Shown: in pieces, positions 1-64,000 of the stretch | Position numbering within the stretch: the stretch's first letter is position 1 | Layout of the letters: every line of letters starts with the position of its first letter | Source: the human T2T-CHM13v2.0 reference genome, Homo sapiens | DNA length: 64,000 bases | Reading direction: 5' to 3' (one strand) | Assembly: GCF_009914755.1 (NCBI RefSeq) | Contig: NC_060936.1 | Made by a program: the position numbers and the translations under genes | Notes under the pieces: generated by a model | What the model was told of the DNA's origin: nothing | The model's input: only the letters and a program-made list of their open reading frames with translations | Database searches by the model: none

Positions 1-492
1 ACTTAACAATAACAAGCAATTGAGAAAGGACTCCATTCAATAAATGGAGCTAGGATAACTGGCTAGCCATATGCGTAAGGTTAAAACCAGACCCCTTCCT
101 TTCACCATATACAAAAATCAACTCATCATGAATAAAAGACTTAAATATAAAACCTAAAACTATAAAAATCCTAGAAGAATTTATACAAAATAGCATTCTG
201 GACATAGGCCCTGGCAAAGATTTCATGATGAAGACTCCAAAAGTAATTGCCAAAAAAAAAAAAAAAAAGAAAAAGAAAAAAAAACACAAAAAAAAACCCA
301 GAAACTGACAAGTGCAATTAAACTAAAAAGCTTCAGGACAGCAAAAGAAACTATCAACAGAGTAAACAGACAACGTAGAGTATGGGAGACAATATCTGCC
401 AACTACGCGTCAGAGAAAGATCTAATATCTGGAATATATAAGGAGCTTAAACAATTCAACAAACAAAAACCAAACAACCCCATTAAGAAATG

Positions 493-944
<452 letters not shown>

Positions 945-1418
945 GGCAAAGACATGTGATCAAGCTAAATGCCCATCAGTGGTGGACTGGATAAAGAACA
1001 TTTGGTACATATACACCATAGAATACTACACAGCCATAAAAAGAGTATCATGGCCTTCATGGCAATATGGATAGAGGTGTAGACCATTATCCTAAGCAAA
1101 TTAATGCAGGAACAGAAAACCAAATACTGCATGTTTACTCTTCTAAGTGTGAGCTAAACATTGAGTATGCATGGACACAAAGAAGGGAACAATAGACACA
1201 AGGGGTAGAGTGTGGAGGATCAGGATCAAAATACTACTTCTCAGGTACTATGCTCGTTACCTGGATTACTTGATAATCTGTACACCAAACACCACAACAC
1301 ACAATTTACCCATGTAACAAATCTGCACATGTGACCCCTGAACCTAAGATACAAGTTGGATAAAACAAAGTGAAGAAAAATATTTTATTTTTGTTTTGTA
1401 ATAATGTGCTTTGAATAG

Positions 1419-1822
<404 letters not shown>

Positions 1823-3677
1823 TGATGCATAATCAAAGATAATTATAGCAAGTTGCATCTTCAAGGAGAATGCCAACATCAATCTCATTGAACCTCTTTG
1901 AATTAGTTTACTATCCTATAACTAAAAGAAGAGATTTATAGTTTACTGAAGTCAAAAAGTGGGCTTGAATTAAGGCTGCTTATATTGTATAAGTGAAATG
2001 CCAGAGTATTTTACTTTTATGTTTCTGTGGCCCAAGGGAATTAAAATAGATATTATGCCCTGAATCCCAGTGTCACTGTGACTGCCTGTGAACCATGTCA
2101 GAACCAATATCAACAAAGGCCTCTTCAGCTAAGACTTCCCAGTGTTAGAAAGACAAGAACAGTAGGATCTCTAAAGCCCTTATCATAATAGCCTACACAA
2201 TCAATATCACTGCCACAAAATCATGCAGCCAGGTCACTAAGGCATCTGCAGTCATCACTAACACTGATCTCACCTGGAGAAGCTGTATGGAGACTACACC
2301 ACTGCACCCACCTAGTACCAGAACAACTGCACTCTGCCCAACCGATGCCCTCCAGCCTGTCGTCAGGTGAAAGTTTTTCCCTATGAAAGTCATTCTCTGA
2401 AGTTTGGAAGAGGAGACTGTACCAGAAGATGCGCAAGCATTAATGTGGGAATACCAGAAACATGAAAATGCAAGGGAACATGATGCCACCAAGGGAACAT
2501 GAGAATTTCCCAGTATCTGACCCCCAAATTTACAGAAATTTATGAAGTTATTGAAAAGGAATTTAAATTAATGATCTTAAGAAAACCAAGAGAGACAAAA
2601 TAGTATACAAATAGAAAATTCAATGAAATCAGCAAAGTAATTCATGATCTCAATGACAAATTCAACAAAGAAATATATATCATAAAAAAGAATCAGAAAT
2701 CTTGAAGCCAAAGATTTCAATCAATTAAGCAAAAAAAAAAAAAAAAAAAAAAAAGCAATAGAGAGCTACAATAGTAGACTAGATAAAGCCAAAAAAGAAT
2801 CTGTGAACTTCTTGAAAATCAGTCTTTTGAAATGACTCATTCACAGGAAAAAATAAAAAAAGAATGAAAAGGGGTGAAGACAGCCTATGAGATTTATGGG
2901 ACGTCATTAAGTGAAGAAGTATTGCATTATGTTCTTTAAGAAGGGAAGAGACAGAGAAAGGGACTAACAGCTTATTTAATGAAATAAATTATGAAAAATT
3001 CTGAAAACTAAGTCTTGGGAGAGATATGGATATTCAGATCCCTAAAGCGCACAGATCCCAAAATAGATTAATCTAAAGAGGCACATTATAATCGTATTAT
3101 CAAAAGTCATATACAGAGAGAATTTTAAAAGCAACAGAGAAAAGCATCAAATTACATATAAGGGAATTTCCATAGAACATTAGCAGATTTCTCAGTAGAA
3201 GCCTTACAGGCCAGGGTAAAATGGCATGGTGCTGAAAGGAATAAGAATAAAACAAACACAAAACTGCTAGCCAGACATGCTGTCCTTCAGGAAAGAAGGA
3301 TAAATAAAGTGTTTCAAAAATAAACAAAAGCTGAAGGAATCCATTATCATTAGACCTGCCTTATAAGAAACAATTAAGGAAGTCCTTCAAGGAGAAACAA
3401 AGGGATGATTATTACTAACATGAATACATACAAAAGTATAAAACTTTCTTCTAGAGGTAATGGTGGTGCATAAATCATACCTACACCTAGTATGAAGGTA
3501 GAAATCAATTAATTCATTAATAATAGCCAATACATTGGTTAGAAGCACACAATGTAAAAAGATGCATATTTTGACATCAAAAACAAATTGTGTATCAGGA
3601 GGAGCATAAAAATCTAGAGATTTTGTATGCAACAGAAGTTGAGTTTTTATCAGCTTAAAAAAGTATATCTGTAAGAT

Positions 3678-4250
3678 TGTAACCAAGCTGCTTAGCTTCA
3701 AACTGCATTTTAAAAACTGTTTTTCTTTCTTTCCTCTTCTCTCCCCAGTCTCAGGACACAGCATTGAGACAAACTACAAATGCATTTTCTAGAACGTACT
3801 GTGAACCTCCATTCTCTTTCCCTTTCCACTTTATCCAACCATGCCTTATGCACATTTATTTACCTAAATGCTTGTCAAATGCACATCATGCTCACTTATC
3901 TGGTCATGTATTTTCTTAGAAGCTTCAGGACATGAATACTGACACAGAACAGACACCTCCAGAATTCTCTCCCCATACAGACCACCAAAAATTTTAACTG
4001 GCAAAGGGTCCAGCTGCTCACTGCTTGTAGAAAGAAGCCAAAATAACAAGAGTGAGGTGTGATAAAAAGAGAGGAGACTTTATTATCCATGCTGGCAAGG
4101 GGAAAAGTGGAAATTATTTTGGAAGAATTCCACCCACTTTTCCCCGTGTTAGCACAGACAATTAAAACTCCTCTCTTTTTATCACACTTTGTTTTGTGAT
4201 TTTGGTTTCTTTCTACAAGCGGCAAACAGCCGGAGCCTTTGCTGGTTACA
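3678..4250 (+). mobile_element. Solo ERV1-class LTR (family uncertain, possibly LTR24-like) inserted in the L1 inter-ORF region
   Basis: Starts TGTAACC and ends GGTTACA. 4-bp TSD AGAT at 3674-3677 and 4251-4254. The L1 sequence resumes seamlessly (taagat|gttttatgtaaacctcatgg). Confidence 0.85.
3993..4250. repeat. Long imperfect inverted repeat (arms 3993-4110 and 4134-4250)
   Basis: Manual alignment gives ~93/118 identity to the reverse complement, with a perfect 20-bp core (4057-4076 / 4168-4187). Confidence 0.93.
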
Positions 4251-7200
4251 AGATGTTTTATGTAAACCTCATGGCAACCACAAAACAAAAATCTACAACA
4301 GATACACAAATGATAAAGAGAAAGGAATCAAAGCTTAGCACTACAGAAATTATCAAATAACAAAGGTAGACAACAAGAAAGGAAAAAGGAACACAGAAGC
4401 TACAAAATAACTAGAAGATAAATAAAATGGCAGTAGTAAGTTCTTACCTATTAATAATAACTTTGACTGTAAATGGATTTTGTTCCCTAACCAAAATCAT
4501 GTAGTTGCTGAATGGATTAAACAAGATTCACTGAAGTGACCCACTTAGGCCTTAAGGACACATGAAGGCTGAAAGTAAAAAGATGGAAGGGGAACATCCA
4601 TGTAAATGCCATCCATAAGAGAGCAGGAGTGGTTATACTTACATCTGATAAAATAGACTTCAAATCAAAAGCTGTCACAAGAGACACAGGTCATTTTTTA
4701 ATAATAAAAGGGTCATTCATTAAGATAACTCAACCACTGTAAATATTTATACACCCAGTATTGGATGAGCTAAATATATAAAGCAAATATCAATGAACAT
4801 GAAAAGACAAATAGATAGCAATACAATATGGTACTTCAAAATCCCACTTTCAACAATGAATAGATCAAGCAGACAGAAAATTAATAAGGTGATACTGGAC
4901 ATAAATTGAACTTTTGACAAAATTGCCCTAACAGACATATACAGAACTTCCCTTCCAACAGAAGCAGAGTACTTATTTTCCTCTAGTGTACACAGAACAT
5001 TCTCCAGGATAGATTGCATGTTAGGCCACAAAAAAAGCCCTAACAAACTTAATAAGATTGAAATAATATTTAGTATAATTTTAGACCACAATGATATGAA
5101 ACTATAAGTTAATAACTGGAGTAATCTTGTGTAGTTCACAAATATGTGGAAATTAAACAACATGCTCTTGAACAATCAATGGGTCAAAGAAGAAATCAAA
5201 AGAACAATTTAAAAACATCTTCAGGCAAATGATAATGGAAACACAATATACCAAAACTTATGGGATGCAGCAAAAGCAGTTCCAGGAGGAAAGTTTATAG
5301 CAGTAAATGCCTACAATTAGAAAGAAGAAAGACCCCAAATAAATATTCTAACATTACCCCTCAAGGAATGCAAAACGAATAAACAACTAACCAAAAATTA
5401 GCTGATGGGAATAATAAATATCAGAACAGCAGTAAATCAAATGAAGTACAGAAAAACCATAAAAATAATTAATAAAACTAAAGTTCACTTTTTGAAGAAC
5501 AACAAAATTTACAAACTCTTAATGAAAAGAAGAGAAAAGACTGAAATAAATAAAATCAAAAATAAAAGTGAAGAAATTCTAACAGGCTTCTCAAAATAAA
5601 GAGGATCGTAAGGGAATATTACGAAGAATTATATGCCAACAAATTGGATAAACTAGAGAAAATGGATAAATTCCTAGAAAAATATAAGCTACCAATATTA
5701 AGTCAATTAAAGTGATTTGAGAAGAAATCAAAACCCTTCCCACAAAGAAAAGCCCAAAACCAGATGATTTTAGAGCTGAATTTTACCAAACATTCAAAAA
5801 TAATTTATATCAATATTTCTAAAACTCTTCTGAAAAATAAAGCTAGAAGTGTACTTCCAGACACATTTTATGGGGCCAGCATCATCTTAACACCTAAGTT
5901 AGATAAAGATATCACAAGAAAAGTATGGTTAATTTCTCTGAGGAACATTCATGCAAAAATTCTTAGTAAAGTATTATCAAAACAAATCCAACAACACATG
6001 AAAAGATTATACATTGTGTTCATGTGAGATTTTTCCATGGCATGCAAAACTGATTTATCGTACATAAATCTATCAGTGTGATACATCACATTAACAGGAT
6101 CATCATAATTAACATAAAAAAAGCATTCAACAAAATCCAACATCCTTTCTTGATAAAAACCTTCAACAGTTTAGGTATAGAAGGAACGTTTATAATAATA
6201 AAGACTTTATGAAAAACCTACAGCTAACATTATAATCACTGGAGAGAACTGAAAACTTCCACTAAGATCTGGTAAGGCAAGGATGCCTACTCATGCCACT
6301 TCTATTCAACATAATACTGGAGTACTAGCAAGAACAATCAGACAAGAAAAAGAAATTAAATGTATCTAATTGAAAAAGAAGTAAAATTATCTCTATTTGC
6401 AGATGATGTTGTCCTATATGCAAAAACCTCCAAAGATACCACAAAAACATTATTACTAATAAATGAAATCACTAAATTGCAGAATACAAAATCAGCATAC
6501 AAAAATCAGTGGCATTTTTCTACACAAATAATGATCTAACTGAAAAGAAATAAAGAAAAACCCCACATACAATAACATTGAAAAGATAAAATAAAATACT
6601 TTGGAATAATTTTAACCAAGGAGGTGGAAAACTATATTGGTATGGTAAAACTTTACATTAAAACTATAAAATATTGATGAAAGAAATTGAAGAAAACACA
6701 AATAAGTGGAAAGATAGCCCATTGCTCATGGATTGGAGGATTTAATATTATTAAAATATCCATACTATCAAGAGCAATACACAGATTCAATGCAATCCCT
6801 ATCAAAATCCCAATGGCATACTTCACAGAAATAGTAAAATTATCCTAAAATTTGTATGAAAACGTAAAAGACCCCAAGTAGGCATAGCTATTCTGAGAAA
6901 GAACAACAAAGTTGGAGGCATCACACTTCCTGATTTAGAAGTATATTACAAAGCTATAGTAATCAAAACAGTAGCTTACTGGCATAAAAACATAAACATA
7001 GATCAGTGTGGCACAGGACAGAGACCCCAGAAATAGATCCAAACGTATATGGTCAACTAAGTCTTGACAAGCACACCAGGAAGACACAATAGGGAAAAAT
7101 AGTCACTTTAATAAATGGTGTTGGTAAAACTGGGTTTCCACATATAAAAGAAGGAAATTGGATCCTTAACCTACATTATACACAAAAATCAACTCAAAAT

Positions 7201-9339
7201 GGATAAAAGACCTAAGTATAAGACCAGAAATAATAAAACTTCTAGAAGAGAACATGGGGGAAATGTTTCTGGCTGTTGGACTTGGCAATGGTTTTCTGTA
7301 TTTCATATCAAATGCTCAGGCCACAAAAGCAAAAATGAATAAATGGAATTACATGAAACTAACAAGCTCTGCACAGCAAAGGAAACAGCTAACAAAATGA
7401 AACAGCTGCCTATGAAGTGGGAAAGATATTCACAACTCATATATCTGATAAAGGGTTAATATCCAAAATTTTATAAAGAACTCATACAGTTCAATCGTGG
7501 AAAAACTAATAACCTGATCAAAAAATGGGCAAAATACCTGGAAACACATTTCTCCAAAGAAGGCATAAAAATAGCCAGCATGCATATGGAAAGGTGTTCA
7601 ACATCATTAATTATCAGGGTAATGCAAATGAAAACCACTATGGGATATCACCTCATATCCATTAGATGGCTATTATCAAAAAGCAAAAGATAACAAATGT
7701 TGACAAATGTGTAGAGTAAAGGAAACTCTTGTACTCTGTTCTTGAGAATGTAGATTGTTACAGCCATTTTAGAAAACAGTATGGAGGTTTCTAAAGAAAT
7801 TAAAAATAGAACTACCATATGATCCAGCAATCCGTCTTCTGGGTATATACTCAAAGGAAATGAAGTCACCACCTCATGAACATATTTGCATTCCCATGTT
7901 CATTGTGGCATCATTCACAATAGCAAAGGGATAGAAACAACCTGTGTCTGTTGATAAACAAATGGATAAAGAAACTGTGGTACATATATACAATGGAATA
8001 CCATTTCGTTCTAAAAAAGAATGAGATTTTGCCAGTTGCCACAACATAGATGAAGCTGGAGACACTACGTTGTTAAATAGGTCAGACACAGAAAAATATT
8101 ACATCATCTCATTTATATGTTAAATTTTAAAACAACAACAAAAAAAATCAAAAATACAGATATACAGAAGAAAACCATGGTTACCAGGATTGGAAGAAAG
8201 GGGAAATGAACAGATATTCAGATGAACAGGTCAGAGGATACAAAGCAGCAGGTATGTAAGATGAACAAGTCTAGAGATCTAGTGTACAACATATAACTTT
8301 CCAACTTTAGCAACCACCATTATTAAAATTAAACAAGAAAATGTACAAGCAAAAACTTAATTTCTTCATAAAGTTACCAATATTTATTTCTAAAAGCTCT
8401 TAGAGATACCTATGTCTTATCTACTGCACAAATATGAGCTCATATTCAGAGCTAATACTCCGGTTAGAATGATAAAATGACAATGCCTGTATGTCTGGCT
8501 GTCTTTGAGTTTGTGGTGGAGTTGCATATCAGCATTTCAAATATCCAGCTCTCATTATTACTAAATCATTTTTTTCATATAGCTACCAATTACCACAACA
8601 GTTGTCAAATCAGACAAGTAAATAATATAAACCCGTTTTGTGAAAAAATAAAAAAAATTATAGTTTATACAAGTTAAAAAAGCATTACCTCTATCTGTTT
8701 CCTATATTTTAAAGCAACAAGGGTTGTTTGAGTATATTTTTATCCCTCTGGTGCTTAGAATAAAAATTTTAGTTTAGGAGGAAGTTTTTTATTAAATTGA
8801 GAAAGCAAGTTGAGGCTGATAGCAGAGAAATGGTTGCTATCTTATTTGTGTATGTATGACTCAAGGTTACGCAGGTAAGCCTGAGGCTACATAAATATGA
8901 ATGTGCCCAAATCTGGAATGATTTTAAATCCTCTAATGATGTAGAAAGCAGGAAAGCAAATTAGAAGGATGACATTATTGCTAAGCAAATTTGAGAATAG
9001 GATACCTCTAAAGGGAAGTAAATTATATTCACTGGCTAAAAAAACTTATACTTTTTTATTTAGTATTTTTTTGAATTTAGAGATATTCAGAGTATCTCTT
9101 CTGTGATATGCTTGATAAAAGATATTGAAAAGTGTTGTTATTGAACAAACCTTAAAATTTAAAGATGGTATATATCTCTGATAGGTTAGTAAATAATGAA
9201 ACTGATCTAGCCTTAGGAATATGAGAATTTTCATATATTATATCAAAATAATATTTATGGTTTCAAGTTTATGTCATTACTTTAAAAAATATTTCATATG
9301 AAGTAGAAGTAATTTAATAGGGAACTATACATACATTTA

Positions 9340-12300
9340 TATTTTAACTTTTATTGAGGTATATATACAGAAAAGAACATAAATCAGAATTTTAAAAGTT
9401 ATAATTATTACAAAGTGAACATATCCATTGAACACATCCAGATCAAGAAATAGCACATATCCTGCATCGCAGAAGCCCTCCCTTTTGTCCTTTCCCAACC
9501 ATTATCTCTTCTTGGCTTCCCAAAAATATGCCTTATCCTGACCTGTATCACTGTATATTAGTTTTGCTTGTTTTTTTGAACTTGATATAAATGGAATCAT
9601 ACAGAATGTATTCTTTGATACCTGGCTTCTTTCATTTACTTAATGCCTTGAGCTTCATCCATAAGTTTGCGCGTCAAAGTGGTTCTTGCATTTTGATTGC
9701 TGGTTAGATCACTCTTTATGAGTATTTCAGTTTATTTACCTATTTTGCTGTTGAAATAATTTTTACTTTTATTTTTTAAGTTGGCAGATACAGTCATACA
9801 TTTACTCCGTACAACATGATGTTCAATTCCAAAGTATAGATACACTGTGGAAGGACTAAACCTAGCTAATTAACACATGCATTACCTCACAAAGTTACCA
9901 TTTTTGTGGTGAGAACACTTTACATTTATTCTCCTAGCATTTTTCAAAAAGAATATATTAACTTTAGTCATCATGTTATTCCCAAATCATCTTGGAGTTA
10001 TTCCCCCTATTTAACTGAAATATTGTAGCCTTTGGCCAATACCTCCCAACTACCCTCTCCCCCTCCAACCATCCTGGCTGCTGGCAACCACCATTCTATT
10101 CTCTATCAGATCAGCAGTTGAATTCTTTTTTGATTGTTTCTAATTTTTTGACTCTTATGCAGTTGCAGCATTAATAATACATGTCTTTTTGGTGTCCATA
10201 CACATATAGTGCTGTTGAGCATATATAACTAAGGTATAATGGTTACATTACAGAGTATGTCAAACAGTTTTCCAAGGTTATTCACCAATTTACACACTCA
10301 CTTGCAGTGTGTGATTGTTCTAGAGTTTCCATGTCTTCACCAGAACATGATATTTTCAGTATTTTAAATTCTAGCCATTCTGATTGTCATGTAGTGATAT
10401 CTCATTATCATTTAATTTTCATGTCAAAGTTGTTAATGAGGTTGAATGAGGTTGATCACCTTTTAATAATTTTTTGGCCATTGGAAGGTCCTCTTTTATA
10501 ACATGCTTATTCAAGTCTTTTGCAAATTTTATTTTCTCTTTCTTGTTAATTTGTAGGAGTTTTTCATACTTTATTTTGGATCCAAGTCCTTTACTGACTT
10601 ATATGTATTATAAACAATCTTCTCCAACTTCTGACTTAAATTTTCCTTTTACCAACACAGTGGTGACTTCTGATAAAAAGATGTGCCTTCTTATCAATAG
10701 TTTTCTTTTTGATTACTGCTTTTCAAGTCTTATTTAAGACATAGGTGTTTTTCCTGTATTTCATTTTCTAGAAATTTTATTGTTCATTTTACCTTTCATA
10801 CTTACAACTATAATCTACCTGGAATAGATTTGTATGTATGACATGAAGTAAGGCGCTGAGTTTTATTTTTTTCCTTATGTATATCCATTTGATCAATTTC
10901 GATTTATTTAAATGGCCGTCCTTTTCTCACTGCTGTGCAGCAACACTTTTGTCATGACAGTGCCTACAAATACCTCATTTGCTTCTTGATTCTATTCTGT
11001 TCCATCAGCCTACTTGTTTGTATTCACATTACTCTTACATTGTCTTTATCATTATAGATTTATAACAGATCTTTATCTACTATTAATATATCAAGCTTAT
11101 TCTTTTTCAAATTTGTTTTGAATATTCTTGGCTCGTTTTATTTCTGAACAGATTTTAGTATCAGCCTAGCAGTTTCAAACACAAAAACATAGAGATAGAG
11201 AGAGAGACTTTACATTGAGTTTACAGATTGATACAGTGAAAAAGTCCATGTTAACAAGTATATCTCTTTGTTTATTTAGGACTTTAATTTCACTCATTAA
11301 TGATTTTTGGCTTACTGTGTGAAAATCTTGCATATCTTTTTATATTTAAGAAATTTTATTTTTATGCTATGGTCAATGGTATTGTTTACATTTGCATTGT
11401 TTGGTCCTGATATAACAACATGTAACTGTTTTTGTATAATGACCTACTTTCTGAAGCTCTTCCCTAGGTCACTTACTAATTGTAGTAGTTTTAATGTATA
11501 TATGTATGATTGTATTATGTACAGAGTCATGTAGTTTGAGAAAAGTATCAATTTTATTTCTTCTTTTATGCCGTTTATTTCTTTTTCTTACTTTATTCCT
11601 AGGATCCTCCAGTAAAGTATTTAATAGAATTGGTGGTAAAGCTCATTTTTGTCTCATCCAGATTATCAGGAAGAAAGCTTTCAATATTCATTATTAAGGA
11701 AAATGATTTTAGCGTTTTTTGTTATTAATGTATTATTTGTTTGGAGAAAAGCTATCAAATTAACAAAGTTTCTATTTTTGGTGTTTGGGATTTTATCTAT
11801 GTTTTTTCTTCATCTTCTGATGACCATGTGACTTTTCCCCCTCTTATTGTATTAGGAGTTAATGTGGTGAATTATAGTGACTGATTTTTTTAAGTGTCAA
11901 ATAATTCTTACAATCTTGAAATAAATACATCTTGGTTAATATATTATGCTTTTTAAATATAGCTGAATTTAATTTGCTGACATTTTGTTGAAGATTTTTT
12001 TTTTGGTAGACCTTGTTTTTAGAGCAATTTTAGATCACAGCAAAATCTTGTGGAAAGTTCAGAGCTTCTATATAACTTATGTTTTCATACATGCACAGCC
12101 TCCCCTACTATGAACATCTCACATTATGGCTGTATCTCCTTTAAAATTGATGAACCTATATTGATACTTCATTATCATCCAGAATCCATAATTTAAATAT
12201 ATTTTCATTCTTGGTATTGAACATTCTATGAAGTTTAAGTATTGTGACATGTATCCATCATTATAGCATGGTTTTACCTGCCCTAAAAATCTTCTATGCT

Positions 12301-13930
12301 CCACCTGTTATCCCCCTCTTCCTTTCTATTTTTGGAGATTCCTTTAAAATCTAGATTTTTAGTCAAGATTGATCTCTAATTTTCCTTTCTTATACTCTTA
12401 CTGGTTTTGGTTTCAGGGTTTTGCTCGTCTCATAAAATGGGCATGGAAGTCTTTTTCCCCGCTATTATCTAGAAGATTTTATGTACAATTAATTTTATTT
12501 AAATGTTTTGAAGTATTTAAAAATCAAATAAAACTCTCTGGGCCAGAAGTGACATTATGGGAAGGTTTTTAAGTTATGAATTCAATTTCCTGTGATGCAG
12601 ACTGCTTCTTAAATCTGTGGCTTGGTATCTTTCACTTATTTTCAGAACTTTTCCATCTCTTCAAATACTTCTACTTTATTTTCCCTTCTTAAACTTTGAT
12701 ACTTTAATGACACATATGTTAGAACTTTTTACCATATCACCTATATTTCACAGGCTCTGTTTGATGATTTTTCTGCTTTTTTTTCACAGTTGCAGTTAGA
12801 TGATTTTATTGTAACCTCTAGTTGTATCTAAACTTTCATTGAGTTTATAATTCCTAAACATTTTTCAGTTTAAATATTTTCATTTGATTCTTTATTATAA
12901 TTTCCAGTTCTCTGCTAATATTCTACGTATATTTCCTGAACATATTCATCCGAGTTATATTTAAGTCTGTAGCAAAAATAACTGATTTTATGTGTGTCTT
13001 TCTAATGTCTCTTTTTTCTTTTGAGAGTTTAATCATATGGTCTTGTCTTCCATTATATCACTGTTATAAGAAAATAGCTATTTTGGCCGGGTGCGGTGGC
13101 TCGTGCCTGTAATCCCAGCACTTTGGGAGGCTGAGGCGGGTGGATCACGAGGTCAGGAGTTCGAGACCAGCCTGGCCAACATAGTGAAACCCCATCTCTA
13201 CTAAAAATACAAAAAATTAGCCAGACATGGTGGCGGGTGCCTGTAATCCCAGCTACTTGGGAGGCTGAGGCAGGAGAATGGCTTGAATCTGGGAGGCAAG
13301 GTTATAGTAAGCCGAGACCGTGCTCTTGCACTGCAGCCCGGGCGACAGAGCAAGACTCCATCTCAGGAAAAAAGCAAACAAACAAACAAAAAACAGAAAG
13401 AAAAAAGAAAATAGCTATATTGAGATACCAGATGTTTTAATATCCCCACAGAGTGGTTCTTATTCTGACAGGCAATTGTCTTAAGGGAAGATCACTTCTA
13501 TTCATTAGGAATGGAGCTGACTTGAAGCTAGACTCCAATATTTGAGAGGGTTGGTTTCTTTCCAGTTTACCTCCATTATTAGCTATACCTCTTCAGGTGT
13601 GCAAACTGAATACCTGGGTGTTTTATGTCACCTTTTTTCCATTGTGAATTTTAATCTTCGATTTTCCTTTCCCAAGAAATTATTATGACTGGATTTACCA
13701 TTTAGTTTCAACGCCTGTCAGTCAGCCACATAGTTTTTGTTCAGTTTCTCAGCTCTTCAATTACTGTTTCCAATTAGCAAGTGTCCCAAGAAGGAAAACA
13801 GTTAAGACAATCAGTCTTATGTCTCTCTACATTTTTCTTTTTGGCCTTTTGATGCCTTAAGTGCTATTGCCTTTGAGTTCTCTGATGTATTCAAAAGGTA
13901 TTTCATTTTTATATTTTTTCCAGCTTGTTT
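9340..13930 (-). mobile_element. Old decayed L1M (L1MC/ME-like), with nested L1 3' fragments at ~9760-10110 and ~11995-12330
   Basis: Antisense L1 3'UTR/ORF2 remnants (atataaatggaatcatacag, ccaatttacacactcac, ttctagccattctg). The nested pieces begin with T-tails. Confidence 0.75.
13085..13404 (+). mobile_element. AluSg-like element
   Basis: Full dimer. 17-bp TSD aagaaaatagctat(t/a)tt at 13068-13084 and 13405-13421. Confidence 0.95.
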
Positions 13931-14669
13931 GGTTGTACTTGAGAAAAAGAGAGAGATAGAGGGTTGTACTTGAAAAAGGGAGAGAGAGAGAGATGAGAAA
14001 GAAATGAGAAATTGTTGGGCAAAATGCTATTCAGCCATTCACAGAAGAGTCAAATACATGTGTGATATTAACACTAGCGTCTTTACATTTTAAAAGTGAA
14101 TTCTAATGGGGAGCAAATAGAAGAAAATTGAATGTAGGGAAAAGGAAGATAACCACAGATATATTGATGGCAAAAAATAATGATAATCTGTCATGTGAAC
14201 CAGAAGTCGACGAGGCATCACTGAAATAATCTATTTTTATTTAACATCTGTTGGCACAAGTGAAGAGTAATTTTTGCTTGTTTGGTAGTTTATGGACCTT
14301 GAAGGAAATATTCACTTTTATTTTTTATTTTTTTGCCCTCACTTTATTCCCTGAAAATTCTTCATCAGATTTGTCTTTAGCTTTTTATTCATTTCTATTT
14401 TGGACCAAAATTAATTTGACAGCATTATCATTTTTCCATTTCCCTTTTGCTTAATTTTCAGCTTCATTTTAGTCTTGTGTTCAATTTTATATAAAATTAG
14501 GGAAAGGTGCATAGGTCTCATGCCCATTCATTTTCTCTCCTCTCCTTTTTTTCTATTCTGAATATTATTATTTTGTTTAGTTTATAGTATTATAGATTTT
14601 AAAGTAGATAAATCTTTCCATGTGTTACCATCATCAGAAATTATCTACACATTTAATAGTCAATAATAA

Positions 14670-14855
14670 TCTATGACAGCATTCTCCAATAAACTAATCT
14701 CTACAATATGATAGGCACATGTGATTATTAAACTCTTGAATTAGGTTAGTATTACTGAGAAATTTATATTGTAAGTTTTTTTTTAATTTTAACTAATTTA
14801 AATTTTAAATGGCCACATGTGGCTAGTAGCTACTACATTGTACAGTCAGATCTAG
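14670..14855. mobile_element. MER3-like hAT-Charlie fossil
   Basis: aattttaaatggccacatgtggctagtagctac...gatctaga. Confidence 0.65.
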
Positions 14856-17227
14856 AACATACATAATTAACTTAGGTAAATTTACCATCCAGAGGGCCCA
14901 AATTACTCTACAAAAATGTCTAATTTTAACTTTTGTAAAATGTATATTTACACAAAATATATTTTTGAATTTTCTACGGTAGGCATTTATTCCTTTGTAT
15001 TATTAATAAAATAATGTCAAGGTCATTAATGAGGAATTTAGCTGTTGAAAAGGTTACTATTTTTTTTTTATAAACCACTGTACTTCTTGAAACAATAGGA
15101 AGATACCTGATGCCTAAGATAACTATAAAATATAGATTTATACTAAGATTTGTTGTTTCAATTATTATCATGTTTAAAAAAGGGCAAATCACTTAGTGTA
15201 GTTTTGTTTACTAAAAGGAATTGAGAGTTAAATTATATTTGATTAAATATTTATGATATTATATTGTTTCATTAATTATATCTTATTCCTAAATTTTATT
15301 TAGATTTGTATTCTGTTTATGTTCCTTAGTATTATACAATTAGCAGTCTGTAATTGATAAAATAACAATAACTTTTTGACAGTTTGAGGAATTTTAATAC
15401 AAAAATAAATGGATAGTTTCTAGCATATTTAGGGAAAGAAGTCATCCGTAAAGTCTTTGACATTTTTCTAAACCACTAATGATCTCACAATTTTTCCTTT
15501 GCATTCAATAAATAGTAAAGTGATTTTAATGGAAATGGAAGGGATTTTTCTGACTTTCAGAGATGAAACCACTTTTGTCATCCATTGTGTAATATTGTAC
15601 CTTTCAATTTATTAGTGCCAGCATGACGATTGCTATAATAATGATATTAAAAAGAACAGTAAACAAGTTTAGGAACAAAAGCAATAGGAATATACTGCAA
15701 AAACACAGTAATAAATACTAAGTTTTAAAATATATAATAGTGAAATTTGCCATCAGATAAGTGCTCAATGCTAATGCATGGTTTATTATTATAATCACTT
15801 ACTTAGATTAATTGTAGTTTGTGTGGTAGAGACTGGGGGATAGTCAAAAAAAAATTACAGCTTGCAAAAATGCTGGTAATATCAAGATATCAGGTGTCCC
15901 TTGGTTTGCTAAAAATCTGTATTTTAGTTTTTTAGTTGACAATGTTGTACATCACATTTTTAATAGTGAGTGTTTTTGAAGTTCTCGATCTCTAGTTTCA
16001 TATATAAGCCAAAGACATGGGCATTTGAACCATCTAGATTTCTTTAAACTAATTTATGGCTTAACAGGCATTGGAAATGTGATATTAAGACCTGTAGAAT
16101 TATTCGTTTTGGTTGCTCTTTGCCTACACTGCTGGGATCAGCCAAACCTATCATTTTATAAATTTTAATGTGTTATCTAAATGTATGATGTCTTTCATCA
16201 CAGGAGTTTTCTAAAATATCAGAAAAGTGTTTGAATAACATATGATTAAAAACATGGCACTACTTTTCAGTCCTAGGATTATCAACATTATGGCCTTTAT
16301 ATTTTTTATTTTGTCTTGTTTTTACATAGCATTTAAAGTTATAGGTATATCAACCTCATTTTAAACGTTAAAACTTTACACTAATCTTTGTTATACTTTA
16401 ACCTACTTTTAATAATTTAATGTTTAAATAATTTTTTCATTCTGCTATAACAGTTCCCTCAGATGAGGTCATTTTTGATCATCAAATTTTAATCTCAAAT
16501 TACAAATATATACATTTGATTACTTAAATTTTATCTCAAATTGCATATGGATATGTAATTTGTCAAAAAAATTGTGTGGTTTTTTTTTCCTAGTCTCTGT
16601 CTCTTATTCATTCTCTTCCTTGCTCTCCCATTTTCTTCCTTACTTTTTATCCCCCTTCCTTGTTCTCAAAGGTTTAAAGATTACCCTAGCAGCATTGCAT
16701 ACTGTTAGAGGGTACTCACAAAAGTTATTCAAAAAATTTCTTAACAATGACTAGTAATAGGTTATGCTCTTATCTGAAATTTAAAATGATGCTTCTGTGT
16801 CTATATCAGGACACGCGAATTTTACCTTTGGCATTTATTGTGCTAAAGAACTGCTCCTAGATAATTTTGAATATGCAGTTGAGAAATATACCAGTGGGCA
16901 GCTACTCAAATATTATTTTTGACAGTGGATTGTACCATTATGTGAAGTCCTATAACGATGCCTAATTATTAAACCAATCATACTCTAAATTTTGAAAATC
17001 TGTTGAGATAACAGTTTACTTATAAAACATTAAGTAATAGATTGTCTTAGCTGCATTCCGTGACACTTGCATACCCACACATGTACATGCATACAGATCC
17101 ATGTCAGAATAAATTATTAGCATAATGATTTGAGCAGGAATTGAGTATGTAATATTAAATTAAAATTTTTCTTCCTCCAGGCCAGTATAAGAATTCTGTT
17201 GTTTCTTCAGAAAGTCATGATCTACCT

Positions 17228-17552
17228 CTACACTCTCCCATATGGTAGCCTCTGGCCTCATGTGGTTATTGAACTCTTGAAATACCCTCACGTGGCTATT
17301 GAGCTCTTGAAATGTGGCAAGTCCAATTTGAGATTTGGTATTTAAAAAAGACTGGAAGATGTCTCACCAGTAATTTTTATATTCATTGCATGTTGAAATA
17401 ATAACATTTTGGATATATGTATTTTAATAAAATATATTATTAGAGCTAATTTGACCTTATTCTTTTTTTTCTCTGAATGTGGCTACTAGAAAATTTTAAA
17501 CTAGATATATTTTTTGGATTTGCAGCTCACATTATATTTCCATTGGACCATG
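17228..17552. mobile_element. MER33-like hAT-Charlie fossil with an internal ~29-bp duplication
   Basis: gtggctattgagctcttgaaatgtggc and aatgtggctactagaaaattttaaa. The segment cctcaYgtggYtattgaRctcttgaaat occurs twice at ~17256-17313. Confidence 0.75.
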
Positions 17553-17557
17553 CCAAT

Positions 17558-17938
17558 TGTATTAGCCCATTTTGCATTGTTGTAAAGGAATACCTGAGGC
17601 TGGATAATTTATATAGAAAAGAGATGTATTTCGGCTCATGGGTCTGCAGACTGTACAAGAAGCAAATGCCACATCTGCTTCTTGTGTGCCCTCAGACAGC
17701 CTACAATCATGGTGGAAGGCTCAAGGAGAGCAGGCATCTCACATAGCGAGAGAGGAAGCAAGAGGGAGGAGAGGAGGTGCCTGGCTCTTTAAACCAGCTG
17801 TCATGCGAATAAGTAGAGTAAGTGAGGACTTATTACCATGGGGAGGACATGAAGCCTTTCCACTAGGCCCCACCTCCAATACTGGGGGGTCACATTTCAA
17901 CATGAGATTTGGAGGGAACAGGTATCCTAACTATATCA
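17558..17938 (-). mobile_element. MST (MaLR) solo LTR
   Basis: tgtattag...ctatatca termini with a perfect 5-bp TSD CCAAT. Confidence 0.92.
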
Positions 17939-20324
17939 CCAATTTAGTTCATCCTCATGGCTCCAACTACATTATTGCAAAAAATAAAATGTAATAAGAT
18001 AATTTTATTCTGTGAATATCTTTATATTAGCAGATTTTTTTTTAATTTTCTCAGAAAACGAACGTGGATTAGTAACAGCACATTGGATGTTTTATCACAA
18101 TTTAACTAAAACCTTTTTGACACCCTTATAGATTTAAAGGTATTATCTTCTATAGATGAAAATTACCATGAATAATTCTAGGTGATTGCACTTCACATAT
18201 AGACATCATTTATCAGTGATTCATTTATACTCAGAAATTAATTATTGTGTATTTTTCAATCGCTGTTTAAAACCTCTATTTTCTGTAGAATAATTAAACT
18301 GTTATTTTTTTCTCACTACTGCGGTCAAATGCACCTTCAGGGCCAAGATTATCTATAAAAGTTGGGGAAGATGTTAAAATAAAATTGGTAACGTGAGAAC
18401 TTGAGAATTTTCTTTGTTTTGTGGCCCATCTTCTGTTGAAGTTCATGCTATCTCTTTGTAATACCCTCTCCCCACTCTTCAGACCTCCTTTAGCCTCTTT
18501 AATCAACAAGTCACAGACTTTCTTTGTACTCTCCACTGCTATGATACTTGAGTGATTTTTAATACTATCTTGAAGAGAATCCTTCTATGAAAATACTCCT
18601 CTTTCCCTCTGTGTCTTTCACTGTTAGACCTTGTCAGCTACCATAAACACTATCATCCTTCAGAACAGACATGTTTTCAAGGTCTGTAAGTTTGAAATTG
18701 CCTTCTGTCTACAATGACACCCTATTTTTCTCACCTTGCCTTCATTTTCATCAAACTTTTTCTTATGTGACTTCTAGTCATTTACCTCACTATTTTTCCT
18801 TGTATTTTTCTTTTATTCTGGTTATTACTGCCTTGCCTTCCTATAATTCCTGCCTAGTCTAGAGTTTACAGGCAGCTTTTCCAGCATCGATTTCCCATCC
18901 CCTGTATCACACCCCAATATGTGCTACCCCCGCTTAGCCTCCCAGGTCACTGATTGAGTCCATAAAAAACAACTGGCTGTTCTCAAGTCTTTTCACATTT
19001 ATGTTGTGTACTGAAAATATCCTAGATTAGTAATTCCAGAATTTTGCCCTCCTCAGGGCACTGTTCTTTTTTTCTCAATTTCCACACTCTAAGAAACCAA
19101 CATGACTCTTCTTTCACTTAGAAGAATAAGTCAAACTGGTGTTAATTTTGCTAACTCCCCACCTCTGTACTTTATCATTCTGAGCATCTAGAAATGTTTA
19201 AATACCTAAAAATTTCATGTACTTTGATTGGTCTTGGGATTATAAAGATACATGTTCCTAAAGAGCTCATAGTGCAGTGTGGGAAATAGACAAAAACAAA
19301 AGAAGTCTAGAATGAGATACATGTTCATAGCAAAGACAGAAACAGAATGTTATTGGAACATAGGAGTGGAAGTATTTGAATCTCCATGAATCTTTATGAA
19401 ATGATATGAAAAATTAAGCGAATAGTAAAATATACTACGTTGTTCAGGATCAGTAGACAGGTTTTTGTTTGTCAACTGTTTGTGTTTTACTTTGATGATA
19501 AATGAATTAACTCTTTGAACACACACACACACACTTTTTATATATATATAAACAGGTCCTGAGGGCATTTGAAAATGAAAAAAAAAAAACCCATAAACAC
19601 CCATGCTCTCAACGAACCACTAATGGGGTCAACACAATTGTATTTTCCTATTTCGTTTTTTCCATTCTGCGATACAGTGCTTTCTGCCAAAGATGGTTAT
19701 TCTCCTTCATCTTTTAGTACTCTTGTATTCCTTTTGATTGAAGAACCTTTTTGACTTCCAAGGCCACAGTGGCATTTACTTCTTTACCAGCTATTTCTCC
19801 TACATATGTCCTTGGAATAGGAAAAATATATACTCAAAATTAGAGTAATCTTTATCATAGGATCTCACAAGAAGGAACAAATTCATATTTATAAGAATAT
19901 TTGCTGCCTTAGCCAACACTTATGTATGTATTTTTTGTGTATATCCTTACTTAGAATATAGCAATCAAATTTGGAGCTAAAATTAGCGGAGACAATGTCA
20001 AGGTGAAATATATTTTATCTTTGATCATTAGATGAACATGGCAGATCGATTACAGAGATCAACTCAATTGCTCTTTTATAAACTGAAAAGCACTAGCTGT
20101 GAATTCTACTTTGGAAGTACCTCACTCCAATTCTGTGATGTATGTTTGTTTACATTTGGGCCCAAACAAGAAATGACTCTCATCATTATACAGTGTGATG
20201 TATTGGTTATATTGCTGTATTCCTCTGACATAATGAGTGTGGTTAACCAATGTTTTTAAAATGTAAATACAATTATTTAGATTTATTTTCCAGGAATAAT
20301 TTGAATTCACTGTCTCATATTCAG

Positions 20325-20428
20325 GTTCAAAACATTATTTGTGGCTGGAGAACGATGTGATGTAGAGACCCTGGAATGGTCCAAAAATGTCTTCAGAGTA
20401 CCTGTCTTAGACCATTGGTGGCAAACTG
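20325..20428 (+). CDS. ACSS3: ACSS3 internal coding exon, 104 nt: (R)FKTLFVAGERCDVETLEWSKNVFRVPVLDHWWQT
   Basis: Acceptor tcatattcag|G and donor ACTG|gtaagc. Phase 2 to 1. Encodes the acyl-CoA synthetase motifs VAGE and DHWWQT(ETG), and joins the next exon in frame. Confidence 0.96.
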
Positions 20429-21591
20429 GTAAGCATTTTCCTAGCATGTACATAAATAGTAAAGAAATGTTCCAAAAAGCTGCAAGGATTGGAGGAAACT
20501 TTTGAGCTACGACCAGCAGATCAGACACAAACTCGGGATTCGAGTGGTTCAGGTTTCAGTAAAAATAAGCAATTTTTTTATTGTTGTGTTATTAATAATG
20601 TCTTCATAAGTGACATTGATGCCACCATTCTCTTGGTCCCTAGGTATAAAGCACTAAAGACCTCTTTATCTTCTCTTCTTTGTTTCTTATATCTGGTAAG
20701 TTACTAAGTCTCAGATTTTCCTTTGAAGTGTCTGTTGGGTTCATTCCACCTTCAGTATTCCCCTTGCCTTTGAGCTCTGGCAGCTGCATTATCCTCTGTC
20801 CTGATTTAAAGTTTCCTAATCACTCATCTCTATTCTCTCTGCTTTTTGATACACACTGCACACTGCTCCCAGAGTCCTTTTATGAAGGCTTGTTCCTCTC
20901 ATAGGACTCTCTGGCCACCTTCTTGTGTTCTATAATATCTAATATATTCTGCCTAGCATTAAAGGCAGAGAAATTTATTTTTCTTCAAAACAATTGTCAT
21001 TACATATGTAATTTGTTCATTTAATTTATTTTGTTTATTCCCTATAGTCCTCCCTCTAAGTGTTCCCTGGGAAACAAATTTTCATATTAAATGGATCAAC
21101 TATAAACTTTGGAATAAGCAGACAACCACCACAACAATAACTCTATCTGCTGCTTCTTTTGAGGGATGGCTATATATATGAGAATGGGTACATTGTCTAG
21201 AAGCCATTTACCTCCTCACAAAGTACAGAGATTTTAAAAAATTTGACTCACTGAAAGCAGCTATGAGCCATGGGAGCCCTACAACCTTTATATGTACATA
21301 TTTTATTTTAGTCCCACTTAGTTCAATGAATTAGATCAACCTTTTTATATACATATTTTCAGTATTCTCACCTTCTCTGCATCTGGGGCAGAATATCAAA
21401 TTTGGGTTAAAAATTAGTGAGATTACTTTGCAAAAAATTAGCTCTGATTGTAAAAATGATTTTCATGTAAAAGATTAACTGAATGACTAAGCCTGAAATG
21501 CAGTGTTTGATACTTCAGAAGTTTCTGATTCTGACAAATTATACTTTTTATATTATGTCCTTGAATATTGTTCTTTAAAAATGTGTTTTCT

Positions 21592-21910
21592 GACTGGGCA
21601 CGGTGGCTCATGCCTATAATTCCTGCACTTTGGGAAGCAAAAACAGGCAGATCACTTGAGATCACTTGAGGTCAGGAGTTACAGACCAGCCTGGCCAACA
21701 TGGTGAAACCCCATCTCTACTTAAAATACAAAAAATTAGCCAGGCGTGATGGAGCGTGCCTGTAATCTCAGCTACTCGGGAGGCAGAGAATTGCTTGAAC
21801 CCAGGAGGAGGAGGTTGCGGTGAGCCAAGATCCTATCATTGCACTCCAGCCTGGGCAACAGAGCAAGACTGTCAAAAAAAAAAAAAAAAAGAAAAAGAAA
21901 GAAAGAAAGA
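21592..21910 (+). mobile_element. AluS element with a 10-bp tandem duplication (agatcacttg x2)
   Basis: Dimer with an A/GAAA tail and a TSD of roughly aaaaatg(tg)ttttct. Confidence 0.93.
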
Positions 21911-22968
21911 AAAAAATGTTTTCTACATCCTTTGTAATATGAAATATAAAATGAATAATCAGAGCAGAGGACACTTTCCTTACATAAGATGAAAATCAGA
22001 AAGAAGCTTTCTATTCCTTCCAGTTTTATTTACTAAGGGGAAAATTATTTAAACTCAGATTTGTAACTCTTTAGAAAATACAAAGTATAAGAAGGAATTT
22101 TGAGAACAATCAATGCTATGTGTAGAAATACATAAAAACAAGTGAAGAATTATTGCATCTGCAAGAAGAATGTTTACAGTATTTATGTATCCCCTATTAG
22201 CCAGGAAAGCTTTAACAGTTATTTTCTTGGTCATGAACTAGTAAATGTTTTGTCACCTTTAAGATAATTTCTCTTATCTGTTCAAAATGGGGGACTACTT
22301 TCCACACAAACGTGACCCGACACAAACGCTTGCAGAAAAGTTCTGTTTTTCCCTCTTCAAGGTGACTGTGCCAAAACTCACTGAAGAAAACTAGCACATT
22401 CACAAATAAAATTATAAAATTCTTTTACTTTTTCTTATAGACACCTTTGTACATAATAGCCTGTGTGGGTTTATGTAGTTAGTTTATTCAGGCTTACAAA
22501 AAAGGTCACTGAAGCCTGTGACAGAAGCATATGAGGTCCCTGGTGGATACTCAGTTCCATGAGAATTTGCAATTTTTCTTTAATGTATTGTTCCAAGGGA
22601 ATTAATAGCTACATTGTGTCAGTGTGCTGTCACTGTAATCAGGTTGGAGTGACTGTTAATTGCCATGGAAAACATGTGGATTTTACTAATAAAATGAATG
22701 ATTCTTTCCATTTCCATTGTCCTCATCCCGTTTGCTTTTACAGCCTTTGTTTGGTATTCTGTCCTATTAAACTACACAAATATATTTGAATGGGTAGATA
22801 GGTAGCTAGTAGCTAGATCGCTAGATTATTTTGTGCTTTGTAAAATAATTTCATTATAGGTGATGCAGAGGTTGGCTAACAGGACACTAGTTAGGATCTC
22901 TATACGTTTGCATAGAAAAAAATCAATTTATCATTTTCAAAGTTGTATGTTGTGGTAAGTAGTTATAA

Positions 22969-23324
<356 letters not shown>

Positions 23325-23861
23325 CTAAGGTGCTATCAAATTGATGTTTGATTCTGGGTGAAAGGGCAAGTATGTTATGAGTTATTATGAAATATTACAA
23401 AAAGATAAACATCTGGTATTACAAGTGCATTAATGAGTTTCCTAGTTTTGTATATCAAATAGATGGTGGTACATTTCCCCAAGAAGTATGCTAGGAAACA
23501 CATGTTAATGTTTAAGAGAAGGTTAGCTTTAACCAAATAATACTTTGCTTTATTTCAAATTTCAAGTTTTCTACAGGGTCCCTTTTTCTTGTTATTGACT
23601 TAGAAGTTGATATTTTTTACATACTTGCACACTTTTATGAGCCTTTCATATAAATTCATATGTGTATGAATAATTCATGAATTTGCTCTCTGATTACACT
23701 GATACATGTGTACAAATGAGCTGCTTAGAAACTGTGATGTGTAATTTGAAATTAGTAAGGGATATGTTAAGTAACTAAAACGTATGAATAAAAATTAAGT
23801 AGTTCCTGTGACTTGAGTTGTAAGAAGGGACTCCGCAGTCAGTTCATTTATATGACCATGT

Positions 23862-24428
23862 TTTGTTAATCGGGGTTCTCCAGAGAGACAGATTTTGTAG
23901 ATATAGATACAGATATATGAGAGGATACTTTTTAGAGAGATTGGCTGACATGATTATGGAGACTGAGAAGTCCTGTAATAGGCCATCTGCAAGTTTGAGA
24001 CCCTGGAATTCTGGTAGCATGGCTCAGTCCAAGTCCAAAGGCCTCAGAATGAGGGAAGCCAACGAATGATGTCACTCTTAGTTTAAGACCAGAGGCTTGA
24101 GAACTCAGGGGGCCACTTATATAAGTTCTGGACTCCAAAGATGGGGGAGCCTGGAGTTGTTGTCCAGGGATAGGAGAAGAAGAGTGTATTCCAACTTCAG
24201 CAGTTGGATGCACACATTCACCTTTCCTCTATTCTTGTTCTTTCTGGTTCTGCCTGCTTGGATGGTGCCCACTCGCACTGAGGAAAGATCTTCTCATCTT
24301 GTCCATTCAGACTCACATATTAGTCTCTTCTGGAAACATCTTCACAGACACAACCAAACATAATGCTTTACCAGATTGCTAGGTATTTCTTAATTCAGTC
24401 AAGTTGACACCTAAAATTAACCATCACA
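23862..24428 (-). mobile_element. MLT2 (ERVL) solo LTR
   Basis: gggttctccagagagacaga ... caagttgacacctaaaattaaccatcaca. Confidence 0.9.
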
Positions 24429-25255
24429 CATTATTATTGTTGCTCTAGTGCAACTTGTATTAGTACCAACTGATTTTAGTGACTAACATCCTCTTTATTT
24501 CATTAAAAAGACATTCTTTTATATCTGATTCAAATAATATCTAATAATCTAAACTGAGACCTAATCTGTAGAAAATACAAGAACAGATTAGCACCCTCCA
24601 CCCCTCATAGGAACATTTTAATAAAGAATTGTTGTTGTTCACCACCACTGAAGCATGAATCTCTTGCTTTGGAGTATAATAATGTAAATATTTAATGCTG
24701 TCATGAAGGAAATTGGTCTTGTCAAGTTTAGAGAGGAGAGTTGTCTCTATTTGTTTCTAAATCTGTATAAAAGCCAAATTGTCATTCACCCAGATGTATT
24801 ATCTTCACAGTAACTCATCCATAAAAAGATTAAAAACATCTGGATTATTGACTGAACTTTTCGTTTTATTTTTTACCCAGAGATAGAGAAACAGAGGTTT
24901 TACAATCATAATTTAAAAAGGGAAAACAAAAAGATAATGGTTTCATTAAAATATGGTAATCCATGTGCCAAAAAAAAGAAATGAACAGCCAGAACTTCCT
25001 TATCCTCAGCTGTACGATCCCCAAATAAAACACTATATTGTTATAGAGGTCAGACAGGAAGCACAATTTTAGAAGGAAAGAACTGTCAGTGCAGTGCATG
25101 GTGGCCTTCGTGGGATTTTTTTTTTCTTGTGATTTAAGATCACTGTAAAGGAATTATTGTTTTTATGAGTAAATGAGCTAGTACAAAAAAAAGATTTGTT
25201 AAAGTTCAGAGACTTACTGTTAAATCCTAAACACAGTAGATCTACTTTTTTCTAT

Positions 25256-25445
25256 TCTTCCTTCCTCCTCTTCTTCCTTCCTCCTCTTCTTCCTTCCTCC
25301 TCTTCTTCCTTCCTCCTCTTCTTCCTTCCTTCCCTCCCTTCCTCCCTCCCCCCTCGTTCTCTTCCTCCCTTCTTTCCTCCTTACCTCTCTTCCACCCTTC
25401 TTCCCTCCCTCCCTTCTTTTATTTCTTCTTTCCTTCATTCATTCC
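25256..25445. repeat. CT-rich low-complexity / (TTCC)n tract
   Basis: Nearly pure pyrimidine sequence. Confidence 0.9.
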
Positions 25446-27635
25446 TATTTGCTATAAGATATGGTATTGGTTTAGAAATGATTGTAACAAAACATCCTGG
25501 AGTCCCAATGTTTAATGTTATTTAATCCTAGATAAAAACGCTTTGTTCTTTCTCTTGCTATCACTCAGTTAATTCATGACAGCTACAAAGATAGAATACT
25601 CAAATTCCACAATGGCTTTTATAAGGGGCAACTTAGTGAAGGGTTTAATTCAACAAAATTCAGATTATTTTTACCTGTTGACAGGACACTACCTGTGTAC
25701 TTACCATCAGAAGATCTAGAGCTTATATTGAAAGTGTTTCAAGTGTCCTTATGTCCAGGTACTGATGACATAGTTGAAATGAAGTAATGACCACCAACTT
25801 GAGCAGCACTAGGTGATTTTGTTGTTTGTTTGTTTTCATCACTTTAATGGAGGAATAAAATTCTTAGATAATTCACAGAATTTGTTAAACTCTAAGGAGG
25901 AATTTCAATGAGAAAACAGTAGTCATCTAATGAACTGAGACATTGGTGATGATTGAAATGTTTGATCTTACTTTATCTGCCTTGAGCCATCTTTGTGGAG
26001 TTCTTCTATCTTGGTGTAATCTGAGTATTTAACTCCATAATTGATTGAACTGCTTCGGTTTTAATTGTAACTGCAGTTCTGAAGTAATTATAGTCTATAT
26101 ACAGCCTAACTCTTCCTCCTTTGGGGAATAATCTGATAATTCTGGATTTTGTTAAAGTGGACCCAAAGGCTCCTCCAAACTTCAGTCATGCCAGCTCCTA
26201 AATCTAAACTATTGATTCTAAGGGTACACATACCCTTATACTATGTTATTAAAATGTGTCAGGGCTGCTTGTTATGATTTCTTATTTTTGCATAGCTTGG
26301 CAAGTTAGAATTCCTGACAGTAGACAACTGAGGCAAGACTTTTAACTACAAAAGTTGACGAGGTTGATCGAATTTAATCCTTATTCTTAGGGATATCTGG
26401 AGAAGATTCACTAGCCCAGAAATTGTTTAAGACAGCAATACATTCTATTTACAAAAATCAAAACCACAAAATAGAATAATTACTAAGAGTTTGATAACAG
26501 AGATCTCTGTGGGAAATGTTACAGGCACAACTACAGCCCTGTCTCATTCCTCCTAAGTAAACACATTGTAAAACACTTAACTAGGATTTGAGGATTTGCT
26601 AGGTAAGGTATCAAAGTCTAAGTCACTTTTTTTTCCGTGATCATCCTCTTCCATTGTTCCTCCTGAATTCTCAGACATTTTTCTTTCATGTGTCCATGTT
26701 GATACACTGAATTGCAGATGGATTTAATCTGTCAGCCTGCAGTTCTCTATATTTAGGCTATAATAGGGAATTTTATATCCCTGGAATCAGCATTGAGAAC
26801 ATTATGCCTCTTGTTATTTTTACACTTTTTAAAACGTTTCACAACTGTGTGTTAGCGTGTGACTTTCTTCGAATTTACTTAGCTTGTGTCCTGTGCAAAA
26901 TCTTGTATATTTACTGCAAAATACATTCCTAGGCATACCTAGGCATAAGAGGCCCATATAGCTGATGTGACAATGAAGAAAGCACATTCTTGGTGACTTG
27001 AGGACTCCATCTTGATTTAAAAACCTGTTTTATGTGGTTTGAGTACCAACAGCCATTAGCAAATATTCCTCTGTCTGCAGATCAGGGAGCAAAATATTTC
27101 CATGTGCTATCAAATGCTGCCTTCTGGATTTTGCTTTTTAACTACTTGTTATTCTCTGCTTCTGTATTTTACTCAGTAATTTCTGAGTCTATCAAAATTG
27201 CACTATGGTGCGAGGGTTTCTTTAAAGTACATGTCTGTGTTTCAAAGATAATGGATTGAGCTAGTGTGAAATGCAAACTGTAGAACTCAAAGAGTTGGGT
27301 TGTACTGAACCGGCAAAACATGACCCCATGAACCAGGTTACCCAGGAGATACCCTAGGCTACTTTCAAATAGTAAAATGCAAATAATCTTTCAGTAATAT
27401 GAATGACTTAACTACTGTCTGATACATCTTTGTTTTTCACAATTTAATGGTCAGAAATACATTTATTTTTTTTCTTTCATTCATAGAAAAGATATTTTTT
27501 GGTAAATTTAACATGAGAAGTTGTGATGGGGGAAAAAGCAGTTATATAGACACAGTGTCATCTCAGCAACGTGTAACTAGAGATGGCGTGACAGCATCCA
27601 TCTGGTGAGAGAGAAAAGAAGCCCTATGTCATTAT

Positions 27636-27650
27636 TGTTGCCTGGCAACA
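27636..27650. promoter_or_regulatory. Candidate RFX X-box (TGTTGCCTGGCAACA)
   Basis: Palindromic match to the GTTGCC-N-GGCAAC X-box, in non-repeat sequence. Confidence 0.45.
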
Positions 27651-28364
27651 GCATTTTTTCTCATTTAGAGTAGTCTTCATTAGTTTAAAGTAGGTGATTT
27701 TTACTGATAATTTGAAAAGCCAGAGCTTAGAAGTAAGCTACATGAATTTGGTTTGTGGAAAGAATAACCTTTTGTCAAATGTAAGGCATGCTTAATAAGG
27801 CTTTCTCTTTCTGAAAGTGAATAACTGTTTACAAACTGCTAATCCACCTGAGAATGAATTCCCAAAGCAAACACCCTCATTGAATCAGACATTTCATCTT
27901 TATAGCATTATAATGTAAAAAGAACATCATTTTTTAAAAAATATATTACACAAATTAGTTCAGAGATGTAGAATTGTGTTTTGGAATCACTATTTGTGCT
28001 CATTATTATATCAGTGACAATGCTTTGGCAAGGGACTAAACGCTGGGAAATCGATTAATAACATAAAGTTGTTTTGGCCTTTGAAATATCTGTTCTAATT
28101 CTCCTCCTACTCTGGGCAAGGATCACGTATAAACCATGTTAGAAAGTTGAAAATATGTCATGTTTTTATAGATCTTCACAAGAGCAAGAGTTATCTATAC
28201 CTTCCCTTGACAAACTTTACTGTCTGGAAATTTGATTCCCCCTGATACACGTAAACCCCTGCACTGGGCCTACTGCCCCCACAAAACAATTCCCAATTCC
28301 TCTTTTGCTGTGAATTTTAATTTGGAAAACAGCAGGTGGCTATTCTCCTTGGAGAAACAATGTG

Positions 28365-28560
28365 GGTAGCAAGAAGTGATGCAGAATCCAGTAGGACTGC
28401 CTTTACATCCCAATTCAGCCACTTACTCTATAGCCAAGGGCAAATCCTTGATCTTAAGTTTCCTCAGGACTAATTGAAAGCTTTAAGTGAAGTGAAATAT
28501 GTACTAACAACCTAGAAGAATTCCTGGCATATAGTCAGCACTCAAAAAATATTATTTTTA
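28365..28560 (+). mobile_element. MIR
   Basis: gccacttact...gggcaa...agtttcctca...cctggcatatagt...cactcaaaaaatattatt. Confidence 0.7.
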
Positions 28561-29359
28561 TTTTCCTTTCTATAAATAGCCCTTCATTAATGTAAAGGCC
28601 ATCTTTAGAATCTTGGCCTGTAAATAATTCAGATTCAAAAAAACTTGGACTGTAAAAGCGGAACTTACTTTTGAGAAAATGTAACCGTAGAGATTTTACT
28701 TTCCTTGAGTCAACTAGCTAGTTGACATTAGAACCAGAACGCTCATTCTTCTGTGCTGTCCTGGGTCCTCTCCCCATAGCTTTTATCTCATGCCTTCATT
28801 AACTCAGTGTTTCTTATCTAGTTAAACACAGGGTTATTTATGGGCTTCTCCATTGAGTCCTCCACAGTTAGAGGCAATGTGCTATAAGGGAGTAGGATAA
28901 GACCAGTGTCTCATAGCTCGAATTAATGGTCTTCTTCCTATACAAAGAAGCAACCTATAGGTTGCTTTGAATTAACTATTTTAAACTAAAATCCTACCAT
29001 CTCCTGAACACAAAGATTACATTGATTTTCTTTCACTAGTGTACATCTCACTGTTTCTGCTTTCTTTCTGCTACCTATTCAAGTTATTTATAGTTCACTG
29101 TAAAGATTCAGAGGTGGGGAGAATGGTTTCTTTACAAATTGCCTCTATGCCCATCGTGATGCTGTGATTAATATGATTCAGCAGTACTAGGTTGCTGCAT
29201 TGATTTATTCGTAAGTCTTCCACTCGCAGCATGGACTACCGACTTCTAAATCCATATTGTTTTAATGTAGTTTCTGGAACCACTGTAAAGGCAGAATGGC
29301 AGATTGCCAGATGCAGCGGGAGCTCTGATTTATAGAGCTGGACTTGTGAACTTGCCACC

Positions 29360-29950
29360 ACATCTTCCTCTTAACCCTCATTCACATCTAGTTTCCTTTA
29401 ACTTTTGAGTCATATCCCAGGGGGTTAACTTGGCCTTTTCCCTCTTGCTTTTGCCCCGTATCCAGACAATCACCAAGACCTTTTGATCTTGAGTATAATT
29501 AAAATTTGGTCTTATCTTCCACTGCCAGTCACCTGCACCAGACCATCCACATCTATCTGATTTATTGCTTTGGGTTGGGATCATCAGTTTAGTGCTCCAG
29601 TTAGCAACTGAAGAGATTTTTCTATAATGCAATTCTGAGCAAATCGCCTTTACGAAACCCCCCATGTCTCCCATTGTTCCTGGAACAATATTCAAATTTC
29701 TTAACATGGGATTTTCATCCCGCTGTTTACTTCTTTCACTTGGTCTCTCATTATCTCCCTAAGTACACTTGCCTCCCGCAAGCTTTGCTCTGCGGAATAA
29801 CTCACAGTCCTTTGGTGGTCTAACTTCTGAACCTTTATACATGCTGCAATTTCTATTTGGCATGTTATTTATACCCTCAACACTCCCTTTTCCCCAGAAG
29901 AAATACCTTTTAGTGAATAGAATATATTCGATAAATACTTATTGAATGAC
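29360..29950 (+). mobile_element. L2 fragment
   Basis: Decayed pyrimidine-rich L2 3' region ending ataaatacttattgaatga. Confidence 0.55.
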
Positions 29951-30348
29951 TGTCCTTTGAATATCATTCTTGGAATAAGAAAATGTTGTAAAGGAATCAT
30001 AATGGTAACATATAGCTTTTATCTTCCTGGAGTCCTCTATTTTTTTCTCTCTGGTTCATTTTGGGATTACATTCTGTGATTTGCTACTTATTTTTTTTAG
30101 GCCCCTGATCTTTATCAAGGGAGCCTAAAATCATGTTAGAAGTATGCATTAACTAGTCAGCAAACATTTCCCAAGCACAGAATGTCAGGGACTGGACTGT
30201 TGGTCCTGCTGATACAAATGACTCTCAGGCACACAGACTGATTTCAGCTGCAGGCTAGGAGAATGTTTTTTGTTAACTACATGCACTTTTTTTTTGAGAC
30301 TTGCACTAAATCTTTTTAAAAAGGTTATATAACATTTTTAATGGGAAA

Positions 30349-30532
30349 TGTTCCTAGTATTTATTGCTATGTAAAAAAAAAAAAAAAATTACTCCAGAAC
30401 CTGGCAGCTTAAAACAACAACCATATCTCATGATTTTGTGGATCATAGGCAGAAATCAGCCAGGGATTCTGGTGCTCCAAGTCTCCAAGTATTGTTGACT
30501 AAAACAACCCGGACAGTATTCAGTGATGAATT
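30349..30532 (-). mobile_element. MLT1 (MaLR) LTR fragment
   Basis: tattgctatgtaa...cagcttaaaacaacaacc...tctcatgattttgtgg. Confidence 0.7.
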
Positions 30533-31162
30533 TGTTACCTGAAAGAGCTCCTGATCCAGACCCCAAGAAGGGATTCTTGGACCTCACACAAGATTGAATT
30601 CAGGGCAAGTCCATAGAGTAAAGTGAAAGCAAGTTTATTAGGAAAGTAAAGGAAAAAAAGAGTGCTACTCCATAGGAAGAGCAGCCCGAACGGCTACTGG
30701 TTGGCTATTTTTATGGTTATTTTTAATTATATGCTAGACAAGGGGTGGATGTTTTATGAGTTTTCCAGAAAAGGGGTGAGCACTTCCCAGAAGTGCGGGT
30801 CCCTCCCCTTTTTAGACCATATAGGGTAACTTCCTGACATTGCCATGGCATTTGTAAACTCATGGCACTGGTGAGAGTGTCTTTTAGCATGCTAATGCAT
30901 TATAATTAGCATATAATGAGCAGTGAGGATGACCAGAGGTCAATTTCATGACCATCTTTGTTTTGGTGAGTTTTGGCCAGCTGCTTTACCTCTTGCTGTT
31001 TTATCAGCAAGGTCTTTGTGACCTGTATCTTGTGCCAACTTCCTGTCTCATCCTGTGACTAAGAATGCCTAACCACTTTGGAAAGCAGCCCAGTAGGTCT
31101 CAGTATTATTTTACTCAGCCCCTATTCAAGATGGAGTTGCTCTGGTTTGAATGCCTCTGACA
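30533..31162 (-). mobile_element. MER41 (MER41B-like) ERV1 3' LTR
   Basis: The reverse complement starts tgtcagaggcattcaaaccagagcaactccatcttgaataggggctg. Length ~630 bp, preceded on the minus strand by a polypurine tract. Confidence 0.9.
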
Positions 31163-31935
31163 TATTTTCCCCTTCCCTTTTATAAGAGAAACCTAATCCT
31201 AAGGGTCGTAGACAGATTAAAATCCATCTTCTGTAACTTCTTCAGGCTGAATGGGGTGATGATATTCCTGCCTATTAGGGTCTCTCGTATTCAGGTTAGA
31301 GAGGAGCTTCGTCAGAAAGCATCAGTATGTTGAGGACCACTCATAACTCTTGGATTCCATCAAAAGGTGATATCTGAAAGATTTAAACGTGTTCAATTTA
31401 AGAGGACATTGAGAAAGCTTATCCTGCATTCCTACACATAGAGTACAACAGCAATATATTCCACAATAGTATAGCAAAATAAGTAAAAACTATCCCAAGT
31501 AAACTAAATAAGAAGGCTTTCTATGAACCTGGCAACTGTTGGAACCAAACTGATATGGGGATGCTAGCTGATTCCAATATATACCCAGAATTAGAATACT
31601 AATCTGGAATTTTACATTACCCATCTCTGTTGTTTCTTCTGAGCTGCAGTCAGAGATCACTGATTGGTTCACAGGAATAATCAAGGTCAGTCTAAATTAC
31701 AGGAAAAAACTCAGAAACAAGTGATGAGACTGGAATCTAATAGGTATACCGTAGTTCTTGAAAAATAGTTTTCTCTCTCCAGTCTCCCATTTTTACTAAA
31801 GATAAATCATGATAAGACTGATTTGCTTGTAAAAATAAGCTTTAGTCTTATACTTGGCCTAATTATTTGTATAAAGTGCAGCAAGAATAATTATTTTTCA
31901 CATAGGCTTTTAAAATTTGGCTTTGATGGAATTTT
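31163..31935 (-). mobile_element. ERV1 internal sequence (MER41-int-like) with PPT; truncated provirus
   Basis: The PPT aagggaaggggaaaata abuts the LTR. MER4-group internal-like sequence follows (tactaaagataaatcatg...tataaagtgcagcaagaataat). Confidence 0.75.
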
Positions 31936-31964
31936 AATTCATTTTTAATTTAATTAATTAATTT

Positions 31965-32253
31965 TCCATTGTTGTTGTTTCGAGACAGGGTTTCACTTTG
32001 TTGCCCAGGCTGGAGTGCAGTGGTGCTATCAGGCTATTGAGTTCACAGACTCAAGTGATCCTCCCACCTCAGCCTGCCCAGTAGCTGGGACTACTGGGTG
32101 TGCACCACCATACTTGGCTAATTTTTGTATTTTGTATTTTGTGTTTTTGTAAGATGGGGTTTCACCACGTTGCCCAGGCTGGTATCAAACTTGTAGGCTC
32201 AAGCAGTGCACCTGCCTTGGCCTCCCAAAATGCTGGGAATGCAGTCAGGAGCC
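31965..32253 (-). mobile_element. AluJ-type element
   Basis: J-type diagnostics ctcaagtgatcctcccacctcagcc and ggctcaagcag. Confidence 0.85.
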
Positions 32254-32749
32254 TCTTTTTTTTTAATTTTTAATTTCAATTTTTGTGGATACATGATGTA
32301 TATATTTATAGGTTGCATGAGATATACAGGCATGCAGTACGTAATAATCACATCATGTCAAAATGGGTAGATTAAGGATTTTTTATAAGAACTGCCAAAT
32401 TCTCTTTTAGAAATGTATCAATTTTATGCATGCTCACACTTACATAACAAAAGGGATTATCTTTGGTTTATGTGGACCATCTACCCACACAGTCTGTCTG
32501 TCATCTGCCACCCAACTGGGCCCTAGTTTTTCTGTCAGTCTTGTGAATTATCATGTGAATTGGTCCCTGATGTTTAGAAAGCCACAGAAATCTATTAACC
32601 AGTTATTCTAATACAGCCTCTGTCAGTCTCTGCATTTCCTACTACACATCTCTCTTGCAGCCCAAATAAATTAAACATGGACATAGAACCTGAATGGTGT
32701 GTAACTATTTAAATAAATTATATTTACATTGTTATGATTCATTAATTTT

Positions 32750-33330
32750 TTGTTCAGAAGCCCTCATTAGCTTACAATGTCACTCAGACTAAGGTCTTAG
32801 GATGACTTTGAAGTATTCCTGCATGATCTGCCTCCTCACTATTTCTCTGACCTTATTTCCTATCAATACTTTTTGTTAATTCTGTGATTCTATTTCAGTC
32901 ACATTGGCTGCCTCACTGTTCTCAAACACTCTAGGTATGAACCGACCTCAGGACCTCTGAACTTGAGTTTCCCTTCTCTTATATTCTTTTCCCCTAAATA
33001 TCTATGTGTCACATGTCTTCTCTTCTTTCAGATGTTTACTTAAATGTCACCTTCTCAGGGAGGTCTTTCCTGTTCAATACAAAATTGAAAACCCTCTCCA
33101 TGACATTTCATACTCAGTTTATGTTTCCTTTTTCCGTTAGTATTTATCACTCTTTTACACACCACACATTTTACTCTTGTATAATATGTTGTTCATTATC
33201 TCCCCAGTTAGAAATTGGGAGGTCTCCATGCGGGTAGAAATTTTGGCTACTTTTGTTTATTGTATCTCCAGTTCTAACAACAGCACCTAGCACATAATAG
33301 CTGCTCAAAAACTATTTGCTAGTAAGTGAT
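32750..33330 (+). mobile_element. L2 3' end
   Basis: aaatgtcaccttctcagggaggtctttcc ... cacctagcacataatagctgctcaaaaactatttg. Confidence 0.75.
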
Positions 33331-34545
33331 TTGTACCACCAGTAATGCTATTTGCAAGTATGGGGGACTGGGCTCACTTCCTGCCACAGGGATTTTTCTT
33401 CCTCTACTGAGACACAGTCTAGGTGATTTTATTCCTTTCTCATCCTCTATCTGTTACTTGAGAGCTTCAGAAGTGGTACTTGTCTATTCCATTCTTCTCC
33501 TTCTTTGAAAGAACTATGAAAACTAGAACAAGTTATTTAAATTTTCTTGGCTAATCCTCAGAATTTTTCATCAGTAAAAAGAATACTCCCTTTTCTCTCT
33601 GTAGTCTTGTAGTAGTGGGAATAAATGCAATTATATAGATTAAAAGCACTCGACTCTTGGTATATAGCATAATTCATATTGGAAAAATATGTATCTAGTT
33701 GTCTTCCCTGTTTTTACTTCAGAGTCAGAAATTTTAAAGTAAATTCATTTAGGTAACAGCTTATTATATAATAAAGTAGAGTGAGTCAGTAAAGACATGC
33801 AGTAAAGATACCATGAAGTTTGTCCTTTTTTAAAAACAAGGAAATTTCTCTATTAGCTTCTAATGCAGGGTGAGTATAAATGTGCTAAGGTGACATTCTT
33901 CATACCCTTCAATTCCCTGTTCATCTTCTTCCTAGCTGTCTCTTATCTAAAGAAACTATGCTGGTGATTTGCTGAACATTTTGTGTTTCTAAGGTGAGGT
34001 GCTTTTGTAAAGTTTTGTCTAAATGAAGTATCCCATGCTCTTCTACAAAGAGAATGCTCTAGTTTGTTTATTGTAGCTATTTCCCAATTGCAACATGACA
34101 TCTAGATTTCTTGTCTCCATAAATAACTGCTAGCCACTTAATTACAGCCCGGGTAGTGTGAAGCAGATGTTTTTAGAACATCCTGGAAATGGGGCTTTGG
34201 GAGTTCATAGGATTTCAGTTAAGGATTGCAGCATGCTTAGGGGTTGTCACTAATCAGAAGCCTATTCTGCACGTGGACCAGTTTGAGAGCAAGAGTGTTT
34301 ATCTTGTCTGTGTGCATAAGTGTGTGAGGAAATATGTATATGTTTATATTGAAGATGCGTCAGTCCTTGGGTCCTAGGATGTTCAGAGGTACAAAGAAGG
34401 ATAACCAAAGTATCTGTAACAACAACTACGGTCTTTTTCAGCTCACTTTTGTTCTACCTATGATTCCTTAGTATGCTTAGAGTCCTAGGAACTGCCATTT
34501 TGTCTGATTGTATTTTCTACAAGTCACTAGCAATAGTTCTCTTTC

Positions 34546-35014
34546 CTCCTCTCCTCTCCTCTCCTCTCCTCTCCTCCCCTCCCCTCCCCTCCCCTCCTCC
34601 CCTCCCCTCCCCTCCTCCCCTCCCCTCACCTCCTCCCCTCCCCTCCCCTTCCCTCCCCACCCACCTCTGCTCCCCTCCTCTCCCCTCCGCTCCCCTCCGC
34701 TCCCCTCCGCTCGGCTCCTCTCCTCTCCGCTCCTCTCTTCTCTCCTCCTTCTCTTCTCTTTTCTCTTCTCTTCTCTTCTCTTCTCTTCTCTTCTCTTCTC
34801 TTCTCTTCTCTTCTCTTCTCTTCTCTTCTCTTCTCTCCTCTCCTCTCCTCTCTTCTCTTCTCTTCCTTTCTTTCTTTCTTTCTTTCCTTTCTTTCTTTCT
34901 TTTTTCCTTCCTTCCTTCCTTCCTTCCTTTCTTTCTCTCTCTCTCTCCCTCTCTCTCTCTCTTTCTTTCTTTCTTTCATCTGTCTGTCTGTCTTTCTTTC
35001 TTTCTGTCTTTTTT
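34546..35014. repeat. Compound pyrimidine microsatellite (CCTCT, CCCCT, CCGCT, CTTCT, CTTT, CCTT, CT, CTGT)
   Basis: Read directly; lies inside the TSDs of the adjacent Alu. Confidence 0.95.
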
Positions 35015-35295
<281 letters not shown>

Positions 35296-37091
35296 AGCAA
35301 TAGTTCTTTTTCTAATCCTTTGAATGAATCAATCAAAATAAAGTCAACAAGACACTTGAATTACTAATGTTCAAAGTATAAACATATATTATCTACTTTA
35401 GGCAACCTGAATGAATAATCATTTTCAGCACCCTAAAGTTTAAGACTCAAATTAATTATATAGAAAAATAAGCTTTTAATAGTTGTCTTATAATCATAAT
35501 GTATAAAAAAGATGAAGAATAAAGGTTATAAATAAATAATTACTATAGAAAGATGCTTGGGAATCTCAGGAGGTTCGTATATCAGCTTACTTAGGCAGTG
35601 AAGAAGGACAACGCTTCATTAATCCTTTCTTGCTGTCTTGCAGCTTTATTTAAGACTAGGTTATACTCTCACCTTCTTTTCCTACATCCCCCTTCTCCCA
35701 GTGCGATAGGAACAACAGAGTGATAACGTCTTTCATGAGAATCCACACTGTAAGAACGGTAGAGAGTTTGAACTCTAGGTAACTGGTGTGTCCCTATTGA
35801 CAAACTGAACTTAATAAGAATACTTCTAAAATAGATTTACTCTAGCAGCTTCCTTGCACCAGGTAGTAGAAGTAACAAAAGCATCTTGAAGGTGGTATCT
35901 CCTTTCCTAATGTGTCTGAGAAGCTTCTCTTCCTATTATCATCTTATTTGTTCTGTGTACCTTCTTTTAAGCACCTCACTCTACAAGACTGCTTCCTGTC
36001 ATCACCCTGCTCTGGTCTCTCATATCCATTTCGAAGGATAGCTGAGGTGAGCACCTGGACATTTCTGAAAAAACAGAGGGGGAAATGCTGTTAACACTTC
36101 TGACCATGCAGATGTCCTCCCTTGCTTTGATTATGCTGTGGGGAAAATCGGCAGGAGTATTAGATGGCTATGGATTGCCATTTCATAAAATACCTTCCCC
36201 CCTGCCCCCCACCTTTTTTTTTGTCATGCTTGGAAAATACTTTAGAACTCTTTGTTAAACATCAGAAATGTCTGCTCTGGTTACTTGCCGATGATCCTCA
36301 GCAGTGACCATATGGCTTAGCATCTTGAGCACTAAACTGTGACTTAGGAACTGTGTTTTGATGTTCAAGAGTTCATCCTCTGTTATTGATGCCAGCTGAG
36401 CCTCCATCCATAAAATGTGAATAATAAAATGAACTACTCTGGAAGGTAACGAGCAGTAATAAATTCTTCCCATCATTCTAAAGTGATATCAATATGTGAT
36501 AAATTATGGTAGAGCCCATGGTAGAAGGAACACATTCTGAGTACTTTAGAAGATGGATGCCTTTAATTTTTTTGGATTACTTTAGATATGATGGGTTTGG
36601 CAGTTAATTCCTTGGGTATATGTATGTGTAGGTTATGTGTGTAATACTAAGCAAGTAATTCCCAAACTTTTCACTAACCAAATACTATTTTCCTGCCCTT
36701 TCGTACATATATATTTTGTATTCAAAAGATTGTGTTAACTCCAAACTTGCTTTTATGAATGTTAATAAGTGCATCCCTCCATTAAAAATAACCACTTTCA
36801 GAACTTGTGGTAATCAGGTAATAGCTAATATTCTGGCTGTTACAACTTGAGACACAGAAAACAAATTTAGCATTTTTGTCAATCATTGCAGGCTAGTTGT
36901 GAGAAAGTTCGTGGTTTTGATGAAATAGTCAGCAGAGTATAGTCATCTTCCTCCCTGTGTTTTGGGGCTTCTAACATCCAGGAACAGCAGACTGAACAAC
37001 TTGAAAAACTATTGCCAAATTTAGCTTTAAATGCAGGTTCTCTAGGCAAGTGTAGCTCTTAGGAAATTAGAGCATGATATTATCCATATAT

Positions 37092-37326
37092 ATTATATAT
37101 TTTTTTAATTTATAAAGACATTTTATTAAAATGTTTTTTTCTGTGTGTAATCTTTTTTTATTTTTATTATTATTATACTTTAAATTTTAGGGTACGTGTG
37201 CACAACATGAATTAAACAATGAGAACACATGGACACAGGAGGGGGAACATCACACACCGGGGACTGTTGTGGGGTTGGAGGAGGGGGGAGGGATAGCATT
37301 AGGAGATATACCTAATGCTAAATGAC
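37092..37326 (-). mobile_element. Very short 5'-inverted L1PA (PA3/4-like) insertion with an extra 3' segment
   Basis: 16-bp TSD gatattatccatatat at 37076-37091 and 37327-37342. L1 terminus on the - strand (37153-37209) and an L1 3'UTR piece on the + strand (37210-37326). Confidence 0.9.
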
Positions 37327-37342
37327 GATATTATCCATATAT

Positions 37343-37388
37343 TAAAAGTAATGGCAGAAACCGCAATTACTTTTACATCAATGTAATA
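37343..37388. mobile_element. Half MADE1 (Hsmar1-derived MITE)
   Basis: aaaagtaatggcagaaaccgcaattacttttacatcaatgtaata matches one arm of MADE1. Confidence 0.8.
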
Positions 37389-37870
37389 ATTTCAAAAATC
37401 TTTGGGTTACTTATTCCGGAGAATGAGCTAGAAATAACAAAAATGTTTTGACACAACTGTAATTAACAATGATAAACGAAATAACTTTAGGTGAGTCAAG
37501 AGAAAGCATCTTTTCTAGTGATCATTTTAGCTTTTAGTGTGTGTTATGGAACCGTCCAAGTCACATAATTTTCCATTCTACACGCCTGCTGATCCACAAT
37601 TGCAAACGCTAGAGCAGCCTTTCTTTTCTTTAGAAGAAACACTACTATATAAATTTTTCTAATTATGAATTCTTAAGTTTTAATACTGTGGATATGTTAT
37701 AAGTTACTAGATAGCTTTAAATTTTTAAATAATATATTTGCACTATTCATCTATTCCTAACACAGCTGCATTGTATGACAAACTAGGGTGGGGTAGAGTG
37801 TGCATGTACTCAAGAAACATTATGATTCCAAGTTAAAACATGAAGTGATAAATAACATTTCTTTTTCCAG

Positions 37871-37966
37871 AGACTGGATCTCCAATTACTGCATCATGTG
37901 TTGGATTAGGCAATTCTAAAACACCTCCACCAGGGCAAGCAGGAAAAAGCGTCCCAGGATACAATG
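37871..37966 (+). CDS. ACSS3: ACSS3 internal coding exon, 96 nt: (E)TGSPITASCVGLGNSKTPPPGQAGKSVPGYN
   Basis: Acceptor tttctttttccag| and donor AATG|gtaagg. Phase 1-1. Completes WWQTETG. Confidence 0.97.
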
Positions 37967-38530
37967 GTAAGGAATGACCCTGATAATACGTAAAGTTAAT
38001 AAATTTGGCATTTTCTTGCATCTAGTGTGTATTATGTTGCATGAAACAAACTAGGGGCTTAATTAGAATCTGGTTGAATGAATGCCTTGTATTAAAAATG
38101 AATGCCTTAATTTTTGCTATCAAAAGTATGTTGTGGATTTCCAGGATATGTTCTAAATGACTGTCATAACCACAAAAATAATATCATTAATAAGGTATGT
38201 TAGGAATATGGGTGTGAAATTACTATGAAGGAAACACCTGCTGGGAGCCCAGTACTTTATATATGTCTTTTCATTTCATGCTGAAGTATATTTAATTCAG
38301 AGCTATCATTACTATTTTAGAGATGAGTTAACCAACTGGTTAACAGACTAAATAATTTTCTTGAGATAACACTGCTGGTTAGATCCTGGGGACAATGCAA
38401 ACCATTGTCCTCAGAATTTGCTTGCTTTGATTTCAAAAGCTGCAGTTTCTTACTGTATATTACACATGCTGCATTTTAATTTAGGATTGAGGACAAAGTT
38501 TTTAAACCTTATTGTTTAATAATAAAAACA

Positions 38531-38837
38531 GGCCGGAAGTGGTGGCTCATGCCTGTAATCCCAGCATTTTGGGAGGCCAAGGCAGACGGATCACATGAGG
38601 TCAGGAGTTTGAGACCAGCCTGGCCAACATGGTGAAACCTCGTCTCTACTAAATATACAAAAATTAGCCGGGTGTGGTGGTGTGCGCCTCTAACCCCAGC
38701 TACTTGGGAGGCTGAGGCACGAGAATTGCTTGAACCCAGGAAGCAGAGGTTTCAGTGAGCTGAGATCATGCCACTCCAGCCTAGGCAACACAGCAAGACT
38801 CTGTCTCAAAAAATAAATAAATAAATATAAAAATAAA
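38531..38837 (+). mobile_element. AluSx-like element
   Basis: Dimer with TSD aataaaaaca at 38521-38530 and 38838-38847. Confidence 0.95.
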
Positions 38838-40982
38838 AATAAAAACAAAGGGGGAGGATCCCAAAAGAAAACATTTCTTTGATGCTGGCTTTATGTGACT
38901 AAAAGCTATAATATCCTGTCAATTTTTGTTTTTAAATTTACAGTAGTAACCATTATTATTAAACAATTTATCTTGGATGGCTCTCTCTAGGTGTATAAAT
39001 TATACAAGTCACATAACTTTTTGAACACTGTTTCCTTATTTCTAAATAAGAGTAACATTTTTATATGCTTTCCAGGGCTTCTGTTTTGTGATGATATGCA
39101 ATAAAGCATTAACACAGTGCCTACCAGTAGAAAGGCAGAATATGTCTTAGCTAGTAGTGCTACTAATATTTCAGAAAAGTCAGAGGACTGACTTGATTTA
39201 GACTAACACATTCATTTTACAGACAAGGAAAATGAGGCACAGAGGTTTTGTAATTTGCTTAAGGTCACACAATTTGGCTTAGTAGACCTATGAAGAAAAC
39301 CTAGCTTTGGGAGACAAAATATGATTCCTAACATATGTTTCTTATTTGCATATAAACTACAAAATTCAGAGATTTGTCTTTTGCTTCTCTAACATAAAAA
39401 TATTGGATTTCCCTTCTAGGACAATGGCTAGTTACAAAAACGTGGATCATTTGGTTTAACCTAGCAGATACATTTATAAAAAGATACTTCAGATTTTTTT
39501 TTTATTCAAGGCGGAAATAGATATTCTGTGAAGTCAGTGACTTCTCCAGCCCTGGAAAGGTGAACCCAGATTTAGTGAAATCCTCTGTTTAAACAGTCTG
39601 TCATCTCTGCTCCTTTTATCAGAAAAAAATGTTTTGTGTTGAGACATTTTTAGGGGTTTCTGATGGTGGAAGACGTTAAACACATTTCTCTGTTAGTATT
39701 TCAGTGCCATTTTTATATCTAGTTGTAAGAAATAGTTAAGCTTTCTTCCCTCATGTAACTTCAGTACAGAAGTTTCTCAACTGGCTTGCAGACAGTACAG
39801 GTTAAACATTTATAACCAAGGAATCAGTGACTTTATGACTGATAATTTTTATGTTTTGTGATTGTTTAGAGATTAAAATCATAATGTAATATTAAATAGT
39901 ATAATAATAAAAAAAAACGCAGGATCCTTTTAGGAAAGAAAAGAAAATCCTTTTTGTCTAAAAAACAATTAATTTAATATAACACATTTATTGAGTACCT
40001 TATGCAAACTTGTCACTTTGCATACATTTTTAAAAATACTTCTTGCATAAGCACTATGAGAAAGAGATTTCTCCCATTTCATAGACAGGGAAACTGAACG
40101 GGTTACAGAATGTGCCTGGGGCATATAGTGATTTGGCCACTGTACTGAGATTTAGGGAAACAAAGATAAATTAGCCATGGCCTCCGTGAACTCACAATCT
40201 AGTTAGATACAGATACTTCTACTAACTGTCAATACAGAATTTTAAAACAAAGTGCTCCAGGAACACAAAGAAGGGAACAATTAATTTTTTTCTGAGAGCA
40301 ACAACCTTCTTTTCTCATATCTGCTTAAGGTAGAATTACCTGGATGAATGAGGCCACATAAATAATCTATTAAAGCCTAAAAGATGATGACTTATCTTCA
40401 TATTTAGTTTGCACCAAGGGTTACTGAATGTGGATACAAGCTTTAATCTCCTAAACTCTTTTAGGATTCTATCAGGACAGCACAGAAAGTATTGAGATAA
40501 TATTTGGGAAGATTAAATTGACCAAATTTAAAGCTCCTAAGTGGATATTACGCTTTAAATCAGAATAAGGGGTTTTTGGTGCTTGTAAGTATTTTATTTT
40601 TGTTGCGTATATTTTTTGGTGTGTTTGAAAACTTCATTTCCTTTACTTTTTAAAAAGCTGAACATGTTTTTAATGCTTCTAATAGATTACAAGGGTATAT
40701 TTAGTGGACATAGACATAGAGATGAAATTACCACGTTTGAAATATGATGTCTTCATTTAAGGGATATTCTGAAGGAAAATTTCTGATGTTATTAGGAATC
40801 AGATACATGTGCTCTTTATTTTTTTGTAAGATATTTTAGTTTATATTTGTTCATGGTCTCACAGGAATTAAAAGATTACTCTCTTAAGCTAGAGCTTTTT
40901 GGGTTGAATATAAAAATATAGAAAAATGTTTAAGCTTTAAGATTATGAATTTTTATTCAAATATTTATATTTTACTTTGTAG

Positions 40983-41046
40983 TTATGATTTTGGATGACA
41001 ACATGCAAAAACTGAAGGCTCGGTGTTTAGGAAATATTGTGGTAAA
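40983..41046 (+). CDS. ACSS3: ACSS3 internal coding exon, 64 nt: (V)MILDDNMQKLKARCLGNIVV(K)
   Basis: Acceptor ttttactttgtag| and donor GTAAA|gtaagc. Phase 1 to 2, consistent with both neighbouring exons. Confidence 0.95.
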
Positions 41047-41417
41047 GTAAGCAAAAATTTCAATACTACTATATTAAAGGGCAAAAACTGGTGTATATAC
41101 TAAGAAAAAATGGGGTCATTGCAGTGTTACTGCTACTGAGGAAGTTGTAGAAAGAACTTGTGTGTTGCTTAAGAACTGTGTCAGCTGTGTTGTAATTTAA
41201 ACATAGAAGCCCCATAAAATACGACCAATTTAAATGCAATTTTCAAAAACCACAAATTTTGCATATTTTTAAATAACTTTTTTTTCATTTTACAGGTTAT
41301 GTATAGATGATAAAGTTAACTTACATACAAAAAAAATATGAATAAGTAAATAAAGTTCCTGTACTCTCACCTCTCAGCAATTACATCATTAACTTCATAA
41401 TATACATGACTATCTAC

Positions 41418-41690
41418 ATTTTTTTGGTATAGATTCAGGGGTACATTACAAGTTCGTTTCATGGGTATATTGCATAATCCTAGGGTTTGGGCTTCTAGTG
41501 AACCCATCACCCAAATAGTGAACATAGTACTCAACAGGCAGTTTTTCAACCCTTGCCTCCCTCCCTCACACCTTTTGGACTCCCCAGAGTTTCTAGTTTT
41601 CATCATTATGTCCATGTGTACCCATTATTTAGCTCTCAGTTATAAAAGATAACATGCAGTATTTGATTTTCAGTTTCTGATTTGACTTTC
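41418..41690 (-). mobile_element. L1PB-like 3'UTR fragment
   Basis: agattcaggggg tacat...cccatcacccaaatagtgaacatagtac...aacatgcagtatttg. Confidence 0.8.
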
Positions 41691-44600
41691 CACTTTTTGA
41701 CAAACATTTTACAATGGCGAATCAATTTATTTTTGTGTATTGCTGTTTTCCCTTAACCTTGTCTCATAAGCACATTTAATTTTTACTCTGTTTCTTAAAA
41801 TTTTCATCCCCAGTATAGGCTTCTTAGCATTTTTTGAATTTTGATGATTATAAATAATACCATATTAAATATTTTTTCGTCTTGTTTTTCTGCTTTTCTG
41901 ATAATAGCAATAGTATTGAAGAGATTTCTGGAAGTATAATTACTGGGTCAAACAGTATCATCTTATAAAGTTCCTGACTTAGCAAATATCCCATCTTCTT
42001 GTTAACATTTTTTTAAATTATTGTTCATTTGATAGGCAAAACTGCTATCATTTAAAGTGAAAATATTTAAATTTACTTTAATTACATCAAGACGTGTACT
42101 TTAAAATTTATATGCTAGTGGAAGCAGAAATGGAAGTTGATTAAGTTAGAAGGTTCACAGTATGTGACATTTTAATAATTGAAAGAGAGATTGCTTTAGT
42201 CCCTCTGATTAACATGATATTGACATCTTTACTGATAGAGTTTAAGTAGTAGAATTCACCAGATTGAGCTACTATAAATACAGAGCATCAGGTTTTAAAA
42301 ATGATTTGCTTTCGTATTTATTTCTATTGGAAGTCAAAAGAACTCATTACTTGGCATTCTGAGATTGGTATAAGATTGCTTCCTGTAAAGAAGATATTTT
42401 AAATTCTATGAAAATTACATGGAAAACAGTAGTTAAAAAGAGGATGTTTCTTCAGGTAGAGATATTTTAACTATATAGAAAGCTAATAGAAAGCATACAA
42501 GTTATGATGTAATTCTTCTCATGCTTTTATCAGTAAACATGTAAGCACTATATTACTTTGTTAAAAGTTTCCATTTTAAAACAACATATCCATCAAGATG
42601 AAAAAATTAAATATTGAACATGCCATTTGTATTCGCAGTTCTCTGAGCCAGAATCTGTGTTAACATAGAGCTGGTTCAAATTTGACCTGTTCAAGGGAAA
42701 AGCAGCAGGGGAAGAAGGGAAGGGCTGCTAAAGAAATTAATAATTTGAACACGTTTGTGGGTGGATGTTTGGCTTGCTTAGGGAATAGAATGGTTTTTGA
42801 GAGCTTTTCAAAGCACTTTAGCAGCATACATTTTTATGTAACCTCCTAACTTTGTGAGTCATCTATTTCATAAAACAAGATCTCAGAGGTGGCATTTGAT
42901 GCCAGCACAGTTTTAAACTCCTCATGGGTTTTGTCACTCTAATTATGGGCTGCTTCACCCCACATCCATTCAGAGATAATAAAATATAGCAGTGTCCCAC
43001 ATAAACTGTAATTTTTTTCTTATAGCCATTAGTGTTATTTCAAATACTTAAAAGTAACAACTATTGCCTTAAAGCATTCTATGGTTTAGATTGTCACCAA
43101 TTCACAATTATTTTTTCCCTCTGTATTCCTAAAAGAATTTTATTGTGCAGATCCAGGGTTCTGAGATTTCATTATAAATTACTTGATGATGTAATATGTT
43201 ATGACAAACAGTAGAATTTGATTCCTCTCTTAGGTTAACAGTGAAACTAGATATTTGAATATATTATAAATCTTTTTGTATTAGAAAGGTAAGGTAGAAA
43301 TAATCGGAAAACAAAGGTTACCACCAAGATTTCTCTCTCTCCTGCTCTCTCTTTAACAAAACAGATTTTGAAACCTTTTTTCAGAAACTCCTTTTATCTA
43401 TAAGAGCAAGAATTTCTTTTTGAAACCCACATTGCCAGCAGCCATTCCACTCTAACTTATCAACTTAAAAAGGATTCACATATTCCAATGGCTGCCTGCA
43501 GTATGTGTAGGATGTTTTTATATTTAACATCTATAACATTTCACATTATAGATCTTAAGACTCATTTGTGTAGGTTCATATTTAGAAATAGTAATATGTG
43601 GAAACAAACAAACAAGTAAACAAAAACCAAAGAACCTTTTGATCCACCTAGATTTTTCTACATTCTTCTTTATGACAGTCCGCAAATCACTGATTTGTTC
43701 TCCTGGGGACCCCTTGACTAGAAGTTGGCCATTTTAGCACTTCCTAAACTACTATAGGTCTTAAGATATAATAAAAAGGAATCCTGCAATTTTAGTGCTT
43801 TATTAGATTACTTACATTCATAGAATTTATCTTTCTAGTAGAAGTGAGAACTTCATGTCCACATGAATGTTAGAAAATTCTTTTGATTTGGAAACCTACT
43901 CCAGGCAGTTAATTTAGTAAGAAAGTTAAGGGATCTGAATTCCTATGCACACAAAATACTGATGAATTTTAGAAGGTATTCGTGTAATTGCATCCAGAGC
44001 TCCAAAGTGCAGAAATAAAACTATGAGTCAGTAATTTCCAGGCAACAGAGAACAGGGCATGAAAGAAAATTTTAACTGCAATTGCCTTTCTTCCTAGCAC
44101 AGTGCTCACTGTTATTAAAGCCATAGGTCTCTGGCTCTTTCTCTCTGATGGACAAACGTTTTTCTCTGACCAGATCCATTGTTGCTATTGGAAGTGTGGC
44201 CTGTTCACCCTGTGCTGTGTCCTGCAAGCCATGGTGGGGTGCAAGGGAGTTGTATGGAATTGTCTGAGTGGCTTTTACTTTAGTGCCTGACAATTTCTCA
44301 TTCTTCAGATATGGTTAACGATGCCTGTTCACATATTTACAGCTTCACGTAAATGATTCAGTCACTGCGTTGCCATCTTGGGAAAGAGCCAAGGAAGCTT
44401 TCTTTTCATCTGGGTATCCTTTGAGTATAACTAAGCATGTCACATAATTATAATCCTGCTCCTTTCTAAATCTCATATACAGTTTTGAGTGTGATATTTT
44501 ATTAGCCTTATAACAGCACTATGAGTTAGGCAATGGGCAGACATTATCCTCCTCATTGTAGACATAACAAAGTATGCAACATTAGTAGTTGCACAGCTAG

Positions 44601-45492
44601 AACTCACATTATTGCCCAGTCTTTTGTCTGCCCTGAGGGAAAGAAATTATGGTCAATCTCTTCTGGGGAGATAAAAATAACTTCATATGAAAATCTCGAG
44701 AAAATCCTAAGGACCCCATAGGAAATACTGAGAGTGCAAAGTTGGGATTTAACCCAGATCTCTCTAGGGAACAGGCTTCAATTTATTTCTATTGCTATGG
44801 AAATTCCAGATGGAGAAGTGAAAAATAGACCATCTTTTATCTAGGATAGGAGGCATCTAGGAGTGTAATATTTCGATTGGCCAGGAATGTATTATTTTCC
44901 AGGGTGATGGACATCCTTTGTCCTGCCCTAGTTATTTAAGGATTGCTCAGCACTCTAATGCTTCCCTTCCCACATGGCTGTCACTGCTGCCTCAATTATT
45001 CACCTTTCCCCTTCAGAATGATCTTTTAGGAAAGGGAATTCTCTAAGAGGACTCTCAATTCATAATTGGATGAGTTGTACCAAAACTCCCTCTTTCACTC
45101 TGCTTGGCAGAATTGGGGAAGGTATCACGTGGTGATAGCATTTGCTTTCAAATTTGAAGGATGAGTATAGGTATTAACTAGTTCATTTCTTAGTATTTTT
45201 GCATCTTTCCCTTCCTTCTGCCAATCCAATGCACTTTTACATTCTTATAACTACAGAAAAAAATATTCTTTTTCTATAACTTTAGAAAAAGAGCTCCAGT
45301 GCACCCACTGTTCCAGAAGGAAGACCTTCACTTAATGTGTAATAATCCTTAGCAATAAGAAGAAAGGTGTTAATTTGGAATACTGCAACCAAAAAAATCT
45401 GCTGTAGCTCATATGCACCTAATGTCTATCTGGATCTTATTGCTTCTTTCCCCATGTTTTCTTTCATTGATCACATTTTCTTATCACATGTT

Positions 45493-45580
45493 TACATATA
45501 TATATGCATATACATACATACATATATATATACACACACACACGTGTGTGTGTGTGTGTGTGTGTGTGTATGCACATGCA
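45493..45580. repeat. Alternating purine-pyrimidine tract (TA/CA)n-CG-(TG)n
   Basis: 88 bp of uninterrupted RY alternation. Confidence 0.9.
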
Positions 45581-46124
45581 GTAGTCCCTATTATCCGTAG
45601 TTTCACTTCATGCAGTTTCAGTTACCTGTGGTCGACCATAGTCCAAAGTTATTAAATGGAAGATTTCAGAAATAAATAATTCACCTTTTAAATTGCACAC
45701 CATTCTGAATAGGTGATGAATTCTTGTACTGTCCTGCTTAGTCTTGCCAGGATGTGAATCAGCCCTTTGTCCAGTGTATCCATGTTTTCTACGCTACTGC
45801 CCGTTAGTCACTTAGTAGCCGTCTTGGTTATCAGATCGGCTGTCTAGGTGTTACAGTGCTTGTGTGCAACCAACCTTTATTTTACTTAACAATGGCCCTA
45901 AAGCACAATAGTAGTGATGCTGGCATATTGTTCTAAGTGTTCTATTTTGTTATTAGTTGTTGCTGTTCATCTCTTACTGTGCCTAATTTATAAATTAAAC
46001 TTTATCATAGCTATGTATGTATAGGAAAAACCTTATTATATGTAGGGTTCAGTACTACCATGGTTTCTCAGGCACCCACTGAGAGTCTTGGAACATATTC
46101 CATGTAGATAAAGGGGAACTACTT
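45579..46124 (+). mobile_element. MER44 (TcMar-Tigger) element
   Basis: TIRs cagtagtccctattatcc ... gataaaggggaactact, flanked by (TG)n on both sides. Confidence 0.88.
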
Positions 46125-46659
46125 TGTGTGTGTGTGTGTGTGTTTCTGTATGTGTGTGTCTATTAAAAACACATGATTCCAATTATGAATCCTTTTTTCT
46201 TCTCCCCTTTTCTTTAGGAATATTGTATGTCTTCCTTTATGAGTCTTTCTTTAGAGATTTTTCTCAATATCCAAATTACCACATCTGATTTTTTAAGATA
46301 CCACATCTTGTTAGTGAGGAACAGAAAGCATGCACTTATTTTATCCTATCAATTACCAATTGCAATTTCATATCTTGCTTTTCAGACTGATCCTCAGTTA
46401 GACTTGTGAATGATGAAGTAGTTTTCTGAGAGCATCTCAAAAATAACTTGGGACAAACACACATGCTATTTCCAGCAGGTCCACACCTTGGATGGGGATA
46501 AAAACTTCTCTTCCAAGCACTACTGGCAAGGCAGAGTTTAACTACCTTCTGTAAAGTTCACCTGATGAACACTTGAATCGTTGCATTTGATGTCATTTCA
46601 TTAACTTAATGGAGTAGACATCATTCACTATCTTCCCTATCAGTATTCTAAAAATACTA

Positions 46660-47880
46660 AATTTCTTTTTCTTGTAGTTCACAAAGTGCTAGGATCTCCA
46701 CGTGTCTGTGATCATAGTTTATATCCTTGTATCGTTAATGTGTAGCACAGTGCATGAGGAATACCAAACACCTAACAAATATTGATCGAAGGAAGAAAAT
46801 GAATGTTTGTGTTAACGCATAAATAAAAGAGTAAATAAACAAGGCAATTGAATAATTCCTCTGGTGTTTTCTTCTCTACTGTTCAAATCTCCATCCTCTC
46901 TCTCCACTGGCTACTTCCACTCAAATCTTTCTCATACTAAATCAACCTGCCTTTGTGCATTAAGCCACTGACATATACATCTCCTTCCAATCGCCACAAA
47001 TTTTAAAAAGTATAGTCTAACCTTACTGTCTCTACTTACTTCCTGTTTATTTCTTAATCACTCTAGCTGTTGCTTTCCCCACTCCATTGAAATGACAATC
47101 ATGAGAAAACTCAAAACATCTTAATTACTAAGTTCCATGATCACTGTTGCATCTGCTTTCAAACAAAATTTACACTTCATTTAACCTTGTTTAATACTAG
47201 GTCATTATTAAAACTGTATTCTAGTGGCTTCTTAGATACTACTTTCCCCTGGTTCTCATAATATCTCTGATTTTCTTTTCTTTTTTTTTCCTCAGTGGAG
47301 TTTTTTCTTTGATATTTCTGCAACACTGATATTTAGCCGTAGAACTATTTTTCCTGTTTTATACTCTCTCCACGAATCATCTCACCAATTTCTAAGATTT
47401 CTGTAATTACCTAGCTACACATAGTGAGCATATCAATATATCCACCCAGGCTCATCTGTCTTCTGATTTCAGACATATATTTATTGACATATTACTTGAT
47501 AACTCCATTTATGATGCCACAGGTTGCTAAAACTCAGTAACTAAACAAATTATTTGTCACCTCTCTACTTCTACAAATCCCAAAATGCCACCTCTCCTGA
47601 AAATACTGCTTTTACTATATTGCGCTCTTTGCATTGGCATCACTATTGATCTAGAATAGAAACTTTCTGTTTCCATCTAGAATATAAACTTTCTATAGAA
47701 ACTTTCAAAGAGTCAGCTTTGATTTTTCTCTTTTCTTCAACCCTCACACTTAATTTTCATCCTCTTAAACTGTGGCTTCTTGTTATCCAATTCATCACAC
47801 CAGCTTTAGCACTCTTTCTAGAACAAAGATCCAATTACATCTTTTGTTTTTAAAACACATTTGGTAACTTGGCTTTAACA
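46660..47880 (+). mobile_element. Decayed L2 fragments
   Basis: L2 tail (gcacagtgc...aaatattg...gaatg) and pyrimidine-rich internal remnants. Confidence 0.55.
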
Positions 47881-47888
47881 TGTCCCAT

Positions 47889-47932
47889 TGTACTAGTCAG
47901 GGTTCTCCGAAGAAATAGAACCAATAGGATTT

Positions 47933-47967
<35 letters not shown>

Positions 47968-48338
47968 CATACACACATATCTATAGAGAGGGAGAAATAT
48001 TTGTTTTAAGGAATTAGCTCATGCAGTTGTGAAGGCTAGCAAGTATAAAATTTGCAGGACAGGCCAGCAGGCTGAAGACCCAGGAAAAGTTGTAGTTTGA
48101 GTCTGAAGGCAGAACTCCCTCTTCCTACTGGGAGGTCAGACTTTCTTTTCTATTAAGTTCTTCAACTGATGGGATGAGGACCATTCACATTATGGAGGAT
48201 AATCTGATTTACTCTAAATCTACTGACTTAAATGTTAATTTCATCTAAAAAATGCCTTCACAGAAACACCTAGAATGCTTGACCAAATATCTGGGTACCC
48301 TGGTCAAGCTAAATTGATGCATAGAATTAACCATCACA
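47889..48338 (-). mobile_element. MLT2 (ERVL) solo LTR with an internal (CA)n(TA)n
   Basis: tgtactagtcagggttctcc ... aattaaccatcaca, with TSD cccat/cctat. Confidence 0.9.
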
Positions 48339-48360
48339 CCTATTCATAATGTTGAGGACT

Positions 48361-48391
<31 letters not shown>

Positions 48392-51300
48392 AGTGTTGAT
48401 TAGACTGAGCAGACCATTTATACTTGTGCACTCATTATTCACTTCATTTTGAAGCCCTTATTGCTATACCTTACATATTTTAAGAAATCAATATCTATTT
48501 GCTGATTAACTGACTGAATAGAAAGAATGAATGAAACAAAGAAACGCATGAAAGGAAGGAAGGGTTTAGGTACGTTGGTCACACAGCATGAAGTGTCTTT
48601 CCTTCTTATTCCTTTTTCAGCTTCATGAACCTATTCTTCAAGATCAAAATCATAGATCAGTTTCTGCATGTCAAATTCTTTGAGCTTACTCCTTTCTCAT
48701 GTTTTCTTTTGTACAAAATGTCTACCACATATTGCATATATTGAATTCTTTGTTAGATGCCTCTACAGGACGATTTGAATGATACCATCACCTGCTTTTA
48801 TCCTTTCACTATTCTGGGACCTCATTCTTTTAGTTTTATCTCTTTTATTTCTTCCCCCACTTCTCACTCTTTTTCTTATTCTCTTCGCTGCCATTTCCCA
48901 GCACCATGTGTCATATTTAATAGCAATCACCTCTGTAATCCAAAGGGAACCAGCTAGACATATGATGTCCCTCTATAAGGGTGGCTTTAATTCCAGAGAG
49001 AAAGTGTAGAGCTGAGATTTTCTATTCTTAATGATTAAGATTAAAGGTACTTTTGATATGATTAGGATGATCTATTTTTACCACTGAAGTACATTTTAGG
49101 TTGGGCTTTTCATTGAACAGAGGTTTTAATATTTGGTGATTGTTACCAACCTTCGAATAATTAGATGAAAGCCAAAGACATTCTCCTGGGAAACATACAG
49201 ACAAGTTCTACGTTAAATTTCAGGGGGTTCAAAAGAGTCCTCAGTGTTCATGCACCCCATGGTGTGTTATTCTTAATCCCCAGGGTCTACAGGTATATAT
49301 AAACTTACTCAGACCTTTCTTGTAAGAATGAGTGATGGTATGAAAATGTGTATTGTCCTTGTTCTTCAGGAACTTTGTGCAGATATTTAAAGTTTTGTGC
49401 AACAGCTCTGGAAGCCCGTGTCCTTAAGGCTTAGTTTTTTCTGGGAGACGACGTATGCTTTCATCCTGTAGGCATCAATTAATTATAAGAATATATTCTC
49501 TCTATTACAAATTGCTAGCACCTTATTTTTTCTCAGGAAGCAGGAGGAAATGCAGGTTAGCAGGACATCTTCTTTTAAAAATAGAAGTTGCTAACATAAT
49601 TGACTTCTGGAAAGAATGAGATTTTCCCTTTCTCTCTAGTAATATTCTTTCTGTAAAATGCAGTCCTCTTGGTCCTATCTATACACTCTGGATTAGGTAC
49701 ATACTAGGCTACCAGGACACTCAGCTGTTGTAAAGAGCACTAAATACTAACTCATTTAGGTTATGATTGCAAACAGTTAGGAGTCTTTGCTGTGAGCAGA
49801 TAGTGTGTGGATGCTGGTGGACCAAAATGTTTGATTTGGGGTACATAAAATGGGAAAAAAATACCTGTTTAATATATATTTTTTGATATGCATAGCTCTC
49901 ATCATGGGCAATATTACATGTTCAGATATTTGGATCAGCACTCCTGTATACCAGCAATCAGGTGGAACTAAGAAACAGCTGTTCCCCTTGTACCTGGCAT
50001 GTAAACTGTAATTTGCTTCAGACTCCACCATTCTCTATTTCCCTCAATCCATCATAAACGTCAGCTGCCATTGATTATCACAGATACCTCTTCTTTTTCT
50101 TTAGTATAATAGAGCAATAATTTCCAATACCAATGTATATGTCAAAAATGGCACCATAAAATACAGAAAAACCCTATATATCATTATATATTTCTTGGGA
50201 GCAACTGAAAATTGTCTCTTATTTAATATGCAAGCAGAATGCATCTTCATCAGGTTTATTATCATTTATTTTACATACAATTTGCTTCACTCACTAATGT
50301 TATCTCTCTTTGTCCATATTGACATGTGATTTGCCACTTTTTTCCTAAGATCCTCTTTGCTTTTTCACCTTCAGCATCCTGAAAGTGCTGCTAAGTTGAT
50401 TTTTAGTATTTGTTATAGTCATATTCTATTTCAATGCTTAAAAAATCGATGATTTTACACTTTTCTGTCAAATATTAACAATTAAAACAAACTGATGTAG
50501 TGATGTTATTTGTATTGTTATTTACAAGTATTTACATAATAAGCTCAGTTAAGAGAACCCAGAGGGATTATTGGCTTCAACCTATTGCCTTCATACAGAT
50601 TTAGCAAACAGTAATAATCACAACAGCAACAGCAAAAACACAACAGCATTTCTCTGGATTATTTTACAGATTAATTAAAATACCCTTACGTGCATTTTAT
50701 GTAATTACATGAAGTCCAGAAATACTGATGTAGTATATTTCCTCTGTCTTAAAATAATTTGAAATAAAGAGCATCTAGCAAAGGAGAACTCCGCAGGATC
50801 ACTACTGGGAGGCTGGACATTATAGAAGTGGGCGATATCTGCTGGGCTGCCCAAAGAGCATCGGCAGCTGCTTCCACTTGTAACAGCATTTTGTTCCTGA
50901 CAGAATGTGAGAGTAAAATTCAGTGCCATGAAGTTCTAATGTTGAGGTGGCCATGTGACCACACTGCTTTCTTTTGTACTGTCAGACCCGAAAATCCTGC
51001 TTGTGGGGAATGTGTGAGATGTCATCTTATGTGGACACTAGCCATCTGTGCTTCATTTTCAATTTTCTCAGCATGAGAACTACGAATTTACAACTCCATT
51101 TAGTATGTTTTTATTGTGTAAATGTGGGAGTGTAGGTTTTGAAAGCCCCTATGTTTTACAGTATTGAAAATTCCAAACTAAAGGATCTAAAAGGTTTCTG
51201 TGTTCAGAAATCAATTTGAGTGGTTGTCTTTGTTAGTAGGCACTTCCTACAAGGAACAAATATGAGAATTTCATTTATTTATGTAAACACAGATAGATAC

Positions 51301-52023
51301 ATAGTTAGATAAACAAGTAGATAGATAGAGGTTAAGCCCTTGCCATGCATATAACACCTGTTTGACCCTATAAATGAAAGAAGTATAAGGAGGAAATTTG
51401 CTGAAAACAAAAGATACATAGTTCTGTATATTTTCTACGCTGAAGCATTTCCATGTGTTTATAGAAGTGAGAAATCGCATAAGTCTGGATGATTATGAGA
51501 AGAAAAAAGAGGAGGAAGCAGTGAGAGAGAATTCCCAGCGGAGGGAGGCATATTGATTATGAAATAAGTTTTTACACTGGGTGCTTAATTAGAATATTCT
51601 ATTACACAGAGAGACAGGCAAAGATGACAATATCTTAGTACTTCAAAAAATAAATTAACTTTTCAATGGTGAAATAATAGTTTTCTAAGAAAGTAATTCA
51701 ATGACACGTTTTTTGGTTCTTTTTTTGCAGATATTATGTTTTTCACTGAAGCAATGCTTATTGCTAATAGTTATTTGATTTCCACATACTTGTGCCTTTT
51801 GTGCACTTTCCAGAGACTAAAGTCATTCTTCAACAATTCTGCTGTACAATGGTCAGCTACATAAACCTCTGTTAGACATGATCTGTCCAGCAGATTTAGG
51901 GGTTATATTTCAATGTAGGATTTGAATTGTAATTATCTGTCACAGTAGAAAAATAATAGTTCTAATCAACCTGTCTTTATTACCACTTTCATCATAATTT
52001 TAACTTCTCTGTTTTTATATAAG

Positions 52024-52105
52024 GTTACCATTGCCACCTGGGGCTTTTTCAGGACTCTGGAAGAATCAGGAAGCATTCAAGCATTTATACTTTGAAAAAT
52101 TTCCT
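52024..52105 (+). CDS. ACSS3: ACSS3 internal coding exon, 82 nt: (K)LPLPPGAFSGLWKNQEAFKHLYFEKFP
   Basis: Acceptor gtttttatataag| and donor CCT|gtaaga. Phase 2 to 0. Encodes the typical ACS PLPPG...LW...YF..FP segment. Confidence 0.96.
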
Positions 52106-53249
52106 GTAAGAACTTTAATATGCTTTTTTATCTTCTTATGTACTTTTCTATTATTCTTGCCTATTAAATTGAGAAACTTGCTCCTAGAATCGTAGATCAA
52201 AAAGAAACTTTTAAAGGTTATCTGGACCAGTTTCCAGCTCCCAGGGATAAGAATGCCCAACTCATAATTATCTAAATACGTCAATTTTATAGTTATTGTC
52301 AGTCTCTAGACATAGAAATTTATTGGTTTTTCTTAGCAGCTTTTCCTAGAATTTAATAGTCTTCAGTATCAGGACATTATTTGTTACATAAAAATGTTTT
52401 TTGGACTTTCTGTATGTTTCCTCTACTGGATTCCTCTGTATCAACAGACAGAGAGCAGCAAATCAGAATTATATAATGCCATTAGGACCCTTTAACCTCT
52501 TACTGGTTATATGAGCAAAATCCATTCAGCTTGCCCAGAAGTTGTATTTTTCCACTTCTTTATTTTTGACACCATTTTTTGAATGTTCTCTGAGCTCTTT
52601 ATTTTTAAATCTCATTTTAAAAATACAGATACAGGACAGAAACAGTGTACTCAAAGCCCAACACCCAGCGTCCTGGATAACAAAAAGTGCCTTCCTGTTT
52701 CACATTCTGTCATTGTGTGAAACTTGTTACTCCATGCCATGGTGATGTGTGTTATGTTTATAACAGCACTTCATTAATAAAGCACATCAGGTTCTGCTCA
52801 CATTATCTTTCTGTTGTCCCTCTACTACCACCCCCCACCCCCACCGCCTAACCCCAACAGGGACACCTGGTCCTCATTTTTCACTAAGTAAAATTCTGAA
52901 TGAACAGAATTTCACTAAAAAAGTTTGCTGAAGTACTTAGCATTTTATCTTTATTATTTGTTAGTGAAGGACAGATAACCTAATCAACGAAATGAAAATA
53001 ATTAAAATAGCTTTCTTTAGAAAGAAATTGCAGCATTGAATGTCCTCAATAGCCAAGATTAAACATCCCCTGATAGAGTGTGGCAGGGAAGATTTGTCAG
53101 TATAGTTGACTCCAGTAAGCCCAATCTATCTGCATGATGGGCCACAGTTAAATCATCAGAGTGCAGGTGGTGAGATGATTGATTATAGCCTGACAATGGC
53201 AAATGATATGTGCATGTGGTATTAACATGATCACCTTTAACACTAAAAG

Positions 53250-53700
53250 CTCCCTCAAAGCCCCTGTTTATGTCTACACTATGTGAAGTGACTCTGTACT
53301 CTGTCTTTTTACCTGATCTCAAACCTGTTATTTGAGGAATAATAACAGAATAATAACAGCACAGAAGGGTTGAGTAACTTCCCGTGAGTTCAAATAAGTG
53401 AGAAGTGATGGAACTGAGATGAACCAAAATAGTCAGGCTTGAGAGTTCATACTCTTAACTACTACTCTAGATTGCCTCTCTAATATTAATAAAAGTATTA
53501 ATTGCAGTAAAATTATTGAGAGCTCAGGATGTGCCAGAGTCTGTCCTCTTTCATTTATATACACTGTTTCATGCATGCTTCACAGAAGCTTTAGAAGGCA
53601 GAACTCATTTTCCCATTTAACAGATGAGAATACTGAGTCTCAGAAAGTCTAAGAAACACAATAGTGGCTTTCCAGGATTTGTACTGAAGTCCATGTTCAT
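53250..53700 (-). mobile_element. Two tandem MIR fragments
   Basis: cccatttaacagatgagaatactgagtctcaga and catactcttaactactactcta. Confidence 0.65.
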
Positions 53701-54315
53701 AAACATAGGTATCAAAATAACTCAGAAGCATTAGGAAAAATAATATTTATTTTTTCTACTTTTTATTCTTATTATTCTTATTCTACTGTCATTTCTAGAC
53801 CAGCAAAAATGTTTTACTTTGAGTGACTAAAAATTAAATTTCATACTTACTATTAAATTTCACTGAAGCTTGAGTCCAATCCTAACCCATATTAATAAAC
53901 TACTGCTGTATTGGGAAATTATTCATTGGGAGCTTTAAAGCTTTTAAAAGTTAATACAATTAAAGAAGAAATGTATCAAAGAATTACTTTGCAATATCAA
54001 AGTATATTAGAATTAGTATTGAGCTATGACTTCTCCATTAAAAAAAGAAATTGGATTCATAAACTTTACAACTCTATATTCAAACACTTAAACATTTCTA
54101 AAAACACTTCAACTTATTCTTGGCTGTTAGAGGAGCAAAGAGATTCTAGTACAGTTTCCAGATAAAAAGTAGTGTAATTTCCTAGTCTAGTTACGAAAAA
54201 CGGCAAATGTTCACAGTAAATCCATTTCTATTACATTGTGTGTTTTACCAAGTTTAAAATGATTACATTAGTTAACAGTACATGCTAATCAAATGTTATT
54301 TTTTCTTGTTTTCAG

Positions 54316-54438
54316 GGATATTATGATACCATGGATGCTGGTTACATGGATGAAGAAGGCTATTTGTATGTTATGTCTCGAGTGGATGATGTAATAAATG
54401 TTGCAGGTCACAGAATTTCTGCAGGCGCCATTGAAGAG
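54316..54438 (+). CDS. ACSS3: ACSS3 internal coding exon, 123 nt: GYYDTMDAGYMDEEGYLYVMSRVDDVINVAGHRISAGAIEE
   Basis: Acceptor ttcttgttttcag| and donor GAG|gtattg. Phase 0-0. Encodes the ANL-superfamily A7/A8 motifs (RxDDVINVAGHR). Confidence 0.97.
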
Positions 54439-54859
54439 GTATTGATGAATATTGGTATTCTATTCCAAGTAGTGCTTAGGCACAGAGCTGCACTGAAGAC
54501 AATATTGAGGTTATTTCACTTGGAAAATTACCACACCCTTCATTTGCAGCAGAGGCTAGGTTACTCTTACATCTCTCCCACCTCACTTTCTCTTTTAGAT
54601 ATTCATATTCCCTACACTCCCACATCCCTGGGTGGTAGTGAAGAGTTTTAAACACTTACATATATTTTTTGTTTATGGGAAAGCCTGTGTACATTTGCTT
54701 CTTAATACTTGCTACTTGAATGCCTCTAGCTTCTTGATTTACTCGTGTTTAATCATCAGGTTTGCACATGGTCTTTAAGTGGTATGGGATTAAACATTTT
54801 ATTGTACTCTTAAATCCTGAGAATTTTCTTCCAATGTAAGTCACATAAAGTCTCCAGAA

Positions 54860-57710
54860 GAGGTTTTTTAAAATGTTTTAAAAACTTATTCCTATGGAGT
54901 AAAATCTACATTATTGTTATACAATACTATGAGTATTTATACTAATACAGTTTCTTGTAACCATCACCACAGAAAGGATACAAAACAATTTCAACGCTGT
55001 CAAATAATTCCATCATAATGTCACCTGTCTATTCTGACTCTGGTACCCCTTATTTTTTTCTTTGTTCCTATGTTTTAGTCTTCTCTCCAATTTTATATAA
55101 ATAGATGATACAGTATTGTAACCTTTGAGACTGGGTTATTTCATTTAGGAAAATACATTTTAGATTCTTCCAAGTTGTTGCATTTATTAAGAATTTGCCT
55201 TTTTATGTTGCTGTATAGAATTTCATCGTGCAGCTGTACTAACAAGTTTACGTATCCATTCATGCATTAAAGGACATATGGGTTATATCTAGTTTGCAGC
55301 AATTATAAATAGGGCTGTTATACACATTCAAATACAGGTGTTTGTGTAAAAAAATATTTTATTTCTCTAGGATAAATACTTAGAGTGGGTTTTCTGGGTT
55401 GTATATTAAGTGTATGTTTAAGGTTATGAGAAACCACCAAAGAGTTTTCCCGTGTGACTGTGCTATTTTACATAGCCACCAGCAGTATTTAAGGGTTCAT
55501 ACTTCTTCCCATTCTTTCTAGAACTTGGTCGTGTCATTACTCTTTATTAAACCATTCTACTCGGTGTGTAATAGTATCTCATTGTGCATGTGATTTGCAT
55601 TTCTGTAATAACTAGTGATATTGAGCATCTTTTCACAAGCTTATTTGCCATCCATATACCTTTTTTGATGAGGTATCTGTTAAAATCTTCAGCCCATTTT
55701 TTTAAATTGGACTGTTTCTTTTTTATTGTTCAGTTTTGTAAGTTCTTTATATATTCTATATACAAGTCCTTTATCTGATATGCAGTTTGCAATTTCTTTT
55801 TCTAGTTTCTGACTGATCTTTTTATTTTATTAAAAGTGTCCATAACAGAGAAAAAAATACTTTTCATTTTGATGAATTCTAATTTATCATTTTTTTCTTT
55901 TACGGATTATGATTTTGGTATTGTATATAAAAATGCTTTCCTAACTCAGCATCACAAAGATTTTCTCTTTTGTTTTCATCTAAGAGTTTTATAGTTTTAT
56001 GTTTTATATTCAGTTTTATTGTTTTACATTTATATCATTTTAAATTTAAATTTGAGTTAATTTTTTAATATAGTGCAAGGTGTAGGTTGATAAATAATTT
56101 TTTAAGTGGATGCCAGTTGTTCCAGCATCATTTGTTGAAAAAGCTGCCCTTTCTCTATTGAATTGCCATTGCAACTTTGTCAAAAATCAGATGATAATAT
56201 TGGAGTGGGTCTGTTTCTAGAATATCTTTCTATTTCATTGATCTACGTTTTTTTTATGATGATCATGGAAAATATTTAATAGATTTTTTTATGTAGATCA
56301 ATATAATTGATCTACATTATATTTTTATGAATATACTGCCTTGACACTGTAGCTATGTAGTGTATCTTAGAGTTGAATATTGTGAGTCCTCCACATCTGC
56401 TCTTCTTTCTTAGTCTTGTTGTAGCTATACTAGTTCCTTTAGGTATTCCACATACATATTAGCATAAAATTTTCTATAGGTACAATGAACCCATGCATAA
56501 ATTTTGATTCAGATTGTGTTAAATCCATATATTGATTGGAGAAAAATTGCTATTTCAAACTTACTGAGTTCAATCCATGAGTTTTGTATATTTCTTTCTT
56601 TAGGATTTCTTTGGTATGTTTCTTAAATACTTTGTACTTTCTAGCATACAGATTCTGAACAAGTTTTGTTAAGTTTATATTTAAGTATTTAATTTTTTAG
56701 CTATTATACATTTTTTAAAAACTTTGGTTTGAAATTTTTCATTGCTAGTGGATAGAAATACTACTGATCTTTTTGCAGACTGATATGTAACCTATGATCT
56801 TGTTTAACTTGCTTGCTAGCTCTAGCGGTATTTTTGGTAGACTTGTTGAGACTTTCTGTGTAAACAATTATGTTACATGTGAATAAAAACAGTTTTATTA
56901 CCTCCTTTCCAATCTGAATGCTTTTTTTGGTCTTTTTCTTGCCTTTTGGAACTGGCTAGAACTTGGGATAGGATGTTGAACAAGACTGGTAAGAGCAGAC
57001 ACCCTTGTCTTGATCCTGATCTTAGGGTAAAGGCAAGAATGGTGCTAACTGTAGGTATTTCTGTAAACACACACTTTATCAAACTGAATAATTGTTTTTG
57101 TATTTCTAATTTGCTGAAGTGTTATTTTTAATTATGAATGAATGTTGAATTTTATCAAATGCTTTTTCTGCCTCTATTAATAGGAATATGTGATTTTTCT
57201 TTTTAACAATGTTACGTGAATTACATTAAATAATTTTCAGCTTTTGAACCAGTCGTGCATTCCTGGGACAAACTTTAAGTGATTGCAATGAATTACTGTT
57301 TTTATACATTGATTCGTATAATTAATAATTATTGTTATTATTATTAATCAATAGTAATTTTCCTTATTCTGAAATCTACTGTTTGTAGTAATCATATAGC
57401 CATTCTTTTCTTTGAATCATGTTTGAATCATAGATCTTTTTTCATTTTTTCATTTTTAATCTATCTGTATTATGTTTCATGTGGGTTTCTTGTAGACAGC
57501 ACCTACTTAGTTCATATGGACAGCATCTATTTGTTTTTATGTTTATCCAATCTGGCAATCTCCATCATTTAGTGTTTTCAGATAATTTACATTTAATTAT
57601 TGATATAGTTATATATCTGCCTACCAGTTTATTATTATTCTTTTTGATTCTTCTCTTTTTCATTCTCTTATTTCATTCTCCCCCTTCTCTCTTTTAACTT
57701 ATTTTGGTTC
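54860..57710 (-). mobile_element. Old L1M (L1MB/MC-like) 3' region and ORF2
   Basis: Antisense L1 hallmarks (ttgagcatcttttcac, cagcatcatttgttgaaaa, caaatgctttttctgcctctatt). Confidence 0.85.
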
Positions 57711-58389
57711 TTTTTTTGTAGCTTTTATTAATTTGTGAGAACGTCTATGATTCCATTCATACCAAGAGTTTTTGCACATTCTTCTTGGGCCATGGTTATT
57801 GCTTGGTTTTTAATATTCATCTTTGACAGTTTTTTTTATAAGAGTGTCATTTCCACCTTACCCTAGGTCTTATTATGACCCAATGAAAGCTAATGGCAAT
57901 TTTTCCTACATGAGTAGCCAGATTCTCCATAAATGAAAGTTTAAAAAATGATTTTTCTCTACTTAAAAGGGAGGGAGGCAGCCGTCCTTCCTGAAGGCTC
58001 TTCTTAAAAACATAATGTCTTTAATCAAAACTCTAATTCTTTAATATATAAGTAAAATAGCCCCAGGAGCCAGACCGCCCTGTGCATCTCCAGTTTTACA
58101 ACATAGAAATGTTTCTAACTCCTGGGAATTAATCTCTTTTTAGCAGGTAAATACCCAAGAAGATAGTGAGCCAATCTCCCCAGCTTCTTGGGAGTTTATA
58201 CTAGGGATCTAGTCTGGACTATACACATTTGGCCTTGACAGATAAATTAAAGTTTTATTATCCTTTAAGATCTGAGCAATTCATTAGGCAAATCACTATA
58301 GGTCTAATTTTTCAGATGTTTCAAGAGTCTCAGGAGGCTAGGGCTTTTATAGGAGCACTGGTAAATTTAGAGGTTTATTTCTCCATAGT

Positions 58390-61300
58390 TATAATATTTA
58401 AGTTAAATTTTCTGATAATTCTGATATTTAGGTAATGTTGGGTTTGGTATCTAGGGATTGTCTTTTTTTCTTAAAAGATGTTTAGATTTTCCTGATAAAT
58501 GTCTATTTTAAATCTTATCCCGAGTATTTTGAATATTACATCATGAGGTTCTGGATCCTATTTAAATCTTCTGCATTTCTGTTCTTGTGGCTATTTATTT
58601 TAGGAAGTGGTCAGCCCAGTTAGGATCAGACTACATAGCTTTACCCACTTTCTGTGGACTGTGGTTTCAATGTTAATTTGATTTTCAAAGCTTTTGTCTA
58701 TTTGGATATTCTACATATATACGATCAGGTTGTTTGCAAACAAATACAGTTTTATATCTTCTTTCTCAGTCTGTATACCTTTTATATTCCTTTCTTGTCT
58801 TATTGCACTACCTAGTTCAGTGTTGTCTTTCTTGCCTTGTTGCACTAGCCAGTATGATGTTGAAAATATAGTTGAGGGTGGACATCCTTGCCTTGTTCCA
58901 GATCTTAGTGGGAAAGTTTTGAATTTCTCACCATTGAGTATGATGTAAGCTCTAGGTTTGTTTGTAGATGGTTCATCACGAAATTGTGGAAGTTCCCCTC
59001 TATTCGTAGTATACTTAATATTTTTATCATGAATGGGTATTGGATTTTGTCAAATGTTTTACTTTTTCTGCATGTACTGATATGATCATGTAATTTTTCT
59101 TCTTCAGCCTATTGATGCGATGGATTACTTTGATTATTGAATTTCGAACCAGCTTTGTATACCTGGGGTAAATTCCACCTGGTCATGGTACATAACTCTT
59201 TCCACACATTGGCATCTATGCTCATGACGGCCTCTGTCAATAGTTTTTTTTAATTGTCTTATTTTAGTATTAATACAATGGGAATATTTTCTAACTTATT
59301 CTATGGGGCCAGCATTGTTCCAGTTCCATAGATTGAGTTAGAAAATATTCCCATGACTTCTGTCATTGGAAGGACAGATTGTAGATAATTGGTCTAATTT
59401 ATTCCTTAAATGGTAGAATTAACTGATGAATTGGTAGAATTCACCAACGAACCTATCTTCACCTGGTACTTTCAGTTTTGGAAGTTTATTAATTGTTGAT
59501 CTAATTTTTAATAAATATAGGCCTATTCAGATTGTCAATTTCTTCCTGTGTAACTTTTGTCAGATTGTGTCTTTCAAGAAATTAGTTTATTTTGTCTAGG
59601 TAATCAAATTGGTGGGCATAGACTTATTCATAATATTCCTTATTATCTTTTTAATGTCCATGATCTGTAGTAATATGTCCTCTTTCATTTCTGGTTTTAG
59701 TAATTTGTCTCTTCCTTTTTTTTTCCTTAGCCTGGCTAGAGGTTTATTGATTTTATTGATATTTTAAAGGAATAGCTTTTGGTTTTATGGTATTTTCTAT
59801 TGATTTATTTTTGATTTAATTTATTTCTCCTCTAATTTTTATAATTTATTTTATTCTGCTTACTTTGAATTTAATTTGGTCTTCCATTTTCTAGTTTCCT
59901 AAGGTGAAAGTTTACATAATTGATTTTAGATCTCTCTTCTTTTCTAATATGTGAATTCAGTGCTATAAATTTTCCTGTGAGCATGCTGTTGCTGCATCCC
60001 ATAAATATTGATGTTATATTATAATTTTCATTTAGTTAAAATATGTTTAAATTTTTCTTGAAATATCTTCTTTGACTCATGTGTTATTTAGAAGTGTGTT
60101 GTTTAATCTCCAATAATTTGTGATTTTACACCTATCTTTCTGTTATTGATTGCTAGTTTAATTCCATTATTACCTCAGAACAGATGTTGTATGATTTATA
60201 TTCTTTTTAAAATTTTAAGGTGTGTTTTATGGCCCAAAATGTAGTCTGTCTTGGTGACTGTTCCATTTAAGTTTGAAAAAAATGTGTAATCTTCATTCAA
60301 CAATTTCATTCAGAGACAAGGAAAAAACATAAATCAGATATTTAGTTCAACAAAAATAAAGGAAGAACATCAGAAATGAATAAATGAAGGTGTATTAGTC
60401 TGTTCTCACACTGCTAGTAAAGACATACCTGAGACTGGGTAATTTATAAAGGAAAGAGGTTTAATTGACTCATAATCCCATATGGCTGGGGAGGCCTCAC
60501 AATCATGGCAGAAGGAGAATGAAGAGCAAAGTCATGTCTTACATGGCGGCAGGCAAGAGGGAGTGTGCAGGGGAACTCTCTTTATAAAACCATCAGATCT
60601 TGTGATACTTATTCACTATCATGAGAACAACACAGAAAAGATTCACCCCCATGATTCAGTTACCTCCCACCAGGTCCCTCCCATGACACATCGGAATTAT
60701 GGAAGCCACAATTCAAGATGAGATTTGGATGGGTACACAGCCAAACCGTATCAGAAAGTAAAATAAAACATTTTAATTTTCTTGTTCTCAATTTATCTCA
60801 AAAATAACAGTTTGTTCATACTAATAACAGCAACAATATGTGTGCATATATGCACATACATATATATATGCTTATGTATAAGCAAAATAAATGACAGCAG
60901 TGATACAAGGGCTAGAAGGGAGGAATTAGGAATTTTTGTTATTATAAGGTACTTGCTTTGTCTATGAAGTGTTATTTGAGTGTGGACTTTTTTTTCTTAT
61001 TCTTAATTATTAGTTGTTGAATGAAGTGGCCTATTGATGTCAATTTTATTCAGTTGATTGATGGTACTGTTGAACTGAACTATGTCCTTACTGATTGTGT
61101 GCCCAGTGGATCTGTAAATTTCCAACACAGGAGTGTTAAAGTCTTGAACTATAATAGTTGATTCATCTGTTTCTCCTCCCAATTCTATCAGTTTTGCCTG
61201 ACATACTTTGATGCCCTAAGGATCATCATGCCTTCTCGGGTTATTGACCTCTTTATCATTATGTAATGCTCCTCTTTATTCTTGATACATTTTCTTGCTC

Positions 61301-61800
61301 TGAAGTCTTCTGTGCTTGAAATTAACATAACTACTCCTACTTATAAAAATTAGCATGGTATAACTTTCTCCATCCCTTTACTTTTAATCTATATGTATTG
61401 TTATATTTAAAATCGGTTTCTTTCAGAAAACATATAATTGAGTCTTGTTTTTGATCTACTCTCTGACATTCTGCCTTTTAATTGGTATATTTAGATCATT
61501 GATATTAAGTGATCATTAATATAACTGAATTAACATTTACCAGATTTGTTACAGTTTTCTATTTGTTGCCCTTACTCTTTGTTTCTATTTCTGTCTTTCT
61601 TTCTCTGCATTTTGTGGTTATAATTGGACATTTTATATTATTTCATTTTGCTCTCCTTTCTTAACATATTAAATATACTTCTTTTAACTTGTTGTGGTGG
61701 TTGCCCTAATGTTTGCAATATATGTTTACAACTAACCAAATCCAGACTCAAATAATACATATTACTTCATGGGCAGAGCAAATACCTTATGATAGCAAAA
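58390..61800 (-). mobile_element. Old L1M (L1MC/MD-like) fragments, including a locally sense-oriented piece at ~60295-60990
   Basis: Antisense ORF2 remnants (ggacatccttgccttgttccagatcttag, tcagtgctataaattttcc). Confidence 0.75.
60391..60753 (-). mobile_element. THE1 (MaLR) solo LTR
   Basis: tgtattagtctgttctcac ... cacagccaaaccgtatca, with TSD gaagg/gaaag. Confidence 0.93.
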
Positions 61801-61802
61801 TA

Positions 61803-64000
<2,198 letters not shown>

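What the first reader, a model, noticed from the sequence alone, without database searches (positions are those of the whole stretch)
3678..4254. Solo ERV LTR with a built-in inverted copy of its own terminal 118 bp: ~258-nt fold-back hairpin in ACSS3 pre-mRNA
Seen: the LTR (TGTAACC...GGTTACA, TSD AGAT) contains at 3993-4110 the reverse complement of its last 117 bp (4134-4250), including a decayed copy of the att end (tttaactgg vs tgtaaccag). By hand about 93/118 positions pair Watson-Crick, ~8 more pair as G:U and ~4 are A:C mismatches. There is a perfect 20-bp core (GTGTGATAAAAAGAGAGGAG) and a 23-nt loop that itself carries gtggaaatt/aattccac, a possible fold-back priming point. The arms differ largely by independent transition/CpG decay, so the duplication is old, probably near insertion time. 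Inference: it arose by a template-switch, fold-back or auto-integration-like event. It would give a long single-element dsRNA (ADAR, Microprocessor or dsRNA-sensor substrate) or a DNA cruciform. A simple repeat annotation may not flag this structure.
Basis: partly seen in the sequence, partly recalled or inferred. Interest (0 to 1): 0.7.

Follow-up and report, generated by a model that had tools for sequence, protein, structure and literature searches.

The report
Old viral LTR with fold-back scar
A roughly 50-60-million-year-old retroviral end piece in an intron of ACSS3 carries a mirror copy of its own tail plus the virus's primer-binding site, which looks like a frozen copying error of reverse transcription and not something the human gene uses.

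Summary
Window 3678-4250 is a solo LTR with a 4-bp target duplication (AGAT). Paralogues of the host repeat show the uninterrupted site. Arms 3993-4110 and 4134-4250 match at 94 of 118 positions around a 23-nt loop. The RNA fold is -147 kcal/mol, z -16.9.

It continues into the family's 5-nt spacer and an 18-nt tRNA-Ile primer-binding site (3992..3970, minus strand). It then joins U3 at a 5-6-nt microhomology. The palindrome centre is a short hairpin native to the family, about 30 nt after a TATA-like box.

So the inverted unit has the shape of strong-stop DNA. The best reading is that minus-strand strong-stop DNA primed itself, copied itself and the tRNA primer, then jumped into U3. About 240 nt of U3, including the promoter, were lost before integration.

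No other locus examined carries the palindrome. Arm divergence gives about 51-56 My, equal to the age of the insertion.

The family is class I by TSD and HERV-I-type by PBS. Its Repbase name was not obtained. No sign of host function was found, and editing and small RNAs were not testable here.

The parts
3674..3677 (.). Left copy of the 4-bp target-site duplication (AGAT)
   Evidence: Three paralogues of the host repeat show one AGAT at the uninterrupted site.
3678..3969 (+). 5' part of U3. It starts with the terminal inverted repeat TGTAACC and is homologous to the first ~298 nt of ~700-nt family copies.
   Evidence: Identity to other copies is 72-81% over 271-296 aligned nt.
3970..3975 (.). 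Junction microhomology (tcccca). It reads both as the continuation of family U3 and as the first bases of the inverted PBS.
   Evidence: TCCCC is intact at this place in 3 of 16 family copies and one letter off in several others.
3970..3987 (-). Inverted 18-nt primer-binding site complementary to the 3' end of tRNA-Ile(AAT)
   Evidence: It matches seven tRNA-Ile-AAT genes of this genome at 15/18. It is the only one of 127,966 18-mers in the window to reach 13/18 or more. L013 and L099 carry the same PBS after their LTRs.
3988..3992 (-). Inverted 5-nt spacer that separates U5 from the PBS in proviral copies
   Evidence: It is identical (5/5) to the spacer after the LTR in L013 and L099.
3993..4110 (-). 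Arm 1: inverted copy of U5 plus R, from the att end to the native R hairpin. It carries AATAAA on the minus strand at 4084..4079.
   Evidence: Pooled identity of its reverse complement to 18 family copies is 77.3%.
4111..4133 (+). Loop: the native loop of the family's R-start hairpin, in the same orientation as U3 and arm 2
   Evidence: The plus orientation scores higher in 13 of 16 copies. The other 3 have 9-nt loops and are uninformative.
4134..4250 (+). Arm 2: native R (from the hairpin's 3' stem, to about 4185) plus U5 (about 4186-4250). It has the poly(A) signal variant ATTAAA at 4161-4166, a CA, then a GT-rich stretch, and ends GGTTACA.
   Evidence: The LTR anatomy follows PMC3601003. 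The R/U5 border is inferred.
4251..4254 (.). Right copy of the target-site duplication (AGAT)

Best explanation
This is a solo LTR of an old class I (gamma-like) endogenous retrovirus that used tRNA-Ile as primer. Its odd middle is a scar of reverse transcription, made before integration. Inferred sequence of events: (1) Minus-strand strong-stop DNA (the complement of R-U5) was made from the tRNA primer. (2) Its 3' end folded back on the short hairpin at the start of R and primed on itself. (3) Reverse transcriptase copied the strong-stop DNA back through R and U5, the 5-nt spacer and the 18 nt of the tRNA primer, producing a plus-sense PBS. (4) The new 3' end (...GGGGA) paired with UCCCC about 292 nt into U3 at the 3' end of the genomic RNA. 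Minus-strand synthesis went on from there, in place of the normal R-to-R first strand transfer. (5) Plus-strand synthesis and the second transfer gave both LTRs the order U3(1-292), inverted PBS-spacer-U5-R, hairpin loop, R-U5. About 240 nt of U3 with the TATA-like box were lost. (6) The DNA still had both att ends, integrated with a 4-bp duplication, and later recombined to a solo LTR. What is shown directly: the parts, their order and orientation, the exact 18-nt PBS, the microhomology, the single-copy status, the borders, and the equal age of arms and insertion. Today it is an imperfect 118-bp inverted repeat in the sense strand of ACSS3 intron 8. It can fold in the pre-mRNA, but it shows no sign of having been kept for that.
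For: Private to this locus. In 28 other loci, 22 hold one arm-homologous stretch and 6 hold none within reach; none holds two. With arm-loop-arm as query, no other place covers more than 154 of 274 nt. Family copies are about 700 nt, and the window lacks their middle ~240 nt. Inverted unit. Past the inverted U5 end, the minus strand reads the same 5-nt spacer as L013 and L099 (5/5). It then reads a PBS matching tRNA-Ile-AAT at 15/18. Among the 65 tRNA genes tested, the best gene that is not Ile or Ile-like scores 13/18. Among all 127,966 18-mers of the window the next best is 12/18. L013 has 16/18 with both mismatches of CpG-decay type. Similarity to L013's leader stops right after the 18th PBS base (3/10), where U3 takes over. 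Junction. Six letters are shared by U3 and the inverted PBS. Centre. A 9-bp stem is native to the family: 81.5% of 135 cells pair, against 48-58% when slid, and two pairs change on both sides. A TATA-like box is present in 15 of 16 copies, 24-31 nt before the three bases that precede the stem, so R probably starts at the stem. Loop orientation is as the model predicts. Timing. Arm K2P is 0.247, half 0.124, against a private branch of 0.108-0.150 for the window's U3 part. Integration is proven by the duplication and empty-site paralogues. Self-priming of strong-stop DNA at the R hairpin is an established in-vitro reaction (PMC6088434). RT can switch templates on very short complementarity (PMC4668388).
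Against: The start of R is inferred from the TATA-like box. No transcript 5' ends were available. Support for the native stem is statistically weak. RNAalifold gave no consensus. Shuffles reached the observed pairing in 35 of 500 and the covariation score in 83 of 500. The two double changes may each be a single inherited event. TCCCC at the junction site is intact in only 3 of 16 decayed copies. The review calls self-primed products dead ends and says they were not detected in endogenous reactions of HIV-1 particles, so a rescue is unusual. Arm 2 has drifted further from the family than arm 1 (16 against 8 of 25 differing columns, one tie; p = 0.15). That is compatible with chance but remains unexplained. 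A DNA-replication template switch in an integrated provirus would give the same letters. Without orthologous loci from other species the two cannot be separated strictly. A 5-nt spacer between the CA end and the PBS is longer than the 2 nt I recall as usual.
Confidence: 0.7

Rival explanations
1. Post-integration template switch during host DNA replication or repair (four-point model). In an integrated provirus, the nascent strand left U3 of the 5' LTR at TCCCC. It copied the opposite strand from the end of the PBS back to the R hairpin, then returned at the hairpin. A later LTR-LTR crossover downstream of the rearrangement left this solo LTR.
For: Switch-and-return events that replace a stretch by the reverse complement of a nearby stretch are documented in human and ape genomes (PMC5453318, passages read). 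Search listings alone report that they create RNA hairpins and miRNA-like stems (PMC8794818, PMC10710096). Microhomology exists at both switch points: tcccca and the native 9-bp stem. The resulting letters would be the same.
Against: The outer switch point falls exactly at the 18th base of the PBS. That is the natural end of a tRNA-primer copy, but only one of hundreds of possible places for a replication switch. The paper says it does not try to model long-range or repeated switches, and here 141 nt replaced about 240 nt. The crossover that made the solo LTR would have had to fall in the last ~140 nt. Arm divergence leaves no measurable time between insertion and duplication.
Confidence: 0.15
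2. Two elements. A second provirus of the same family inserted in the opposite direction into the first LTR. Two deletions then removed everything except its R-U5-PBS.
For: Nested insertions of retroelements are common (general knowledge). The inverted piece has a true element feature, a PBS next to U5.
Against: It needs three events with two coincidences. One deletion must end exactly at PBS base 18. The other must join the two R hairpins at the same homologous position, to give a symmetric centre. No second target duplication and no trace of the second element's U3 or other LTR is present. The arms differ from each other about as much as expected for two copies identical at insertion. Four CpG sites show TG in one arm and CA in the other, which is independent decay of one starting sequence (read by eye).
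Confidence: 0.03
3. One reading: a duplication made in place within the solo LTR, or an auto-integration-like event joining the processed U5 end to an internal LTR site.
For: The inverted arm includes a decayed copy of the att end.
Against: The inverted copy reads through the att end into the spacer and PBS. The genomic flank of the solo LTR is AGAT plus host repeat, not a PBS, so the template was not the solo LTR in place. In auto-integration the CA end is a DNA end and nothing lies beyond it (recalled knowledge of integration chemistry).
Confidence: 0.02
4. The hairpin has been kept by the host for a function, such as an editing-dependent or small-RNA-producing structure in the ACSS3 pre-mRNA. 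This concerns present use and could coexist with any of the origins above.
For: The fold is strong. The element lies in the sense strand of intron 8. Long imperfect intronic inverted repeats are typical ADAR substrates (recalled).
Against: The arms diverged at the same pace as the unpaired U3 part: 0.124 per arm against 0.108-0.150. There are 8 A:C and 6 transversion mismatches and no sign of arm homogenisation. No Rfam family comes near its gathering score (best 31.8 bits against 83). No RefSeq functional element lies in window 1-9000. The element is 7.8 kb and 16 kb from the nearest exons.
Confidence: 0.05

Closest known systems
Self-priming of retroviral minus-strand strong-stop DNA (described for HIV-1 at the cTAR hairpin)
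   Same: The 3' end of strong-stop DNA folds on the hairpin at the start of R and is extended on itself, giving an inverted R-U5 (PMC6088434, passages read). Here the palindrome is centred on a native hairpin at the predicted start of R, and its arms are R-U5.
   Different: The published reaction is in vitro. It is called a dead end and was reported as not detected in endogenous reactions of virus particles. Here the product seems to have gone on by a microhomology jump, completed and integrated in a germ line. It belongs to an old gamma-like ERV, not a lentivirus.
Short template-switch mutations in DNA replication (four-point model)
   Same: A stretch is replaced by the reverse complement of a nearby stretch, with a return to the original template. 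This creates or lengthens hairpins (PMC5453318).
   Different: The copied stretch here ends exactly at a tRNA-defined border and includes a PBS that the present locus lacks. This fits a viral polymerase on viral templates better than a host fork.
Ordinary solo LTRs of class I human ERVs
   Same: TG...CA ends with a 7-nt inverted repeat, a 4-bp duplication, a poly(A) signal and a GT-rich stretch. The family has a TATA-like box (anatomy from PMC3601003; solo-LTR origin from PMC11007075).
   Different: It lacks about 240 nt of U3 including the core promoter. It carries an inverted R-U5-spacer-PBS inside the LTR.
Dating proviruses by 5'/3' LTR divergence
   Same: Two stretches that were identical at integration diverge independently. 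PMC4724089 uses percent divergence x 2.5 My. The two arms serve the same way: 20.3% gives about 51 My.
   Different: The clock lies inside a single solo LTR, which normally cannot be dated this way. It has only 118 sites, so the error is large.
Inverted Alu pairs as intronic double-stranded RNA (recalled, not searched)
   Same: A long imperfect intramolecular duplex in a pre-mRNA
   Different: This is a single element with a 23-nt loop and arms of 118 nt. No editing data were available here.

Membership tests
LTR of a class I (gamma-like, ERV1-type) endogenous retrovirus | TG...CA termini with short inverted repeats | tested here: met
   The window has TGTAACC...GGTTACA. The same ends, with decay, appear in the 17 copies printed. 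The motif class is described in PMC3601003.
LTR of a class I (gamma-like, ERV1-type) endogenous retrovirus | 4-bp target-site duplication (the class rule is recalled: 4 bp class I, 6 bp class II, 5 bp class III) | tested here: met
   The window has AGAT, with empty-site paralogues. Perfect 4-nt duplications were read by eye in 6 of 17 other copies (L002, L004, L005, L014, L015, L022). The rest are decayed, truncated or not solo.
LTR of a class I (gamma-like, ERV1-type) endogenous retrovirus | U3-R-U5 anatomy: TATA-like box, AATAAA, GT-rich stretch | tested here: met
   A TATA-like motif is present in 15 of 16 copies. AATAAA followed by CA and a GT-rich run is seen in family copies. The window has ATTAAA at 4161-4166 and keeps AATAAA in the inverted arm.
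LTR of a class I (gamma-like, ERV1-type) endogenous retrovirus | Inner genes of gamma-like type in proviral copies | not tested
HERV-I in the sense of the PBS naming convention | PBS complementary to the 3' end of tRNA-Ile | tested here: met
   L013 16/18, L099 15/18, the window's inverted copy 15/18. The best gene that is not Ile or Ile-like scores 13/18 among 65 tRNA genes, with one representative per anticodon outside Ile. The gene labelled Ser-ACT that also scores high is 68/74 identical to an Ile-AAT gene. The convention is described in PMC11007075. PMC4724089 warns that PBS use is an unstable trait.
Named Repbase groups HERVI/LTR10 or HERVIP10F/LTR10F | LTR sequence similarity to the reference LTR of that group | not testable with these tools
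A 21-nt word of the LTR found no paper. PMC4724089 gives LTR divergences of 10-19% for HERVIP, and it is unclear how this compares with copy-to-copy K2P (median 0.30). Per-group PBS tables are in closed supplements.
Product of self-primed minus-strand strong-stop DNA | Inverted R-U5 centred on a hairpin at the 5' end of R | tested here: inconclusive
   The centre is on a native 9-bp stem. The stem begins about 30 nt after the TATA-like box. The true start of R was not measured.
Product of self-primed minus-strand strong-stop DNA | The outer end of the new arm lies at the template's 5' end, with a copy of the 18 nt of the tRNA primer and no leader sequence | tested here: met
   Spacer 5/5, PBS 15/18, then only 3/10 to L013's leader, after which U3 follows.
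Auto-integration product | Junction at the processed CA end of U5 | tested here: not met
   The inverted copy reads through the CA end into the spacer and PBS.
Known structured RNA or miRNA family (Rfam 15) | Score at or above the family's gathering threshold | tested here: not met
   There are 8 matches at E up to 1 in window 3400-4600. The best is 31.8 bits against a threshold of 83, and the matches are generic hairpin hits.
Palindromic LTR subfamily (inverted repeat present in the family's founder) | Other copies carry both arms | tested here: not met
   0 of 28 other loci. No other place in the genome search covers more than 154 of 274 nt. The searches score only the best candidates and skip closed regions.

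The most novel reading that the evidence does not exclude
This locus is a germline-fixed natural record that a self-primed minus-strand strong-stop DNA, treated in the literature as a dead-end by-product, can be rescued. The rescue would be a microhomology jump into U3, followed by completion of reverse transcription and integration. Its signature (an inverted R-U5-spacer-PBS ending at PBS base 18 inside an LTR) could be searched for across genomes as a fossil record of reverse-transcription errors. The two arms also give a solo LTR its own clock.
Probability: 0.55. Interest if true: 0.65.

Novelty: new variant of a known kind. Interest (0 to 1): 0.5.

Why it matters
For the human genome it is most likely a neutral fossil. 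It is a promoter-less solo LTR deep in ACSS3 intron 8 that can fold into a long imperfect hairpin.

Its value is for retrovirology and repeat annotation. The part list matches what a self-primed strong-stop DNA would leave if it were rescued: a native R hairpin at the centre, R-U5 arms, an exact 18-nt tRNA-derived PBS, and microhomology into U3. That reaction is known from the test tube and was reported as not seen in virus particles.

If the reading holds, genomes keep a searchable record of such errors. Solo LTRs bearing them can be dated from their own arms. Repeat annotation would probably split such an element into oppositely oriented fragments and miss the PBS, so similar cases may be hidden in plain sight.

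Three library searches listed no paper describing an integrated or endogenous LTR of this structure. Older subscription literature on aberrant retroviral DNA forms is not in the searched library.

Tried and rejected
Palindromic DNA transposon or MITE (TTAA-like ends at 3993 and 4247). I considered this first. The arms are not at the ends of the inserted unit, the unit has LTR anatomy and a 4-bp duplication, and other copies have one arm only. Rejected.

An earlier reading of the left junction. MAFFT aligned window 3976-3999 with family U3 further downstream. I briefly took two U3 motifs resembling the att end as the microhomology. The PBS match replaced that reading.

Arm 1 being closer to the family than arm 2, as a possible sign of a second source. 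Pooled identity is 77.3% against 71.6%, and the split of differing columns is 16 against 8 with one tie. The binomial p is 0.15, so nothing was built on it.

Consensus structure of the native hairpin. RNAalifold returned no pairs. A named 9-bp stem was counted instead, with weak statistics.

Rfam gave nothing.

RefSeq soft-masking shows no masked stretch of 100 b or more between 1798 and 5133, and no functional element in 1-9000. This is uninformative for repeat naming.

Naming the family. A 21-nt word of the LTR found 0 papers. No repeat library is available, so the Repbase/Dfam name stays open.

The preprint 10.1101/2023.06.12.544617 and PMC10986323 were opened and held nothing relevant. PMC12220202 concerns reverse-transcribed tRNA insertions, which is a different thing.

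Papers seen only as search listings: PMC8794818, PMC10710096, PMC7954356.

Recalled and not seen in any call: a 2001 paper on self-priming of strong-stop DNAs of several retroviruses; 1980s-1990s work on rearranged unintegrated retroviral DNA and strand-transfer errors; the stop of primer copying at the modified base after 18 nt of the tRNA; the neutral rate of 2.2e-9 per site per year; the TATA-to-start distance of about 30 nt; the usual 2-nt spacer between CA and the PBS.
Full report
1. The observation.

Window 3678-4250 begins TGTAACC and ends GGTTACA. AGAT lies on both sides, at 3674-3677 and 4251-4254.

The repeat finder reports two collinear inverted segments. They are 3992-4049 with 4194-4251 (81%) and 4057-4110 with 4134-4187 (83%), around a 23-nt loop. 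Aligned end to end, the reverse complement of arm 1 and arm 2 share 94 of 118 positions. There are 18 transitions, 6 transversions and one 1-nt indel, giving K2P 0.247.

As RNA that is 94 Watson-Crick pairs, 10 G:U, 8 A:C and 6 other mismatches. By eye, at least 10 of the 24 substitutions are of CpG-decay type. Four sites show TG in one arm and CA in the other.

The RNA fold of 3985-4258 is -147.1 kcal/mol, against -65.4 +/- 4.85 for 200 shuffles, z -16.85.

2. It is an insertion with exactly these borders.

Both flanks belong to one older, very abundant repeat. The first look found 159 candidates for the left flank and 2,238 for the right. In several paralogues the two flanks are adjacent. 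Three of them were fetched and aligned with the two window flanks as separate rows. They read ...TGTAAGATGTTTTAT... with a single AGAT. This confirms the borders 3678 and 4250 and a 4-bp duplication.

3. The family.

An own-genome search with 3678-4254 found 78 matches, from 84 candidates of which 40 were scored. Those matches fall in 39 other loci. A second search added further loci. These are lower bounds.

Seventeen copies were cut out with short flanks. Sixteen of them were aligned with the window. A normal copy is about 700 nt and has these parts:
- a 5' part matching window 3678-3975;
- about 240 nt that the window lacks;
- a TATA-like box;
- a short hairpin;
- AATAAA, a CA and a GT-rich run;
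- the end ...GGTTACA.

This is the LTR anatomy described in PMC3601003 (passages).

Perfect 4-nt duplications flank 6 of the 17 other copies (read by eye). By the recalled class rule this points to class I.

Two copies are followed by a 5-nt spacer and a primer-binding site for tRNA-Ile(AAT). L013 scores 16/18, with both mismatches of CpG-decay type. L099 scores 15/18. The test set was 65 tRNA genes of this genome: 52 one-per-anticodon representatives and 13 more Ile genes. The best gene that is not Ile-like scored 13/18. A gene labelled Ser-ACT that also scores high is 68/74 identical to an Ile-AAT gene.

By the PBS naming convention (PMC11007075) this is a HERV-I-type class I element. PMC4724089 cautions that PBS use is unstable. 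The Repbase/Dfam name could not be obtained, for three reasons:
- a 21-nt word search found no paper;
- the per-group PBS tables of PMC4724089 are in closed supplements.

4. The inverted arm is private to this locus.

In 28 other loci, 22 contain one stretch that matches both query arms on opposite strands. Six contain none within reach. None has two arms. With arm-loop-arm as query, only the window is covered throughout, and no other place covers more than 154 of 274 nt.

5. The key point: the inverted copy does not stop at the LTR end.

Read on the minus strand, the inverted U5 end (3993) is followed by two features. The first is 3992..3988, the same 5-nt spacer as in L013 and L099. The second is 3987..3970, which matches the tRNA-Ile PBS at 15/18.

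Of all 127,966 18-mers of the window on both strands, this is the only one to reach 13/18 or more. The next best is 12/18.

Immediately after the 18th base, similarity to L013's leader ends (3/10). The sequence then continues as the reverse complement of U3. The six letters 3970-3975 fit both U3 and the PBS. TCCCC is intact at that U3 place in 3 of 16 copies and one letter off in several more.

A solo LTR has no PBS, and the flank here is host repeat. So the inverted unit was copied while U5 was still joined to a PBS. It spans exactly R (from the hairpin), U5, the spacer and 18 nt of PBS. That is the extent of strong-stop DNA plus the copied part of the tRNA primer.

6. The centre.

The inner 9 bp of the arms are a stem that the family has natively. 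In 15 copies, 81.5% of 135 cells pair, against 48-58% when the partner is slid. Two pairs differ on both sides between subfamilies.

The statistics are weak. Shuffles reached the observed pairing in 35 of 500. RNAalifold found no consensus.

The loop is native and lies in the same orientation as U3 and arm 2 in 13 of 16 comparisons. The other three have 9-nt loops and are uninformative.

A TATA-like box lies 24-31 nt before the three bases that precede the stem, in 15 of 16 copies. So R probably starts at the stem. This is an inference from the usual box-to-start distance.

7. Mechanism.

The simplest path has these steps:
- Minus-strand strong-stop DNA folds back on the R-start hairpin and primes itself. 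This reaction is established in vitro for HIV-1 (PMC6088434).
- It copies itself and 18 nt of the tRNA primer.
- Its 3' end then pairs with UCCCC in U3 of the genomic RNA, and synthesis continues. RT can switch templates on very short complementarity (PMC4668388).
- Plus-strand synthesis and the second transfer give both LTRs the observed order.
- The att ends are intact, so the DNA integrates, as the AGAT duplication shows.
- LTR-LTR recombination later leaves the solo LTR.

The window's minus strand reads exactly as this product should, including the loop orientation.

A variant starting from plus-strand strong-stop DNA explains the left junction. It needs a further switch at the hairpin and gives wrong ends, so I rank it lower.

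The rearranged LTR lacks the TATA-like box and about 240 nt of U3. The element was probably transcriptionally dead from the start, which fits its being single-copy.

8. Rivals.

A host replication template switch in an integrated provirus (PMC5453318) would give the same letters. It does not explain why the copy ends at PBS base 18. It also needs a crossover in the last ~140 nt to make the solo LTR.

A nested second element with two deletions needs three events and two coincidences.

Duplication in place and auto-integration are contradicted by the read-through into the PBS.

9. Age.

The arms were identical when made, so they work like a 5'/3' LTR pair. The estimates are:
- 20.3% raw divergence x 2.5 My per percent (rule in PMC4724089) gives about 51 My;
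- K2P 0.247 at the recalled rate of 2.2e-9 gives about 56 My;
- the private branch of the window's U3 part, from pairwise distances only, is 0.150 on average and 0.108 at minimum, giving 49-68 My.

The duplication is therefore as old as the insertion, within a wide error for 118 sites. Family copies differ from each other by a median K2P of 0.30 over 120 pairs. No other species could be examined here.

10. Present state.

The element lies in the sense strand of ACSS3 intron 8 (NM_024560.4). The intron is 24,407 nt, and the element is 7,761 nt after exon 8 and 16,075 nt before exon 9.

It keeps a poly(A) signal variant, ATTAAA at 4161-4166, inside the duplex. Rfam gives nothing near a gathering score. 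RefSeq lists no functional element nearby. The arms have decayed as fast as the unpaired part.

Editing, small RNAs and cruciform formation could not be tested.

11. Verdict.

This is a real, single-copy, old solo LTR. Its internal palindrome is best read as a fossil of self-primed strong-stop DNA rescued by an illegitimate strand transfer. It is a new variant of a known kind of element. It is of moderate interest to retrovirology and repeat annotation, and probably neutral for the host.

Noticed in passing
window 3458-3677 and 4251-4530: The LTR sits inside an older, very abundant repeat. The first look found 159 and 2,238 candidates for the two flanks, and in several paralogues the flanks are adjacent. 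The repeat was not named. Its A-rich, coding-like look suggests a LINE, but that is an impression only.
   Followed up: partly
L006 (C23:76531274-76532588, minus) and L029 (C4:72403394-72404705): These two family copies share almost the same 25 nt just upstream of the LTR but have different downstream flanks. They may be 3' LTRs with inner proviral sequence. Not pursued, because the stretch could adjoin an envelope gene.
   Followed up: no
L013 1160-1164; L099 92-96; window 3992..3988: The spacer between the LTR's CA end and the PBS is 5 nt and identical in all three witnesses. This is longer than the 2 nt I recall as usual for retroviruses. It would imply an unusually long overhang removed at integration.
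   Followed up: partly
G000 C14:67755696-67755826 and C14:67787893-67788023: Two family 3' ends lie 32 kb apart on the same strand with near-equal scores. This may be a segmental duplication. The distance is too great for one provirus.
   Followed up: no
L010 (C16:54411306-54411574) and C16:54412359-54412498: The 5' part and the 3' end of one family copy lie about 800 nt further apart than in other copies. This suggests a later insertion inside that LTR.
   Followed up: no
window 3993-4110 versus 4134-4250: The inverted arm is closer to other family copies than the native arm. Pooled identity is 77.3% against 71.6%, and it keeps the canonical AATAAA that the native arm lost. The difference is not significant (p = 0.15).
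   Followed up: yes
window 4188-4201 and 4276-4289: A 14-nt inverted repeat (93%) links the GT-rich part of U5 with the host flank. It is probably chance.
   Followed up: no
window 1798-5133: The RefSeq soft-mask table has no masked stretch of 100 b or more here, although the region holds an LTR inside another repeat. That mask does not capture old repeats.
   Followed up: partly
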